Shown here: positions 1-64,000 of the stretch, in pieces
Layout: the number at the start of each line of letters is the position of its first letter
Numbering within the stretch: position 1 is the first letter of the stretch
Assembly (NCBI GenBank): GCA_963525085.1
Contig: CAURIH010000001.1
Span: forward strand, 758,521-822,520
Direction of reading: 5' to 3'
Length of the DNA: 64,000 nt
Source of the DNA: an uncultured Candidatus Saccharibacteria bacterium
Lineage (GTDB): Bacteria > Patescibacteriota > Saccharimonadia > Saccharimonadales > Saccharimonadaceae
Translations under genes and position numbers: made by a program
The notes under the pieces: generated by a model
What the model was told of the DNA's origin: nothing
What the model saw: only the letters and a program-made list of their open reading frames with translations
Databases searched by the model: none

Positions 1-20
1 ATACATATTTGCGGAGCTGG

Positions 21-671
21 TTAGGCGACTTTTGTCTTGCCAGCCTCCGGTGCGGTCACGCCGTAGCCTTTGCGCTCAAGGAGTTCTTGAGCGGTTTGGA
101 GCTCGGTGGTGATCTTGGCTTGCTCGTCGGCTTGCTTTTTCTTGGTGTTGTAGTCGGCCGTGGCTTGAGCAGTGGCATCGGCGACGTAGTCGTCGAGTGT
201 AAGCTCTTCTTTGGGTTGAGGACCAACGCGGGTTAGGCCAGCTGGGCCATAGGGGCCAAAACTCGCACGGCTGAGGTCGCGCTCGATCAGCTCGAGGCTG
301 GAGCTGGGCAATACCTGGAAGGGCTGGCCATTGTATGAACCATTGACAGGCATGCGGCGATGCTCTAGCTCAGAAAAAACACGCGATACCTCCAGCGCGT
401 GGCTAATGTAATCGCGTGCACTGGTGCCGAGCTGCGCCTCACCAATCTCGACGGCAGTCACATGCTGCAGCGCCTTTTGCAGGGTAGCAAGCTTGGTCTT
501 GGCAGCATCAAGCTCGCTCTGCGCGGTCGCCGACGTAGTGCGCTCAGTGTCGTCGGTAGGCTTTTGCCGGTAGGCGCTGCTATCGCGGATGGCAGGGTCA
601 GACTGGCGTGTGGCTTGTCTGCGGGCTGCTTGGGCTGGCCATGGCAGGCCAGCTGCTTCTTGTTTTGGCAT
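21..671 (-). CDS. hypothetical protein (charged, coiled-coil-like; family not recognised)
   Basis: 216-aa ORF with protein-like composition. AGGAGG (rc of 679-684) lies 7 nt upstream of the ATG. Confidence 0.55.
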   Translation of the reverse strand: MPKQEAAGLPWPAQAARRQATRQSDPAIRDSSAYRQKPTDDTERTTSATAQSELDAAKTKLATLQKALQHVTAVEIGEAQLGTSARDYISHALEVSRVFSELEHRRMPVNGSYNGQPFQVLPSSSLELIERDLSRASFGPYGPAGLTRVGPQPKEELTLDDYVADATAQATADYNTKKKQADEQAKITTELQTAQELLERKGYGVTAPEAGKTKVA

Positions 672-934
672 TGTGTTTCCTCCTCACCTCATTGGTATAA
701 CACTTATACTTATACATGATACTACAAATCGCCCCATTGTCATAATTATGATATCACTCATGCTTTAATAAAATAGGCCTAACTGAGGTAGAAAAAATGA
801 CATACGGAGAGAATTTTGGCAGCAGCAAAGAGGAATAGAGGCTGAGAGAGGAGGGTGGAGAAAGGCTCTCGCAAACCCACTCCATTGAGCAGTTCTACGC
901 TATACTATAGAATAAGTACAGTAACAAGGAGAAT

Positions 935-1790
935 ATGATGGACAAAACAACAAACGGTGTGGCAGCATACTATTCGCGGTTTGGCTCGTGGGCTGGCTAC
1001 AACATGGTGCTGGGCCGCTCGCAGCACGCTGGCTATTGGACGAGCGAGACGAAGAATGAGCGGCAAGCTCAGGCGAACTTCTTGCGGATGTTTGCCAAGG
1101 AGCTGCAGCTTAAGCCGACCGACCGTGTGCTCGATGCCGGCTCGGGCCAGGGCGTGATGGCGCGATACCTCGTCCAGGCCAATGGGGGGGGGTGAGGTAA
1201 TAGGTATTACCATCACTCCACGAGAGGTTAGGATATCTGAGAAGTTGTCGCGGCATATGACTCCTGCGCCGCGCTTTGTGCTCGGCGATTATTCGCACAC
1301 CGACTTCCCAGACGAGTATTTTGATGTGGTGTATGTGAATGAGACGCTGTCGCATGCCAAGGATATGCGGGCCACGATGCAGGAGTTTTATCGCATCCTT
1401 AAGCCTGGTGGGCGTGTAGTGTTTGCCGATTATGAGGTCGATGCTCGCCATATGTCGGTTCGTCAGCAGCGCATGATGGACTTTTTGGAGCAGCATGCTG
1501 GTGGCTTTGGTGTGCGGCAGCAAAACCCCGGTGAGATATCACAGGCCCTGCAGCAGGCTGGCTTTGCGGATATAAGCGAGACGGACTGGACAGCGGCCGT
1601 TATGCCAACATACCACCGCTTGCGCTCGCTCGCTCGGCCATTTGCCTGGATCCAGCCAGATGCGAAGCTTGCGCCATTCTTCGTTAATGCCGTGATGGCA
1701 TCACATGGCTATAGCACGCTGTATGAAGCGGGGCTATTCCGCTACTTGCTCTACAAAGGCACAAAGCCGCTCGCTCACCGCGCAAAGTAG
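935..1790 (+). pseudogene. class I SAM-dependent methyltransferase, split by a frameshift in a G9 tract (pseudogene, phase-variable, or assembly error)
   Basis: ORF 935-1195 carries SAM motif I (VLDAGSGQGVMARYL). ORF 1182-1790 continues the fold (VIGITITPREV...LKPGGRVVFADYE). The frames are offset by +1 at G9 (1184-1192). Removing one G gives ...VQANGGGEVIGITI... in one frame. AAGGAG lies before the ATG at 935. Confidence 0.75.
1184..1192. repeat. G9 homopolymer inside the methyltransferase gene
   Basis: Counted directly: aat ggggggggg tgagg. Confidence 0.95.
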
Positions 1791-1922
1791 CACAAAAGCA
1801 AAGAAGACAATGCTGGGCTGCGATCTATCAGCCCAGCAAAATATATGCTCAAGACTACAGATGTAGCTTGATTTTTAGATGGGTATATTCTGACGATAGG
1901 CTTGCAATAGGGAGTAGCCTAT

Positions 1923-1951
1923 GATAATCTAGATATTAGATATCCATTATC
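1923..1951 (+). promoter_or_regulatory. candidate operator upstream of the Rrf2-YhgE operon
   Basis: GATAAT c TAGATAT TAGATAT cc ATTATC: an inverted GATAAT/ATTATC pair flanking a tandem 7-mer, about 70 nt upstream of the Rrf2 start. Confidence 0.25.
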
Positions 1952-2019
1952 AACAATCAAAGAAAGGAGGAGTGAGGTGCTGCGCAGGGTGGGCTGCATA
2001 GCACCTCGCATAGAAAACT

Positions 2020-2463
2020 ATGAGATTATCAGGAGCAGTCGAGCAGGCCTGTTGCATTGTGATTTTGCTGGCGCATCCAGACCTGCGATCACCAGTGACG
2101 AACCAGAGCTTGGCGAAGCAGATGGGGGTGTCGCCAACGTATATTACCAAAGTAACGCGTAAGCTCGTAACGGCCCAGCTGATTACCTCGGCGAGGGGTG
2201 CGGGTGGTGGCTTTCGCTTGGCGCGGGCTAGCACAGAGCTAACGCTGTGGGATATCGTGGCGGCAGTCGAGGGGACGGAGAGCTTCGTCCAGTACCAAGG
2301 AGTAGCCGAGCGGATGTTTGCCTGCCAGGCAGATGATAGCAAGATCAAACGCGGTGAGGTGAGCATCCTTGGTGCCTTCGATCGGGCTCAGGCACGCTGG
2401 GCTGAGACACTGCAGAGCGTGACATTGCAAGATATTATTCGGGAGTTAATGAACAATGGGTGA
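2020..2463 (+). CDS. Rrf2 family transcriptional regulator
   Basis: The N-terminus (MRLSGAVEQA...LAKQMGVSPTYITKVTRKL...SARGAGGGFRLAR) is the typical Rrf2 wHTH signature. Overlaps the next gene by 8 nt. Confidence 0.85.
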   Translation: MRLSGAVEQACCIVILLAHPDLRSPVTNQSLAKQMGVSPTYITKVTRKLVTAQLITSARGAGGGFRLARASTELTLWDIVAAVEGTESFVQYQGVAERMFACQADDSKIKRGEVSILGAFDRAQARWAETLQSVTLQDIIRELMNNG

Positions 2464-4564
2464 GAAAATAAAACAAGCTATCCAGCGTCGTCGCAGCGTG
2501 ATGGTCCAGGCCGAATGGCGGCACTTGCTGCAGAGCAAAACACTATTGGTGGCAGTGATAGCAATAGCCTTTGTGCCAGTGATATATGCGGCGTTTTTTC
2601 TGAGCTCGGTGTGGGATCCGTATGGGCATACCGACCGACTGCCAATTGCCTTTGTGAATGAGGACAAAGGAGCGCAGATCAATGGTAAGGAGTTGCAGAT
2701 CGGCCGGACAATGACCGAGTCTCTGCATAAGAGCAAGGCGCTTAAGTGGGAATTCGTCTCCAAGCAGCAAGCCGATGATGGCGTACGCCGTGGCTACTAC
2801 TATGCAGTAGTGACGGTACCAGAGGATTTCTCACAGCGTGCGGCGTCACTTCGGCAGGACAAGCCGCAGCAAGCAGTGGTGTCGTATCAGCTGACGCCAG
2901 CCAAAAACTACATTGGTGCAGTCATTAGCCGCCAAGCCGCGCAAAAAGTGAAGGAAACAGTGGCCGAGCAAGTGACCCAAACCTACCTCAAAGAGGTTGC
3001 AGCGGGTATTGGCGCAGTAGGTAATGGTATGGCGCAGGCTGGTGATGGCGCTGGGCGCTTACACCAGGGGTCAGCACGGCTCCAAGCGGGTCTTACTCAC
3101 TATACCAATGGCGTTAGCCAACTGGCGAGTAAGCAGCAGATGCTGACAGCGGGCTTAGGGCGGCTGCAGGCTGGCGCAGCGCAGGTCCAGCAGGGCACAG
3201 CGCAGCTGACTGGCCAACTACCAACGGCGGCCCAAGTGGCCCAGCTAACGGCTGGTATGCAGCAGATCAAACAAGGGATGAATACACTCAACGCCCAAGT
3301 GGCTCAGCCATCACCAGCGGTGGCGGCTCAACAGGCGGCCGTCGCCCAAGATGCGCAGCGAGTCGTGGGTGCGCTCCAGGCAATGCAAGCACCAGCCGTG
3401 TCGGCTGGGGCGATCATCCAAAAGACTAGTGCGCAGGCGGCTGCATCTGGCGGTAGCACGACCATCACACTACCCGAGCTGCAGACCTTAGCGAGCGCTC
3501 TACAGCAGACTAAAGCCATTGCTGAGCAAACGCAGAGCTTGCTAGCCAACCTCGATACTCTTACCAAAACACTTGCCGCTCAGCAGCAAACACTCAAGAA
3601 TGGTGTGGCGGCACTCAATACTGGCGTGGAGCAATTTGCCCCACAAGCCACCACTGCCTTTGCGGGTTACAACACGGTGCGGGCTGGTGGCGAGCGACTC
3701 CAAGCTGGTGCAGCACTGGTGGCGGGTAATCTCGCAACAGCTCAGCAGGGTAGTGGGCAACTGGCCCAGGGTGCAGCCACCTTGCAGCAGCACTCTAGCA
3801 CGCTGGTGCAGGCAAGCAACCAGCTGGTGGATGGCTCGAGCACACTGGCGCACAAACTGCAGACTGGTGCTGCTCAGGTAAAGCTCCTGCCAACCAGCCC
3901 AGCGGCTCAGCAGCAGATGGCCGCACCTGTGGCGAGTAGCGAGCACAGCACTGGCAGTGTGCCAAACTACGGCTATGCCATGGCACCATATATGCTCTCG
4001 CTAGCGCTCTTTGTTGGTGGGTTGGCTCTGACGACGATGTACCCAGTGCGCAAGACCTTCTCGCGCCAAGAAAATGCCTGGCGCTGGTGGCTGGCTAAGA
4101 TGTCGGTCTTGGGGCTGGCTGCACTGGTACAAGCAACGATTATGATGCTGGTGCTGGTCTATGTGGTGGGCTTGCAACCCGACCACCCATGGCTATTTGC
4201 TGCCACAAGCTACCTTGCCTCGCTTGCCTTTATGTCGCTCATTACGCTGCTGGTGATGGTGCTGGATAACCCTGGCCGGCTGGTGGTAATGATCATCATG
4301 GTGCTCCAGCTGGCAGCGAGCGAAGGAATATTCCCCATCCAAACAGCCTCTGGTTTCTTCCAAGCCATCAACCCCTGGCTACCCATGACGCACTCCATCA
4401 TTGCCTATCGTCATGCGATCTCGGGTGGGGTAGGTAGTGCGCTCTATATGCAGCACATGCTCATCTTGGCTAGCTTTGCACTCGTGGCAAACGCGCTCCT
4501 CATCGGCTTCTTGGCCTGGCGTGGCACGCGGCAGTTTGCTCATACGACAGTGGATGGAGATTAA
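2456..4564 (+). CDS. YhgE/Pip domain-containing membrane protein
   Basis: 702 aa. Has the YhgE/Pip N-terminal motif (TLLVAVIAIAFVPVIYAAFFLSSVWDPYG...LPIAFVNEDKGA), a long Q/A-rich coiled-coil centre and a C-terminal multi-TM ABC-2-like domain. Confidence 0.85.
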   Translation: MGEKIKQAIQRRRSVMVQAEWRHLLQSKTLLVAVIAIAFVPVIYAAFFLSSVWDPYGHTDRLPIAFVNEDKGAQINGKELQIGRTMTESLHKSKALKWEFVSKQQADDGVRRGYYYAVVTVPEDFSQRAASLRQDKPQQAVVSYQLTPAKNYIGAVISRQAAQKVKETVAEQVTQTYLKEVAAGIGAVGNGMAQAGDGAGRLHQGSARLQAGLTHYTNGVSQLASKQQMLTAGLGRLQAGAAQVQQGTAQLTGQLPTAAQVAQLTAGMQQIKQGMNTLNAQVAQPSPAVAAQQAAVAQDAQRVVGALQAMQAPAVSAGAIIQKTSAQAAASGGSTTITLPELQTLASALQQTKAIAEQTQSLLANLDTLTKTLAAQQQTLKNGVAALNTGVEQFAPQATTAFAGYNTVRAGGERLQAGAALVAGNLATAQQGSGQLAQGAATLQQHSSTLVQASNQLVDGSSTLAHKLQTGAAQVKLLPTSPAAQQQMAAPVASSEHSTGSVPNYGYAMAPYMLSLALFVGGLALTTMYPVRKTFSRQENAWRWWLAKMSVLGLAALVQATIMMLVLVYVVGLQPDHPWLFAATSYLASLAFMSLITLLVMVLDNPGRLVVMIIMVLQLAASEGIFPIQTASGFFQAINPWLPMTHSIIAYRHAISGGVGSALYMQHMLILASFALVANALLIGFLAWRGTRQFAHTTVDGD

Positions 4565-4592
4565 AATTAATGTGCTGCGAGGCATAGCACAG

Positions 4593-4622
4593 AGCCGGCT
4601 ATTGTGGGGTAGCCGGCTTTTT
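4593..4622 (+). terminator. intrinsic terminator after yhgE-like gene
   Basis: AGCCGGCT-attgtggggt-AGCCGGCT followed by TTTTT. Confidence 0.8.
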
Positions 4623-4767
4623 GGTAGTGCAAGGGTGAGTTATCTGCAAAAGAGCCTGGCTAACCTAGCACAAATTATCCAACAGAGAAACAACACTTGA
4701 CAAATATAGTAAATAAAGCGTATTGTATAAGAACTGTTTGACAAATAGAAAATAGGAGATAGACATT

Positions 4768-5763
4768 ATGGCTGGCGAAAAAACTCAAAAGAGTCCAGAT
4801 AGTACAGGGAGGGAAGTACCATTTCTCAAAGTTACTCTGAATAGGTCTAATGTAAAGACGGGTAAAGTAGAGGGGCTGTTCTCAAAGAAAGATCGGCCAA
4901 TTTTAGATGAGAATAATTCGCGCCGCACTTATAGCAGTGAGAGTCATGCAGATGGCAAAGATTCCCGGATTTCGTGGCCACGAGTGGTTGCAATTGCCAG
5001 TATCGCTATTGCTGCCGCAAGTGGTATAGCGGCCCACAATACAACATCAGCACCTGCATCAAATCACAACAGAACAGTTGCAACAGCTGAACCATTTGAG
5101 ACGCCAGACCAGCCAGCAAAGTTTGCGTTGAAGGGGAGAGAAGTTAATTTTATGGCTGATGACGGCGAGATTGATGTAAAGAAGGTCGACCAACAAGTTA
5201 CGTCTGGTATTGCCGCGCGGTTCAACGAGATGCATGACCCAATAGAGGTTGATCACTATCACTATGCTACCGACAGAAGTTTGATTGTGTCTAAGACCGA
5301 TGAGGAGAACGGAGTCGATGATAGCTTGATCATTACGACCGAGCGAGGAGCCACTCCTGGCCACCCAGGACGAGAGACAGTGACGACAACTATCTATCAT
5401 GAGCAGCAGGACCAAAAGACCAATAAAACAGCGACTCTTGATAGAGTAGTCCTCGTGACGCCAGACATGCCAGAAGGAGCAGGCGAAGAACAGCCATTTG
5501 GTAGGATAACTTCGCAAGGATTTCGTGACCTCTTAAAAAATCCAAAGACAGAGATAGACACGGCAAAGAGTTATGATCCTAATGCTGATGGATTAGACCA
5601 GACGACATATATGGAAATAAAGCGCACTACCAGTGGGCAGGGTGAGCCAACCTTCACAATACATGAAGTATCTCAGAGCTCAAATGGCTCCGATCACAAT
5701 TACACATGGCAGCCAAAAAAACCAGAAGATGCGAGCAGAGTAATCCGGTATTGGTGTTTATAA
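4768..5763 (+). CDS. hypothetical membrane-anchored protein
   Basis: 331-aa ORF with AGGAGA SD. One TM segment (VVAIASIAIAAASGIAA). GC is lower than in neighbouring genes. No family recognised. Confidence 0.6.
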   Translation: MAGEKTQKSPDSTGREVPFLKVTLNRSNVKTGKVEGLFSKKDRPILDENNSRRTYSSESHADGKDSRISWPRVVAIASIAIAAASGIAAHNTTSAPASNHNRTVATAEPFETPDQPAKFALKGREVNFMADDGEIDVKKVDQQVTSGIAARFNEMHDPIEVDHYHYATDRSLIVSKTDEENGVDDSLIITTERGATPGHPGRETVTTTIYHEQQDQKTNKTATLDRVVLVTPDMPEGAGEEQPFGRITSQGFRDLLKNPKTEIDTAKSYDPNADGLDQTTYMEIKRTTSGQGEPTFTIHEVSQSSNGSDHNYTWQPKKPEDASRVIRYWCL

Positions 5764-5798
5764 ATAATTAAGCACGTTTGCATACCTAGACTAGCAGC

Positions 5799-5824
5799 AA
5801 GCCACCTCTCGAGAGGTGGCTTTG
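5799..5824 (+). terminator. intrinsic terminator
   Basis: GCCACCTCTC/GAGAGGTGGC perfect stem followed by TTTG. Confidence 0.75.
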
Positions 5825-5927
5825 ACACACCTCACCATCATTTGCTATAATACAACCACTTATTGAGGCTCTTAGCCTGTCTCTTATTAGTAGAACCAGA
5901 ATAATGTATTAGAAGGAGTGAGATACA

Positions 5928-8273
5928 ATGGGTCAACGACGAGTGGCCACACCCCAGGCAGATGACGCCAAGAAGCGTCCACACGCAAGCAAACAACCAG
6001 CGACAACCAACACGGTGCTCAGCGCCACTACCACGCGCAAAGGCGAGGTCTTTCGGGCGCAGCGCCGCACCAGTGAAGGGGTCAATGCCCAGGCCTCGCA
6101 GCATGTCATTAATGTGCCGGTCAATAAGTCGGTCTACAATGGCTATGGCGGCAAGCAGTTTACTCTCAACATGCAGCCCAAGCGTCCCCGTGCTCCGCGC
6201 CCAACGCTCAAGGTTATCCCGATTGGCGGGGTGGGCGAGATGGGTATTGGCAAGAACATGACGGCCATCGAGTACGACAACGATATTATCATCATCGACA
6301 TGGGCTTCCTCTTCCCAGGCAGCGACTACCCAGGCATCAACTACATCATCCCCGATACGCAGTGGTTGGAGGAGAATAAGCACAAGATTCGGGCGCATAT
6401 CTTTACCCACGGGCACCTCGACCATATCGGTGCCTTTCGGCACATTATCCCCAAGCTGCCTGCACCAGTCTATGGCACAGCCTTTACATTGGGTATGCTG
6501 CAGCGCACCATGGCCGAGACAGATGGTAGTTATGAGCCAGAGTATCACGAGCTAAAGCCTGAGGAGCATGAGATTGTCCAGCTGTGCGACTCCTTTAGTG
6601 TAGAGCTAGTGCGGGTGAACCACTCCATTCCTGATTCGGCTGCAGTAGTGGTGCGTACGCCAGTAGGGAACATTCTCAGTAGTGGTGACTGGCGCATCGA
6701 GGAGAACCCGGTGGATGGCCGCAAGTTCGACTTCGAGCGCTTGCAAGATATTGCGCACACCGAGGGCTTCCTCCTCATGATGAACGAATCGACCAACTGC
6801 GAGAGCGCTGGCACTCACACCCACGGTGAGCACGACATCCAGCACAGCATGGGTGAGGTGATGGATAAGTGGGCCAAGAGCCGCATCATCATCAGTAGTT
6901 TCTCTAGCCAGCTGCACCGGATTCAGCTCATCCTCGAGGAGGCAGAGAAGCATGGGCGCAAGGTGGCCTTTGCTGGCTTTAGTATGATCCAGAACCTGGA
7001 GGTAGCACTGCGCACTGGTGCTATCAAGATTCCCAAAGATACGGTAGTAAAGATGGAAGATCTCGTTAAGCTACCTGACCACAAGATCACCATCGTCTGT
7101 ACGGGTAGCCAGGGAGAATTTAGTGCAGTGCTTAACCGCATGGCGACGGGAGCGCATAAGTTCGTCAAGATCAAGGGGAGCGATGTGGTGGTCTTTAGCT
7201 CCAACCCTATCCCAGGTAACGAGAAGTACGTCGTACGCACCGTCGATGGCTTGATGCGCGAAGGTGGCGACGTAGTGCAAAATGGCAAGACACACCTGAC
7301 TGGGGTGGGGCCACTCCACCTGTCTGGCCATGGTTATTATGATGACCACGTGCGACTCATTAGTGCCGTCAAGCCCACATACTATTTGCCCAACCACGGC
7401 GAATTCCACATGTTAGTGCACAATGCTCGCCTGGCCGAGAAGGAGTGTGGTATCCCACGCAGCCATATCTTTGTCTGCGATCCGGGGGATATTGTGGAGT
7501 TTACTACCGATGGTGCACACAAGATTGGGCGCATTCCGCACTCGGGCGGCACAATGTATGACGACGCTGGTGCAGTTGTGAGTGATGTCGTGCTGAAGGA
7601 TCGCATCCATATGAGCCTGGAGGGGATGTTCGTTGTGGTGCTTACCGTCCAGCGTGGGACAGGTCGCCTTCTCACTAGTCCAGATATCATCAGCCGGGGC
7701 TTCATTTATCTGCGCGATAATGAAGAGCTGATGGGGATGATTCGCGCCTACCTCAAGCAAAAAGCAGCGCGCAGCCTGGTGGGCTCGTACGACCTTGATG
7801 TTGTAAAGAAGGAAATCAAAGACGACATTGCTCGCGTCTTGTACGACCAAACACGCCGCATGCCCATTATTATTCCAGTCATCAACGAGGTGGGTGCACC
7901 ACAAAAGGCGTCGAGTCGCACTGCCCGTGTGGGCCGTGAAGTCCCAGCTGGGCGCTCACGTCAGAGCCTCGCTGCGCCAGCTCAGCCACACACGCCACCG
8001 CGCATTGCTAAGGGTGGTGCCGCTGCCAAAGCAGCCGCCATTGCCGCACGCAAAACTGCTGGTGTATTGCCCGCGACGACAGATGAGAAAGCACCAACTC
8101 GCCCAGCTAGTACGCGCAAGCGCCGCTCGGCCAATAGCCGCACGACCGCACGTAGCAAGCAGCCGAACAATGACGCCTTCGCTGGCCTGCAGCGCAAAAA
8201 GTTCCCACCGCGGCAAGAGCCCGACACTGAGGTAGCTGTACCAAAGGATCGCTCGGAGCGCCGAAGCTACTAG
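5928..8273 (+). CDS. rnj: ribonuclease J with long basic N- and C-terminal extensions
   Basis: Metallo-beta-lactamase/beta-CASP core (IFTHGHLDHIGA, GDWRIEENP, LSGHGYYDD). About 95 aa of basic N-terminus and about 125 aa of A/K/R/P-rich C-terminus. GAAGGAG SD. Confidence 0.9.
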   Translation: MGQRRVATPQADDAKKRPHASKQPATTNTVLSATTTRKGEVFRAQRRTSEGVNAQASQHVINVPVNKSVYNGYGGKQFTLNMQPKRPRAPRPTLKVIPIGGVGEMGIGKNMTAIEYDNDIIIIDMGFLFPGSDYPGINYIIPDTQWLEENKHKIRAHIFTHGHLDHIGAFRHIIPKLPAPVYGTAFTLGMLQRTMAETDGSYEPEYHELKPEEHEIVQLCDSFSVELVRVNHSIPDSAAVVVRTPVGNILSSGDWRIEENPVDGRKFDFERLQDIAHTEGFLLMMNESTNCESAGTHTHGEHDIQHSMGEVMDKWAKSRIIISSFSSQLHRIQLILEEAEKHGRKVAFAGFSMIQNLEVALRTGAIKIPKDTVVKMEDLVKLPDHKITIVCTGSQGEFSAVLNRMATGAHKFVKIKGSDVVVFSSNPIPGNEKYVVRTVDGLMREGGDVVQNGKTHLTGVGPLHLSGHGYYDDHVRLISAVKPTYYLPNHGEFHMLVHNARLAEKECGIPRSHIFVCDPGDIVEFTTDGAHKIGRIPHSGGTMYDDAGAVVSDVVLKDRIHMSLEGMFVVVLTVQRGTGRLLTSPDIISRGFIYLRDNEELMGMIRAYLKQKAARSLVGSYDLDVVKKEIKDDIARVLYDQTRRMPIIIPVINEVGAPQKASSRTARVGREVPAGRSRQSLAAPAQPHTPPRIAKGGAAAKAAAIAARKTAGVLPATTDEKAPTRPASTRKRRSANSRTTARSKQPNNDAFAGLQRKKFPPRQEPDTEVAVPKDRSERRSY

Positions 8274-8297
8274 GCAATGACTTAGCGTCACAAAAAC

Positions 8298-8330
8298 AAA
8301 AAAGCCAGCGCTATACAGCTGGCTTTTTTG
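8298..8330. terminator. bidirectional intrinsic terminator
   Basis: AAAAAAGCCAGC-gctataca-GCTGGCTTTTTT, with an A-run and T-run on either side. Lies between convergent rnj and the small ORF. Confidence 0.85.
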
Positions 8331-8344
8331 CTTGCAACCTGTGG

Positions 8345-8506
8345 TTACGTATCCGACTTAATTCGCTGCTGCAGCTCGTGCACCATCTCCTCCAGACGTT
8401 TGATGCGCTGCTGCGCGCGCAAATATTCGGCGAGCACTACCAGCACAAAGGCAATCACCGCAAAGGGTGCAATCATCGTTACTATATTCCATACCATCTG
8501 CTGCAT
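8345..8506 (-). CDS. small membrane protein (53 aa), below the ORF-track cutoff
   Basis: rc reads AAGGAGGtcgtATG then MQQMVWNIVTMIAPFAVIAFVLVVLAEYLRAQQRIKRLEEMVHELQQRIKSDT*. Has a strong SD, one TM helix plus an amphipathic tail, and ends at the bidirectional terminator. Confidence 0.55.
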   Translation of the reverse strand: MQQMVWNIVTMIAPFAVIAFVLVVLAEYLRAQQRIKRLEEMVHELQQRIKSDT

Positions 8507-8603
8507 ACGACCTCCTTGCTTCTATTGTGACATAGAATGGACAAAATGGCGAGAGGGGTATCATATAGTAATAATCCGCGTGATAGTGAATAGGTCTCGA
8601 ATA

Positions 8604-9212
8604 TTAGTGAGTGCGCTGCGCCATGGCATCATCACCAATAACAGAACGCAAAGTAGGCGCATTGCCGTCTTTTTTAGAGACTTGGTCATAGGTGGATGTG
8701 TCAATCGGGATGGGCCAGTCGATGCCAAGCTCTGGGTCGAGTGGTGTGAGTGATATACCGGGCATACCAGGCTGCCACTCTTCATCGAAGCAGTAGAGGT
8801 ACTGGGAGGGTTGCTCGCTTGTCGATTGAAAACCGTTGCAAACTCCTTGTGGGACAAACACCTGCACGCCTTTTGTCAATGGAACAGTAACAACTGCGCC
8901 AACGGTGGGTGAATCGACCCGTGCGTCCACATAGACGCCAAAGGCTTCGCCCGCCACTACCGCGACAAGTTTGTTCATTGCCTCGGCATGGAGGCCACGG
9001 ATGGAACCACGGTTCGTTTGCGTGGCATTGATCTGTTTCCAGGGACCGAACTGCGGTAGTGGTGTGCTATCCATGGCCGATTGGCGGAACAGTTCGCGCA
9101 CTGTGCCACGCTCGTCGGTTACTTGTTTCATGGTGATAATATAGAGCCCATCAATAGCTGTGGGCACAGCCTCAAATGGAGTAATGATTGGGTAAGATGG
9201 TTGCGTTGTCAT
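8604..9212 (-). CDS. rmlC: dTDP-4-dehydrorhamnose 3,5-epimerase (RmlC-type cupin)
   Basis: 202 aa with GLYIITMKQVTDERGTVRELF...GSIRGLHAE. CATACT lies 7 nt upstream of the ATG. Confidence 0.8.
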   Translation of the reverse strand: MTTQPSYPIITPFEAVPTAIDGLYIITMKQVTDERGTVRELFRQSAMDSTPLPQFGPWKQINATQTNRGSIRGLHAEAMNKLVAVVAGEAFGVYVDARVDSPTVGAVVTVPLTKGVQVFVPQGVCNGFQSTSEQPSQYLYCFDEEWQPGMPGISLTPLDPELGIDWPIPIDTSTYDQVSKKDGNAPTLRSVIGDDAMAQRTH

Positions 9213-9314
9213 ACTACCCAGTATGACATACCCTATACCGATTGCCTAATGTAGTAAATTATGCTACAATATACGCTATCAAACCAAGCATAAACAGAGT
9301 ACAATAAAAAGGAT

Positions 9315-11651
9315 ATGGCTACAAAAAGAAAAACCACTCGCACTCGTTCGTCTACTCGCTCAAGCACTGCTCGTCGGCGCAGCCCGAGTAAGAGCAAAGC
9401 CAAGCAGGCCGCGCCGCAGCATACATTGCCAGCGGGGTTTTGGGCGCAGGTGTCGGCGGTGCTGTTGTTGGCATTTTCGGTGCTACTGGTGGTGTCGTGG
9501 TTTGGCTCGGGTGGGCCAATTCTCAAGTGGCTTGATGCGACGATGCTGCATATTATTGGCTATGCGGTGTATGTCGTCCCAGTAGTGGCGGTGTATGTGG
9601 CGGTGGCGATCTTTCGGGCGGAGGATAACCGCTTGCCAGTAGTGCTGAAACTTGCGGCAGTGCTGATGGTGTTATGGTTTGCGGGGCTATTTGGCCTACT
9701 GCGGCGAGGCTCGGCTGCGACAGGCGGTGTGATGGGTGACTTACTCAATCGTGCCATGCTGGCGCTGGTCGACCGGCCAGTAGGGGTTTTTGTGTATGTA
9801 TTGTTGATCGGCTTGACGCTACTCTTCGTTCTGCGTGTCTCGCCCATGGCGCTGTGGCGTGGCCTGCAAAACATGGTGCGCAGCGAGGCTGAGGCAGACA
9901 GTGCCGCCAATGTGGCAGTGGCCCGCCGCGCCGCTGATAGCCAAACACCAGACACCAGCAAAAAGGCCAAGCGCAATAAGGACGAGAAGGCCCAAGATAA
10001 GCCTGCTGCTATGAGTGACTTCAAGCTCAACGCGGGCGTCCCAACCCTCTCAGGCGATGGCCCGGCTGAGCCAAAACCAGACAAAAAACCACGGGCAACC
10101 TTGCGCGACAGCACACCGTCTACCTCTGTAGATAAAGCAGCTGAAGATCGGTCTGCCATGCTTGCTGTTAATGATCCCAACTGGCAGCCGCCCAGCCTGG
10201 AGCTGCTGGAGAAGCGTCAGAGCCCGGCTGATGCCGGCGACATTGAGCAAAATGCCCACATCATTCAAGATACGCTGCACGAATTTAATATCAATGTCGA
10301 GATGGAGGGGGCAAACATTGGCCCGAAGGTGACGCAATACACACTCAAGCCGCCTGTTGGCGTTAAGCTCAACCGCATCACTGCGCTGGAGACGAATATC
10401 GCGCTCAACCTCGCGGCATCCAGCCTTCGCATTGAGGCACCCATCCCAGGTAAGAAGGCCGTGGGCATTGAGGTGCCAAACCGCAAGGCAGCCGATGTGC
10501 GCCTGCGCGGGGTGCTAGATAGCCCCGAGTGGCAACACGCCAAGGAGCCGCTGGCGTTTGCTATTGGTAAGGATATCTCGGGCAGACCCTTCGTCGGTGA
10601 GCTCAATAAAATGCCGCACCTCTTGGTGGCGGGGCAAACGGGCTCGGGTAAGTCAGTGATGATCAACACGCTCCTCACTAGCTTGCTCTACCGCAACAGT
10701 CCCAGCGAAATGAAGCTCATCCTCGTCGACCCCAAGCAGGTAGAGATGGCACCGTATGCCGATATTCCACACCTCCTTACCCCTGTTATTGTTGAGCCAG
10801 AGAAAACCATTAGTGCCCTCAAGTGGGCAGTCAATGAAATGGAGCGGCGCTACAGTCTGCTGGCTGAGGAGAAGGTGCGTGACATCAAGACATATAACGA
10901 AAAGATCAAAACCCGCGGTAAGCAGATCGCCGTGGCTGATGAGCAAGGCCACATGCAAAAGGTCGACGAAGGCCGTATGCCGTATGTCGTTATTGTGGTA
11001 GACGAGCTAGCTGACCTGATGATGGTAGCAGCGCGCGATGTGGAGGCGCTGATCGTTCGCTTGGCTCAGAAGGCTCGAGCAGTTGGTATTCACCTAGTGC
11101 TGGCGACGCAGCGGCCCAGCGTGGATGTGATTACCGGCCTCATTAAAGCCAATGTGCCAGCCCGCATCGCCTTTACGGTGGCGAGCCAGGTAGATAGCCG
11201 TACTATTCTCGACCAAATTGGTGCCGAGAAGCTTCTTGGTCAGGGCGACATGCTGATGAAAACCGCGAGCATGCCCAAGCCCAAGCGTATCCAGGGTGCC
11301 TGGGTGATGGACGAAGAAGTCGCTAAGGTGACCGACCACCTGCGCATGCAGTCGGCACCGCAGTATAATGACGAGATCGTGAGCCAGCCTGTCCAGCTCA
11401 ATGGCAAAGGTGGCGTAGTGATGGATATGGATGGCAGTGGCGAAGGCAATGACGATATGTTCCGTGATGCTGTGCGGGTGGTGGTAGAGACCCGCAAAGC
11501 TTCGACCTCGCTCCTCCAGCGCAAACTCCGCGTGGGCTATGCCCGGGCTGCCCGCATTATGGAAGAGATGGAAGAGCAAGGCATCATTGGCCCAGCCGAT
11601 GGCTCACGCCCGCGCGATGTGCTGATCGGCAGTATGGACGAGCTGGGATAG
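9315..11651 (+). CDS. ftsK: DNA translocase FtsK
   Basis: 778 aa. Basic N-terminus, 4 TM segments, a linker, motor domain with Walker A (GQTGSGKSV) and VVIVVDELADLMM, and a C-terminal gamma wHTH (SLLQRKLRVGYARAARIMEEME). Confidence 0.93.
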   Translation: MATKRKTTRTRSSTRSSTARRRSPSKSKAKQAAPQHTLPAGFWAQVSAVLLLAFSVLLVVSWFGSGGPILKWLDATMLHIIGYAVYVVPVVAVYVAVAIFRAEDNRLPVVLKLAAVLMVLWFAGLFGLLRRGSAATGGVMGDLLNRAMLALVDRPVGVFVYVLLIGLTLLFVLRVSPMALWRGLQNMVRSEAEADSAANVAVARRAADSQTPDTSKKAKRNKDEKAQDKPAAMSDFKLNAGVPTLSGDGPAEPKPDKKPRATLRDSTPSTSVDKAAEDRSAMLAVNDPNWQPPSLELLEKRQSPADAGDIEQNAHIIQDTLHEFNINVEMEGANIGPKVTQYTLKPPVGVKLNRITALETNIALNLAASSLRIEAPIPGKKAVGIEVPNRKAADVRLRGVLDSPEWQHAKEPLAFAIGKDISGRPFVGELNKMPHLLVAGQTGSGKSVMINTLLTSLLYRNSPSEMKLILVDPKQVEMAPYADIPHLLTPVIVEPEKTISALKWAVNEMERRYSLLAEEKVRDIKTYNEKIKTRGKQIAVADEQGHMQKVDEGRMPYVVIVVDELADLMMVAARDVEALIVRLAQKARAVGIHLVLATQRPSVDVITGLIKANVPARIAFTVASQVDSRTILDQIGAEKLLGQGDMLMKTASMPKPKRIQGAWVMDEEVAKVTDHLRMQSAPQYNDEIVSQPVQLNGKGGVVMDMDGSGEGNDDMFRDAVRVVVETRKASTSLLQRKLRVGYARAARIMEEMEEQGIIGPADGSRPRDVLIGSMDELG

Positions 11652-11830
11652 AGCGGCGCAGTTTGCACGCAGGCTTAACAAGACACTACCTAACATATGC
11701 CTTTCTCTGTGCTATCCCCGAACGGAAGCTAGTCGTGACCAGTGTTAGTGCTGATGAGCTTGTTGCCAAGCCTTGACCGACCGATGGTCGAAAAGTACCT
11801 CTTGATGATTCGAGAGACGTGGAAATAACA

Positions 11831-12637
11831 CTACCCCGCACAATACTCACCCAGCAGCCGTACAGTGTGGTCGCTTTGCTCAATGGTACGTAGGGCGTGC
11901 TTGAGTGGAGCACCAGCGCTGTCGACAACGAGGAAGAATTTGTATTGCCAGGGCTGGCCGACGATCGGTTGAGACTGTAGGCTGCTGATATTGATGCCTG
12001 CCGCGGCGAAGATGCGCAACACCTCGAGTAGTGCACCAGGCTGGTGATTGGTCGTGATGACGAGCGTGGCGCGGTTGGCATGGGCTGGTGCGTGGCCTGG
12101 AGCGAGAACGATGAAGCGGGTGATGTTATCGTGGCTATCTTGGATGCTACGGCGCAGGATGGGTAGGTGATGGAGAGTAGCAGTAGCCTGGCCAGCGATG
12201 GCGGCTTTGTGCGGGTCGCCAGCTGCTTTGATATAGGCAACCGCTCCCGCTGTATCGAAAAATTCATTCTGCACCGCATGCGGCAGCTCGGCAGCAAGAA
12301 AGCGCTGGCACTGCGCAAGTGCGACGGGATGCGAATACACCTCAGTAATATCAGCTAGGCGAGCGCCAGGTAGTGTAATGAGCATCTGCTCAATGGTAAG
12401 ACGTACCTCACCAATGATGGGTAGCGGGCATGTTTCGAGGTAGTGGTACGGCTCGTTGATTGTTCCGTAAAGCGTGTTCTCCACCGCCACAACGATACCT
12501 TCGGCTTGACCAGTCGCATGCGTGTGAAAAACATCGCGAAACGTCGTGCACGGTACGGTATTGACCTGCGGCCCAAACCACTGCTGCGCTGCCTGCTCAT
12601 GAAACGACCCTGCTTGACCTTGGATGGCAATATGCAT
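11831..12637 (-). CDS. pheA: prephenate dehydratase (PDT + ACT domains)
   Basis: 268 aa starting MHIAIQGQAGSFHEQAA, with ...NITRFIVL and a C-terminal ACT-like segment. TATACT (rc of 12644-12649) lies 6 nt upstream of the ATG. Confidence 0.85.
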   Translation of the reverse strand: MHIAIQGQAGSFHEQAAQQWFGPQVNTVPCTTFRDVFHTHATGQAEGIVVAVENTLYGTINEPYHYLETCPLPIIGEVRLTIEQMLITLPGARLADITEVYSHPVALAQCQRFLAAELPHAVQNEFFDTAGAVAYIKAAGDPHKAAIAGQATATLHHLPILRRSIQDSHDNITRFIVLAPGHAPAHANRATLVITTNHQPGALLEVLRIFAAAGINISSLQSQPIVGQPWQYKFFLVVDSAGAPLKHALRTIEQSDHTVRLLGEYCAG

Positions 12638-12729
12638 GAGATTAGTATAGCACGGGGTAGAAATAGCAGAGATTATTCAATCACTCTTAGCTTAGTATAG
12701 CGCATTTGCCTTTGCGTACAACACCATGC

Positions 12730-12950
12730 TATAATACCACACGAGTTTCCTCTTTTCGGGGTAGGGCGCTGGTGTGAGCGCACTGCCTGGCAGAGAAGGT
12801 ATAGACACGAGGCGGAGGTGCTGCTCCCAATCGTACACGCAAATATGCTGGGCAACAGCCCAGTAATCGGTATTCTATGCTGCTACACCACCAATTAGGT
12901 GAGTGGGACAGGCAGCAGAGTTACGAACTATAAGCAATAAGGAGAATTGC
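12730..12950 (+). promoter_or_regulatory. promoter (TATAAT 12730-12735) plus ~210-nt structured 5' leader of rpsL
   Basis: Long untranslated leader with several hairpins (GCGCT..AGCGC, CTGCC..GGCAG, GCTGGG..CCCAGT, TGCTGC..CACC..GGTG..GCAGCA). AAGGAG SD lies before the ATG at 12951. Confidence 0.4.
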
Positions 12951-13364
12951 ATGCCAACCATTAACCAATTGGTGCGCAAGCCACGCAAGACGGCGGCCCG
13001 GAAGTCGAAGTCGCCAGCGCTGGGGCGCATCCACAACGCACTCAAGGTGCGCTACTACGACCAAAATGCACCACTCAAGCGTGGTGTCTGCGTCAAGGTA
13101 ACAACCAAAACCCCCAAGAAGCCAAACTCCGCGATGCGTAAAGTGGCTCGTGTCCGCCTCACCAACGGCCACGAAGTCTGGGCATACATTGGCGGCGAAG
13201 GCCACAACCTACAGGAGCACGCTGTGGTGCTCGTCCGTGGTGGCCGTGTGCCGGATCTCCCGGGTGTGCGCTACCACATCGTCCGTGGTGCACTCGACCT
13301 GCAAGGGGTATCGAAGCGTAAGCAGGGCCGCAGCAAGTACGGTGCCAAGAAGGAGGGTAACTAA
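12951..13364 (+). CDS. rpsL: 30S ribosomal protein S12
   Basis: [13 protein letters not shown]...[17 protein letters not shown] trimmed the start from the ORF-track GTG at 12903 to the SD-preceded ATG. Confidence 0.97.
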
Positions 13365-13366
13365 CC

Positions 13367-13846
13367 ATGCCTCGTAAAGTCACGAAAAAACTCCAGCGCA
13401 CTATCAAGCCAGACCGCAAGTACCAGTCGGTGCTGGTGCAGCGCTTGATTAATAAATCGATGCTAGACGGCAAAAAACAAGTTGCTGAGCGGGCTGTCTA
13501 TAGTGCGCTCGAGCAGGCCGCCCGAAGCCTCAAGAGTGAGGACCCACTGGAAGTGTTTGAGACCTGCATCAAGAACATCAGTCCTAGCTTTGAAGTAAAG
13601 AGCCGCCGCGTTGGTGGTGCGAACTACCAGATTCCATTCCCCATTCAGGGTCATCGCCAGCAGCACTTTGCCTTTATGTGGCTAGTGCAGGCTGCCCGAT
13701 CGAAGAGTGGTATGCCATATAGCAAGCGCCTGGCAACAGAGATCGTTGATGCGTGCAACCAAACTGGTGTCGCCTTCAAGAAAAAGGAAGACACCCACAA
13801 GATGGCCGAGGCCAACCGCGCCTTTGCCCACTTTGCTCGCGGTTAA
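13367..13846 (+). CDS. rpsG: 30S ribosomal protein S7
   Basis: 159 aa with ...VGGANYQIPFPI...MAEANRAFAHFA. Starts immediately downstream of rpsL. Confidence 0.97.
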   Translation: MPRKVTKKLQRTIKPDRKYQSVLVQRLINKSMLDGKKQVAERAVYSALEQAARSLKSEDPLEVFETCIKNISPSFEVKSRRVGGANYQIPFPIQGHRQQHFAFMWLVQAARSKSGMPYSKRLATEIVDACNQTGVAFKKKEDTHKMAEANRAFAHFARG

Positions 13847-13865
13847 GTTCTGCAGTGCAATGTAC

Positions 13866-13903
13866 AAAACCGCCCGAGGTAGATGCCTTGGGCGGTTTTG
13901 TTA
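13866..13903 (+). terminator. intrinsic terminator directly after rpsG
   Basis: AAAACCGCCC-loop-GGGCGGTTTTGTT. Confidence 0.85.
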
Positions 13904-14463
13904 TTGCTGTATGGTGAGCGGCTGGAGGAGCGGATAATAACGGTGTATCAATCATCTTGCTTTGGTAGCTCTCAGTATTTAGGAAGTGCGTGAGTGGGGG
14001 GGGAGAATCTATACCTAAAACCTCAGGAGACATCGCGTGTGCCTCCGCGTGTTATTTTATTCAGCACTAGCTGTTGAGCCTCCGTATGCGAGGGATGAGC
14101 TTATCTATATCTATTTGTGGTTTATATTTTATCTCGGCCCACGTGTAGCGATAGAGGCAGGCAGAGCAATAAAATCTTGCTGGTGAAGGCGGAGAAGTGC
14201 GCAATCAAGACCTAAAATGCTTGCGAAAAATATATAATTATCGTCCAAATAGCCACCACTGGTACGACAGGGGTACATATGGGGAAAATAATGCGAAAAT
14301 AAGGCCAAAAATAGCTTTGCAGGCGCTGGTTTTGTGCTATAATGCAAGTTGATACGATTACTTACTACCACGCTGCCAGCGCCACAACGTACGCAGCAGG
14401 GAGGAATCGGCAGAAAGGAGCCAATGCCGTTAACCAAAATCATAGTGCGGAGTATAAACAACT

Positions 14464-15195
14464 ATGAGAGAGTATACCAACGATAATACAAGAGAAGAGT
14501 CGTTTGCTGAAAGCGACAAATCGCCAGTGGGCGAGACAAAATATTCAAAATACGACACAGCAAACGATGGAAATGGGCCGACAGCCGAAGAGTTTAGAGG
14601 TCGCTACGGCAAGCCGAATGCCCTTGAGCTGCCATCTGTTCAAGAGATTCGAGGTTTGCTGCAGCGTGAGCTTGGGCCGCTATTTGCGCTGTCGATGGCA
14701 GAAATGACAGACCAGCACATCGATACCATTCATAATAAATTATCCGAGCTGCGCGATAAGCTTGGCTTGGCAATTGGTGATATTATTGAGGTCAATGATG
14801 TCCCATATGTCGTGCTAATTGTTGACGGCTTTAAGAGCCCTAAGGACACTCAAGGCGATGTATCATCGCTGTATTCCGCAATTGAGTCGTCGCTATCCCA
14901 CCAAGAAGCGGCGATTTCTTTAGGCGAAGATAGTGGAGCGGAAGAAGGGGTAATCGGCTCATTGATTGGGTTTTATGTTGGGAAGCGCCCAGACCAAGAG
15001 ATGGTCGATAGTGCCCCTGTTGTGTATGGCATTATTCAGGGTGAGCCAGGCGAAGGCCCGCAGATGATCACAGATCAAGGTGATGTGCTTGATGGCGAGC
15101 TGAGCACTGCAAGTGGTATTGTGCTGGTTCCGACTACAGAGTCGCAACGGCTTGAGTATAGTTTGGTCCAAGGAGACTTCTCGCTCGCTGCATAA
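14464..15195 (+). CDS. hypothetical acidic protein
   Basis: 243-aa ORF, D/E-rich, no family recognised. Sits in lower-GC surroundings. No SD at its ATG; a 20-codon SD-led uORF (14424-14486) overlaps the start. Confidence 0.5.
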   Translation: MREYTNDNTREESFAESDKSPVGETKYSKYDTANDGNGPTAEEFRGRYGKPNALELPSVQEIRGLLQRELGPLFALSMAEMTDQHIDTIHNKLSELRDKLGLAIGDIIEVNDVPYVVLIVDGFKSPKDTQGDVSSLYSAIESSLSHQEAAISLGEDSGAEEGVIGSLIGFYVGKRPDQEMVDSAPVVYGIIQGEPGEGPQMITDQGDVLDGELSTASGIVLVPTTESQRLEYSLVQGDFSLAA

Positions 15196-15214
15196 AGGTT
15201 AGTTATAGACGAGA

Positions 15215-15245
15215 GAAAACCAGTGTGATGAGCACTGGTTTTTCT
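15215..15245 (+). terminator. intrinsic terminator
   Basis: AAAACCAGTG-tgatgag-CACTGGTTTTTCT. Confidence 0.85.
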
Positions 15246-18080
15246 GTACGAAAATCTATGGTGATTGCAAAGAATAAACAAGGGTATGTACTATGCCATT
15301 GAATTTTTAAGGATCGGCGTGTATTGGTTGGTGCAATGCGCTCGTTTTGGTAAGAAAATAATGTAATGTTTATATCACAAAGACATCTCTGTGCTATATG
15401 GATTCTCTTTGTGTATTATACATTGCTTGAGAGTGAGCAAGAGAATGTCTGAATATAACAAGAGTATATTCAGACTAGTAGATGGTAAATTAAGCGAGTA
15501 TAGATGCGCTCATGTACTATATATAGGGTATGGTGATGAGCATATTGCGTGCAGAGTGAGTCGATTACTTCATCGAATATGTCTTTTTTGTATATGATGC
15601 CACACATAACACAAGCAAAGAGGTAGTAAGAGAGCGTGAATAATGAAAGAATTCGTTCATGTAATCTATCGCTACTATATTGATGATAATTTGAGTGAGC
15701 ACGAAGTGAATTAGCTATTAGTGTGATATGAATTGAAATCTAAAAAGCAAAAATGAGAAAAGCGCAGAATATAGTGCAGAGCTACTAGTAGCTTTTTGTA
15801 GTAGCTGAGGTACTTTTGCAAAATGATTTACAAAAATATGAGTGAGCACTACATTATTAATAATTATTCTGTAGCAAAATATTATTTTTTGTCCGTTCTA
15901 ATTGGTGTGCGATGTATATGCTGCGATATTTTCGCATACAGAAAGAGTGATAGAAGTGTGCTATTGCAAAAAAATGATTTTTCAACGACTAGAGTAGCAA
16001 GCGGATACTACATACGTGACAAAAAATAATGACGCATTGCGACGCTGTAATAAAAAACGCTGATATACTATTTGTTATTGATAAAAAATTAGTGATGTCT
16101 AGCAAAAACGTTCGCGACTTTGCAACATAATGCGCGTGCAAAATATCTTTTTGCTACCATGTGAGTGATGAATGATATAAGAATGGTTTGTTTGGTAGTA
16201 AATATAAAATGAGTAAGATGACGGTGTGTACACCTGCGTGCAAATTTGTGAGTGAGCATGCAAAAATTGATATAGCTAGGTAGAAAAATAGAGGTGCGAC
16301 GTACAGTATGTGTGATAAAAATGAAATGCGTGTAGTAGCAGTGCAAATTTTCACATTTTTGATTAGGGAAATCTGCAAAAATGAATGTGAGGTCGTGAGA
16401 TGAAGTAGGGAGTGAGTTCGATTGAGTAAATGACTGTCTTGTTTTGGCTAAAATCTGTGCGGCGTGTGCAAATACAAGAGGCTTGAATGAGATGCAAGAA
16501 GCGAATTAAGTAATGGGCTGCCACGCTAAATTTCATGAACAGAATATAATGATATTCATAATAAAAATTTGAGAATGACATAACTCGGTCCGGCAAATTG
16601 GTGCAAAAATATAGCACTAAGAAGCAATGATGGTTCGTATGCGCCAAAATAATGTGATGATTTTGGTGAGGGGCACATGACATGCGAACTAGGTAGTGTG
16701 GTGGTTGATTGGTTTGTAAACAAAAATGGTATTTTTTGCCATGACGTGATGTAACGATGGAGTGCGTGACGAAAATTTTCTGCATCACGAGACATGATAG
16801 TGCACACTTGGGGTGAGGTGAGTGTATGAAAATATTAGAATAATATTCAACGATAGGCTTGAAAGCAAAATTTGCATAACTAAGCAGATGGATGCGATGA
16901 GGGTTAGAAATAGGAGGCATTGGTAAGCCAAAATATGCGGTAAGTACGAGTAACTTTATAGCCTAGAGGGTGCTTTGTGAGGTAATGGTGGTGGTTGGAT
17001 TTGCGTCTGCCTTGAATCAATGTGGCATAGTCACAAATTTTCATGATTGGTTGCATAATGCAAGGAAAGGATGGTTAATGGTGAGATAGACATAACCGAT
17101 ATAGTAAAGCATAAGTTGTATAGAGCTAGCTTAGCTGGCTAGGGCGAAGTTAAAAAATGGATGGAGCATCATGTATATAATCCAGAGAGTGAGCTAGTAT
17201 GGTGATATTTTCAGATTTTTGAGCGTGAGTGGCTAATTGTGTACTGAATGTGCGATAAACATAAGCATTGTATAGTGGTCATGGCTATTAAATACACACG
17301 ATTCAATAGGGTGCGATGTATGGCTTGTGCAGAAAATAATGACGCGCCATGGATGGTACGAATGAAGGTTTCAAAATTTTCACGTTTTGCACTATATAGT
17401 ACTTTATGGTATGAAAAAAGCAACAAAATATTGGGTGCAAATGTGCGATGTATGGAGGTGGAGCAGCTGGCTCTATATAAGTAGTGTGCAAAAATGAGAT
17501 CGACATAATGGCTCCATGGAGCGCTATAGATAGCTCTGACAAAAATGCACAAGGAGACAGCAAAATGATACTTCGCTTTATTCAGAAGCAATAGCGAAAT
17601 AAGCATAAGCGAAAACTGACTCGATAATTTTTGCAGATACATCGCAGCACTAAAAAAGCTAAAAAGGCGAGAGACTAGGTAGTATATACATGACAAGTAA
17701 GGACGGTTCATTTTTTCACATTTTGACATATAACGAGTATTATTTTCTAGATGTGATAGCGTTTAAAGGGTGCTCTGCTGAGCTTATATATAATATATGG
17801 GCATAATATATTAAGGACAGTGATGGGGCGAAGAAAGCAAATTTTAGCACTATAATGTAATTATCTTTTTTGTGAAATGTGGATAGAATATATGATTATA
17901 CTGTACTACTTCTTGGTCTATGGCAGGACAGATAAGTGCTTGCAAGACATGGCGCAACCATGCAGCGAATGAGGCGGCCAATAACTCATATTACGCAGTG
18001 CGTGTAGCTACTCAAAAATAGAAAAATTAAAAGTACAACACCTCCACACCCCTGTACCTCGCTAGACTTTGTATGCTGTC
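15246..18080. other. AT-rich, G>C-skewed ORF desert R1 (~2.8 kb) with recurring short motifs
   Basis: No protein-like ORF on either strand. Hand counts: 15661-15780 has 26 G / 12 C of 120 nt, and 16201-16320 has 32 G / 12 C. Exact TGCAAAAAT occurs at 16259, 16374, 16602 and 17487. Exact GAGTGAGC occurs at 15431, 15693, 15840, 16250 and 17187. Confidence 0.8.
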
Positions 18081-18160
18081 TCGCGTATAATATAATGCGT
18101 TATTAACCTAAGTTTATCGTCCGGATAAACATCCATATGGATTCCAAAGGAGGTTTACAT

Positions 18161-18505
18161 ATGAAACAATATGAACTAACGGTTTTGATTCGGCCAGATC
18201 TAGAATCAAACCTTGAGGCGCCACTTGCTAAAGTACGTGAGCTGGTGCTCGGCGCTGGTGGCTCTATTACCAGCGAAGACAACTGGGGCAAGAAAAAGCT
18301 GCAGTATAGTATTAAGAAGGAAGACTTTGCGGTGTATGTCTACTTTGAGGTGGCGCTGCCTGCCGATGCACCGCTAAAGATCAGCAATGCGCTGAATATT
18401 TCTGACGATGTGATCCGCTACTTGCTCGTCAAAGTAGACGAGAAGGGCCGCAAGCTGATGGCAGAGGCCAAAGCGCGTGAAGCCAGCCGCCAAACAGAAG
18501 AGTAA
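18161..18505 (+). CDS. rpsF: 30S ribosomal protein S6
   Basis: MKQYELTVLIRPDLE... AAAGGAGG SD at 18146-18153. I trimmed the start from the ORF-track 18137. Confidence 0.93.
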   Translation: MKQYELTVLIRPDLESNLEAPLAKVRELVLGAGGSITSEDNWGKKKLQYSIKKEDFAVYVYFEVALPADAPLKISNALNISDDVIRYLLVKVDEKGRKLMAEAKAREASRQTEE

Positions 18506-18553
18506 AAATTACCACAACAACTAATAACCACAGTAAAGAATCGAGGAGGATAT

Positions 18554-19003
18554 ATGGCTCGAGGATTTAGCAAAGTTATTTTGATGGGCAATTTGACGCG
18601 CGACATAGAGGTGCGCACCACAGCAAGTGGGCAGAACGTAGCGAATTTTACACTAGCGGTCACTCGCACATGGCGCAACCAAAATGGCCAAAACCAAGAC
18701 CAAACCAGCTTCATCAACTGTGTAGCCTGGGGGCGGACTGGCGAAACCATTGCGCAATATGTAAAGAAGGGTAGCCCGCTGCTCGTCAGTGGTCGCCTCG
18801 ACCAGCGCAGCTACGACGATAAGGATGGCAACAAGCGTTCTGTTGTAGAAGTGACAGTAGAGGACTTCACCTTCGTTGGTGGTGGACGTGCTGACGGAAA
18901 TACAACACCGACTACAGCGCCAACTAACAGTGGTAGCAGCCAGGATGTTGTCATCGAAGACATCGACGACAAACCAATTGACCTATCAGAAATACCATTT
19001 TAA
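18554..19003 (+). CDS. ssb: single-stranded DNA-binding protein
   Basis: OB-fold N-terminus (KVILMGNLTRDIEVRTTASG...TSFINCVAWG) and an acidic C-terminal tip ...DLSEIPF. Confidence 0.93.
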   Translation: MARGFSKVILMGNLTRDIEVRTTASGQNVANFTLAVTRTWRNQNGQNQDQTSFINCVAWGRTGETIAQYVKKGSPLLVSGRLDQRSYDDKDGNKRSVVEVTVEDFTFVGGGRADGNTTPTTAPTNSGSSQDVVIEDIDDKPIDLSEIPF

Positions 19004-19027
19004 CAACACACTAAAGGAGAACAAATA

Positions 19028-19228
19028 ATGGCCAAGCGCATGCGCAAGGACACACCGGTCTATTTTGACTACAAAGATGCAAAAACATTGCAAAAGTTCA
19101 TTAATATTTATGGGCAGATCGAGCCACGCAGTCGCACAGGGTTGTCGGATAAACAACAACGACAGCTCGCTGTAGCAGTGAAGCGGGCTCGCCACTTGGC
19201 GTTGTTGCCATTTGTGGCGCAAGGTTAG
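19028..19228 (+). CDS. rpsR: 30S ribosomal protein S18
   Basis: 66 aa with ...[27 protein letters not shown]...[10 protein letters not shown]. Confidence 0.93.
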
Positions 19229-19307
19229 AAGCTTTTTCAGCGCAGTACCTCTGTGACTGCGCTGGCGGATGTTTCGAACGAAGCAGCAACTACTAAACAG
19301 GAGATAG

Positions 19308-19871
19308 GTGATGTACCAACCAACTGACCTCAAAAAAGGTGTGATTGTACAGCTCGATGGCAAGCCGTATCGAGTTGTGGACTATAATCAGAAGGTAATG
19401 GGCCGGGGTGGCTCTATTGTGAATGTGCGGCTGAAGAACTTGATTGATGGTAGTGTGCTGCCTAAGACCTTCAAGGGCCAAGATAAGATTGAGCCCGCCG
19501 AGGTATCGACGCAGAGCGTGCAGTACCTCTATAATGATGGTGATACGTTCTACTTTATGGAGCCAACCAGCTTTGAGCAGTTTGAGCTTGCTGCAGACCT
19601 CGTCGACAGCGCTAAGGACTACTTGAAGGAAGGGGATAACCTCGGTTTGCAATTCTTCGACGGCAAGGTGATCAATGTCGAGCTGCCAAAAAACCTCTAC
19701 CTTCAAGTCACCTACACCGAAGATGTTGTAAAAGGTGATACAACCAGCAGTGTGCTCAAAGATGCGACGCTGGAGACGGGCTTGGTGGTCAAGGTGCCGG
19801 CCTTTATTAAGACGGGCGACATCATTTCTGTCGATACAGCAAGCGGAGAGTATCGCGAGCGCAAGAAATAG
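19308..19871 (+). CDS. efp: elongation factor P
   Basis: 187 aa with ...DLKKGVIVQLDGKPYRVVDYNQKVMGRGGSIVNVRLKNL... and a C-terminal OB domain. Confidence 0.95.
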   Translation: MMYQPTDLKKGVIVQLDGKPYRVVDYNQKVMGRGGSIVNVRLKNLIDGSVLPKTFKGQDKIEPAEVSTQSVQYLYNDGDTFYFMEPTSFEQFELAADLVDSAKDYLKEGDNLGLQFFDGKVINVELPKNLYLQVTYTEDVVKGDTTSSVLKDATLETGLVVKVPAFIKTGDIISVDTASGEYRERKK

Positions 19872-19943
19872 TGCCCTGAGAGCTCGTGAGAGCCGCTCTC
19901 ATCGCGTTTACATGCAAAAGTGTATACCGTAGGGATAGCACAC

Positions 19944-19972
19944 ATACACCGCGAAAAGCGGTGTATTTTTTG
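19944..19972 (+). terminator. intrinsic terminator after efp
   Basis: ATACACCGC-gaaaa-GCGGTGTATTTTTTG. Confidence 0.85.
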
Positions 19973-19974
19973 TG

Positions 19975-21620
19975 CCGTGTGATGTTTAGGTTGAAGTATC
20001 CTAGAGATGTGATAAAAACAACGTAGAGTAGAGACGATTTTTGGCCAATTTTAAGCACAAGCTTATGGGTGCGCTGTGTTTTTTACTAAAGGGTACGTGT
20101 GAGAAAAAGAGTATACATAATGTTGTAATAACCAACACATGAGGCTTACCGTCAAGCTCGATAACATCAAGATATTATTGTGGAGAATGCAACACAGCTC
20201 TCTGCGACGAGGATGATGCCAAAATATGCAGGGTATTGTAAAAAAGACAGAATAGAAACAGAGAATACCTAGCGAACGTTCGAAATATGATCGTCGTAGG
20301 AAGTACAGCAATCGGGCAAAACGATGATACAAGCACAACATGAAGCAATAGGCATAGTGATGTACGAACAACAGCAGGACAACCAGCAGGATATAGTTAT
20401 CACAACAACGATGTGGCAAGCTCAACGATTGCTTTGTGTGATGTGCAGCAAGAGCGAGTGACCTCACATGCTGGGTAAATACAACAACCATAAGCATAAA
20501 TGAACAAATTTTCGTTACAGACGCGTACTTACCTTTAGCAATATAATAACGCTTATGGCAATAGGGCATAATATAAAACGTACCAAAGTAAACATAAGTA
20601 TTTTAAAAATAATGAACACAATTTTTTGTTGTGTAGCTGCGAAGCTACGCGTTTGGTTTGAGCACGCTCACGTAAAAAATGCGGCTAGCAGCATGATGCA
20701 TGGAGCTGTTGCTGCGAGATAAAAAATGTGATCATTGTGCGGCGCGTCTATTTTTTGGGTTTGAGTATTTTTGATTTTGCTTTTTTTGTGCACGTTTGTT
20801 GTGGCTGGCTGGAGAGTGTTTCATTTTTGGTTTTTTGCAGGTTGGGCGAAACATAGCAAGGCGATATGCTGCTGCGAAGTATAGACTGCACGCACGAGTG
20901 GCTGATGATAAAAATAATCATCATTTGTAGAATTGTGCAAAAATGAAATGCTTGTTATTGCGGCTAGAATTGCTTATAGATGGCTCATACAAATTTTGCA
21001 AAACACGCATGAATGCAACATATCGCGCGATGCATATTGGCTTGTTTATGTGCTGCGAAGCTGCGAAATATACCATGTGGCATACACAAATACTCAGGCT
21101 TGGCTTGCAAAAATGTGATGCTGTCAAAATCAATTTTTTGTTCAGGCGAGTGGGCTCGCTATGCGAAGCATCTGCTGCAGTGGCGGCGTGTTTTTCTGTG
21201 CGTGGTGCTTGTGTGGCAAGATAAATGTGCAGCTCGTTGGTGATGTGGCGTAGTTATACGAGTGAGATATTTTGCTATCACGATGCCCACTCAATTTTTG
21301 TTATATATACTATATGTCTGACTGAGCTGTCTTGTGTCTTGAATATCCTGCTAGCTTCCAACGACATGTGCGAATGAAGAATAGCATGCTGCAGTGCGCG
21401 ATAGTTTGAGTGTCTTGTTAATGCAGGCTACTATAGCGTGCAAAGAATAAAGCGGATTTCTTCATCCTCAAAATTTGAAAAATGACAGAAGCAAGCAGTA
21501 TATCCGCGCGCAGCAGTCTCATTTAATCTCATCATTATCATGCTCTACAGCCTCATGCATTGTGTAAAAATGCAGCAGGCCTATTAGCTTCACACCAACT
21601 AACTATCTATCCACTCGTGC
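19975..21620. other. AT-rich ORF desert R2 (~1.65 kb) sharing motifs with R1
   Basis: No protein-like ORF. 20761-20880 has 36 G / 14 C of 120 nt. TGCAAAAAT occurs at 20936 and 21106. CTGCGAAG occurs at about 20637, 20871 and 21054. Confidence 0.75.
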
Positions 21621-21634
21621 AGTATAATAAAGAC

Positions 21635-22366
21635 ATGCAAAAACAACGATTAGACAAAGCAATGGTGGCACGCGGCCACGCAGCAACACGCTCAGCGGCT
21701 GAAAATTGGATTCGCCTTGGCAAGGTATTGGTGGATGGTGTAGTGGCGCATAAGCCGGGGATGTTTGTGGATGAGTCGACGCAGATAAAGCTGATGGCGC
21801 ACGAGCGCTATGTATCGCGGGCGGGGCTTAAATTAGCCAGCGTGGCGCAGCGGCTTAATATTTCGTTTGATAATACTATCGTGCTTGATGTTGGTAGCAG
21901 CACTGGCGGCTTTACTGACTATGCATTGCAGCATGGTGCGCGCATGGTGTATGCGGTGGACGTGGGGACGGAGCAGCTCCACCCCAGCCTGCGTGGCGAC
22001 CCGCGCATTGAGCTGCATGAAAAAACCGACATTCGTGATTTTGTGCCAGCCACTACACCAGACATTATTGTCATTGATGTATCGTTCATTAGTCTGCGCA
22101 AAATTCTGCCGCACTTAGTGCGTATCAGCAGTCCGCGAACTAGTATCACCGCAATGGTCAAGCCGCAGTTTGAGGCGCAGCGCGCGCAGCTTACACGCGG
22201 TGGCATCGTCAAAAATGACAGCGTGCGCCGTGCCATCCTGCGCGACTTCGAGCAGTGGGTGCGCACCTACTGTGTAATTGTCGACAAAGCCGACAGTAGC
22301 GTCAAGGGTGCGCATGGTAATCAAGAGCGATTTTATCGATTGCAAAAAAGCAGGGCAGAACGATAG
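21635..22366 (+). CDS. tlyA: TlyA family rRNA (cytidine-2'-O)-methyltransferase
   Basis: S4 domain (QRLDKAMVARGHAATRSAAENWIRLGKVLVDG) plus FtsJ fold (VLDVGSSTGGFTDYAL). TATAAT (21623-21628) lies 6 nt before the ATG. Confidence 0.85.
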   Translation: MQKQRLDKAMVARGHAATRSAAENWIRLGKVLVDGVVAHKPGMFVDESTQIKLMAHERYVSRAGLKLASVAQRLNISFDNTIVLDVGSSTGGFTDYALQHGARMVYAVDVGTEQLHPSLRGDPRIELHEKTDIRDFVPATTPDIIVIDVSFISLRKILPHLVRISSPRTSITAMVKPQFEAQRAQLTRGGIVKNDSVRRAILRDFEQWVRTYCVIVDKADSSVKGAHGNQERFYRLQKSRAER

Positions 22367-22549
22367 CCTCTCGTATCACCATACATTATATATAGACAGA
22401 TTTGGAAACAGCAAAGCATAGACTAATGTGAGTGTCTTGGAGAGCCAACTATATAGTATTGTGGGAATTCTTTGATATAAGAGAAAGACACATGATGAAG
22501 CAGATACTGCGGCTCGTAATATATACATACCGCAAAATACGCAACGCGC

Positions 22550-23185
22550 TCATCGTAGCACAACACATAGCGCCATCACCACCGTCGGCCCATTGATGAG
22601 TATGCTCGCAATAGCATGTGCCGTCATTGGTACATACACGTTGCGCGTCATACTATATGCCAAGCTAAATGGCAGTGCCCACACCATGCCCAGCAGCACA
22701 CCCCATGGTGTGACGAAGTGCTCTGCTGCAAACAACGTAGCACTTAGTAGGGTGGTGCAGATGATCGCTGTGCGATTGGCTAGGCAGATCATCTGCTTGC
22801 GAAAAATTGTTTCTTCTACGATGGCGGGGAGAATGATGGTTGAGAGCACGAAGAGTAGCAACTCGCCTGCCGTCTTGACTGGCATTGTAATGGCACCTGT
22901 GGCGAGGTGAGGGAAGGCTTGCTCGAGCAGGCTCGTCGCGCCAAACACTCCTGCTGCGCAAACCAGCGTGATTACTACCTGCCGCCAAAAGTGCCACCCG
23001 CCAGCGAGCGCACGATACCACTGGTACATACTCACACTTTTTGTCGCGATGATATAGCCAAGCAGCGCCACGAAAAATGCTGTATTACTATAAACATACA
23101 AGTGCCGCGGCAGGATAAAACACGAGATGATGAAAACAACCTCGAGTATGACCGGTATGGCAATGCGCCGCATATAATGATACAT
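22550..23185 (-). CDS. CPBP family intramembrane glutamic endopeptidase
   Basis: Multi-TM protein with motifs AIVEETIFRKQM (EExxxR), FAAEH and HAIASILIN. Confidence 0.8.
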   Translation of the reverse strand: MYHYMRRIAIPVILEVVFIISCFILPRHLYVYSNTAFFVALLGYIIATKSVSMYQWYRALAGGWHFWRQVVITLVCAAGVFGATSLLEQAFPHLATGAITMPVKTAGELLLFVLSTIILPAIVEETIFRKQMICLANRTAIICTTLLSATLFAAEHFVTPWGVLLGMVWALPFSLAYSMTRNVYVPMTAHAIASILINGPTVVMALCVVLR

Positions 23186-23294
23186 ATACTACCAGTGTAC
23201 TCTTTGCTATACCTTCCGAGAAGATTATAGTAATAGTCCATGCAAAAACTCGCCACAAGCTCATGGCGAGTTTGCTCATGTTTCCTAGCTAGGA

Positions 23295-24377
23295 TTACTT
23301 GCTTACATTAAATCGAAATTCTACCACATCGCCTGGCTGCATGACATAGGCTTTGCCTTCGGTGCGGATTTTACCTGCTTCGCGCGCTTTGGCCTCCGAG
23401 CCTGCTGCCACGAGGTCGTCATAATCCACCACCTGCGCCGCAATGAAGCCTCGCTCGAAGTCGGTGTGGATGACCCCGGCCGCTTGTGGTGCCGTCCAGC
23501 CTTGGTGGATCGTCCACGCGTGCACTTCCTTTGGTCCAGCGGTGAGGTAGCTCTGTAGGCCGAGCGTATCGTACGCTGCCCGGATCAATTGCGTCAGGCC
23601 AGCCTCAGGCACATCATAGCTCGCCAGTAGTTCTAGCGCATCCTTTGCGTCGAGTCCCTTGAGCTCATCCTCTAGCGTGGCGCAAATGAAGAGCGCTGTA
23701 CTGCCACGAGCTAGCGCCGCTAAGCGGGCTTTGGCCTCAGCGTTGGCAAGGGTGGCTTCGTCGACATTAAAGACGTAGATGACTGGCTTGGCGGTGAGGA
23801 GGTGGAGGTCGGCGATTGCTTCGTGAATAATATTTTTGTTCAGATGAACAGGGGTGCCAGCGGCAAGATCGTCACGCAACTGCTGCAGGTACTCGAGTGT
23901 ACTGCGCGCCTTGGGGTTGGCTTTGGCTTCTTTGCTGAGGCGGGTGAGGCGAGTCTCGATGGTCTGGATGTCTGCCAGCATGAGCTCGGTGTTAATGATG
24001 TCGATATCGCGCTGCGGGTCGACGGTGGTATCGACATGGACGATGTCGTCATTTGCAAAGGCGCGGACGATGTGGACGATTGCATCGCACTGGCGAATAT
24101 GAGCGAGGAACTTATTGCCCAACCCCTCGCCACTCGCGGCACCAGCCACCAGCCCAGCGATATCGACAAAGGTTACAGTGGCCGGCACAACCTTCTCGGC
24201 GTGGTACATATCAGCCAGCACTGCTAAACGCTCATCGGGCACAGGCACAATGCCAGTGTTGGGTTCGATGGTGGCAAAGGGGTAGTTGGCTGCCAAAATA
24301 TCATTGTTGGTGAGGGCGTTGAAAAGGGTCGACTTGCCAACATTAGGCAGGCCGACGATACCAATAGATAGACTCAT
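23295..24377 (-). CDS. ychF: redox-regulated ATPase YchF
   Basis: GIVGLPNVGKSTLFNALT, TGS-like and C-terminal domains, 360 aa. TATACT (rc of 24384-24389) lies 6 nt before the ATG. Confidence 0.95.
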   Translation of the reverse strand: MSLSIGIVGLPNVGKSTLFNALTNNDILAANYPFATIEPNTGIVPVPDERLAVLADMYHAEKVVPATVTFVDIAGLVAGAASGEGLGNKFLAHIRQCDAIVHIVRAFANDDIVHVDTTVDPQRDIDIINTELMLADIQTIETRLTRLSKEAKANPKARSTLEYLQQLRDDLAAGTPVHLNKNIIHEAIADLHLLTAKPVIYVFNVDEATLANAEAKARLAALARGSTALFICATLEDELKGLDAKDALELLASYDVPEAGLTQLIRAAYDTLGLQSYLTAGPKEVHAWTIHQGWTAPQAAGVIHTDFERGFIAAQVVDYDDLVAAGSEAKAREAGKIRTEGKAYVMQPGDVVEFRFNVSK

Positions 24378-24553
24378 ATATATAGTATAGCAGCGCGAAG
24401 AGGAAATCGGCAGAGGGAAGAGGAAAATGCGAGGAATGTGGATGCATTGCGCTTTATGTAATTATAATAGGGTTGCTAGCCTCCAGATATTTTCTTGTGC
24501 GGCGATAGACTATAGACTATGGTTGACTCTAAAGCCTGAATTTTAAAACCTAT

Positions 24554-24714
24554 CTCTGCGTTAGCTCTACCAACCCATCGCTTCATCTGATGGAGTGTGA
24601 GAATCTGTCATTGTGCTGACAGATTCTCAGCCCAGCGCAAGAGGTCGATACTTGGGGAGTATCGACCCTTATAGTGTTCCATCGGAGGGAGCGTGGGGAG
24701 GTAGAGTGTGAGAT
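24554..24714 (+). repeat. family-1 structured repeat, copy A
   Basis: Outer arms CTCTACC.../...GGTAGAG. Hairpin 1 is GAGAATCTGTCA/TGACAGATTCTC and hairpin 2 is GGTCGATACT/AGTATCGACC. Has the conserved linkers CAGCCCAGCGCAAGAG and CCCTTATAGTGTTCC. Confidence 0.9.
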
Positions 24715-24824
24715 AATTATAGATGTTGCAATTCGGGCACACGCTACTTACTTATTTGCACCATCTGGCGTTCGTCGTCATGAACACAGTGCACAATCGC
24801 TCTAACTTTGCTATAATCATAAGC

Positions 24825-27239
24825 ATGACATTTGTACACTTTTGCCGCCAATCACTGGTGCGTGCTGGCCTGATGGGGCTGCTGTGCGCTGTGGGGGTGA
24901 GTGCGGCGCTGGGCGGGCTGGTGGCAGCTCGGCCCAACAATGATGTAGAGGCGAAGTTGCCCGAGCTCTGCCGCAGTGGTAGCCCCTGTGCAGTGGTGTG
25001 GTTCTCGCAGCCTGGCGAGCGGGATTATTATAAATCGGGTATATCGATTGACCACAATCAGACAGGCCTCGTCGATATTGTCATTCGCGGCTCGGGTTAC
25101 TCGGGTAACCGCTCGGGTCCCTTCGACATTAGCTCGATGCACCTCGACCGCAACATGAATTGGAACTACAACCGCAATAGCCGTATCAAGAACGTCCAGT
25201 CGAGCGTGATGTACCGTGGGCGCGTCAGTGGCCAAAACCAATACACCAGCCAGGGGGGTGAAGTGCGAGCGCAACTCGACATTGGCCAGTTTGATATCCC
25301 GGTGGGGCAGTCGCGTACGGTGGGGATTGGCCTGTATAGCTGTATCTCGACTGATGGCGGGCGTACCCTTGCTGCTAGCGAGAATATTGCCTGTGGTACG
25401 AGTGATGTAAAGGTGACGATCACGCGGCGCATCCCACCTTGGACGATCAACGGCCAAAGCTATGTGGGCAAGCAGTGGCCTGGCACGCAAAATATGCAAA
25501 AATCCGTCCGAGCCTTTCCGGGTGAGCAAATCTACTGGGCGCATGATCTCCGCAACAATGGTCCCAACAATGCAACCGTGTCCGTGGGGATGGATGGTAC
25601 TGGCTTTGCTAATAATTACAGTGGTGGGCATAGCCTCGCGCGCAATGTGACGGGCCAGTCTGGACAGCTCTTTTATACGGTGTATCCGAGTGGCGGCATG
25701 ACTGACCGCTTCACGAGTTATCGCATCCAAACGAGCGACGTTGGCCGCACACTCTGTCAACGGATATCGTGGTCACCTGGCATTGCTGGTGACCCAGCGT
25801 GGCGACGCAGCGATCCAGCGTGTGCTAGTGTGCACTCAGACTTTGAGCTCTATCCATCGGCCACAATTGATGGCAAGAAGCTTGCGACGCTGGAGGGTGG
25901 GAATATTGCGCCTAGTCGGATTGACGAATCCATCCACAATACTGGTGCAAGCCTCGACAAAGACCGAAGCGAGAGCGAAGCCGCGGCCTACCAGTTTATC
26001 GTACGAGGGCAGCACCGCCAGCAGTTCCTTGGCAGCTTGAGTAGCATCTTCGACCGTGGGGCGGCAGTGGGCTATCCCTATGCTCTGGGTAGCTACAGTG
26101 GCAGTGACACAGCGTGCACCTGGCTGCGCGGCAAGCAGCCGATCGACTGCACCAACGAGCCCACCTTTCGTGAGAACAAAAAATACCTCGACAGCCACAC
26201 ACGCCTGAATGACACCAAAGATATCAACGCTGCCGATGCCAAGGTAGGGGATATGATTTGTCGCATTGTTGCTATCAAAGATTATAATTATAAACACACC
26301 GACGGCAATGAGCGTCGTATTTCCTCGCCCGCCTGCGTAACGGTGACGAAGCTACCATGGGTGCAGATCTGGGGTGGCGACTTGCGCGTTGGTAACGGCA
26401 TTGGTGTGGCGAGTGGTAATGGCGATGCACAAATCGTTACTCTCAAGACGACTAAGGATGGTAACATGTATGGCAGTTGGGCTGAGTATGGCATGATGGC
26501 ACCGCAAAATGGCGGCAAGATTCTATCAGCCACTGGCGGTGTATTGTCTGGCCGGCGGGGGTATGGTGGTGATTATGACCGCTCCAAGGATAGCCTTGCC
26601 TTTGCCAACACCACCACGCCAGCTGGCCGCTGGGCACCACCGAGCAATGTGAAGGTGCCAAGCTTTGGCCGGGGCGTGGCGGCTGGTACGTCCATTGACG
26701 TGGGGAGCTTTGCAGGCCACAATGTGCGTACCGTCAATGGCGATGCCACCATCCACGGTACGCTGCCAGGTAGTAGTACGCTGGTGGTGGAAGCAAGCGG
26801 CACAGTGACGATTGATGGTGACCTCAAGTATGGTGCCACTACAGTCGATGATGCCACCAAGCTTTCGCAGCTCGTCATTAAGGCTAAGAACATCGTTGTT
26901 CGACATAATGTTAAAGAAGTGAATGCCTGGCTGATTGCTCAGCCAACCGGTGGCAGTGGGGGAGTCATCTCTACCTGCGACGAGATCCGTCACGTTGGTG
27001 CATATTTCAATGGCCTCACCGCCGAGACCTGCAAAGAAAAACTCACCATCAACGGTACCATCATGGCGCGCCAGCTCCAGCTGCGCCGCACCTTTGGCGC
27101 TGAGAAGGATAACCTCGCCGAAGCTGCTGAGGTACTCAACCAACGTGCCGATGTCTTTATGTGGGGCTCGCGTTACAACAAAAACAACGACCTGCCCATC
27201 ACCACCGCCACCACAACAGAAGCCGCACCGCGGTTTTAG
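24825..27239 (+). CDS. large secreted/surface protein of unknown function (804 aa from the ATG chosen)
   Basis: N-terminal signal/anchor (MTFVHFCRQSLVRAGLMGLLCAVGVSAALGGLVAA). Rich in G/S/T/N. TATAAT (24812-24817) lies 7 nt before the ATG. Sits immediately upstream of the pilus operon. No family recognised. Confidence 0.7.
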   Translation: MTFVHFCRQSLVRAGLMGLLCAVGVSAALGGLVAARPNNDVEAKLPELCRSGSPCAVVWFSQPGERDYYKSGISIDHNQTGLVDIVIRGSGYSGNRSGPFDISSMHLDRNMNWNYNRNSRIKNVQSSVMYRGRVSGQNQYTSQGGEVRAQLDIGQFDIPVGQSRTVGIGLYSCISTDGGRTLAASENIACGTSDVKVTITRRIPPWTINGQSYVGKQWPGTQNMQKSVRAFPGEQIYWAHDLRNNGPNNATVSVGMDGTGFANNYSGGHSLARNVTGQSGQLFYTVYPSGGMTDRFTSYRIQTSDVGRTLCQRISWSPGIAGDPAWRRSDPACASVHSDFELYPSATIDGKKLATLEGGNIAPSRIDESIHNTGASLDKDRSESEAAAYQFIVRGQHRQQFLGSLSSIFDRGAAVGYPYALGSYSGSDTACTWLRGKQPIDCTNEPTFRENKKYLDSHTRLNDTKDINAADAKVGDMICRIVAIKDYNYKHTDGNERRISSPACVTVTKLPWVQIWGGDLRVGNGIGVASGNGDAQIVTLKTTKDGNMYGSWAEYGMMAPQNGGKILSATGGVLSGRRGYGGDYDRSKDSLAFANTTTPAGRWAPPSNVKVPSFGRGVAAGTSIDVGSFAGHNVRTVNGDATIHGTLPGSSTLVVEASGTVTIDGDLKYGATTVDDATKLSQLVIKAKNIVVRHNVKEVNAWLIAQPTGGSGGVISTCDEIRHVGAYFNGLTAETCKEKLTINGTIMARQLQLRRTFGAEKDNLAEAAEVLNQRADVFMWGSRYNKNNDLPITTATTTEAAPRF

Positions 27240-27483
27240 CCCAGGTGTAGTCATGGTTAAGAACTCTTTATCTTTCTCTGCATTATGTCGAGAAATAGTG
27301 GAGAGCGTGAGATTTGGCACATAACATATGAGCACCAACGCGCGATCGACATGTGAGATATCGATCCGCTAATATGCCTGATAAGGGTGAGGCGGATAGG
27401 AAATTTTGCAGTGCACGTTTGGCATATTTTCCCCCACTAACCCCCTTGCCTAAACCAATGTCGCTTATGTATAATAGATGAGT

Positions 27484-28536
27484 ATGAAGTTTCAAAAAGG
27501 GTCGGGCGATTTCTTTGCACTCGATATCGGTACCAATGCCGTGCGGGTTTTGCAGCTAGCACCAGCTGGCGACGAGTGGGAGCTCGTAGCACATGGGTAT
27601 GCGCCCGTTGACCGCCGTATTACTAGCAGCGATGCACCAGAATCGCGCCGTCGCCTGGGCGAAGTTATTATGACTGCCGTGGGCCAGAGTGGTATCAAGA
27701 CGAAGAATGTTGCGATTGGCCTACCTTCCAACAAGACCTTTACAACAGTGGTCGATGTGCCGCAGGTTTCCGATGCCGAGCTACGTGCCACGATGAAATA
27801 CCAAATTGACCAATATGTGCCGATGTCGGACGACGCTAAGGTAGATTGGGTGCTGCTTGGGCCATCGCTCCATGCGAGCGATCAGCAAGAGGTGCTAATT
27901 AGCAGTGTATCGAAGGGGTATAGTGAGGATCAGCTTGAGTTTATCGAGGGCCTGGGGCTGAATGTGATTGCTATCGAGCCCGACCCAATCGCGATGGTGC
28001 GAGCCTTTGCACCGCCGCAGCAAGCGGCACATGGCGCCGCAGTGATGTTGATCGACATTGGTGAACTCTCGACTGACCTCGCCATTATCTACGGTGGAGC
28101 ACCGCGCCTTGTTCGGACTATTCCGTCTGGTGTCAGCAGCCTCGTCAAGTCGGCAGTACAAAACCTCAGCGTTCAGGAGGACCAAGCTCGGCAGTTCATT
28201 CTCAAGTTTGGTCTGGCGGAGGATAAGCTCGATGGGCAGGTGGTGCGTGCTATTGAGGGTGCGCTGGATAACTTTGCGAGCGAGCTTATTAAATCAATCA
28301 AATTCTTCCAAACGCGCTACGCCAGTGCCCAGGTGTCGAGTATTACACTGACGGGCTTTGGCGAGATGATTCCACATCTCAGCGAGTATGTCGCAGCCAA
28401 GGTAGAGGTTCCGACCGCCCCTGGTAACCCCTGGCATGGTATCCATATGCCGCAGACGAGCCAAGAGCAATTGGCTAACGTCGCACCAGAGTTTGCCACA
28501 GCAGTCGGCCTAGCAAAACGGAGGAACGACGCATGA
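27484..28536 (+). CDS. pilM: type IV pilus assembly protein PilM (actin-like ATPase fold)
   Basis: MKFQKGSGDFFALDIGTNAVRVLQL..., about 350 aa, first gene of the pilMNO cluster. TATAAT (27470-27475) lies 8 nt before this ATG. Confidence 0.85.
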   Translation: MKFQKGSGDFFALDIGTNAVRVLQLAPAGDEWELVAHGYAPVDRRITSSDAPESRRRLGEVIMTAVGQSGIKTKNVAIGLPSNKTFTTVVDVPQVSDAELRATMKYQIDQYVPMSDDAKVDWVLLGPSLHASDQQEVLISSVSKGYSEDQLEFIEGLGLNVIAIEPDPIAMVRAFAPPQQAAHGAAVMLIDIGELSTDLAIIYGGAPRLVRTIPSGVSSLVKSAVQNLSVQEDQARQFILKFGLAEDKLDGQVVRAIEGALDNFASELIKSIKFFQTRYASAQVSSITLTGFGEMIPHLSEYVAAKVEVPTAPGNPWHGIHMPQTSQEQLANVAPEFATAVGLAKRRNDA

Positions 28537-29258
28537 TAGAGATTAACCTCATTCCTGATGTCAAGCGCGAATACCTGCATGCCCAGCGCATGCGCAATGG
28601 TGTGATATCGCTCTCCATTCTCGTGAGCATCATTGCTGGTGCAGCAGTGGCGCTGCTGGTGGTGTATGTTGGTACGCAGAGTGCCCGCGAGTGGCTGACC
28701 GACAATGAGATCAAAGACCAGTACGGCAAGATTAGTAGTGTTAAAGATGCCAATCAGATTGTCACCATCCAAAACCAACTAGCTCAGCTCTCCTCGATGC
28801 ACAAGGACAAGAGCATCGACTCGCGGATTTTCGATGTGCTCAGTGCCATCAACCCTGCTGCGCCCAATGATGTGAAGATGTCGACCGTCAGCCTCGACCC
28901 GTCTGAGACCAAGCTCTCCATCGAGGGGTCGGCAGCCAACAGCTTTGAGGCGACAGACAAGCTCAAGAAAATGATCCTCAACACCAAGCTGAGCTACACC
29001 GATGGCGATAACCGTGTCCAGACCGTCAAGCTGGCTGACGATGTTACCGTGAGCGATACCAGCTATGGTGAGGACGCCAGTGGATCTAAGGTGCTGCGCT
29101 TCAAGCTGACCTTTACCTACCCTAAGGAGCTTCTCGCTAATAGCTCTAAGAATCTGCGCATTGAAGCCCCAACTGGCAGTACTAATGTGACTGACTCGCG
29201 CTTGCATGTGCCCGATAGCCTCTTTACGCCCAAGGCGACCAACAAGGAGAAGAACTAA
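28533..29258 (+). CDS. pilN: PilN-like fimbrial assembly protein
   Basis: MIEINLIPDVKREY... followed by one TM segment. ATGA overlap with pilM. Confidence 0.7.
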   Translation: MIEINLIPDVKREYLHAQRMRNGVISLSILVSIIAGAAVALLVVYVGTQSAREWLTDNEIKDQYGKISSVKDANQIVTIQNQLAQLSSMHKDKSIDSRIFDVLSAINPAAPNDVKMSTVSLDPSETKLSIEGSAANSFEATDKLKKMILNTKLSYTDGDNRVQTVKLADDVTVSDTSYGEDASGSKVLRFKLTFTYPKELLANSSKNLRIEAPTGSTNVTDSRLHVPDSLFTPKATNKEKN

Positions 29259-29942
29259 ATGAGTAAAAAAGACGCCGCCATCCACAAGCGCCAACAGATC
29301 GAGCAATCCAGCCGAGTGATGTTCCTCTGGGTGGCTGGAGCCTCGGTGATTGTGGGTTTCGCACTGGTGATATCGTGGTTTTTGGTGCAGCAAATTATCT
29401 TTAAAGAGCGGGTGCTTGGCGAGAAGAATAATACCGCTGCCGTGCTCAAGAACAACAACGACGCAGTCGAGAAGCTACGCGGCGAGCTGAAGGTGCTCGA
29501 GACCAACTCACATCTCAATGCCAGCCGCATCAACAACGATGAGAAGGCTCTTCAGGTGGTGCTTGATGCTCTACCAGCGGAGGATAATGCTCTGGCGTTG
29601 GGTGCATCGCTCCAGTCCAAGCTGGTCAATGGCGTGGCAGGAGTGTCGCTCGATTCGCTTAATATCGACCAAACGGACGACAGCGAGTCGTCTGGCAGTA
29701 CTGGTGCAGCCGCTAGTAATGGCAACTTGCAGTCCATCCACTTCACTATGGAGGTATCGGCCAGTAACCCCAATGCTCTGCGCGAGCTTTTGCAGCGCTT
29801 CGAGCGCTCCATCCGCGTGATCGAGATTGACCGTATGACCATTGAGCGGACCGACAGCAAAGTCGCCATGAAGATCTCGGCCCATGCCTACTACTCGCCA
29901 GCCAAAACCATCGAGCTAAAGAAAAAGGACATCAAACCATGA
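29259..29942 (+). CDS. PilO-like pilus assembly membrane protein
   Basis: N-terminal TM segment plus coiled coil. Lies between pilN and pilB. Assignment is by position and architecture only. Confidence 0.5.
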   Translation: MSKKDAAIHKRQQIEQSSRVMFLWVAGASVIVGFALVISWFLVQQIIFKERVLGEKNNTAAVLKNNNDAVEKLRGELKVLETNSHLNASRINNDEKALQVVLDALPAEDNALALGASLQSKLVNGVAGVSLDSLNIDQTDDSESSGSTGAAASNGNLQSIHFTMEVSASNPNALRELLQRFERSIRVIEIDRMTIERTDSKVAMKISAHAYYSPAKTIELKKKDIKP

Positions 29943-30169
29943 AGAAGACCGACATCGCAATGATTATCTTGATCGCTAGTATATCAGTAGTGGTGGCGTT
30001 TTTTGTGGCCAGTAGTATCCCATTCTTGCAAATGCCGCAGCGTGGCACCAAGGTAGAGACAGTCGAGAAGCTCTCGGATACGATTGATGAGCCAGATAGC
30101 GCAGTGTTTAATAAGGAGGCGATCAACCCAGCGGTCGAAACGATCATTGGGCAATCGCAGCAGAAATAA
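29939..30169 (+). CDS. small membrane protein in the pilus operon
   Basis: 76 aa with one TM segment (IAMIILIASISVVVAFFVASSI). ATGA overlap with the upstream gene. Confidence 0.5.
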   Translation: MKKTDIAMIILIASISVVVAFFVASSIPFLQMPQRGTKVETVEKLSDTIDEPDSAVFNKEAINPAVETIIGQSQQK

Positions 30170-30190
30170 CAGAGGTAGCGTGTGGCACTG

Positions 30191-31945
30191 ATGACAAGTG
30201 ATATGCAAGAAAAACTCACTACACTCCTTGTTGACGAAGGGCTGATCACGCGCCAGCGCCTTGATGATGCTACCAAGCTGGCCCGCGAGAGTGGCCGACC
30301 ACTATTGACTGTGCTGACTGATGAATCGGCGATCGATAATGAGCTGCTGACCCGGGCGATTGCCCATGTGTCTGGTGTGCCATATGTCAATCTCACTAAT
30401 ACAATTGTCGACCAAGACATCCTCACGCTTTTGCCATCGGATATTGCCGAGCGTTTCATGGCAGTACCACTAGCCGAGGTACAGAACCGCTTGGCGGTGG
30501 CGATGATTGACGCCAACAACGTCCAGGCGGTCGATTACCTTGCCAACCGCGTCCAGCGCCCACTCAAGGTCTTTATGGCGTCGGAGGCTGGGGTGCGTCA
30601 TGTGCTCGAGCAGTACCGCACCGACCTCAGTAGTGTTAATGTAGCCGCCCAAGTATCGCAGGCCGAGGCAGCCGCTGAAGCTCGGGGCGATATCAAGACA
30701 ATCGTCCAGGACTCGCCAATCAGTCGAGCCTTAAGCACTATTCTCGAATATGCCGTAAAGAGCCGTGCGAGCGATATCCACATTGAGCCGCTCGAGAAGT
30801 CGCTCAAGATCCGCTGCCGCGTCGATGGCGTGCTGCGCGAAGTTATGCAACTACCCAAGAGCATCGAGCCAGCACTGGTGAGCCGGATCAAGATCTTATC
30901 TGAACTGAAGATCGATGAGCACCGTATTCCACAGGATGGGCAATTTGCCGTCAAGGTGGCAGATAAGGAAGTTGATCTCCGTATTGCCATTAGTCCAGTG
31001 GTGTGGGGTGAGCAGGTAGTGATCCGTTTGCTGGATAAGACTGGCACATCCTTCGAGCTCGAGCAGATGGGCTATGCTGGGCGCGCCCTCCGGCTCATTC
31101 GCCAGGGGATCCACCGCCCCAATGGGATGATCCTCACCAGTGGCCCGACTGGTAGTGGTAAGTCGACCAGCCTCTATGCACTGATCAAAGAAATTAAGGA
31201 CGATACCATCAACATCGTCACACTCGAAGACCCGGTGGAGTACAAAATGGAGGGGGTTAACCAAATCCAGGTCAATAGTGACGTTGGCCTCACCTTTGCC
31301 AATGGTCTGCGCAGTATTCTCCGTCAAGACCCTGATGTGGTGATGGTGGGGGAGATCCGCGACAACGAGACGGCCAACCTCGCCGTCCAGGCGGCACTGA
31401 CGGGCCACCTTGTCTTTAGTACGCTCCACACCAACTCGGCAGCGGGAGTGTTGCCGCGCTTGCTCGATATGCATATCGAGCCATTTCTCATCGCCAGCAC
31501 CGTTAATACCATCATTGGCCAGCGTCTGGTACGCCGGATTGGGCCCCAGCACGAGAATTATTGGTCTAATCCGCTCGAGACAGAGATGATCCTCAGTACC
31601 GTAGGGCATCTCTTACCCAAGACCAAGGCAGAGGCAGCCAAAATCTCGGCCGACCTTGGCTATAGTGACTTACCGCTAGCTGGTCAAAAATCCTACCGCT
31701 TAGTGCGTGGGCGCGACACGGCCAACACACCACGGGGCTACAGCGGCCGAGCCGGACTCTTTGAGGTGATGGAAGTGACAGAGGAGATTCAGCAGCTCAT
31801 TACCGCTCGAGCGTCGAGTACCGAGATCCAGAAGAAAGCCATCGAGCAAGGGATGATCACGATGCGCCAAGATGGCTACCTCAAGGCGCTGCAAGGGATT
31901 ACCACCCTGGAGGAAGTCAACCGTGTCACATCAGACATAGCATAA
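30191..31945 (+). CDS. pilB: type IV pilus assembly ATPase PilB (GspE family)
   Basis: GSPII_E N-terminal domain, Walker A (SGPTGSGKSTS), Asp box and His box (LVFSTLHTNSAAG). A GTG at 30182 is an alternative start. Confidence 0.92.
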   Translation: MTSDMQEKLTTLLVDEGLITRQRLDDATKLARESGRPLLTVLTDESAIDNELLTRAIAHVSGVPYVNLTNTIVDQDILTLLPSDIAERFMAVPLAEVQNRLAVAMIDANNVQAVDYLANRVQRPLKVFMASEAGVRHVLEQYRTDLSSVNVAAQVSQAEAAAEARGDIKTIVQDSPISRALSTILEYAVKSRASDIHIEPLEKSLKIRCRVDGVLREVMQLPKSIEPALVSRIKILSELKIDEHRIPQDGQFAVKVADKEVDLRIAISPVVWGEQVVIRLLDKTGTSFELEQMGYAGRALRLIRQGIHRPNGMILTSGPTGSGKSTSLYALIKEIKDDTINIVTLEDPVEYKMEGVNQIQVNSDVGLTFANGLRSILRQDPDVVMVGEIRDNETANLAVQAALTGHLVFSTLHTNSAAGVLPRLLDMHIEPFLIASTVNTIIGQRLVRRIGPQHENYWSNPLETEMILSTVGHLLPKTKAEAAKISADLGYSDLPLAGQKSYRLVRGRDTANTPRGYSGRAGLFEVMEVTEEIQQLITARASSTEIQKKAIEQGMITMRQDGYLKALQGITTLEEVNRVTSDIA

Positions 31946-31965
31946 GAAAGGAACCAATAACTACC

Positions 31966-33036
31966 ATGGAAAATAGAGAATTACGCATAGAAGTCCTGCT
32001 CGAGGATGTGGTGCGCCGCCGCGCCTCAGACTTGCACATTCAGGTGGGGTTACCCCCCATGCTGCGCATTGATGGTGCGCTGACTCCTGTGGCGGGCTTT
32101 GGCCCGCTGGACGAAGCGCAGGTGGAGCGGCTTGTTTTTGCCATTCTCGACCAAGACCAGCAGCAGGTGCTGATGAAGGATAAAGAGTTTGACTTTAGCT
32201 TTGCCTTTGGTAATCTTGGACGCTTCCGGGTTAATGCCTTTCATGAACGGGGCAACTTGGCGGCTGCGCTGCGCTTGATCCCGAATGAAATCAAATCTGT
32301 GACCGAGCTTGGTATGCCGCCCGTCGTCATGACTTTTGCTGACTTCCCGCGCGGCCTGGTGCTGGTGACAGGCCCGACCGGTAGTGGTAAGTCTACCACC
32401 CTGGCTGCTTTGATTGATAAGATCAACACTGAGAAGTCGCACCACATCATCACCATCGAAGACCCGATCGAGTTTACTCACAAGAGTAAGCGCTCGGTGG
32501 TCGTGCAGCGCGAAGTGCACTACGACACCTACTCCTTTAGCGCCGCGCTGCGCTCCAGTCTACGCCAAGACCCAGATGTTGTGCTGATTGGTGAGATGCG
32601 CGATCTTGAGACGATCAGTGCTGCCATCACCATTGCTGAGACGGGCCACTTGGTGTTTGCTACCTTGCACACCAACAGTGCAGCGCAGAGTATCGATCGC
32701 ATGATCGACGTCTTCCCGCCGCACCAGCAGCCACAGATTCGGGCTCAGCTGGCCAATATCTTGATGGCAATCTGTAGCCAGCGCCTGGTGCCAGCCATTG
32801 GTGGTGGACGAGTGGTGGCGGCTGAGGTCTTGGTGGCCAACCCAGCGGTGCGCAACGTCATCCGCGAGGGCAAGAGCCACCAGCTCGATGCCATCATCCA
32901 GACTGGGGCAGACCAAGGTATGCAGACGATGGATCGCACACTGGTGAGCCTGGTCCAGAGTGGCACCGTGACGTACGACAGCGCCCGCGAATTTGCGGTT
33001 GATCTCACCGAATTTGAGCGCTTAATGAGAGGATAA
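31966..33036 (+). CDS. pilT: twitching motility ATPase PilT
   Basis: 356 aa with ASDLHIQVGLPPMLRIDG, GPTGSGKSTT and LVFATLHTNSAAQSIDRMIDVFP. Confidence 0.95.
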   Translation: MENRELRIEVLLEDVVRRRASDLHIQVGLPPMLRIDGALTPVAGFGPLDEAQVERLVFAILDQDQQQVLMKDKEFDFSFAFGNLGRFRVNAFHERGNLAAALRLIPNEIKSVTELGMPPVVMTFADFPRGLVLVTGPTGSGKSTTLAALIDKINTEKSHHIITIEDPIEFTHKSKRSVVVQREVHYDTYSFSAALRSSLRQDPDVVLIGEMRDLETISAAITIAETGHLVFATLHTNSAAQSIDRMIDVFPPHQQPQIRAQLANILMAICSQRLVPAIGGGRVVAAEVLVANPAVRNVIREGKSHQLDAIIQTGADQGMQTMDRTLVSLVQSGTVTYDSAREFAVDLTEFERLMRG

Positions 33037-33039
33037 TCG

Positions 33040-34248
33040 ATGCGAAAGTTCAACTACGAAGCACGCGACAAAGCGACCGACACCATCATCAAATCTATCG
33101 TCCAGGCCGAGTCTGAGATGGCAGCGGCGCGCGTTTTGACCGAGCAAGGCTTCGTTCCGCTCGACATCAAAGAAGTCGATGAGAGCGGTGGGCTCTTTGG
33201 TAGCCTGACACGCCGCGTGACGACCAAAGACAAGGTGGTCTTTACGCGCCAGCTCGCGACGCTGATTGGTGCGGGGCTACCTCTATCGCAGAGCCTTCGT
33301 ACGGTGCTTGAGCAGACGGAGAACAAGAAGCTGCAAGAGATTATCCAAGAAATCATTGCCGATGTTGAGGGTGGTCGGCAGCTATCGGACTCCTTTGGTA
33401 AACACCCCGAGATCTTCGACAAAATCTACCTGTCGCTCGTCACCGCTGGTGAGGCCTCTGGTACGCTCGACCAAGCGCTCAAACGGGTTGCCTCCCAGCA
33501 AGAAAAGGACGCTGCCATGGTGAGCAAGATTCGTGGTGCTATGACGTACCCAGCCATCGTCTTGGCGGTGATTATGGGAGTGATGCTCTTTATGCTGCTC
33601 GTGGTGGTGCCGCAGGTGGAGAAGCTATATAGCGACATGCACAAGACGCTGCCATTCCTCACTGCGGCGCTGATCGCCGTGGCGAAGTTTACTGCAAGCT
33701 TCTGGTGGGCAGAGCTGATTTTGCTGGTGGGTGCCATTTACTTCACCCGCCAATACGCCAAGACAGGCCCCGGCACGCGTACCTTCGACACACTTAAGCT
33801 TAATATGCCCTTCGTTGGCAGTATGTTTCGCAAGCTCTATATGGCGCGTTTTACTCGCACTGGCCAGACGTTGCTTGCGACTGGTGTACCGATGCTCGAC
33901 ATGCTCGACATCACCGCAACAGGGGTCAATAATACGATTATCGAGGCTTCCATCCGCCGGACTGCCGAAAAGGTCAAGGGTGGGCGAGCGCTGTCTGTCT
34001 CGCTGAGCCGCGAGGATTACATCTTGCCAATGGTGCCACAGATGATCAAGATTGGTGAGCAATCGGGCAAGATCGACGAAATGATGGGCAAGACTGCCCA
34101 AGTTTATGAAGACGAGCTAGACGAAGAAATCCGCAACATCTCCACTGCCATCGAGCCCGTGCTGATGGTCGTCCTCGCCATCGTGGCTGGCGGCATGGTG
34201 GCGGCCATTCTCTTCCCGATATATAGCTTGGTGGGGCAGCTGACGTAG
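33040..34248 (+). CDS. pilC: type IV pilus platform protein PilC (GspF family)
   Basis: 402 aa with two T2SS-F repeats (FTRQLATLIGAGLPLSQSL / FTRTGQTLLATGVPMLDML) and 3 TM segments. Confidence 0.92.
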   Translation: MRKFNYEARDKATDTIIKSIVQAESEMAAARVLTEQGFVPLDIKEVDESGGLFGSLTRRVTTKDKVVFTRQLATLIGAGLPLSQSLRTVLEQTENKKLQEIIQEIIADVEGGRQLSDSFGKHPEIFDKIYLSLVTAGEASGTLDQALKRVASQQEKDAAMVSKIRGAMTYPAIVLAVIMGVMLFMLLVVVPQVEKLYSDMHKTLPFLTAALIAVAKFTASFWWAELILLVGAIYFTRQYAKTGPGTRTFDTLKLNMPFVGSMFRKLYMARFTRTGQTLLATGVPMLDMLDITATGVNNTIIEASIRRTAEKVKGGRALSVSLSREDYILPMVPQMIKIGEQSGKIDEMMGKTAQVYEDELDEEIRNISTAIEPVLMVVLAIVAGGMVAAILFPIYSLVGQLT

Positions 34249-34280
34249 TGCTTGCAGCCAGAATATCGAATACTTTGTTT

Positions 34281-34438
34281 TCTCTGTGCTAGCTCACCTT
34301 CCCACACTTCATCCGATGGAGTGTGAAAACCGGTCGTAATGACCGGTTTTCAGCCCTGGCGTCAAGAGGTCGACATCCAGCGAATGTCGACCCTTATAGT
34401 GTTCCGGAGGAGGGAGTTGGGAGGGTGAGCGTGAGAGG
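34281..34438 (+). repeat. family-1 structured repeat, copy B
   Basis: Arms CTCACC.../...GGTGAG. Hairpin 1 is GAAAACCGGTC/GACCGGTTTTC and hairpin 2 is GGTCGACAT/ATGTCGACC. Linker variant CAGCCCTGGCGTCAAGAG. Confidence 0.9.
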
Positions 34439-34641
34439 TAGTGAAGCTGCATTGACTATTGAATTATGCTTGATTCTTGAATCTTGTGACGATCCCATAA
34501 GAGAAAGTCTGATTCTCTATAGCCATTTATGATAGTATAAGAGTGCACTATAGTCGGGGTTGGATACGTGTCCGTGCCTCGGCTTTTTCATTGCCTAGCA
34601 CAGTTCGCTTCAGCGCAACGAGCATGCTATACTATACCCAT

Positions 34642-34718
34642 GCCCTGGTAGCTCAACTGGATAGAGCGGCTCCGTCCTAAGGAGAAGGTTGTAGGTTCGA
34701 CTCCTATCCGGGGTACCA
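34642..34718 (+). tRNA. tRNA-Arg (anticodon CCT), CCA encoded
   Basis: Hand-folded cloverleaf: GCCCTGG/CCGGGGT acceptor stem (two G-U pairs), D arm GCTC/GAGC, anticodon loop GTCCTAA, T arm GTAGG-TTCGACT-CCTAT. There is a G27:A43 mismatch. Confidence 0.85.
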
Positions 34719-34742
34719 AAGGAGTTAAAATATACTATAAAT

Positions 34743-34773
34743 AAAAACTCGTCACGATGATGGCGAGTTTTTG
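34743..34773 (+). terminator. intrinsic terminator after tRNA-Arg
   Basis: AAAACTCGTC-acgatgatg-GCGAGTTTTTG. Confidence 0.7.
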
Positions 34774-34826
34774 CTTGAGCTTTTGTGCTAGAAAGTGACG
34801 AGCTGTGAAGCGAAGAGAAGAGTAGC

Positions 34827-35240
34827 TTACCTCCCAAATCCGCCAACTACCTCAGCTGCCCATCGCACCCAGTCGGACATATCCTCCCAGCGGCTGCAGG
34901 CAGCCCCGACGAACATGATGGCGGAGGAGAAGAGGGCGAATGAGACGACCCAAGCCATAAAGTCAGCTGGCATGGTGCGCGTGCCACCACTTGTCCAACA
35001 GAGGTAGCATAGCCAGCCAAGTGCTCCTGCCGTAAGTATGCAGAGCGCTCGCACGATGCCATGGCCAAGGCGACGCTGCCAGTCAGGTGCTGTGATTGGC
35101 TCGGTGGGGTCGACAGCCACTGGTGTTGGTACCTTTGGCGGTGGTGGCGCAGCTGGTGGGTGGTGCGGCGGTGGCACCGGTGGTGTTCCGGCACCAGCAG
35201 TGGTGCGGCGCTTGTGGATAAATCGCCCAGCCGTCACCAT
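34827..35240 (-). CDS. hypothetical proline-rich membrane protein
   Basis: ORF with a P-rich N-terminal half and two TM segments (IVRALCILTAGALGWLCYLCW, FMAWVVSFALFSSAIMFVGAA). GGAG lies 9 nt before the ATG at 35240. Several overlapping alternative ORFs in this GC-rich stretch lower confidence. Confidence 0.4.
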   Translation of the reverse strand: MVTAGRFIHKRRTTAGAGTPPVPPPHHPPAAPPPPKVPTPVAVDPTEPITAPDWQRRLGHGIVRALCILTAGALGWLCYLCWTSGGTRTMPADFMAWVVSFALFSSAIMFVGAACSRWEDMSDWVRWAAEVVGGFGR

Positions 35241-35330
35241 ATACAAATGCTCCGTAGTCTCATCATGGTTTTTATTATACGCGGGGGTTGTGGGGTAGTG
35301 TCAAGGGGGGTGAATCACTGAAGCTTTTGC

Positions 35331-35386
35331 TTCTTCTGCGCTAGCTTACCCTTCCGCACTTTATTCGATGGAGTGTGGGGAGGGCG
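35331..35386 (+). repeat. family-1 repeat, internally deleted mini-copy C (arms only)
   Basis: TTCTTCTGCGCTAGCTTACCCTTCCGCACTTTATTCGATGGAGTGTGGGGAGGGCG. The 5' arm runs straight into the 3' arm and both internal hairpins are missing. Confidence 0.7.
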
Positions 35387-35463
35387 CCCAAGTAGTGTCA
35401 AGTTCGTGCTACAATAGACAGCAAGAAAAGCATAACAATCATCACACAAAAAGGCAGGGCATA

Positions 35464-35979
35464 ATGGCACAGACCAAGGCATTTAATGGGCAGCGCGAGG
35501 GTGAGGAGCTGCTGTTTGTCTTTCGGCGGCATATTATTGCCATGCGCAAGGGTTTTTATATGCTATTGGTGCCGCTGGTGGTGGGGGCTATTCCACCGCT
35601 GATCTGGCAAGACACACTAGAGCTGTTTCTCTTGCCAGTGGTGGGGCTGGGGCTCGGGCTTATTGGCTTTTGCTATCATTTTTTGATGTGGCGCTACACC
35701 TACTACATTGTGACTGACCAGCGCATCCGCCAGGTGACGCAAAAAGGATTTTTTGGTACCGATGTGGTGGAGCTGAGCTTGGCAAAAATTCAGAATATCA
35801 GCTATAATATACCAGGATTCTCGGGTGAGGTGTTTCATTTTGGTACGATTGTGATCCAAACATTTGTGGGCGATCTCATCATCCGCAATGTCGATCATCC
35901 CGAGCAGATCTACAATCAGCTGCAAGATGCCGTCAGCGAGGCGGAGCGCGCAGCACAAGCAGCAGGAGTATCACCATGA
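35464..35979 (+). CDS. bacterial PH (bPH_2/YdbS-like) domain membrane protein
   Basis: Two TM segments followed by YTYYIVTDQRIRQVTQKGFFGTDVVELSLAKIQNISY...GTIVIQT. I trimmed the start to the ATG at 35464, because the upstream part of the track ORF is repeat copy C. Confidence 0.75.
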   Translation: MAQTKAFNGQREGEELLFVFRRHIIAMRKGFYMLLVPLVVGAIPPLIWQDTLELFLLPVVGLGLGLIGFCYHFLMWRYTYYIVTDQRIRQVTQKGFFGTDVVELSLAKIQNISYNIPGFSGEVFHFGTIVIQTFVGDLIIRNVDHPEQIYNQLQDAVSEAERAAQAAGVSP

Positions 35980-37148
35980 AATTACCAAGCAAAAAACCCA
36001 AACGCAGCCGCTACGGCGCTCAGTCTACATCAACTGCCCCAGCCACCGGTCTGAAAGATCGCCTGGCAGCGCTCAAACCGCAGCGAAAGGGCAAGAAAGC
36101 AGGTAAATCTGCCAAAACAGAGGCGGGCACAGCCAACCCCAACACTCCCAAGAAGTTCGAGCGCATCACCAACGAGACAGTAGCAGCACACCGCGAGGAG
36201 ATATTGGCTGGTGGGCGCAAGTTTAAACATCCCGTCCAGGTGTCGCGCCGGCGGGTGATTATCAACACGATCATTGTGGCCTTGGTAGCGGCCTTACTAC
36301 TGGCGGCAGTGGCGTGGCAGCAGCTCTACATTGCCCAGAGCTCCAACAACCTCCTCTACCGCATGACGCAGATCTTTCCTGTGCCAGTAGCCAGCATTGA
36401 TGGTGAGCTGGTGCGCTATAGCGACTACCTCGTGCAGTATCGGGGGTCGAAATTCTACCTTGGTAAGTATGATGAGATCCGCATCGACAGTGATGATGGC
36501 CGCGAGCAGCTCAAGCACATCAAGCGTGAGTCGCTCAACCGGGCGCTGGTTGATACCTACGCCGCCAAGCTAGCACGCCAGCACAATATCACGGTGAGTG
36601 AGCAAGACATTGATACCGTTATCGAGCAGCAGCGCAACACCGCTAATGGCAAGATTAGCCAAGAAACGTATGATGCATCGTCGCGCATGATGTATAACTG
36701 GTCGCCATCGGACTATCGCCAAGCGGTGCGGCGCAGCATTGTGCGGGCTCGAGTGGCCTTTGCGGTTGATAAGACGGCCGATGAGCTGCAGCGCAAAGCC
36801 GCGGGGTTGGTAGCGAGCAGCAATGGCGAGTTTGCCAAAATAGCGACCCAGCTTGGTGGCAGTGGCCGCAGCAAACCGCAGGTGGGGGATTCTGGCTTGA
36901 TCAACCTCGCTAGTAGCTACAATGGCCTTGCGGTAAGTGAGATTGCCAAGCTCGAGCCTGGCAAACCCTCTAGTGCTATCAAGAGCACGACCGACAGTGG
37001 CTACTACTTCGTCAAAGTCAACGAAAAAAACGACAGCAAAATCCGCTTCACCTACCTCTACATCCCCCTCACTGAGCTCACCAAGCAAGTTGCCCAGCTC
37101 AAAAGCGACGGCAAAGTGCAAGAATACATTGATGTGCCGCAGAAGTAG
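35976..37148 (+). CDS. SurA/PrsA-like peptidyl-prolyl isomerase-type chaperone (membrane-anchored)
   Basis: Basic N-terminus, one TM segment, a SurA-N-like region and a degenerate parvulin-like C-terminus (GDSGLINL...YYFVKV). The call is tentative. Confidence 0.5.
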   Translation: MKLPSKKPKRSRYGAQSTSTAPATGLKDRLAALKPQRKGKKAGKSAKTEAGTANPNTPKKFERITNETVAAHREEILAGGRKFKHPVQVSRRRVIINTIIVALVAALLLAAVAWQQLYIAQSSNNLLYRMTQIFPVPVASIDGELVRYSDYLVQYRGSKFYLGKYDEIRIDSDDGREQLKHIKRESLNRALVDTYAAKLARQHNITVSEQDIDTVIEQQRNTANGKISQETYDASSRMMYNWSPSDYRQAVRRSIVRARVAFAVDKTADELQRKAAGLVASSNGEFAKIATQLGGSGRSKPQVGDSGLINLASSYNGLAVSEIAKLEPGKPSSAIKSTTDSGYYFVKVNEKNDSKIRFTYLYIPLTELTKQVAQLKSDGKVQEYIDVPQK

Positions 37149-37308
37149 GGGATAGCAATCATACCCAAAATATTGGCAACATAGCGCAGTTTTGCGCCTC
37201 TCCATATAGGCTCATCATCTTGTGCGAACAAAACCTAGACAACGCTGCCATTCTACGCTATGATAGCAGTAACGTAAGCATATTCGTACATTGGTACAAA
37301 GGAGAAGT

Positions 37309-37767
37309 ATGAAACAACACCAAGCGAAACAAGAAGGGTTTACCATCATCGAGGTGATGCTGGTGCTGGCGATTGCCGCCTTGATATTCTTGATGGTCTT
37401 TGTGGCGCTACCTGCTCTGCAGCGGGGTCAGCGCGACACAGCGCGCAAGAATGATGTGCAAAACATCGCTGCTGCTGTGACGCAATACACATCAAACAAC
37501 CGCGGGAAGTTCCCCGACAGTAATGGCCTCAAGGGCTACCTGGGCGATCTCTCGAACCTCGACAAAGAGAGCATCACCGTCCAAGATAATGCGGGCAATG
37601 GCACCGTAACGCCTTCTACCGAGAGCGCCATCGTCGTCAAGGGTGTGCGCTGCGACGCCACCAACTCTGATGGCGCTACCCTCAAGAAGGGCACATCGAA
37701 GCAATTCGTCGTCGTCACCAAGCTAGAGGCAGGCGGCAACGGCGTGGCATACTGCCTCGAGTCGTAG
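37309..37767 (+). CDS. type IV (major) pilin, prepilin-type N-terminal cleavage/methylation domain
   Basis: MKQHQAKQEG|FTIIEVMLVLAIAALIFLMVFVALP. AAAGGAG SD. Strong terminator downstream. Confidence 0.85.
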   Translation: MKQHQAKQEGFTIIEVMLVLAIAALIFLMVFVALPALQRGQRDTARKNDVQNIAAAVTQYTSNNRGKFPDSNGLKGYLGDLSNLDKESITVQDNAGNGTVTPSTESAIVVKGVRCDATNSDGATLKKGTSKQFVVVTKLEAGGNGVAYCLES

Positions 37768-37790
37768 TAGAGGCAAAAGACACACAAGAA

Positions 37791-37826
37791 GATGGCTGGT
37801 ACCAAAGGGGTGCCAGCCTCTTTTTA
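37791..37826 (+). terminator. intrinsic terminator after pilin gene
   Basis: GATGGCTGGTACC-aaag-GGTGCCAGCCTC followed by TTTTT. Confidence 0.85.
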
Positions 37827-37862
37827 TATATGGAGTACACGAATTACTGAGTTGTACTTGTG

Positions 37863-37936
37863 TAAGAAAATATTCTAGAAGGCTAGCGACTAAGCGGGCG
37901 GAAAAGCTCTTGGTTTTATCTGGCCGAAACATTTTC
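37863..37936 (+). repeat. family-2 hairpin repeat, copy X1
   Basis: AAGAAAATATTCTAGAAGGCTAGCGA...AAGCTCT...ATCTGGCCGAAACATTTTCG. Ends are complementary (GAAAATATTC / GAAACATTTTC; GGCTAG / CTGGCC). Confidence 0.8.
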
Positions 37937-38307
37937 GTCACAGGTACAACCCAGCAGTCAGAGGTAATACCGCGCGAGTATAGCTTCATCCCAAAATGTC
38001 ACGTTCTTGTGTTAACCTATTTTTAACGACGTAAGCTCTGAGCCTTCACAGATTCTCGTACACCAATTGGAAGAAGTGGTGGGGAGGTGGGGTGGCATTA
38101 AGAAAATGAGATTTGTATATGCAAGGTACAGATAAAACCCGAGGCTCACACACCATGCTTGCCGAACAAGAAAATTTGCGAAGGCCAGTAGCCAAGTGGG
38201 TGTGAGAACCTGCCGTATATTCTGGCCGGATAGTATGTCTGCATGAGCCTTCGGTAGGACGTGATGATGTAGCACGTTCTTGCATATCTTTGCTATACTA
38301 GTGAGGT

Positions 38308-39177
38308 ATGACGATCTTGATAGCAGGTGCACTGCTCCTTCTCGGCGTAGTGCTGGGTAGCTTTGCGGGCGCGCAAGTGTGGCGGGTGCGTGCGCGGCAA
38401 CTGCGGACTGATAAGCAAACCGGCCACCCCTACGACAAACACGAATGGCGCCAACTGCGCGTCCTCTTGCAGGGTACAGTGCGAGACGATCGCTCGCGCT
38501 GCCTGCAGTGTGGGCATGTGCTGGCGTGGTATGATCTACTCCCCGTAGTGAGCTGGCTATCGACTGGTGGGCGCTGCCGCTATTGCCAGCAGTTCATTGG
38601 TTGGTTCGAGCTGGTGATGGAGCTGGTGCTGGGGCTTGGCTTGGCACTGTCGTATCTGGTGTGGCCATGGGCACTGCCAGCCAGTAGCCTGCTCTTTGCT
38701 GTGTGGGTGGTGGTGGCCTTAGTGTTGATGATTCTCGCGGCGTATGACGCCAAGTGGCAGCTCCTGCCTGACCCGCTTAACTATGGCTTGATGGCACTGG
38801 GCGCACTCTTCGTGCTGGTGCGGATGACGACGCTGCACGATGTTGATCTTGTATCGCTCACGGGGGCGGTGGCGCTACTGGCGGGGCTCTATGGTGGGCT
38901 GTATGCCATCTCGCGCGGGGCGTGGATTGGCTTTGGCGATGTGAAGCTCTGCGTAGGTTTGGCACTATTACTGGGTGATTGGCGATTGGCCTTTATGACG
39001 CTGTTCTTCTCCAACATGCTGGGTTGTATTATCGTCCTGCCGGGCCTAGCGCGTGGCCAGCTCAATACGCGCTCGCAGGTGCCATTTGGGCCGCTGCTTA
39101 TCATTGGCTGCGTTATTTCACTCTTGTTTGGTGGGCATATCTTGCGCGCGCTGGTGGCATTGCCGCTGGGGCTGTAG
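38308..39177 (+). CDS. pilD: prepilin peptidase PilD (A24 family)
   Basis: N-terminal Cys motif (CLQCGHVLAWYDLLPVVSWL..GGRCRYC), multiple TM segments and catalytic-Asp regions (AAYDAKW, GFGDVKL). Confidence 0.9.
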   Translation: MTILIAGALLLLGVVLGSFAGAQVWRVRARQLRTDKQTGHPYDKHEWRQLRVLLQGTVRDDRSRCLQCGHVLAWYDLLPVVSWLSTGGRCRYCQQFIGWFELVMELVLGLGLALSYLVWPWALPASSLLFAVWVVVALVLMILAAYDAKWQLLPDPLNYGLMALGALFVLVRMTTLHDVDLVSLTGAVALLAGLYGGLYAISRGAWIGFGDVKLCVGLALLLGDWRLAFMTLFFSNMLGCIIVLPGLARGQLNTRSQVPFGPLLIIGCVISLLFGGHILRALVALPLGL

Positions 39178-39231
39178 AATCGTCTCATCGCTCTGTGCTG
39201 CTAATGCTGCTTGTGCTATACTAGAGAGGTT

Positions 39232-39942
39232 ATGAGTATGCCAGTGAAGCCAGGGTTCACCATTATTGAGATGATGCTGTTTTTGGCGGTGAGTGGGGCA
39301 ATGGCAGCTGGGATTATGGTAGGTGTGGGCGCAACAGTCAATGCCCAGCGCTACCGCGATGCCACCCATTCGCTGGTGAGTTTCTTCCAGGGGGAGTACG
39401 ACCGGGTGGTGAATGTCCAGAACGATCACGACCGCAACCTTGGCTGCAGCACTAGCGGCATTAGTCAGAGTATTACTCCGCAGGTGCCTGGCACGAGCGA
39501 GTGCACCATTATTGGGCGGTTTATTACCACTGGCCGTGATGGCCGAAGCCTCATAGCGCGAACAATTTATGCTACGCGCGATGGCTCAACCGCAGCAACG
39601 GATTATGAGGCGCTGACTCACTCGGGGCTTGTTTTGTCGGACACCGCCAGCCAGACAACTACCTACGAACTAGCGTGGGAGACGGCGCTGCGGCAGGGCG
39701 CACGTTACTCGTATTTGATCGTGCGCTCGCCCTCTAGTGGTGCCATCAAGACCTACATTGGTAACACAGACAACCCTATGACCGTTCTCTCGCCTGATAA
39801 TGACGCCCAAAAAGGCGACACCAACCTCTGTATCGATCCTGATGGATTGGTCTTTACTGGCATTAGTGGGGCAGTGATTGCCCGGGGTGGCAGCTCGGCC
39901 AGCAGTGTGAAGTTGATCGGTGGAGGGATAGGACAATGTTAG
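39232..39942 (+). CDS. minor pilin / pseudopilin (prepilin-type N-terminus)
   Basis: MSMPVKPG|FTIIEMMLFLAVSGAMAAG. GAGAGG SD. Confidence 0.75.
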   Translation: MSMPVKPGFTIIEMMLFLAVSGAMAAGIMVGVGATVNAQRYRDATHSLVSFFQGEYDRVVNVQNDHDRNLGCSTSGISQSITPQVPGTSECTIIGRFITTGRDGRSLIARTIYATRDGSTAATDYEALTHSGLVLSDTASQTTTYELAWETALRQGARYSYLIVRSPSSGAIKTYIGNTDNPMTVLSPDNDAQKGDTNLCIDPDGLVFTGISGAVIARGGSSASSVKLIGGGIGQC

Positions 39943-40538
39943 AGCGTCGCCACGAGCGGGGTGATACGATCATTGAGGTGATGTTTGCCTTCGTGCTCTT
40001 TAGTATGGTAATTGTGGGGGCGTTTATGATTATGAACCAAGGTATGGCGCTGGCGCAGCGCTCTCTGGAGGTAACGCAGGTGCGGCAGCAGATCGACTCG
40101 CAGGTGTTACTGATTCGGACTGCTCAGCAGGCAGTCAACCAGCAGCTGTGGGAGACCATCAAAGGCAAGGTAGGCACGACTACGCCCATTACACTGAGCG
40201 AGCTAGCTGAGAGCAACTGCCGCCTTTCGCCGGATACATTGCGGGGGCGCGGCGCATTCTTTGTTGCGCCACGGGTCGATGCTGCCTCGGGTAAGCAGGT
40301 CATCCGTCTCTTTGAGCCGACCAATGCGAGCTACCAACCTGAACCCACAACCTACAGTAAGGTAGACTTTGGCAATGATCCGCGGGCGCAGGGGCTCTTC
40401 GTCCAGATCGTCAAGGCAGAGGGTGCTAACGCCAACCTTGCCTATGATGTGTATGTATCTGCCTGCTGGCCGACTGTAGCGAGCGATAAGCCAATGACGA
40501 TTGGCACAGTAACGAGGTTGTATGATGTGGCGCGCTAA
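39936..40538 (+). CDS. minor pilin-like protein (variant prepilin N-terminus)
   Basis: MLERRHERG|DTIIEVMFAFVLFSMVIVGAF. Overlaps its neighbours, consistent with an operon. Confidence 0.7.
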   Translation: MLERRHERGDTIIEVMFAFVLFSMVIVGAFMIMNQGMALAQRSLEVTQVRQQIDSQVLLIRTAQQAVNQQLWETIKGKVGTTTPITLSELAESNCRLSPDTLRGRGAFFVAPRVDAASGKQVIRLFEPTNASYQPEPTTYSKVDFGNDPRAQGLFVQIVKAEGANANLAYDVYVSACWPTVASDKPMTIGTVTRLYDVAR

Positions 40539-41259
40539 CAGAGGTAAAACACAAGGAGAGAAGCAACGGCAGACTGTACAGCGCAAAGAGTCAGGCTTTA
40601 CCCTCATCGAGCTGCTGCTGGCGATGAGCTTCCTCTCAGTGCTGCTTATTGCCATTACGACCTCCACGCTGCAGATCATTGGCTTGTATACAAAGGGAGT
40701 GACGCTCAAATCAATCAACCTCGCAGGGCGCGATGTGGCCGATTCCTTCCGACGCGATGCCTTGGCCTCAGCGGATGGGATCCGCTATGTGTCGCCAGAC
40801 AAAGGCGGTGGGTTGGGGCGTCTATGCTTTGGTACGATGTCGTATGTGTGGAGCCCAGCCGCCAAGCTACAGCAAGGTAGTGCCGTCCGCTACCAAAACG
40901 ACACACGCCAGGGTGATGTGCGCGGCGATATGATTGTCCTAGCCCGTGTGGCTGATGCTGGTGCACAGTATTGCAACCCAACGGCTCGTGGCACGTACTC
41001 GACCGATGTATTTCTTAGCAAAGCAACGGAGCTGCTGGGCTCACGCGAGGGGGATTTGGCGCTGCGCGATTTGCAGATCAACCCCATTATCGAATCGACC
41101 GAAGGCACACACACTATCTACCGCCTCCGCTTCGTCATTGGCACCAACCAGCAAGATACGATCAATACCGCCAACCAGACCTGTAAACCGCCTACGAATG
41201 ACAGTGCTAATTACAACTTCTGTGCCATTAATATTTTTGAGACATTGATACAGGGGTAG
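40522..41259 (+). CDS. minor pilin / pseudopilin (prepilin-type N-terminus)
   Basis: ...RKESG|FTLIELLLAMSFLSVLLIAITTS. Confidence 0.75.
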   Translation: MMWRANRGKTQGEKQRQTVQRKESGFTLIELLLAMSFLSVLLIAITTSTLQIIGLYTKGVTLKSINLAGRDVADSFRRDALASADGIRYVSPDKGGGLGRLCFGTMSYVWSPAAKLQQGSAVRYQNDTRQGDVRGDMIVLARVADAGAQYCNPTARGTYSTDVFLSKATELLGSREGDLALRDLQINPIIESTEGTHTIYRLRFVIGTNQQDTINTANQTCKPPTNDSANYNFCAINIFETLIQG

Positions 41260-41260
41260 G

Positions 41261-42421
41261 ATGATGAGGTGGATGCAACAGCATAGCAACAAGCAGCGGC
41301 AGGCCGGTATGGTGTCGCTCTTTGTGGTGATGTTTTCAACAGTACTGATCACGGTAGTAACAGTGAGCTTTATCCGTCTGATGGTACAGGAGCAACAGCG
41401 CGCCAGCAACAACGACCTTTCGCAGAGTGCCTACGACTCGGCGGTCGCTGGAGTAGAGGATGGCAAGCGTGTCATTCGTGCGGCTCTCAAGGGTAATGAG
41501 CGGGCTCGCCGTGCCATTGAGCAGCAGCGTTGCAACACCGTGGCGGCAGCCGGTGTAGTGTCGTCTGTTAGTGGTGAGACCACCATCAAGACGAGTAGTG
41601 GTAGCAGCACGCTTAACCAAGCCTACACCTGCGTCAAGATCGAGGCCAAGACTGAAGACGTCAAACTTGACCTTGCAGAAGGGGAGTCGACTGTTATCCC
41701 GTTGGTTGGTGCAGATGCCTTTGATAGTGTGCAGATCGAGTGGATGCGCAAGAAAAACAGCGACAACGAAGTTGCCTCCATTGAAACACCAACCTCTAGT
41801 GATCTCCGCTCGTTGCCACGCAAAGACCAGTGGAGCCCCAACGCGCCAGCTCTTATCCGGGCGCAGGCTGTCTTGCCCACCAAGACAAGCGTTAGCCTAA
41901 GCGAGCTCGATAGCGCCCAGGTATCGACCAACTTCTTGCGCCCCAGCATCATTACCGACAATGCGAACCCGCTCACCATCCAACGCCCTGGCCTGCGCGC
42001 CAATAGCGATAGTGGTGCTCAGACAACCGTTAATGCCGTGCCGTGCTCCAACGCGCGCTACACCGGTGGTGGCTATGCCTGTCAGGCCGTCCTCCAAATG
42101 GCTGGTGGCGAGTCTGTACCAGCTGGCTCGCGTGTGGCGTTCTTGCGCGTAACCAGCCTGTACAAAGCCTCAGCAGTCAAGATCTCGCTCAAACGAGCAA
42201 GCAGCGTGATGAAGTTCGACACCGTCCAGCCCGAAATCGACTCCACTGGCCGGGCAGACACCATCTTTCGCCGCATCAAAAGCCGCGTCAATGTCGGCTT
42301 CAATACCAATGGTAGCTTCACCTTCCCGGAGCAGGGCGTCGACATCACTGGCAGTCTCTGCAAAAACTTCTATGTCACCAACGACGAAGCCGGGCCACTA
42401 GGTACGTCGTGTAATCCGTAG
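41261..42421 (+). CDS. PilX-N-terminal-domain-like pilus assembly protein
   Basis: Hydrophobic N-terminus (MVSLFVVMFSTVLITVVTVSF) followed by ...QSAYDSAVAGVEDG, resembling the PilX N-terminal motif. Last gene of the minor-pilin operon. Confidence 0.6.
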   Translation: MMRWMQQHSNKQRQAGMVSLFVVMFSTVLITVVTVSFIRLMVQEQQRASNNDLSQSAYDSAVAGVEDGKRVIRAALKGNERARRAIEQQRCNTVAAAGVVSSVSGETTIKTSSGSSTLNQAYTCVKIEAKTEDVKLDLAEGESTVIPLVGADAFDSVQIEWMRKKNSDNEVASIETPTSSDLRSLPRKDQWSPNAPALIRAQAVLPTKTSVSLSELDSAQVSTNFLRPSIITDNANPLTIQRPGLRANSDSGAQTTVNAVPCSNARYTGGGYACQAVLQMAGGESVPAGSRVAFLRVTSLYKASAVKISLKRASSVMKFDTVQPEIDSTGRADTIFRRIKSRVNVGFNTNGSFTFPEQGVDITGSLCKNFYVTNDEAGPLGTSCNP

Positions 42422-42608
42422 GGATTCTTGCCGTAACTAAAAAGCTAGAAAGATAATAAATTTCCATGCTGAATCAGCAGTTTTGGGTGATGAACGCAGT
42501 ACTTAATTAAATGGTGCTATGGCAGTTGGTTTAGTTGCTGAATAAAATAATAGGAGTTAGCGGCTAAGTGGGTGCCAAAATATACGAAACATCTCAGTAG
42601 AAACTCCG

Positions 42609-42770
42609 CTCTCTTTGCGTTAGCTCCACCTCCCCACACTTCATCCGATGGAGTGTGAAAACAGATTGCAATAATCTGTTTTCAGCCCAGCGCAAGAAGT
42701 CGATATCCAGTGAATATCGACCCTTATAGTGTTCCTGAGGAGGGAGTGTGGGGAGGTGGAGCGTGAGAGC
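42609..42770 (+). repeat. family-1 structured repeat, copy D (best-preserved)
   Basis: Outer stem has 17 perfect bp: CTCCACCTCCCCACACT / AGTGTGGGGAGGTGGAG. Hairpin 1 is GAAAACAGATT/AATCTGTTTTC and hairpin 2 is GTCGATAT/ATATCGAC. Confidence 0.92.
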
Positions 42771-42797
42771 ACTCAGCTTTATCCTGAATTTGGATAT

Positions 42798-43739
42798 CTA
42801 TCCCTGTTCTCTCCCGCTATGAAATTGCTCGAAGATGTCGCGCAGGTGTTGGTCGGTGACGTGGGTGTAGACCTGTGTGGTGCTGATATTGCTGTGGCCC
42901 AGCATGCTCTGGACACTGCGTAGGTCGGCGCCGTTCATCAGCAGGTCGGTCGCGAAGCTGTGGCGCATAGTGTGGGGGCTGACGTGCTTGGTGATACCAG
43001 CAAGGCGGGCATATTTGCCAATCATCGATTGCACACTGCGCGTCGTGAGGCGGCGGAAGTCGCCACTGGTGTTTGTGGCACCATGGTTGCGACTATAGCT
43101 GATGAAAAGCGGGTCGAGCGAATCATGCCGGGCGCTGAGGTAGGTCTCGATCTGCTCGGCGGCACGGCTACTGACGAAGACCGGACGGTCTTTTTGGCCC
43201 TTACCACGCACCATGAACTCGCGGCGCTTGAGGTTGATGTGGTCGCGATTGAGATTGACAAGCTCTGAGACGCGCAGACCACTGGAGAAGAGCAGCTCGA
43301 TGATGGCTTTGTCGCGCAAGTTGGCTTCTTTGCCATCGCTTGGCACGGCATCGATCATCCGCTCTACTTCGTCATAATGGAGGAACGTAACTTGCCGTTT
43401 GTGTGTCTTGGGAAGCTCGATCTTGCTTGGTGAGAGGCTGGCGATGTCGCGCTTGGAGAGGTAGTTGAGAAAGCCGCGCAGCGCGATGAGGTGGTAGCTC
43501 TGGGTGAGCATGCCGAGCTCCTCACCATAGACGCTTTGGTAGCGATTGAGCCAGAGGCGGTAGCGCCGCACCAACTCGGGCGTGATCTGATCGACCGTCA
43601 GCTCAGCACCAGCAAACTCAACGAAGCGCTCGAGGTAGTGCTTGTAGTTCTCCGCTGTCTTGGACGATCGGCCGCGCTCCACCTCCATATATTCGATGAA
43701 GTCAATGATCAAATCTTGCATATAATAGTGCTGTGCCAT
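42798..43739 (-). CDS. xerC: site-specific tyrosine recombinase XerC/XerD type
   Basis: 313 aa with an N-terminal SAM-like domain and catalytic motifs (GLRVSEL, HTMRHSFATDLL, LGHSNISTTQVYTHV). TATACT (rc of 43747-43752) lies 7 nt before the ATG. Confidence 0.88.
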   Translation of the reverse strand: MAQHYYMQDLIIDFIEYMEVERGRSSKTAENYKHYLERFVEFAGAELTVDQITPELVRRYRLWLNRYQSVYGEELGMLTQSYHLIALRGFLNYLSKRDIASLSPSKIELPKTHKRQVTFLHYDEVERMIDAVPSDGKEANLRDKAIIELLFSSGLRVSELVNLNRDHINLKRREFMVRGKGQKDRPVFVSSRAAEQIETYLSARHDSLDPLFISYSRNHGATNTSGDFRRLTTRSVQSMIGKYARLAGITKHVSPHTMRHSFATDLLMNGADLRSVQSMLGHSNISTTQVYTHVTDQHLRDIFEQFHSGREQG

Positions 43740-43853
43740 TTGCCATAGTATACCACAATATATAGACAGAGAGGTAGAGCATCAGGTGTCGGCAGGGGTA
43801 TCGTATCTGACTATATGATTGTTTTTTTAGCCAGCACCGTAGCTTACTGGACA

Positions 43854-43925
43854 CGAAAATATCTGGAGGCCAGCAATACCGTATGCGGGTATGCTCTATC
43901 GTATAATCTGGCCGGAACATTTTCG
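43854..43925 (+). repeat. family-2 hairpin repeat, copy X3
   Basis: CGAAAATATCTGGAGGCCAGCAATACCGTATGCGGGTATGCTCT...ATCTGGCCGGAACATTTTCG. P2 is GGCCAG/CTGGCC and the inner hairpin is ATACC/GGTAT. Confidence 0.8.
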
Positions 43926-44026
43926 GTCCAGTAGGTTACGGTGCAATACACAGTTCTAGCGCTTTCCATTTTCGCGATCACTCACAATACGCTATAATAC
44001 AAGCAAACCTAACAATAAGGAGCTTT

Positions 44027-44557
44027 ATGAGCGAAACAACAGCGGTGCCCAACAATAATAATGTGCAAAAGACCTTGGTCGTCTTCAAACCAGACGCTGT
44101 GCAGCGGGGGATTGTTGGCGAGATTTTGACCCGTTTTGAGCGGGTGGGCCTCAAGATTGTGGCCGTCAAGATGATCGCTCCGACACGTGATCATTACTAC
44201 CGCCACTACGAGGAAATTGGCAAGATGGTGTCGCGCCGTGGCAAGCACGCCTTTGGGGTGACGCTGGACTTTATGATGCAAGGGCCAGTTATTGCCATGG
44301 TGTTTGAGGGGGTAGAGGCTGTCAAGCTGGTGCGCAAGCTGGTGGGCCCAACCGAGCCAATGGCTGCCGAGATGGGGACGATCCGCGGCGACTACTCGCA
44401 CATGAGCTTTGGCTATGCCAACGACGAAGACAAGGGTGTGCCCAACCTCATCCATGCTTCGGGCAACCCCGAGGAAGCTGAGCAGGAGATCAATCACTGG
44501 TTCTCAGACGACGAAATCTACGAGTACCATGCATTGCATGAGAAGTTTACGCGCTAA
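44027..44557 (+). CDS. ndk: nucleoside-diphosphate kinase
   Basis: ...TLVVFKPDAVQRGIVGEILTRFERVGLKIVAVKM...GTIRGDY...NLIHASG. AAGGAG SD. Confidence 0.95.
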   Translation: MSETTAVPNNNNVQKTLVVFKPDAVQRGIVGEILTRFERVGLKIVAVKMIAPTRDHYYRHYEEIGKMVSRRGKHAFGVTLDFMMQGPVIAMVFEGVEAVKLVRKLVGPTEPMAAEMGTIRGDYSHMSFGYANDEDKGVPNLIHASGNPEEAEQEINHWFSDDEIYEYHALHEKFTR

Positions 44558-44580
44558 GCGTTGACATCGGACTGCTGCAA

Positions 44581-44607
44581 AAAACACCTCTCTCAGAGGT
44601 GTTTTTG
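44581..44607 (+). terminator. intrinsic terminator after ndk
   Basis: AAAACACCTCT-ctc-AGAGGTGTTTTTG. Confidence 0.8.
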
Positions 44608-44713
44608 TGATGTGTGAGGGTTGAGGTGATACATGCTACAACAGGGGTTCTTCGTGCACTAAATAAAAACACCCACTTGACGCACTGCAAGAGGGTATGA
44701 TTGCATCCAATAC

Positions 44714-44791
44714 TGGCGCGCTCGACCGGATTCGAACCGGCGATCTTCTCCGTGACAGGGAGACGTGATAGGCCATCTTCACTACGAGCGC
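44714..44791 (-). tRNA. tRNA-Asp (anticodon GTC), CCA encoded
   Basis: rc gives GCGCTCG-TA-GTGA..TCAC-G-TCTCC-CTGTCAC-GGAGA-AGATC-GCCGG-TTCGAAT-CCGGT-CGAGCGC-G-CCA. Confidence 0.93.
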
Positions 44792-44865
44792 ATAGGCTAG
44801 ATCAATAGTAGCAGCAATTACCAAAAATCGCAAGAGGTTTGTAGAGGAATCGCAGAACCGTAGTC

Positions 44866-45029
44866 TTATCTCACGCTCCACCTCCCCACACTCCCTCCTC
44901 CGGGACACTATAAGGGTCGATACTCCCCAAGTATCGACCTCTTGCGTTGGGCTGAAAACAGATTATGACAATCTGTTTTCACACGCCATCGGATGAAGTG
45001 ATGGGGAGGTAGAGCTAGCGCCAGGAGAG
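44866..45029 (-). repeat. family-1 structured repeat, copy E (reverse orientation)
   Basis: The rc matches copies A/D/F along its full length. Hairpin 1 is GAAAACAGATT/AATCTGTTTTC and hairpin 2 is GGTCGATACT/AGTATCGACC. Confidence 0.9.
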
Positions 45030-45306
45030 CGACGGTCTTGAATGTATTGTGAGAAAAATTGCCAGCCACTCACTACCGCAGTTTGAGCTAGCACAGAAAT
45101 TACCTCAGCATAATGATGTCAGGTCAGGACTCATACGAAGGCCATCTACCAAGCAGGTAGGAGCGGAGGGGAGAGCACCACCATCATGTCCTCAACCACA
45201 GCGCTCTCGCGATAATTCATCAGCCTGCAGTGAGGTAGCTTCTACAGGCTATCCCGCTGCACCACCTTCCATTTTCGCCTCGCCTCTAGTATAATATAGC
45301 GGTGAT

Positions 45307-45382
45307 GCCGCTGTAGCTCAGTTGGTAGAGCGGCGCTTTCGTAAAGCGTAGGTCACCGGTTCGAGTCCGGTCAGCGGCTCCA
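45307..45382 (+). tRNA. tRNA-Thr (anticodon CGT), discriminator U73, CCA encoded
   Basis: GCCGCTG-TA-GCTC..GAGC-G-GCGCT-TTCGTAA-AGCGT-AGGTC-ACCGG-TTCGAGT-CCGGT-CAGCGGC-T-CCA. TATAAT at 45290-45295. Confidence 0.93.
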
Positions 45383-45389
45383 TTTGTTT

Positions 45390-45776
45390 ATGACCAAAGA
45401 GAAGAAGGATTTTCTGCGTACCCCTCTCCGCACGATTGCAGTCGATCGGCCATTCTTTGCGGCGCTGATTGGTGTATTTGTCGCGGGTATCATCTATATG
45501 CTGGTGATGGGCTTTACGCTGCAGGTGCGCGATGTGCAGGTTTATGTGCGCTACACCGCCTTTGGTGAGGCGCATTTTTATAAGAGTTATTGGTATTATT
45601 TACTCAGTTTTGTGTTGTTTGGTGCGCTGGTAATGGTGGTGCACATTGGCCTGATGGTTAAGCTGTATAGCCTGCAGCGTCGCCAGACAGCGCTTTTTGT
45701 AGGGGCGGCAGCAGTATTGGTGCTGCTGGTTGCTGCCTCGTATGGATTAGCAGTAATGCACCTGGCGTATCGATAA
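45390..45776 (+). CDS. hypothetical membrane protein (4 TM)
   Basis: 128 aa. The ATG lies 8 nt after the tRNA-Thr CCA end, and the stop abuts the start of the GT2 gene. Confidence 0.55.
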   Translation: MTKEKKDFLRTPLRTIAVDRPFFAALIGVFVAGIIYMLVMGFTLQVRDVQVYVRYTAFGEAHFYKSYWYYLLSFVLFGALVMVVHIGLMVKLYSLQRRQTALFVGAAAVLVLLVAASYGLAVMHLAYR

Positions 45777-47483
45777 ATGAACCACAACGATCTCGAGCTG
45801 CCCATGGGCAAGCGCACTCCCCTCTACCGATTATTTGAAATTCTCCCAGCGTTCCTCAGCTACGGGATGCTGATTTTGTTTATCATTTTGTCTTTGGTTA
45901 ATCCACTGTGGGCGTCTATCTACCTTCTCGTCTTGGTGATGAGTGTGATTGTCCGCTCTATTGGCATTGCCTACCGCACTCTAACGGGCCATCACCAGCT
46001 GGAGAAGGCGCAGATGGTGGACTGGCGGCAGCGCCTGGAGCAGCTCGAAGACCCAGTAGCGAGCTATGCTGCCATTCAGCAGCAGCCATTGCCTAGGCGT
46101 CATCAGCGCGAATTTCACGCCCAAGAGCATCGTGAGAATCTCCGCCTTATGGCGGCCGACCCAGCGAGCTTCCCGCGGCCATCGCAGCTCTACCAAGCAG
46201 TGATTGTAGCGGCGTACAATGAGTCGTATGATGTCTTGCAGCCTACCATTGAGTCGGTCAAGAACACAACGTACAACAACAAACAGATCATCCTCGTTCT
46301 TGCCTACGAGGAGCGTGGTGGGGTGGATATTGCCCGCACAGCTGCTCGCCTCCAGCAGGAGTATGGCGATGTATTCTTCACCTTCCAGACCATCATGCAC
46401 CCCAAGGATATGCCCGATGAAGTGATTGGTAAGGGCGGTAACATCACCTATGCTGGTAAGCAGCTCCAGCGCTATTGCGACGAGCAGGGGATTGCCTACA
46501 GTGACGTGATGATCACTACACTCGACAGCGACAACCGCCCATATCCATCATACTTCGACTATGTGGCGTATGAGTATATCGTTCACCCCGAGCGCAAGCG
46601 TCTGTCGTACCAGCCGATTGCACTATACTTTGGCAACATCTGGGATGCCCCAGCGCCAATGCGGGTAATTGCGACCGGTAACTCCTTCTGGACGATCATT
46701 AGTAGTATGCGCCCCCACACACTGCGTAACTTTGCCTCGCACTCGCAGCCAATGGACGCGCTGGTGGAGATGAACTTTTGGAGCACGCGCAGCATTGTGG
46801 AAGATGGCCACCAGTACTGGCGCAGTTACTTCTACTTTGCGGGAGACTACAGTGTTTTGCCCATCCATGTGCCGATCTACCAAGATGCCGTGATGGACAA
46901 CACCTTCTGGGGGACAGTGGTGGCGCAGTTTAAGCAGCTCCGACGCTGGAGCTACGGCGCGTCGGACATCCCGTATGTGGCAATACGTACCTTTACGCGG
47001 CGTCGCAATGTGCCGTTTGCTGAAGTGTTTGCCCGCTTCATGCGCTTGCTCGATGGGCATGTGACCCTGGCTGTGATGGCGTTTTTGGTGACCTTTGGTG
47101 GGTGGGTGCCACTGTTGATCAACCAAGAATCATCGCGCAGCTATGCGGTGCACATGCTGCCCGAGGTGATTAGCAATTTGCAGCGCTTTGCGATGATCGG
47201 TATCTTTATTACCGTCTTCTTGATGCTCAAAATGTTGCCGCCACGCCCTGAGCGCTACAAGCGTCGGCGCAGCTTTGCCATGGTGGCGCAGTGGATCCTT
47301 ATGCCCGTCACATCCATTTGCTTTAGTGCGATTGGCGCCTTTAATGCCCAGACACACCTAGCATTTGGTCGCTACCTCGACAAATTTGACGTAACCGTCA
47401 AGGCCACTACCGGCTCGCGCGACCGTGCCAAAGCCGCCAAACAAGCCCAAAAAGCCGCTAAGAAGCAGCGTAAAAAAGAATAA
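45777..47483 (+). CDS. membrane glycosyltransferase family 2 (processive synthase-like)
   Basis: 568 aa, with TM segments at both ends. Motifs: VIVAAYNESYDVL, TTLDSDN, EDGHQYW and QLRRWSYGA (QxxRW). Confidence 0.8.
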   Translation: MNHNDLELPMGKRTPLYRLFEILPAFLSYGMLILFIILSLVNPLWASIYLLVLVMSVIVRSIGIAYRTLTGHHQLEKAQMVDWRQRLEQLEDPVASYAAIQQQPLPRRHQREFHAQEHRENLRLMAADPASFPRPSQLYQAVIVAAYNESYDVLQPTIESVKNTTYNNKQIILVLAYEERGGVDIARTAARLQQEYGDVFFTFQTIMHPKDMPDEVIGKGGNITYAGKQLQRYCDEQGIAYSDVMITTLDSDNRPYPSYFDYVAYEYIVHPERKRLSYQPIALYFGNIWDAPAPMRVIATGNSFWTIISSMRPHTLRNFASHSQPMDALVEMNFWSTRSIVEDGHQYWRSYFYFAGDYSVLPIHVPIYQDAVMDNTFWGTVVAQFKQLRRWSYGASDIPYVAIRTFTRRRNVPFAEVFARFMRLLDGHVTLAVMAFLVTFGGWVPLLINQESSRSYAVHMLPEVISNLQRFAMIGIFITVFLMLKMLPPRPERYKRRRSFAMVAQWILMPVTSICFSAIGAFNAQTHLAFGRYLDKFDVTVKATTGSRDRAKAAKQAQKAAKKQRKKE

Positions 47484-47517
47484 TTCGCGCTTTTGTAGCG
47501 GCATATATAACCATATA

Positions 47518-47543
47518 ACCGGCCAAGAATGGCCGGTTTTTGT
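47518..47543 (+). terminator. intrinsic terminator
   Basis: AACCGGCC-aagaat-GGCCGGTTTTTG. Confidence 0.85.
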
Positions 47544-48852
47544 ATTGGTGAGGACTGGAGTGTAGAGTACTAGCTATCTTATATTCTCTGCCGTCCTTGG
47601 CTGGGGGCTATAAGAGCTGCGGTGCTTAGAGTAGAATTTCTCATGTTGACGGGTGGTCTGGCAGGACTTTGCGGCAGATTTATGCCCCGCTGAAGACTGA
47701 GAGAGGAGGGTGGTACTGAGGAGTAGGTAAGACTCTGGCGCTAGAAGGCCGTTCATTAGTGGTATTTCGTTCACATCTCTTGTGTGTACGGACCTCTTAT
47801 GTCTCTGCTTTGTCTGTGGGGGGTAAAGCGTATCGCTTCATTAATCCTGCGATAAGGGAGCTGGCATGAGTATTATTGGCGCCGCTGAGGCTGTTGGTTG
47901 GCTAGATAGCTCAGAGCAAAGCCGTCTTGAGGCTGTAGCGCCATGAATGAGTGGCTCGTAGGGTTTATAGTGGCAATGCGAGTAGGGCACTCTGGTAGAT
48001 TTTACAGAGGCCAGCTTATCAAAATACATGTTATGCTACAAAAATATCAAAATACAAATGAGAATTATGTGTGCATTATATCACCAAACGAATATGATGC
48101 GCAGCAAAATGACCATAGGTAATGTGGATAACTAGCAGTGTGATGTGGATGAATAATAGGCAAGAAACCACAGCTATGCCTGCTAGGTGGTGCTGTGAGG
48201 AGGGTGGGGTGCTCAAAGAAGTGGTGGCATGCCAGGTTTCTTTATACTGCTTAGGATACGATAGTCTGGAGCGGGCGAACTCGTGATAGTTTAGTGACAG
48301 GATGTATGAGTGATGTGAATATATACACCAAATTTTCATTTGTTGGCGCTGGTTTTTGCTGCTTCATTCGTAGAGATAATGGGGAGGAGTATACAGATAG
48401 TGTGTAATATTGATAAGCATATGCTTTATATTGCATAGTTGATGCGTGAATTTGATGATGGTGTGAGCGATTTCTTGGGCTAGGCAGGTGGTCTGGGTGA
48501 GTATGGCGCAGCGTGTGAATCTGCGTATGTTTTGTTCATAACAAACTAGCAAATAGGTTGCAAAACAGCTCATCGTTTTGCTTGTAATATGCAAGTGACA
48601 CGATAGGCTGAGAGGTTACAGTCATGGTTGAGCGCGACGGCACCAAGGCGCTTGTGAGCGAAGGATAGGTGGCGACAAGAAGACGCTATTATGTGAATAT
48701 TTTTTGTTATAATTCATACAATGTGAATTTGTGGGAGTGCGGCAGGTAGGCTCATGAGGAAAAGTAGCGATGCCAAGCAGGGTACATCACTTGCAATTTG
48801 CAACTAAAATATAGTATATGTTTTTACTATGCATCAATTTTTGTGAGAGGTT
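47544..48852. other. ORF desert R3 (~1.3 kb), AT-rich in its right two-thirds
   Basis: No protein-like ORF. Contains the 17-mer CTGAGAGAGGAGGGTGG (47697-47713), identical to 842-858. G>C skew is weaker than in R1 (48301-48360 has 14 G / 7 C). Confidence 0.65.
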
Positions 48853-49305
48853 CTACCTCTGTATACCCATGGTGTTGTGGTAGTAGTCGACAAAGGTGCC
48901 AGTTTTTGCGGCAAGCATGATTTCTTGTTTAAGCAAATCTTTTTCGTGGGCGATGGTGGTGCGATAGTCGTCGCTCACGGCAGCGTGCGGGTCGGCGCAG
49001 GCTCCCCAAAAGAGCAGTTCGACGAGCAGCGGCAAGAGCTGCCAGCTGCTGTCTGTTGGGCTGTAAATGTATTGATTGCCTTGGAGTGGATCGCGCTGCT
49101 TATCAAGCAAGCCAGCCGATTCTAACCGCGCCAAGCGATCTGCCAAAATATTGCTGGCAATGCGCTCATCGCGTGCGAATTCGCGGAAGTAGCAGCGCCC
49201 AAAGAGCAGCACATCGCGCATGATGAGGAGTGTCCATTTGTCGCCAAAAAGGTCGAGGCTGTAGCTAATGGGGCAGGCTGAGCGTTTGTGAGCTGTTCGT
49301 GTCAT
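48853..49305 (-). CDS. HxlR family transcriptional regulator
   Basis: CPISYSLDLFGDKWTLLIMRDVLLFGRCYFREF is the HxlR wHTH signature. 150 aa. Confidence 0.85.
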   Translation of the reverse strand: MTRTAHKRSACPISYSLDLFGDKWTLLIMRDVLLFGRCYFREFARDERIASNILADRLARLESAGLLDKQRDPLQGNQYIYSPTDSSWQLLPLLVELLFWGACADPHAAVSDDYRTTIAHEKDLLKQEIMLAAKTGTFVDYYHNTMGIQR

Positions 49306-49476
49306 GACTTTAGCGTAGCATCAAGGCTTGCGTTTTGCAAGTTTGTGGTGTGAGCTGGTAGTGACGCAATGTAACGGAGTTGTACTATAACAAAAAGCAC
49401 TTACTGTAGCAGTAAGTGCTTTTGTGCCGATACACCCTACAGACCGATAATGGGTATATAGGCAAATAGACCGAAA

Positions 49477-49553
49477 TGGTGGGCAATAGAGGATTCGAAC
49501 CTCTCACCTCTTCAACGTCAATGAAGCGCTCTAGCCAAATGAGCTAATCGCCC
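49477..49553 (-). tRNA. tRNA-Val (anticodon GAC), CCA encoded
   Basis: rc gives GGGCGAT-TA-GCTC..GAGC-G-CTTCA-TTGACGT-TGAAG-AGGTG-AGAGG-TTCGAAT-CCTCT-ATTGCCC-A-CCA. Confidence 0.93.
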
Positions 49554-49621
49554 GACACGTGTATTGTAGCAGAAGATGCGGGGGAGGGCAAGGGTAGATA
49601 AATGAAAGGCTCGAGCGGTTA

Positions 49622-49775
49622 TTGTGCATTCGCGCGCCCACACTTCATCCGATGGAGTGTGAAAACAGATTGCAATAATCTGTTTTCAGCCCAGCGCAAG
49701 AGGTCGATACTTGGGAAGTATCGACCCTTATAGTGTTCCTGAGGAGGGAGTGTGGGGTGGGTAAACGTGAGAACG
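49622..49775 (+). repeat. family-1 structured repeat, copy F
   Basis: The core is almost identical to copy D. Hairpin 2 is GGTCGATACTT/AAGTATCGACC. The outer arms are shorter (CCCACACT/AGTGTGGG). Confidence 0.9.
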
Positions 49776-49834
49776 CTACGTGATTGATGCTTAGCGATAT
49801 TTGCACCCACCCCCACTCTCGTTATACAATAGAT

Positions 49835-50030
49835 GGTAAGTGCTGACGGGGCCTCACCAGCCTCCCGAGCTTCGTGGGCTGTCGTGATGTGCGAGAACGT
49901 TGCGTCATGAGTGCTTGGCGGTAAGCGCCAAGAAGTCCGGTGGAACCGCCGTTTGTGTGCAAGCGGCCCGAGACATGCGAGATTGGTCGGATGGAGTATA
50001 TCCGTGCCAGGACGCATGTTTTTTATTTTT
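49835..50030 (+). promoter_or_regulatory. probable T-box leader (Thr) with terminator, upstream of thrS
   Basis: TACAAT -10 box near 49825. T-box-like GGTGGAACCGCC at 49939-49950, whose UGGA matches the U73 discriminator of the tRNA-Thr in this window. Candidate specifier codons are ACC-A (49856-49859) or ACG-G (49846-49849). A hairpin plus T-run ends at 50019-50024. Stem I was not confidently folded by hand. Confidence 0.45.
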
Positions 50031-50114
50031 ATCAACATAATTTATATACAAGGAGGAGCGAATCGGCTTCTGGCTGCTAGCGCGCAGCAGAGAAGTTGAT
50101 GAGCAAACAAAGCA

Positions 50115-51926
50115 ATGAACAACGAGCAACAAGCAATGTGCCACAGCCTGGCGCATATCATGGCGCAAGCCGTCCAGCATTTGTGGCCACAGGCGAAGTT
50201 TGGTGTGGGGCCAGCCATCGAGCAGGGGTTTTATTATGATATTGACCTTGGTGATGTCACGATATCTGAGGCGGACTTTGGCAAAATCGAGAAGGAGATG
50301 CGGCGCATCATTGCCCGAGATCTACCCTTTACACACCGCGATGTGCCGGTAGATGAGGCGATTGCTTGGGCGAAGGAGACGGATCAGCCATATAAAGTTG
50401 AGTTGCTCAATGACCTGAAGCGCTCGGGGACGACCATTGCCAAAGAATTGGCTGGAGAGGCCCTTGGCAGCGCCGCAGAAGGCGAGAGCAAGGTAAAGAC
50501 GGTATCACTCTACTCTCAGGGCGATTACACCGATCTGTGCCGTGGTGGGCATGTGGAGAGCACGGGCAAGGTGGGGGCCTTCAAGCTGCTGCGCGTGGCT
50601 GGTGCCTACTGGCGGGGCGACGAGACCCGGCCGCAGATGCAGCGGCTCTATGGCGTGGCCTTTGCAACGCAAGCGGAGCTTGATAGCTACCTACAGATGC
50701 GCGAAGAAGCCAAAAAGCGCGACCACCGCAAGCTTGGCAAAGAACTCGATCTCTACACAATGTCGCCACTGGTGGGGGTGGGCTTGCCACTCTTTACACC
50801 GCGCGGTACGATCTTGCGCGACAAAGCAGCCCAGCTCTCTAACCAGCTGCGTGAGAAATACGGCTTTGCCAAAGTCTGGACACCACACATTACCAAGAAA
50901 GATTTGTATGAGACGAGTGGGCACTGGGCGAAGTTTGGCGATGAACTCTTTCTCGTGACGAGCCAAGAGACGAGCGACAAGATGGCCCTCAAGCCGATGA
51001 ACTGCCCACACCACACGCAGATTTTTGCCAGCCAACCACGGAGCTACCGCGATATGCCGGTGCGCTACCTCGAGACAACGACCGACTACCGCGACGAAAA
51101 AACTGGCGAGCTGGGCGGCTTGAGTCGGGTGCGCTCACTGACGCAGGATGATAGCCATGTGTTTTGCCGGCCAGATCAGATCGAGCAGGAGATGAGTAAT
51201 TTGCTGGCCTGCGCCGAGGAGCTGTACCACATTGTTGGGATGAAGCTGCGTGTCCGCCTGAGTTATCGCGATGAGGATGAGGGCTACCTTGGGGCACCAG
51301 AATTGTGGCAATCGGCCCAGGCTCAGCTCAAGGCAGCTGTGATGGCCAAGCAGCTAGATTACTTCGAGCAGGAGGGCGAAGCGGCCTTTTATGGGCCGAA
51401 GATCGACTTCATGGCGACGGATGCGATTGGCCGTGAGCACCAGGTGGCGACGGTGCAGCTCGACTTCGTCCAGCCTGATCGTTTTGGCCTTGAATACACC
51501 GACGAAGCAGGTGAGATGGCTCGGCCCGTGATGATCCACAGTGCGCTGCTGGGCTCGATCGAGCGCTTCCTCAGCGTCTTTATTGAGCACACCGCGGGGT
51601 GGTTCCCCTTCTGGATCGCGCCCGAGCAAGTTCGTATTCTCACCATTAACAATACCGTAGAAGACTATGTTGATGAAATCACATCGGTACTTAAAACAGT
51701 GGTACTGATGCGTCCTATAAAATACAACGAGGTAAGATACACAACAGATATGCGCAATGAATCGCTTGGCAAAAAGATCCGCGAGGCTACTGTTGTAAAA
51801 ATTCCGGTACAGATTATCGTTGGCCCGCGCGACAAAGCCAACCGCCAGGTAAGTGTGCGTACCCAGCAGGGTGAGACAACAGTGCCGCTGGATGAGCTAG
51901 CGGCGTACCTAGAGGGGCTCAGCTAA
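50115..51926 (+). CDS. thrS: threonine--tRNA ligase (no N-terminal TGS domain)
   Basis: 603 aa. Starts in the editing/SAD region (HSLAHIMAQAV), followed by the class II core and an anticodon-binding domain. An in-frame TGA at 50100-50102 prevents upstream extension. Confidence 0.95.
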   Translation: MNNEQQAMCHSLAHIMAQAVQHLWPQAKFGVGPAIEQGFYYDIDLGDVTISEADFGKIEKEMRRIIARDLPFTHRDVPVDEAIAWAKETDQPYKVELLNDLKRSGTTIAKELAGEALGSAAEGESKVKTVSLYSQGDYTDLCRGGHVESTGKVGAFKLLRVAGAYWRGDETRPQMQRLYGVAFATQAELDSYLQMREEAKKRDHRKLGKELDLYTMSPLVGVGLPLFTPRGTILRDKAAQLSNQLREKYGFAKVWTPHITKKDLYETSGHWAKFGDELFLVTSQETSDKMALKPMNCPHHTQIFASQPRSYRDMPVRYLETTTDYRDEKTGELGGLSRVRSLTQDDSHVFCRPDQIEQEMSNLLACAEELYHIVGMKLRVRLSYRDEDEGYLGAPELWQSAQAQLKAAVMAKQLDYFEQEGEAAFYGPKIDFMATDAIGREHQVATVQLDFVQPDRFGLEYTDEAGEMARPVMIHSALLGSIERFLSVFIEHTAGWFPFWIAPEQVRILTINNTVEDYVDEITSVLKTVVLMRPIKYNEVRYTTDMRNESLGKKIREATVVKIPVQIIVGPRDKANRQVSVRTQQGETTVPLDELAAYLEGLS

Positions 51927-52549
51927 TGCGCCGCCTGCGCATTGCTGTGGATGTCGACGACGTGCTGGCGGAGAATGCCGCTGGCATCGTCGCCTTTAGC
52001 AACCAGCGCTGGGGGACGCACCTGACGGTCGATGACTACGATGAGCATTGGGCCAAGATGTGGCAGGTGGATAATGCCGAGGTGGAACGTCGCACTGCCG
52101 AGATTGTGAGCACGAGCCTAAGCGCGGGCTATGGGCACATTGGCGGTGCGCTGGAGGTGCTGGAGCATTTGGCACAACACCATCATCTGATGATTGCAAC
52201 GTCACGCTGCCTACAAGTAAAGGGTGATACAATAGCTTGGATCGACGAGCATTTTCCAGGTATCTTTGCGAGCACGGCGGTTTATTTCTCGGGTATTTGG
52301 GATGAGTTAACTAATGATTCGCACCGTGCCACGAAGGCAGAGTTGATGACGCAAATCAACGCCGATGTGCTGATCGACGACCAGCTCAAGCACTGCCAAG
52401 CGGTGGCAGCACATGGCCGCAATGCGCTGCTCTTTGGCGATTATGCCTGGAATCAAGCCACAGTGCTGCCGGCCGGGGTGGTGCGCTGCACAAATTGGTA
52501 CGAAGTGGAGGTGGCAATTGAGCGACTTGCCAGTGATGAGCCTGCGTGA
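51926..52549 (+). CDS. HAD-superfamily 5'(3')-deoxyribonucleotidase-like hydrolase
   Basis: N-terminal RIAVDVDDVLAE (DxDxV/T motif). 207 aa. The start overlaps the thrS stop. Confidence 0.65.
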   Translation: MRRLRIAVDVDDVLAENAAGIVAFSNQRWGTHLTVDDYDEHWAKMWQVDNAEVERRTAEIVSTSLSAGYGHIGGALEVLEHLAQHHHLMIATSRCLQVKGDTIAWIDEHFPGIFASTAVYFSGIWDELTNDSHRATKAELMTQINADVLIDDQLKHCQAVAAHGRNALLFGDYAWNQATVLPAGVVRCTNWYEVEVAIERLASDEPA

Positions 52550-52886
52550 TGCCATCTACGAACTGATGGCGCAGCTGCCAGATGATACAGTGACGACCTA
52601 TGGAGACTTAGCGGCTTTTGCTGGCCACCCATACGCTGCGCGGCGAGTGGGGGAGATTGCTCATGGTGGGCCGGAGGAGTTGCCGTGGCATAGACTTGTG
52701 AATTGCAAGGGAGGCCTTGCGGTCGGCTTTCCGGGTGGGCAGGCGGTGCAACGGCAATTGCTCGAGCATGATGGGATTCAGTGTGATGATTCGTACCGTG
52801 TGGTCGATTTTGCGCAGCGTCGCTGGCGGCCACATGCCACGCCGCATAATAATCTGAAAGGTAGATCGCATGCTCACAAAAAATAA
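52536..52886 (+). CDS. alkyltransferase-like (ATL) / MGMT-family DNA-binding protein lacking the acceptor Cys
   Basis: TTYGDLAAFAGHPYAARRVGEIA...LPWHRLVN. The canonical PCHRV carries Trp instead of Cys. I trimmed the start to the ATG at 52536. Confidence 0.7.
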   Translation: MSLRDAIYELMAQLPDDTVTTYGDLAAFAGHPYAARRVGEIAHGGPEELPWHRLVNCKGGLAVGFPGGQAVQRQLLEHDGIQCDDSYRVVDFAQRRWRPHATPHNNLKGRSHAHKK

Positions 52887-53775
52887 CACACCGCCTCTCG
52901 CGCCTGCCACTCTGCCACTCATCGCCATCGTTGGGCCGACTGCCAGTGGCAAGACTAGCTTGGCGATTCGCCTTGCCAAGCAGTACGATGGTGAGATTAT
53001 TTGCGCCGATTCACGCACCATCTACAAGGGCATGGATATTGGCACTGCCAAGCCATCGCCGGATGAGCAAGCTCTCGTGCCACACTGGGGGTTGGATCTG
53101 GTGGAGCCGGGCCAGCGCTTTACAGTAGTGGATTTCCAGCGCTATGCTAATCGACAAATTGCGGCTATTCGCCAGCGTGGGCGCATCCCGTTTCTTGTTG
53201 GTGGGACGGGCCTATATGTCGATGCAGTGTTGTATAAATTTCAATTTCCGATGGTGAACAAAAAGCTTATGCAGCAGCTACAGGGCTATTCTATAGAAAC
53301 TTTGCACGAACATTGCCAAAAACACAACATAGAATTACCTAGTAACAAATACAACAAAAGGCATGTCATTAATACAATAGTGCGAGAAGGACAACAGTTA
53401 CAGAGGTCAGCGCATGTTGATAAAAATACATGGGTTGTAGGTATTGCAACGCAACGTGATGTGCTGCGTGAGCGCATTGCTGAGCGGACAGAGCAGCTTT
53501 TTGCGCATGGTGTTGTACAAGAAGCAACGGAATTAGCTGCCCACTATGGCTGGGACAGTGAGGCTATGACAGGGAATATCTACCCAATTATACATAAATT
53601 ACAACAGGGCGAGTATACGCTTGAGCAAGCCAAAGCGGCATTTTGCACAGCAGACTGGCGCCTGGCCAAGCGGCAAATGACTTGGCTGCGGCGCAATCCC
53701 GATATCGTATGGTGTGACCTTGAGGATGCTGAGGCCTACCTTGATCGGGTGCTCGCGCAAGCGCACCAGATGTGA
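52870..53775 (+). CDS. miaA: tRNA dimethylallyltransferase
   Basis: IAIVGPTASGKTSLAIRLAKQYDGEIICADSRTIYKGMDIGTAKPS. 301 aa. Confidence 0.92.
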   Translation: MLTKNNTPPLAPATLPLIAIVGPTASGKTSLAIRLAKQYDGEIICADSRTIYKGMDIGTAKPSPDEQALVPHWGLDLVEPGQRFTVVDFQRYANRQIAAIRQRGRIPFLVGGTGLYVDAVLYKFQFPMVNKKLMQQLQGYSIETLHEHCQKHNIELPSNKYNKRHVINTIVREGQQLQRSAHVDKNTWVVGIATQRDVLRERIAERTEQLFAHGVVQEATELAAHYGWDSEAMTGNIYPIIHKLQQGEYTLEQAKAAFCTADWRLAKRQMTWLRRNPDIVWCDLEDAEAYLDRVLAQAHQM

Positions 53776-53801
53776 TACCATAAATCTAGTTGGTGACCGT
53801 A

Positions 53802-54413
53802 ATGATAGATGCACTGTTTGGATCAAAAACTCGTGTAAAGTTGCTCCACCTTTTCTTGAACAATCCAGGAAAGGCATTTTATGTGCGCGAGATTACGCGG
53901 CTAATTAATGAGCAGATTAATTCGGTGCGCCGCGAGCTGCTCAATATGCTGGAGGTGGGGATCATTACGAGCGACAGCGTAGATAACAAATTGTACTACG
54001 AAGTAAACCAGCAGTACGAATATTATCCACCACTGCGCGTCATCTTTGCCGACCAAAAAATTGCTCCAGCCAAGAACAAGTCGGGTTACCGGCCTGCTTG
54101 GCAAGATGCGATTATGCAGTTGCCACGCCTGCGTGTGGTGATTGCGGCGGGGGCGCTAGTGAAGGGCTCGGCCAGTACGATCGACCTGCTGCTGGTGGGT
54201 AACCTCTCGGCTGCCAAGGTGCGCAGCGTGGTGGCAGTTATCGAGCGGCAAGAGGGGCGCGAGCTGACATATAGTATCCTGAGCTACGACGAGTTCTACT
54301 ACCGACTGAGCGTGCGCGACCGCTTCATCACTACCATTCTGACCAACAAGCATACCGTATTGGTAGACGTTGATAATATATTAAAAGAAGACGAAGGAGA
54401 GAATCATGCTTGA
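53802..54413 (+). CDS. hypothetical protein with N-terminal winged-helix (ArsR-like) DNA-binding region
   Basis: LFGSKTRVKLLHLFLNNPGKAFYVREITRLINEQINSVRRELLNMLEVGII. The C-terminal domain is not recognised. Confidence 0.5.
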   Translation: MIDALFGSKTRVKLLHLFLNNPGKAFYVREITRLINEQINSVRRELLNMLEVGIITSDSVDNKLYYEVNQQYEYYPPLRVIFADQKIAPAKNKSGYRPAWQDAIMQLPRLRVVIAAGALVKGSASTIDLLLVGNLSAAKVRSVVAVIERQEGRELTYSILSYDEFYYRLSVRDRFITTILTNKHTVLVDVDNILKEDEGENHA

Positions 54414-55041
54414 TATCGAATACAAAGGTGGCAACACTGTCATCATCGCGACGAAAAAAACCACGCTGGCGGTCGACCCCAAGCTATCACTGCTGGGCCT
54501 GAAGGATGCCAAGACGAAGGACGCGGTGGAGCTTGCAACCGAAGAGCGCTTTGCGATCAATAATCCCGAGGCACGCCTTATCATCGACCAGCCTGGCGAG
54601 TATGAAGTAGGTGACTACACCATTCGCGGCATTGCAGCCACGCGCCACATCGACACGCCAGAGAGTGAACAGCTCTCTACAGTATATCGCATTGAGTGTG
54701 GCGATATTCGCATTGCGGTGATTGGCAACATCGCGCCAGAGCTGACTGACGCTCAGCTCGAGGCGCTGGGGGTGATCGACATCGTCGTTATTCCGGTGGG
54801 TGGCTATGGCTATACGTTGGATGCGACGAGCGCCGCCGCTATTATTCGCAAGATCGAGCCACGAGTAGTAGTGCCCGTCCACTATGCTGATAGTGCGTTG
54901 CAGTACGAAGTGCCGCAAGACACGGTGGAGGTCTTTGAGAAGGAGCTTGGTGCACCGGTCGAGCAAAAACCCAAACTCAAGATCAAAACAGCGAGTAACC
55001 TACCCGAAGTGCTGACGGTGTTTGAGCTGGCTCGAAGCTAA
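54406..55041 (+). CDS. MBL-fold metal-dependent hydrolase-like protein (UPF0173-like)
   Basis: 211 aa. The beta-lactamase-fold-like pattern ends in ...VVVPVHY. GAAGGAG SD. Family assignment is tentative. Confidence 0.6.
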   Translation: MLDIEYKGGNTVIIATKKTTLAVDPKLSLLGLKDAKTKDAVELATEERFAINNPEARLIIDQPGEYEVGDYTIRGIAATRHIDTPESEQLSTVYRIECGDIRIAVIGNIAPELTDAQLEALGVIDIVVIPVGGYGYTLDATSAAAIIRKIEPRVVVPVHYADSALQYEVPQDTVEVFEKELGAPVEQKPKLKIKTASNLPEVLTVFELARS

Positions 55042-55061
55042 GACTAGTATACGCCAAGTGC

Positions 55062-55089
55062 AACCAGCCTCATAGAGAGGCTGGTTTTT
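55062..55089 (+). terminator. intrinsic terminator
   Basis: AACCAGCCTC-ataga-GAGGCTGGTTTTT. Confidence 0.88.
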
Positions 55090-55110
55090 ATGATACATCT
55101 TTACACCGTT

Positions 55111-55252
55111 TTTTCTCCTCGCTGCTTTATCTGGTGGAGTATGAACATTAGTTGTAGTCGGCACGAGTGTTGGTGGGTTGATGGGCGAGATGGGGCCAGT
55201 CCCTATAGTTTTCTCAAGGAATGAGTGCGAGACAGTGATGAGGATTGTGAGA
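55111..55252 (+). repeat. family-1 repeat, divergent copy H
   Basis: Retains TTTATCTGGTGGAGTATGAAC (compare TTCATCCGATGGAGTGTGAAAAC) and CCCTATAGTTTTCTCAAGGAATGAGTG (compare CCCTTATAGTGTTCCTGAGGAGGGAGTG). The internal hairpins are degraded. Confidence 0.45.
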
Positions 55253-55304
55253 TTCATCGTGAAATCATTGTCATAATGTGGTCGATTTGACACAGTGCAC
55301 TAAA

Positions 55305-55349
55305 TTCGATACACTTCGAAATACCACTATTATTTCGATTTATATCGAA
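55305..55349 (+). promoter_or_regulatory. candidate operator: 18-nt imperfect inverted repeat upstream of the MFS-ArsR operon
   Basis: TTCGATACACTTCGAAAT-n9-ATTTCGATTTATATCGAA, 16 nt upstream of the MFS ATG. An ArsR-family repressor gene is the second gene of the operon. Confidence 0.35.
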
Positions 55350-55364
55350 GAAAGGAATGATTTT

Positions 55365-56540
55365 ATGGAACAACAATCAACCACGCCGTGGGGTAAGATT
55401 GTGGTGCTAGCGCTAGGAGCCTTTGTTATTGGAGCGGATGGCTTCATGCTGGCAGCGGTATTGCCACAGGTGGCACAGCAACTTGGGGTGTCGCTGGGGC
55501 AGACTGGCCTCTTAGTAACAGTGTTTGCATGGGTGTATGCACTGGCAGCACCACTGTGTGGCATGCTGATGGGGCGGCGCAATCGGCGGTCGACCTTGAT
55601 ACTAGCACTAGCGATATTTGCAATTGGTAATGTAGTAGCAGCGCTCGCGTCATCATTTGTGTGGATGATGGCAGCTCGAGTGATGGCAGCATGGGGCTCA
55701 GCTATGATGATGCCAACGGCAATGGCCTTGGCGACTAGCCTTGCCCCAGCCAAGCATCGTGGCAAGGCAATCTCCGTCGTTACAACAGGCATGACGATGG
55801 CAACGGTGCTTGCTGTGCCGCTAGGCTCGGTTATGGGGGAGCGCTATGGCTACCATACGCTGTTTTGGGCGATGGCAGTGGCTGCGGTGCTGGTGTTGTG
55901 TGGCATTGTGCTGGGCATTCGGGCACGTGAGGCACAGCCAGTGCAGCAGGTACCAACGATTCGCACATTGGTAGCAGGCCTGGCTAATCGTCAGGTTGCA
56001 CTGACGTTATTGATAACAGTAGTGATATTTGTAGCCGGCACCAGCGTGATTTCATATCTGAGTGCAGTGGTACAGCAGGCGGGTCTGCACGAATACTTTA
56101 GCTGGATTTTGCTCATCTTTGGTGTGGGCTCACTCCTGGGTGGTGTGCTAGGCGGCTGGCTGGCCGATCGTTTTGCCCACATTTGGCTGGCCCGCTGGGC
56201 AATGCTTGCCTTTGCGTTGGCGCTTGCTTTGCTTGGTGTGTCGGCTGGGATGCTAGGCGCGCTTGGTCTCGTTGGTGGCAGTGTGCTATTATGGACAGCT
56301 AGTGCTTGGATTGCCACGATTGCTCAGCAATACCGCATTATTGCGCTTGCTCCAGAACGGGCTCAGCTGAATCTTTCACTCAATTCATCCAGTATTTACA
56401 TTGGTCAAGGCTTTGGTGGTATGCTGGGTGGCGCGGTCATTAGTAGCCAGCCAGCGCAGGTCATTCCGCTCATAGCGTCCGGCGTAGTAGTGCTTGCCTT
56501 GGCAATGACCAGCAGGTATGAGACAATACAAAGGAAATGA
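55365..56540 (+). CDS. MFS transporter
   Basis: About 12 TM segments with G/A-rich helices and the motif GMLMGRRNRR between TM2 and TM3. I trimmed the start to the SD-preceded ATG at 55365. Confidence 0.85.
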   Translation: MEQQSTTPWGKIVVLALGAFVIGADGFMLAAVLPQVAQQLGVSLGQTGLLVTVFAWVYALAAPLCGMLMGRRNRRSTLILALAIFAIGNVVAALASSFVWMMAARVMAAWGSAMMMPTAMALATSLAPAKHRGKAISVVTTGMTMATVLAVPLGSVMGERYGYHTLFWAMAVAAVLVLCGIVLGIRAREAQPVQQVPTIRTLVAGLANRQVALTLLITVVIFVAGTSVISYLSAVVQQAGLHEYFSWILLIFGVGSLLGGVLGGWLADRFAHIWLARWAMLAFALALALLGVSAGMLGALGLVGGSVLLWTASAWIATIAQQYRIIALAPERAQLNLSLNSSSIYIGQGFGGMLGGAVISSQPAQVIPLIASGVVVLALAMTSRYETIQRK

Positions 56541-56842
56541 CATCCCAACAAAACACCCCAACTGACGCACTCGCACCAGAGCATGTCTTTGCCGCCCTGT
56601 CCGACCCGCTGCGGCTGCGGATTGTCCGTCGCTTGGCTGCGGAGGGGCGGCTGGGCTGCAGCCAGATCGATCATAACCTCTCACTCTCGACTGTCTCGCA
56701 CCACTGCAAAGTCCTGCGCGAAGCAGGCATTGTCACGAGCGAAGCGGTTGGCACTCAGCGTGTCCTGGTGCTGCGGCCAGAGTTTGCTCGGCAGTTCGCT
56801 GGCGTGCTCGCAACGATCACTGAGTTAGATAAAGCGAAGTAA
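56537..56842 (+). CDS. ArsR/SmtB family transcriptional regulator
   Basis: FAALSDPLRLRIVRRLA...STVSHHCKVLREAGIV. Overlaps the MFS stop by 4 nt. Confidence 0.85.
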   Translation: MTSQQNTPTDALAPEHVFAALSDPLRLRIVRRLAAEGRLGCSQIDHNLSLSTVSHHCKVLREAGIVTSEAVGTQRVLVLRPEFARQFAGVLATITELDKAK

Positions 56843-56846
56843 CCAC

Positions 56847-56881
56847 TAAAATATCCCCTATGAAAGGAAGGGGATATTTTT
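56847..56881. terminator. bidirectional intrinsic terminator (arsR-like / rpmB convergent)
   Basis: AAAATATCCCCT-atgaaagga-AGGGGATATTTTT. Confidence 0.85.
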
Positions 56882-56905
56882 ACAGTTATCGTTTGCTCTG
56901 GGCGA

Positions 56906-57130
56906 CTACGCCGCAGCCTTGGCCTTTGTCTTGGCGCTGGTGAGTAGGCCTTTTTTCTTGAGGGTACGGATCGCCTTGGTCGAGAGAACCATAGTGACCT
57001 TTTGCCCATCTACAACGAAGGTCTTTTTCTGAAGGTTTGGTTTGAAGACTCGCTTGGTGCGTCGCAATGAGAAGCTCACATTGTTGCCGAATTGCTTGCC
57101 CTTGCCAGTCAGTTCACATCGTGCTGCCAT
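56906..57130 (-). CDS. rpmB: 50S ribosomal protein L28
   Basis: MAARCELTGKGKQFGNNVSFSLRRTKRVFKPNLQ... I trimmed the start from the ORF-track 57151. Confidence 0.93.
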   Translation of the reverse strand: MAARCELTGKGKQFGNNVSFSLRRTKRVFKPNLQKKTFVVDGQKVTMVLSTKAIRTLKKKGLLTSAKTKAKAAA

Positions 57131-57232
57131 ATTCTTATTCCACTTATTCACTTATATTATTACAATCTGTACTAGTATACGCTGCCAAGGGGGCAATGTC
57201 AAGGTGGGTAGGCAATGTGGTACAATAAAGAA

Positions 57233-57868
57233 ATGCATATTGATATCGCTCACCTCATTATCGTCCTTGTTGTTATTCTTATCTCGATGACGCTGCACGA
57301 GGCGATGCATGGCTTTGTGGCGTACTGGCTGGGCGATGATACGGCTAAGGAGCAGGGGCGTTTGACGCTCAACCCGGTGCATCATATTGATCCATTCTTG
57401 ACCATCCTCTTGCCGCTGAGCTTGGCACTACTGGGCCTACCAGTGTTTGGTGGGGCTAAGCCAGTGCCGTACAACCCCGAGCGAGTGCGCGGTGACGAAT
57501 GGGGTGCAGCGCTGGTGGGGCTCGCTGGGCCACTGACGAACTTCGTCATTGCCTTCATTTGCTTCGGTCTATATGCGACGATCGCTGGGCCAGTGGTGCA
57601 GCCGCTGCTTGCTACGGCGGTGAGTGTGAATCTTGGTTTCTTTGTCTTTAATATGCTGCCTATACCACCGCTCGATGGTTCGCGTGTGCTGTATGCTTTG
57701 GCACCGGAGTTTGTGCGCCGCGGCATGGAGGTGGTGGAGCAGTACGGTGTGATGCTGGTCTTTGTGCTGGTATTGGTCGGTAGCTCGGCCATTGGCAATG
57801 TGATGATGGCGGCTATCAGGGGTATCTTGCAGCTTTTCTCGCTGGTGTTTGGCGTGTCGCTTGGCTAG
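57233..57868 (+). CDS. site-2 protease family (M50) membrane metalloprotease
   Basis: HEAMHGFVAYWLGD (HExxH), multiple TM segments and NMLPIPPLDGSRV. TACAAT (57221-57226) lies 6 nt before the ATG. Confidence 0.8.
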   Translation: MHIDIAHLIIVLVVILISMTLHEAMHGFVAYWLGDDTAKEQGRLTLNPVHHIDPFLTILLPLSLALLGLPVFGGAKPVPYNPERVRGDEWGAALVGLAGPLTNFVIAFICFGLYATIAGPVVQPLLATAVSVNLGFFVFNMLPIPPLDGSRVLYALAPEFVRRGMEVVEQYGVMLVFVLVLVGSSAIGNVMMAAIRGILQLFSLVFGVSLG

Positions 57869-58123
57869 GAGTAGGAATTGGGCCTTTTTTCTAGCTTGGT
57901 ACAGGGTTTAGATTGTAGGCTAGCTTGGTGGGAGATTGAATGAGGTTGTCTCTCGTACAAAGGTGAGAGTTTGTTATGAGCACTAGCAGAGTTTTAAACA
58001 TCCAATACAAGAGGTGCTAATATTCAGCAGATATTGACATGTTTAGTACTAAGGAAGAAGGTGTGAGGATCTCATAATACCGCAAATGTGACGCCGCTTA
58101 CCATTCTGTGGTATACTAAGAGT

Positions 58124-58272
58124 GTCCCAGACGAATATCGGGCGTGTATGATTTTCCTAACATCATATGATAGGGATTCCAACATTCACCATACCCGTGG
58201 GTATGGATGAGGAAACCCACCTTGCATCATGCAGGGGAATATCAAGCGCCTGGGGTGAGTCTGGGATTTTTT
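58124..58272 (+). ncRNA. candidate orphan small RNA (speculative)
   Basis: TATACT at 58112-58117. Closing stem TCCCAGAC (58125-58132) / GTCTGGGA (58259-58266) is followed by TTTTTT. Internal hairpins are CATACCC/GGGTATG and CCTTGCAT/ATGCAGGG. No SD-led ORF. Confidence 0.25.
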
Positions 58273-58290
58273 GATGGTTGAAGGTCAAGA

Positions 58291-58445
58291 GTGTCACACG
58301 GCTCCTCTTCATCACTTCATCCGATAGAACGCTATAAGGGTCGATACTCCCCGAGTATCGACCTCTTGACGCCAGGGCTGCTAATCGGTTATTACAACCG
58401 ATTAGCACACTCCATCGGATGAAGTGATGCAGAGGGCCCTGCACT
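58291..58445 (-). repeat. family-1 structured repeat, copy G (reverse orientation, alternative outer stem)
   Basis: Hairpin 1 is GCTAATCGGTT/AACCGATTAGC and hairpin 2 is GGTCGATACTC/GAGTATCGACC. The outer stem is CATCACTTCATCCGAT (58310-58325) / ATCGGATGAAGTGATG (58414-58429), 16 perfect bp. Confidence 0.9.
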
Positions 58446-58499
58446 GAAGATGAAGGCTTTGACACCCACATATCATAAATCCCTTATGCTATAATAGGG

Positions 58500-58866
58500 A
58501 GGCAGTCTATTAGATGATCGCTTGCGACCTAGCAAGAGGAAAGTCCGGGCAGCACAGGATACGACAGTCGCTAACGGCGACCGGGGGCAACCCTAGGGAA
58601 AGTGCCACAGAAACGATACCGCTCCGCAACACCAATGCTTGCGCGCAGTAGCGCTCGAGTAGCGGGGTAAGGGTGAAAGGAGTGAGGTAAGAGCTCACAG
58701 CGCTGCATGGTGACATGCCGCGGAGGTAAACCCTGTCGGCTGCAAGGAGATAGCCACGGATGAGTGATCCGCTTGTGGCTATCGCTAACCGCTCGATTTG
58801 CAGAGCAATTTGCAAACTAGATAGATGATCATCCACGACAGAACCCGGCTTATCGATAGGCTGCTT
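58500..58866 (+). ncRNA. rnpB: RNase P RNA, bacterial type A
   Basis: Universal blocks present: GAGGAAAGTCCGGGC, GGTAAGGGTGAAAGG, GGTAAGAGC and ACAGAACCCGGCTTATCG. P1 is AGGCAGTCTAT/ATAGGCTGCTT. TATAAT at 58490-58495. Confidence 0.92.
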
Positions 58867-58929
58867 TATGGTATGATGCTTTAGCTCTAACTTTGGAGCT
58901 TTGTTATTTTCTCAACCTCCTCGCCGCAC

Positions 58930-59003
58930 AAGAAAATATTCTAGAAGGCCAGCAACTGTGGTGACGGATAAGCTCTGTGATTCATCTGACTGGAACATTT
59001 TCG
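58930..59003 (+). repeat. family-2 hairpin repeat, copy X2
   Basis: AAGAAAATATTCTAGAAGGCCAGCAACTG...AAGCTCTGTGATTCATCTGACTGGAACATTTTCG. Confidence 0.8.
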
Positions 59004-59136
59004 GTGCGGGAGGCTCCAGAAATGAAACAGCACAGGATAAATGCTATACCCCACCAAGTGGCCACTCATCTACAAATAAATACACACCTCTGTTACGGAG
59101 GTGTGTATTCTTCACAACGTCGTATAAATTGCTACA

Positions 59137-59484
59137 CTACTTGCGAGTGACCTGCTTCACGACAGCTTCAAAAGCCTGTGGCTCGTTGACGGCGAGCTCG
59201 GCGAGAACCTTGCGGTCGAGCGCCACACCAGCGGCCTTGATGTCGGCAATCAGGCGACCATAGGTGGTACCATTTTGCCGGGCGGCAGCGTTAATGCGGG
59301 TGATCCACAACTGGCGCAGGTCGCGCTTGCGGTTGCGGCGGTCGCGGTAGGCGTATTGCAGAGCCCGGATTACCCCTTGCTTGGCAAGGCGGAAGCTCCG
59401 GGTGCGATTGTGTTGCATTCCTTTGGCAGCTCGCAGCATCTTGGCGTGGCGAGCGTGGGCGGTTGTTCCTCGTTTGACGCGCAT
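59137..59484 (-). CDS. rplT: 50S ribosomal protein L20
   Basis: [22 protein letters not shown]...[11 protein letters not shown]. Confidence 0.96.
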
Positions 59485-59487
59485 ATG

Positions 59488-59682
59488 TTAGACTCCTAAG
59501 GCTCGTTTAGCATTTTTGGCCATACCACCAGTGATGGTAGCAGGGGTGTTGATATTGCGCTTGCGCGATTTGCTCTTTTTGGAGAGCATGTGGTTCCCGA
59601 AGGCACGCCGACGGGTCAGTTTGCCGGTACTGGTTAGCTTAATGCGCTTAGCAGTGCCCTTGTGGGTCTTGAGTTTTGGCAT
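59488..59682 (-). CDS. rpmI: 50S ribosomal protein L35
   Basis: MPKLKTHKGTAKRIKLTSTGKLTRRRAFGNHML. Confidence 0.95.
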   Translation of the reverse strand: MPKLKTHKGTAKRIKLTSTGKLTRRRAFGNHMLSKKSKSRKRNINTPATITGGMAKNAKRALGV

Positions 59683-60188
59683 TACTTACTCCTTATTACG
59701 ATGCTGAGGTTGCGCCCAGCCATCAGTGGTTTTTGCTCGACAATCGCTTCGTCCTCAAGGGCGGAGACGACCTGGCTAATCAGGTTGTAGCCAAGCTCAC
59801 GATGCGCCATCTCGCGGCCGCGGAAGAAGATCAAAACCTTGACCTTGTGCCCCTCAGCCAGGAATTTGCGAATCTTGCGTAGCTTGATTTCAAGATCATT
59901 AGCGCCAATCTTTAGGCCAAAACGCATCTGCTTGAGCTCATTGGCTTTATTGCTTCGCCTATTGCGCTGCTGCTCCTTCATCTTTTGGTACTGATATTTG
60001 CCCCAATCGATGATCTTCACAACGGGTGGGTTAGCATTGGGCGAAAACTCCACCAAGTCTACGCCAGCTTGCCGCGCCTTATCCAGTGCTGCTTGCCGGC
60101 TCATGATGCCAAGTTGTTCGCCGCTTTCACCAATGACGCGCAGCTCGCGTGCGCGGATGGCTTCGTTGATGCGGGTGGTTGATTTGAT
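59682..60188 (-). CDS. infC: translation initiation factor IF-3, probable non-canonical ATC start
   Basis: The track ORF starts at an internal Met. The frame stays open upstream and encodes the conserved N-terminus IKSTTRINEAIRARELRVIGESGEQLGIMS. AAGGAG lies 7 nt upstream of the ATC at 60188-60186. An in-frame TAA sits at 60212-60210. Confidence 0.85.
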   Translation of the reverse strand: MKSTTRINEAIRARELRVIGESGEQLGIMSRQAALDKARQAGVDLVEFSPNANPPVVKIIDWGKYQYQKMKEQQRNRRSNKANELKQMRFGLKIGANDLEIKLRKIRKFLAEGHKVKVLIFFRGREMAHRELGYNLISQVVSALEDEAIVEQKPLMAGRNLSIVIRSK

Positions 60189-60286
60189 TGTGCTCTCCTT
60201 TGCTTGAGCTTAAAACGAATTGACTCCCCAAAAGTTTACCAGATGTCGCCGCAAAAGGCAAATAAAATATGCCGTAGTTTGGTGAT

Positions 60287-60418
60287 TCTTCGCGGTGATT
60301 GCTCGTTGGTAGACGCTATAGGTGGGGTGTTACGAGTGTTAGAACTCCTTATCTTTGCGAGATTATTGATAAGGAGTCTCACCTCCATCGGACGGGAATG
60401 TAGAGAGGGTGAATGCGG
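60287..60418 (-). repeat. family-1 repeat, divergent copy I (G-like subtype)
   Basis: Retains CGCTATAGG, a covarying hairpin-1 equivalent (AACTCCTTATC/GATAAGGAGT) and CTCACCTCCATCGGACGGGAATG (compare CACACTCCATCGGATGAAGTGATG). Lies in the infC upstream region. Confidence 0.5.
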
Positions 60419-60447
60419 AAAACGATACGTGGTGAAGAGATGAGCGG

Positions 60448-60981
60448 CTAATTATCCTGCGCTTGCAGCGCCTTGGCGCAGGCAATTGCCTGTGTGATTG
60501 TCTCTTCGAGTGTTGTGCCTGGCTGCCGCCCAGTGTGCTCGGTGTAGAGCGCGTCGAGGTAGCGCGTCTTGGGTGCGCCCTCTGGATGGCCGTAGACGAC
60601 CTTGGTGGGGTTCTTGCCGATATGGAAGCCAAATTCTACATTGGTGGTAAAGGCGGGCATGCCCAGTGTAGGTAGCGACCGGTCGATTACTCGTGATACC
60701 CAGAAGAGTACCACCGTTGCTGCGTCGAGCGCTTCCCACTCCCAGCGTGCTTGCTTGAGGAGATCGAGCTCGCGCTGGGGCGAGGCATCATGGTTCTCTG
60801 GCGCGTAGACGATCCCCTCGTAGCCCAGCCTCGCAAAGATCCGCACGGCCTCGGGCCGCCACGATGCAGAGATGAGCTGCTGCGATGCTTCATCGAAGCG
60901 TGGGGTGGGGCCAGCGAGGAAGATCGCTGATTGGCCTGGAGTAGGGTAGTGGAGGGGTTGGTTGGAGTAGTTTGCTTGCAT
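60448..60981 (-). CDS. nucleoside 2-deoxyribosyltransferase-like protein
   Basis: 177 aa from the ATG at 60981, with AIFLAGPTPR...SWRPEAV...VLFWV. CATACT (rc of 60988-60993) lies 6 nt before the ATG. The upstream part of the track ORF is not protein-like. Confidence 0.6.
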   Translation of the reverse strand: MQANYSNQPLHYPTPGQSAIFLAGPTPRFDEASQQLISASWRPEAVRIFARLGYEGIVYAPENHDASPQRELDLLKQARWEWEALDAATVVLFWVSRVIDRSLPTLGMPAFTTNVEFGFHIGKNPTKVVYGHPEGAPKTRYLDALYTEHTGRQPGTTLEETITQAIACAKALQAQDN

Positions 60982-61105
60982 GGCTCTAGTATGGCGGGTT
61001 GATGAAGGCTCTGTCAAATGTTGTAAATCACACGTAGTTACAGATTTCATTGATATATGGTAAATTACAGAGGTAGAACATGATGTAAGGTATACAACGA
61101 TATTT

Positions 61106-62641
61106 TTACAACGCTTTGATGGGCGCTGGTTGTCGATATTGCAACGCCTCGGAGACATGAGCAATGGTGATGTGCGGCGCTTCGTCAAGATCGGCAATGG
61201 TCTGGGCTACCTTGATAACTTTGAAGTAACCGCGTGGGCTGAGGCCAAGCTTGGTGCTGGCAGCATCGAGGAACTGCTTGACCTCTGGCGAGAGTGGGAT
61301 AGAGCGCCGCACCTGGGCCGAGCTGAGGCGGCTATTGCGCATAGCGCTGCCACTGTAGCGGGCGGCTTGAGCGCGGATGGCAGTGGAGATGGCGGCTATC
61401 GCATGGCGCTGCTCGTGATCGGTGGTGGTGCGGTGTGAGAGCAGTTGCTCATTAGGGATGCGATTGACGGGGATGATCATATCAATCCGATCCATCAGTG
61501 GCCCAGACAGGCGCTTCTGGTAGGCGATGATCTGCGTGCTGCTGCAGGTACACGCGTGCGTTGGGTCGCCGTAGTAGCCACAGGGGCAGGGGTTCATGGT
61601 GGCTACCAGCATAAAATCGGCCGGGTAGGTGGCACGCCCGCGCGCTCGGGTGACCGTTACGGTAGTATCCTCCAGTGGCTGGCGCAATACCTCAAGTGTT
61701 GTGCGCGGATATTCAGGTAGCTCATCAAGGAAGAGCACGCCCAGGTGGGCCAAGCTCACCTCGCCAGGCTGCGGCACCGACCCACCGCCAATCAGCGATG
61801 CGCGGCTTGCTGTGTGGTGCGGCGCCCGAAATGGCCGCGTTTGGACGCTTTGGTCGAGCGAGAGACCAGCCAGGCTATGCAGCTTCGTCACCGCTAGCTG
61901 TTCATCTGGAGTCAGAGGCGGCAAGAGGCTGGGCAGCGTCTTGGCAAGCATCGACTTGCCGGTGCCGGGCGGCCCAGTGAAGAGGATGTTGTGGTGGCCC
62001 GCTGCGGCAATGGTGAGGGCGCGCTTGGCTTGAGCCTGGCCGTAGATATCGTCGAGCAGGGGTGATGACGCGGGTGTTGTTGGTTTGTCATCAGTAGGTG
62101 ATGGCTGGTAAATCGGTAGCGGTTTTTCGCCCTTGAGATGGAGAAAAAGTGTTGTAAGATCTGGCACACCATAGAGCGTTACCCCTGATACAAGCGAAGC
62201 TTGGGCGAGATTTTCTGTAGGCAAATAGATAGTGTTGTAATTATTATCACGAGCAGCTTCGGCAATGGTAATGGCACCTTTGATCGGGCGGAGTGTGCCA
62301 TCAAGTGCCAGCTCGCCAGCAAAGACTGCGCCAGCCACTTGCTCGGGCCGGAGCTGGCCGCTGCTGCTGAGGAGGGCAAGGGCAATCGGCAGGTCGTAGT
62401 GTGTGCCATCCTTGGGTAGCTCGGCTGGTGCGAGGTTGATGGTGATGCGCTGGACTGGATATTCCAGCAGGGAGTTGGTGATGGCACTGCGCACTCGTTC
62501 GCGCGCTTCGTCGATGGCTTTGTTGCCCAGGCCAACGATCTGCAGGGCAGGCAAACCCTTGGTCATGTCGCTCTCCACATCAATCATATGGCCAGCGAAC
62601 CCTACGGGCGCAACCGACCTGATTTTTGCGACTTTGTTCAT
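61106..62641 (-). CDS. comM: YifB/ComM family Mg-chelatase-like AAA+ ATPase
   Basis: 511 aa with a Lon-protease-like N-terminal domain, Walker A (GPPGTGKSMLAK), LFLDELPEY and the C-terminal ChlI-like Zn ribbon (CPCGYYGDPTHACTC). Confidence 0.9.
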   Translation of the reverse strand: MNKVAKIRSVAPVGFAGHMIDVESDMTKGLPALQIVGLGNKAIDEARERVRSAITNSLLEYPVQRITINLAPAELPKDGTHYDLPIALALLSSSGQLRPEQVAGAVFAGELALDGTLRPIKGAITIAEAARDNNYNTIYLPTENLAQASLVSGVTLYGVPDLTTLFLHLKGEKPLPIYQPSPTDDKPTTPASSPLLDDIYGQAQAKRALTIAAAGHHNILFTGPPGTGKSMLAKTLPSLLPPLTPDEQLAVTKLHSLAGLSLDQSVQTRPFRAPHHTASRASLIGGGSVPQPGEVSLAHLGVLFLDELPEYPRTTLEVLRQPLEDTTVTVTRARGRATYPADFMLVATMNPCPCGYYGDPTHACTCSSTQIIAYQKRLSGPLMDRIDMIIPVNRIPNEQLLSHRTTTDHEQRHAIAAISTAIRAQAARYSGSAMRNSRLSSAQVRRSIPLSPEVKQFLDAASTKLGLSPRGYFKVIKVAQTIADLDEAPHITIAHVSEALQYRQPAPIKAL

Positions 62642-62689
62642 GCTGTTTATAGTTAAGCATATTGGTGGGGTCTGTGCAAATTGTTTTTA

Positions 62690-62727
62690 TTCCGGAGGAG
62701 GGGTGTGTGGAGGATGAGCGTGAGAAT
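62690..62727 (+). repeat. family-1 repeat fragment J (3' arm only)
   Basis: TTCCGGAGGAGGGGTGTGTGGAGGATGAGCGTGAGAAT (compare TTCCGGAGGAGGGAGTTGGGAGGGTGAGCGTGAGAGG of copy B). Confidence 0.6.
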
Positions 62728-62754
62728 ATATAAGGACATAGCTCACTGCCCATA

Positions 62755-62822
62755 CAAACATAGGCAACGAAAAGGATGCTGCCAGAGAGGAGAAATCGCT
62801 AGCCTTCTAGATTGTTCTTGTG
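62755..62822 (-). repeat. family-2 repeat, degenerate/shortened copy X4
   Basis: The rc reads ACAAGAACAATCTAGAAGGCTAGCGATTTCTCCTCTCTGGCAGCATCCTTTTCG, matching the family-2 ends with an internal deletion. Confidence 0.45.
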
Positions 62823-62901
62823 TGGCGATAGGCCAACTTGACGCTCAAGCGCTCGAGTGAGGATACATAGGCAAAACCATGCTATAATAGACACGAGACG
62901 T

Positions 62902-63302
62902 GGGGCTGATATAGCGTTCGACGTTTGGACTTTGTCATTGTATTCTGCGAATCGGATATGCACGACACGCATAGATATAACTGCAAAAAATAAAGTTGCA
63001 GCAGCATTCCGTAGCGTTGAGGAGATCTTCGCATCTTCCAAGACCGCGTTTGCACTCGCCGCTTAATCTGGCGATCGCTATGAGGTGCATGGCAACAGGG
63101 CATCTCGTAGTGTCATAGCTATGTTGCTTGCTCTCCTGGTGGCAGCGGCACGAGGAGAGGACATATACCGCGCAACGATAGGCTGTATTTTTGGTTTGTT
63201 TCTGATCGGCCTCGCGTTGTCAAACACATAAACAAACCTACATTCGTAGACGAATACGAGGGCACCAAGCGGACCCGGGGGCAGTACCCGGCAGCTCCAC
63301 CA
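62902..63302 (+). ncRNA. ssrA: tmRNA (SsrA)
   Basis: 5' end GGGGCTGATATAGCGTTCGACG and 3' end GGACCCGGGGGCAGTACCCGGCAGCTCCACCA. Acceptor stem GGGGCUG/CAGCUCC has the G3-U pair. Tag ORF from GCA at 62998 encodes AAAFRSVEEIFASSKTAFALAA, with TAA at 63064-63066. TATAAT at 62883-62888. Confidence 0.87.
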
Positions 63303-63435
63303 GATAGGAAATGATTGCTCACCGAGGGTGGGCGATTTTTTATTGTGCCACAATCCAGGGGGCTGCATACGTACAAATCACAAACACTGCTGCGAAGTAT
63401 CGCCAAGGGCCGCGTACTAGCCAAGCTCTCTCACC

Positions 63436-63472
63436 AAAAAAACAACCACCTGCGAGTAGTGGTTGTTTTTGG
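63436..63472 (+). terminator. intrinsic terminator downstream of ssrA
   Basis: AAAAAAACAACCAC-ctgcgagta-GTGGTTGTTTTTGG. Confidence 0.8.
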
Positions 63473-64000
63473 ATGTGGAGTTTTCGTATATTGTTTATTT
63501 TTGGCCTCTGCATAATTTTTTTATTCAGAAGCTACCCTTATGATATGGGAGAAAACTGCTTGTGTCAACGATTTTTGGCAATATTTTTGCGTAAAAAATA
63601 CCACATCGAACATATACGCAGACCAACCGCACATCGCCCAAAATTTGTGTTATAAACACAACACGAGTAATGGAGTCCAACAGAGGTCACATACAGTACA
63701 GAGCCAAAAACGAACAAAAAATTATTGCAATATATACAACAAAAATGCCTGTGCACAACTCTCGAAAGTACAGAGGTGCAAGAGATGAGCAAGCCGCCAA
63801 TGTTCGCGTGGGTGAGAAAGAGGGTGGCGAGGCAATGTTTTGCGATAGTTCGCACGATGACGATAACGCCCATGCTTGTATATTGATGCGATGTATAGCG
63901 CTGTCGTGAGATGATGCAAGCGCTGCCAAAGTTTTGCAGCATAGAGCCCAAACTGATTGACTTACTATACCGCTTGTGTTAACTTAGAAGTAAGCTTTGA

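Follow-up and report, generated by a model that had tools for sequence, protein, structure and literature searches.

A conserved 2.8-kb gene-free block beside rpsF in a Saccharibacteria genus probably represents lineage-specific genes eroded beyond recognition

Saccharibacteria/CPR genomes are usually described as tightly packed, and the locus studied here raises the question of what ~2.8 kb of DNA without a recognizable gene is doing in a Saccharibacteria (TM7) genome of ~1 Mb. The block, an ORF desert that we call R1, occupies positions 15246-18080 of the window, the 64,000-nt stretch of contig CAURIH010000001.1 that was analyzed as a whole. Its base counts (A 960, C 370, G 677, T 828) give a GC content of 0.369, 17 points below the genome average, and a GC skew of +0.29; the flanks have a GC of about 0.54, and the flanking genes range from 0.47 to 0.56. 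In 300-nt windows GC runs from 0.317 to 0.403 and GC skew from +0.20 to +0.46. The initial annotation, made from the letters only, had put the GC at about 32%; the AT-richness is confirmed, but this value describes a local minimum and not the mean. The excess of G over C on the plus strand that it had counted in short samples holds across the whole of R1 (1.83:1), with a windowed skew that is positive throughout.

Both boundaries lie where they had been drawn. On the left, the intrinsic-terminator hairpin at the end of the hyp243 gene (15215-15245, plus strand), supported by folding and by alignment, has an energy of -17.3 kcal/mol (z -5.2), and the alignment window that contains it (15200-15303) reaches a consensus-fold z of -19.8; the hairpin occurs as two sequence types, which match the two hyp243 alleles. 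On the right, the rpsF promoter and 5' leader (18041-18160, plus strand) is marked by a promoter-like TAGACT-17-TATAAT at 18063-18091, ahead of rpsF, and by its conservation, with 99% identity across species in columns 18081-18160. Between them, we assign 15246-18040, without a strand, to neutrally evolving, non-coding, probably relic DNA on the basis of composition, nucleotide diversity (pi), indels and the null searches described below. The block is not a mis-assembly: its structure recurs in 18 independent contigs from this species and in assemblies of 26 other species. A replication origin or DnaA-box cluster was considered and rejected, since the search gave only two loose box matches and the cumulative GC skew shows no turning point at R1. 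A full-text search of the literature found no account of such deserts in Saccharibacteria.

It is extremely improbable that R1 conceals true coding, either as alternative-code genes or as several small proteins, even though gene callers predict two minus-strand proteins, of 185 aa (16363-16920) and 172 aa (17211-17729), which are called as genes in public assemblies. All six frames are rich in TAA, TAG and TGA (18-34 of each per frame on the plus strand and 7-17 on the minus strand), so that no single stop reassignment opens any frame, and an alternative genetic code is rejected. The expected number of stops per codon is lower on the minus than on the plus strand (0.055 vs 0.081), owing to the scarcity of G on the former. 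Both long minus-strand ORFs are present as the initial annotation listed them, and its reading of both as nonsense fits what we find: neither has a Pfam match or is conserved, the first being intact in 1 of 27 species, with one to six internal stops in the rest, and the second likewise in 1 of 27. Variability within R1 is equal at the three codon phases, compared with 0.00/0.00/0.12-0.17 in the flanking genes, and no 300-nt window contains a 3-base periodicity. Indels of 1 and 2 bp are common, no open frame of at least 25 codons is kept intact across all 27 species, and the best-preserved small frame, of 25 codons, survives uninterrupted in only 21. Translation of R1 in six frames gave no Pfam match at E<=1, tblastn with all ORFs of at least 100 aa from 49 distant loci returned noise only, and the accessory proteins of the S7 slot together with EF-G from four lineages had no match in R1. 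The gene-free block is real, and the Pfam, tblastn and EF-G searches found no residual homology to a hidden or degraded protein gene.

Whether relatives share the desert had been posed as a question, and the answer from synteny is that R1 lies at the same position in 27 of 27 species of the genus, with a length of 2793-2850 nt, constant within about 2%, and a GC of 0.363-0.382. Its sequence nevertheless changes at a neutral rate, with the same pi (0.165) in R1 as at 787 4-fold sites in 10 flanking genes. Within R1, G/C sites are more variable than A/T sites, and the 4-fold sites are richer in G/C; by simple arithmetic from the measured values, the composition-corrected expectation for 4-fold pi is about 0.20, so that after this correction R1, if anything, evolves faster than 4-fold sites. 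Conservation is patchier than random, with a variance of windowed pi 3-5 times that of shuffles. The alignment of species also reveals a hypervariable stretch at the right end of R1 (17880-18000, no strand), where mean pairwise identity in 40-nt windows is 0.66-0.67 and pi reaches its R1 peak of 0.41-0.45 at about 17940-17975. Among the 27 species we count 110 indel intervals, mostly of 1-3 bp, of which 69 are deletion-like (about 225 bp summed) and 41 insertion-like (about 54 bp), and no deletion exceeds 34 bp. Over the whole tree this amounts to a net loss of about 6% of the length, so that the scrambling of a relic can run well ahead of its removal.

The base composition of R1 is close to what its own mutations predict. 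Singletons in R1 comprise 116 GC>AT and 136 AT>GC changes, for an equilibrium GC of 0.41, and those at 4-fold sites comprise 69 GC>AT and 23 AT>GC changes, for an equilibrium GC of 0.39, although GC at these sites is 0.65. A parsimony substitution matrix of R1 yields an equilibrium GC of 0.36 and an AT skew of +0.09 (observed, 0.37 and +0.08). The observed GC thus falls within the predicted range of 0.36-0.41, with GC>AT and AT>GC substitutions in balance. The fit to the GC skew is partial, with +0.35 in the consensus and +0.29 in the window vs +0.19 predicted by the matrix (singleton bootstrap CI on the equilibrium skew, -0.06 to +0.40), and C is now gaining, with 58 singleton changes into C vs 36 out. 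Because the observed skew exceeds the prediction while C is gaining, the depletion of C is in part either historical or weakly selected.

A second desert of the same kind, R2, identified by composition and synteny, lies between efp and tlyA (19872-21616, no strand), with a GC of 0.41, a GC skew of +0.14, a pi of 0.134 and a length of 1606-1622 nt in the 27 species. This twin has a syntenic gene in other lineages: the efp-tlyA slot holds a 456-605-aa ORF in 25 distant Saccharibacteria loci, where the gap measures 1.5-1.94 kb vs 1.745 kb here. The slot gene of locus L046 (587 aa, plus strand), the only copy scanned, matches PG_binding_4 and Beta-lactamase2, which gives it a peptidoglycan-binding/beta-lactamase-like architecture. 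Other lineages have either an intermediate that is low in GC and devoid of ORFs (760 and about 447 nt) or no desert at all (0-12 nt). R2 as a recognizable pseudogene was rejected, since an HMM of the 25 slot orthologues has no match in R2 of any species; the same HMM has none in the gaps of L037 and L039 or in the rest of the window. The sister genus (L037) has deserts at both positions, each 0.44 times the length of that in the window, as expected if both had shrunk uniformly under neutrality. We also rejected R1 as a paralogue of R2 or R3 or a homologue of the sister-genus desert, as an nhmmer profile gave one borderline match only, between R1 and R2 (90 nt, E 0.045).

The sole surviving gene of the S7-to-S6 interval is hyp243 (14464-15195, plus strand), a fast-evolving gene whose homologues (>=84% identity) are confined to the genus and which belongs to no Pfam family. 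It is 33% identical to a 248-aa protein of the sister genus and to the alternative allele in L012. Two roles for it in the history of R1 were tried and rejected: R1 bears no similarity to hyp243, as silent cassettes for this hypervariable gene should, and an ancestor of R1 cannot be traced through homologues that are confined to the genus. Profile-profile comparison of the hyp243 homologues with hypothetical proteins downstream of S7 in other lineages was negative (probability 0.1%). In four other lineages the position downstream of S7 is occupied by lineage-specific genes that are unrelated to one another, so that genes turn over frequently at this site, but only this genus and L037 have the S7-rpsF junction.

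Among the explanations offered initially was an array of protein-binding sites, and we evaluated it as a set of TGCAAAAAT-like A-tract sites for a nucleoid-associated or regulatory protein. The motif positions given in the initial annotation are all exact: TGCAAAAAT lies at 16259, 16374, 16602 and 17487 in R1, where the minus strand carries a further copy at 17627; R2 has copies at 20936 and 21106, and a gene contains one at 25495. GAGTGAGC lies at 15431, 15693, 15840, 16250 and 17187. Neither count is reached in any of 1000 local dinucleotide-preserving shuffles of R1, so the over-representation is real against a local background; it becomes modest, at about the 2% level, once all words are allowed for, since some 9-mer attains four copies in 2.1% of shuffles and some 8-mer attains five in 3.4%. 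Three independent 9-mers have four copies in R1. Instances of TGCAAAAAT are conserved (pi 0.05 vs the R1 mean of 0.17), more so than other A5-containing 9-mers (P about 0.014), and GTGCAAA sites within 16136-16601 are spaced about 102-135 nt apart, as an array might be. However, A/T runs in general have a pi of 0.07, and variability at A/T sites climbs smoothly with the number of G/C neighbors in both R1 and R2, a pattern better explained by sequence context than by selection on particular sites. Instances of GAGTGAGC are not conserved (pi 0.20), neither motif is present in R3 or the sister-genus deserts, and DnaA-box-like matches are limited to the two mentioned above. What speaks for the array proposal is the modest enrichment and the conservation of TGCAAAAAT, the latter shared with A/T tracts in general, and we regard an array as quite improbable. 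The short A-rich motifs are instead probably a by-product for the most part: A/T tracts mutate least in the DNA of R1 and so would accumulate and persist. Decayed repeat or foreign DNA had been another suggestion. Its heavy decay is borne out by the neutral rate, the frame-breaking indels and the equilibrium composition, but its repeat component is not: neither TRF nor repeat finding nor self-BLAST, compared with Markov shuffles, gave more than chance would, R1 contains no tandem repeat, repeated unit or regular spacing, and its best self-alignment score (15) is that of shuffles (mean 15.5). Horizontal acquisition of AT-rich DNA, as a genomic island, prophage or plasmid remnant, would account for the low GC, for the adjoining hypervariable gene and spacer and for the lineage-specific cargo that the slot carries in relatives. 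Yet R1 has the same place, length and GC in all 27 species and a counterpart in the sister genus, matches none of 50,697 phage and 72,556 plasmid records, carries neither a mobility gene nor a Pfam domain in any of its frames and has the GC of the resident mutational equilibrium; a recent or recognizable insertion is thus contradicted, and a foreign source is very improbable. Because R1 is ubiquitous and at resident equilibrium, a foreign origin, if any, would be ancient and no longer distinguishable from a decayed resident gene.

The remaining alternatives assign R1 a function that its exact sequence would not carry. One is that R1 is transcribed into a long non-coding RNA poor in C, or serves rpsF-ssb-rpsR-efp as an adjacent spacer or insulator whose effect depends on length; length and composition would then matter. 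The constancy of length in 27 species, the deserts on both sides of the same gene cluster in two genera and a GC skew above the matrix prediction, with an excess of new C singletons as if these were later removed, are all consistent with this proposal, and a C-poor, G-rich transcript would be a poor substrate for Rho. On the other hand, R1 accumulates substitutions at the same rate as 4-fold sites, a constant length within the genus is predicted by the low indel load that was measured, and both deserts of the sister genus are less than half as long, contrary to a length requirement. The search for RNA features also turned up little. The only clearly conserved structure inside R1 is a palindrome at 15447-15475 (no strand) with 11-bp arms, GTCTGAATATA-N7-TATATTCAGAC, which is conserved in 27 species, with near-invariant arms and a variable loop and flanks; no compensatory changes were seen in it among these species. 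Its folding energies are -12.4 and -13.3 kcal/mol, its consensus fold reaches a z of -16 for the minus and -9.7 for the plus strand, and a terminator/promoter scan flags it as terminator-like on the minus strand. This hairpin and the hyp243 terminator are the only structures that stand out in the consensus-fold scan; no consensus structure is found past the first ~350 nt of R1, with z at best about -3.9 beyond about 15600. An Rfam search of R1 gave no match at the gathering score or at E<=1, and promoter-like sites are not enriched (19 found vs 18.4 expected). The runs labelled "RNA?" appear DNA-like, as tmRNA and RNase P RNA have no excess depth in them, and no indexed run with an RNA library record contains this sequence. 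The long non-coding transcript proposed initially thus lacks support in Rfam matches, in consensus structure past ~350 nt and in conservation above neutral, and we consider the RNA-or-spacer proposal unlikely as a whole. A related and distinctly unlikely variant is that selection retains the deserts flanking rpsF-ssb-rpsR-efp for a sequence-independent property, either C-poor, Rho-resistant transcription or an AT-rich insulating or positioning spacer. It treats rpsF-ssb-rpsR-efp as a highly expressed cluster and, if true, would explain both the depletion of C beyond mutation and the presence of deserts at both sites in two genera.

R1 is non-coding, neutral in rate and at GC equilibrium, with a conserved position and length, and we conclude that it is probably old DNA that is non-functional, or at most sequence-independent in function, and that it most likely derives, by complete erosion, from at least one lineage-specific gene between rpsG (S7)/hyp243 and rpsF. 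The excess GC skew, the patchy conservation, the conserved TGCAAAAAT instances and palindrome and the lack of any deletion above 34 bp weigh against this reading. Descent from genes, and from which genes, is suggested by synteny and by analogy, on which the proposed origin rests because neither R1 nor R2 retains homology to any gene; the empty homology searches in R1 are expected if erosion is complete and leave that origin unproven. We propose that one or more genes in this interval were inactivated and that AT-biased, strand-asymmetric mutation then pulled the sequence from about 54% GC to about 37-40%, with G>C. Base substitutions would have erased all homology while small indels broke every frame, and slow net loss by small deletions in this lineage would have kept the block at almost its starting length throughout the genus. 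The block would persist because small deletions remove DNA slowly.

Eroded remains of this kind have parallels in other small, host-dependent genomes. Andersson & Andersson reportedly found ~24% of Rickettsia prowazekii to be non-coding DNA and read it as degraded gene remnants, and Cole et al. are said to have described the pseudogenes of Mycobacterium leprae. Like such relics, R1 is an ORF-free block, and its twin R2 lies where relatives have a gene; further shared features are a GC below that of coding DNA, neutral evolution, small frame-breaking indels, a deletion bias and long persistence. Unlike many of them, which are still recognizable, its erosion is complete, with no detectable homology; its host belongs to a GC-rich (54%) Saccharibacteria/CPR lineage, and the contrast between 4-fold GC (0.65) and relic GC (0.37) is unusually large. 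R1 also resembles the OLE, GOLLD, ROOL, HEARO and raiA RNAs as a kilobase-scale ORF-free region in a small or unusual bacterial genome; these have conserved blocks, covarying helices and Rfam models, whereas R1 has no Rfam match at E<=1, a neutral rate and no consensus structure besides one hairpin. With AT-rich islands bound by xenogeneic silencers it shares a low GC in a higher-GC genome and a variable neighboring gene, but it has no genes, its presence is invariable and its composition is the resident equilibrium, not a donor signature.

For annotation, the analysis flags three "hypothetical proteins" in public records as spurious antisense ORFs. For the biology of the group, it suggests that a ~1-Mb CPR genome can carry kilobases of dead DNA over the long term, because DNA loss by small indels is slow. 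As a relic, R1 would temper the view that CPR genomes are streamlined throughout and would indicate that gene loss is still under way. It would also provide an internal read-out of the neutral mutation spectrum for an uncultivated Saccharibacteria genus, with an equilibrium GC of about 0.37-0.41. Given a GC of 0.65 at 4-fold sites, a strong force must therefore keep synonymous GC high in these genomes, and that force must be either selection on codons or biased gene conversion.

The window sequence, which includes R1 (15246-18080), also lies within a 993-kb contig; 18 contigs from different samples are 99.7-100% identical, and near-identical EF-P sequences in GTDB species representatives all carry a Saccharibacteria (TM7, CPR) label. 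The gene order is FtsK, prephenate dehydratase (PDT, minus strand), S12, S7, a 617-nt spacer, the hypothetical gene hyp243 (14464-15195), R1, S6, SSB, S18, EF-P, R2 (19872-21616), and TlyA. The initial annotation described R1 as an AT-rich, G-over-C-skewed ORF desert, which we confirm: its GC is 0.369 and its G:C ratio 1.83, all six frames are rich in stops, and 300-nt windows combine low GC (0.32-0.40) with positive GC skew (+0.20 to +0.46), against a GC of 0.47-0.56 in the flanking genes. The hand-counted GC of about 32% thus matches the lower end of these windows and not the region overall. R2 (here about 19900-21600) and R3 (47884-48988) resemble R1 in composition; R3, upstream of tRNA-Val (GC 0.44, G skew +0.31, no long ORF), is probably a relic of the same kind.

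R1 is non-coding. TAA, TAG, and TGA are each common in all six frames, which rules out an alternative genetic code with a single reassigned codon, and the six-frame translation gives zero Pfam matches at E ≤ 1. An alignment of the S12-to-TlyA interval covered the window and 26 further species from its genus. In it, the flanking genes bear a coding signature, with variability of 0.00, 0.00, and 0.12-0.17 at codon positions 1, 2, and 3; in R1 and R2, the three phases are equally variable in every 300-nt window. No open frame of at least 25 codons in R1 is intact across all 27 species, and the indels of R1, in 110 distinct intervals, are mainly 1-2 bp. Public assemblies call three minus-strand ORFs as protein genes, of 185 aa (16363-16920), 172 aa (17211-17729), and 168 aa (20063-20569, intact in 2 of 27 species). 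The first two, already judged to be nonsense from their sequence, are intact solely in the window's own species and are a product of the G-poor minus strand, on which stops are rarer. All three annotated proteins are artefacts of C-poor DNA.

Across the genus, nucleotide diversity is the same in R1 as at 787 fourfold degenerate sites from ten flanking genes (0.165 each); in R2 it is 0.134. G/C sites in R1 are more variable than A/T sites, and the fourfold sites are more G/C-rich; applying the per-base diversity of R1 to the fourfold composition (our own arithmetic) gives an expectation of about 0.20 for fourfold sites, so that, once corrected in this way, the rate of R1 is no lower than that of silent sites. 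Singletons at fourfold sites are strongly AT-biased (69 GC>AT vs. 23 AT>GC), implying an equilibrium GC of 0.39 against an actual 0.65, while those in R1 are balanced (116 vs. 136), implying 0.41 against an observed 0.37. Parsimony matrices, whose event counts are inflated by recombination, yield equilibria of GC 0.36, AT skew +0.09, and GC skew +0.19 for R1 (observed 0.37, +0.08, and +0.35) and of GC 0.38 and GC skew +0.12 for R2 (observed 0.42 and +0.15). Recombination between species is indicated by L010, a locus in another species of the genus, whose identity to the window is 98.8% in R2 but only 86% in R1. The composition of R1 is uniform in all 27 species (GC 0.363-0.382, skew 0.28-0.35). 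Together, the singletons, the matrix, and this stability indicate that unconstrained DNA in this genome is expected to be AT-rich and to show at least half the observed G-over-C skew. The rest of the skew lies beyond the matrix prediction, and C is now gaining (58 singleton changes in vs. 36 out).

Two short motifs, TGCAAAAAT (9-mer) and GAGTGAGC (8-mer), had been reported as over-represented in R1, at coordinates that all proved exact. In 1,000 dinucleotide-preserving shuffles of R1 itself, neither word was ever as frequent as observed; however, when all words are considered, four copies of some 9-mer turn up in 2.1% of shuffles and five of some 8-mer in 3.4%, and R1 holds three independent 9-mers at four copies. 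The enrichment is therefore real but modest. Instances of TGCAAAAAT are conserved (π = 0.05) and those of GAGTGAGC are not (π = 0.20); both motifs are absent from R3 and from the deserts of the sister genus, L037. A/T runs of four or more are generally conserved (π = 0.07 vs. 0.14-0.15 for all A/T sites), and A/T-site variability climbs smoothly with the number of G/C neighbors in R1 and R2 alike. The pattern resembles a mutation effect that depends on sequence context, through which A-rich words accumulate and persist, although conservation of TGCAAAAAT still somewhat exceeds that of matched words containing A5 (P about 0.014).

The initial annotation had proposed long non-coding transcripts, an array of binding sites, or decayed repeat or foreign DNA. 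A long non-coding RNA or a binding-site array is not supported and is unlikely; each keeps a small probability in view of the excess skew, the patchy conservation across R1, and a conserved palindrome (15447-15475) 250 nt into R1, whose 11-bp arms are almost invariant around a variable loop. The palindrome is terminator-like on the minus strand and faces the 3' end of hyp243, and might block antisense transcription into that gene. A sliding consensus-fold scan of the R1 alignment flags only the hyp243 terminator (15215-15245) and this palindrome, with no outstanding window beyond about 15600; Rfam gives no match to R1 at the gathering score or at E ≤ 1, and R1 changes at the rate of fourfold sites. 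Promoter-like sites are not enriched (19 vs. 18.4 expected). The only indexed runs containing the sequence carry the label "RNA?" and no library record; their depth is not raised at tmRNA or RNase P RNA, and they thus behave like DNA. Nor is recognizable repeat or mobile DNA supported, since R1 self-alignment does not exceed shuffles, tandem repeats are absent, and phage and plasmid collections give no match. Of the original proposals, decay is the one favored: R1 is likely neutrally evolving fossil DNA at mutational equilibrium.

R1 is present in all 27 species at 2,793-2,850 nt. Its indels sum to about 225 bp of gaps that look like deletions and about 54 bp that look like insertions; the net shrinkage is about 6% of its length across the full tree of the genus, whose span is roughly 0.55 (variable columns) to 1.9 (parsimony) substitutions per site. 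By our order-of-magnitude estimate, such DNA would lose half its length to small indels over ~6-20 substitutions per site, so its constant length within the genus needs no selection, and homology is erased far sooner than the DNA is lost by small indels.

The slots themselves offer hints of origin. At 25 Saccharibacteria loci that are more distant, an ORF of 456-605 aa sits in the efp-tlyA gap, which is mostly 1.72-1.94 kb long (in L046, a plus-strand gene of 587 aa with PG_binding_4 and Beta-lactamase2 domains). In the window this gap is R2, 1.745 kb without an ORF at GC 0.41; in other lineages it is an ORF-free, low-GC stretch of 760 nt (L037) or about 447 nt (L039, L041, and L050), or absent. 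The gaps read as a decay series, yet R2 shows no residual similarity to a family HMM of the slot gene. For R1 itself the evidence is indirect. L037 (EF-P 88% identical) shares the S12-S7-hyp-desert-S6 layout, with a hyp248 that matches hyp243 at 33% identity and a desert whose GC is 0.30-0.33 and whose skew reaches +0.42. DNA similarity between that desert and R1 is undetectable, and both L037 deserts are 0.44 times the window's lengths. In lineages with canonical order, fusA follows S7 directly (TM7 oral taxon 348) or lies beyond one to six hypothetical or ABC-transporter genes, unrelated between most lineages (only the first in L088 and L090 is common, at 45% identity), and another genus has gained and lost genes upstream of rpsF. 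These comparisons point to a slot of rapid gene turnover, and R1 is most likely eroded cargo of this kind.

Several neighboring features also vary. S12-S7 (12951-13846) is detached from rpoBC and fusA in the window's genus and in L037 (loci L086-L091 compared), and no EF-G gene lies within the 64-kb window; in other Saccharibacteria the order rpoB-rpoC-S12-S7-fusA is retained, and lineage-specific genes without mutual relationship are often inserted between S7 and fusA. Within one genus, hyp243 occurs in two allelic types that have diverged deeply (33% amino-acid identity) where S12, S7, S6, and S18 are about 100% identical, and its upstream spacer (13847-14463) is hypervariable (mean pairwise identity 0.535, 29% gaps). 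This suggests that the gene is diversifying or has been replaced repeatedly. The PDT-S12 gap (12637-12951) is about 310 nt, some 1.4 kb less than in many species of the genus (about 1.75-1.8 kb in L007, L014, L016, L019, L021, L026, L027, L030, and L035).

"Junk DNA" has long been known in Rickettsia and Mycobacterium leprae, and R1 is a Saccharibacteria example. The difference in coding genes between actual and singleton-implied fourfold GC indicates, in turn, that a strong non-mutational force holds synonymous GC high in this CPR lineage.
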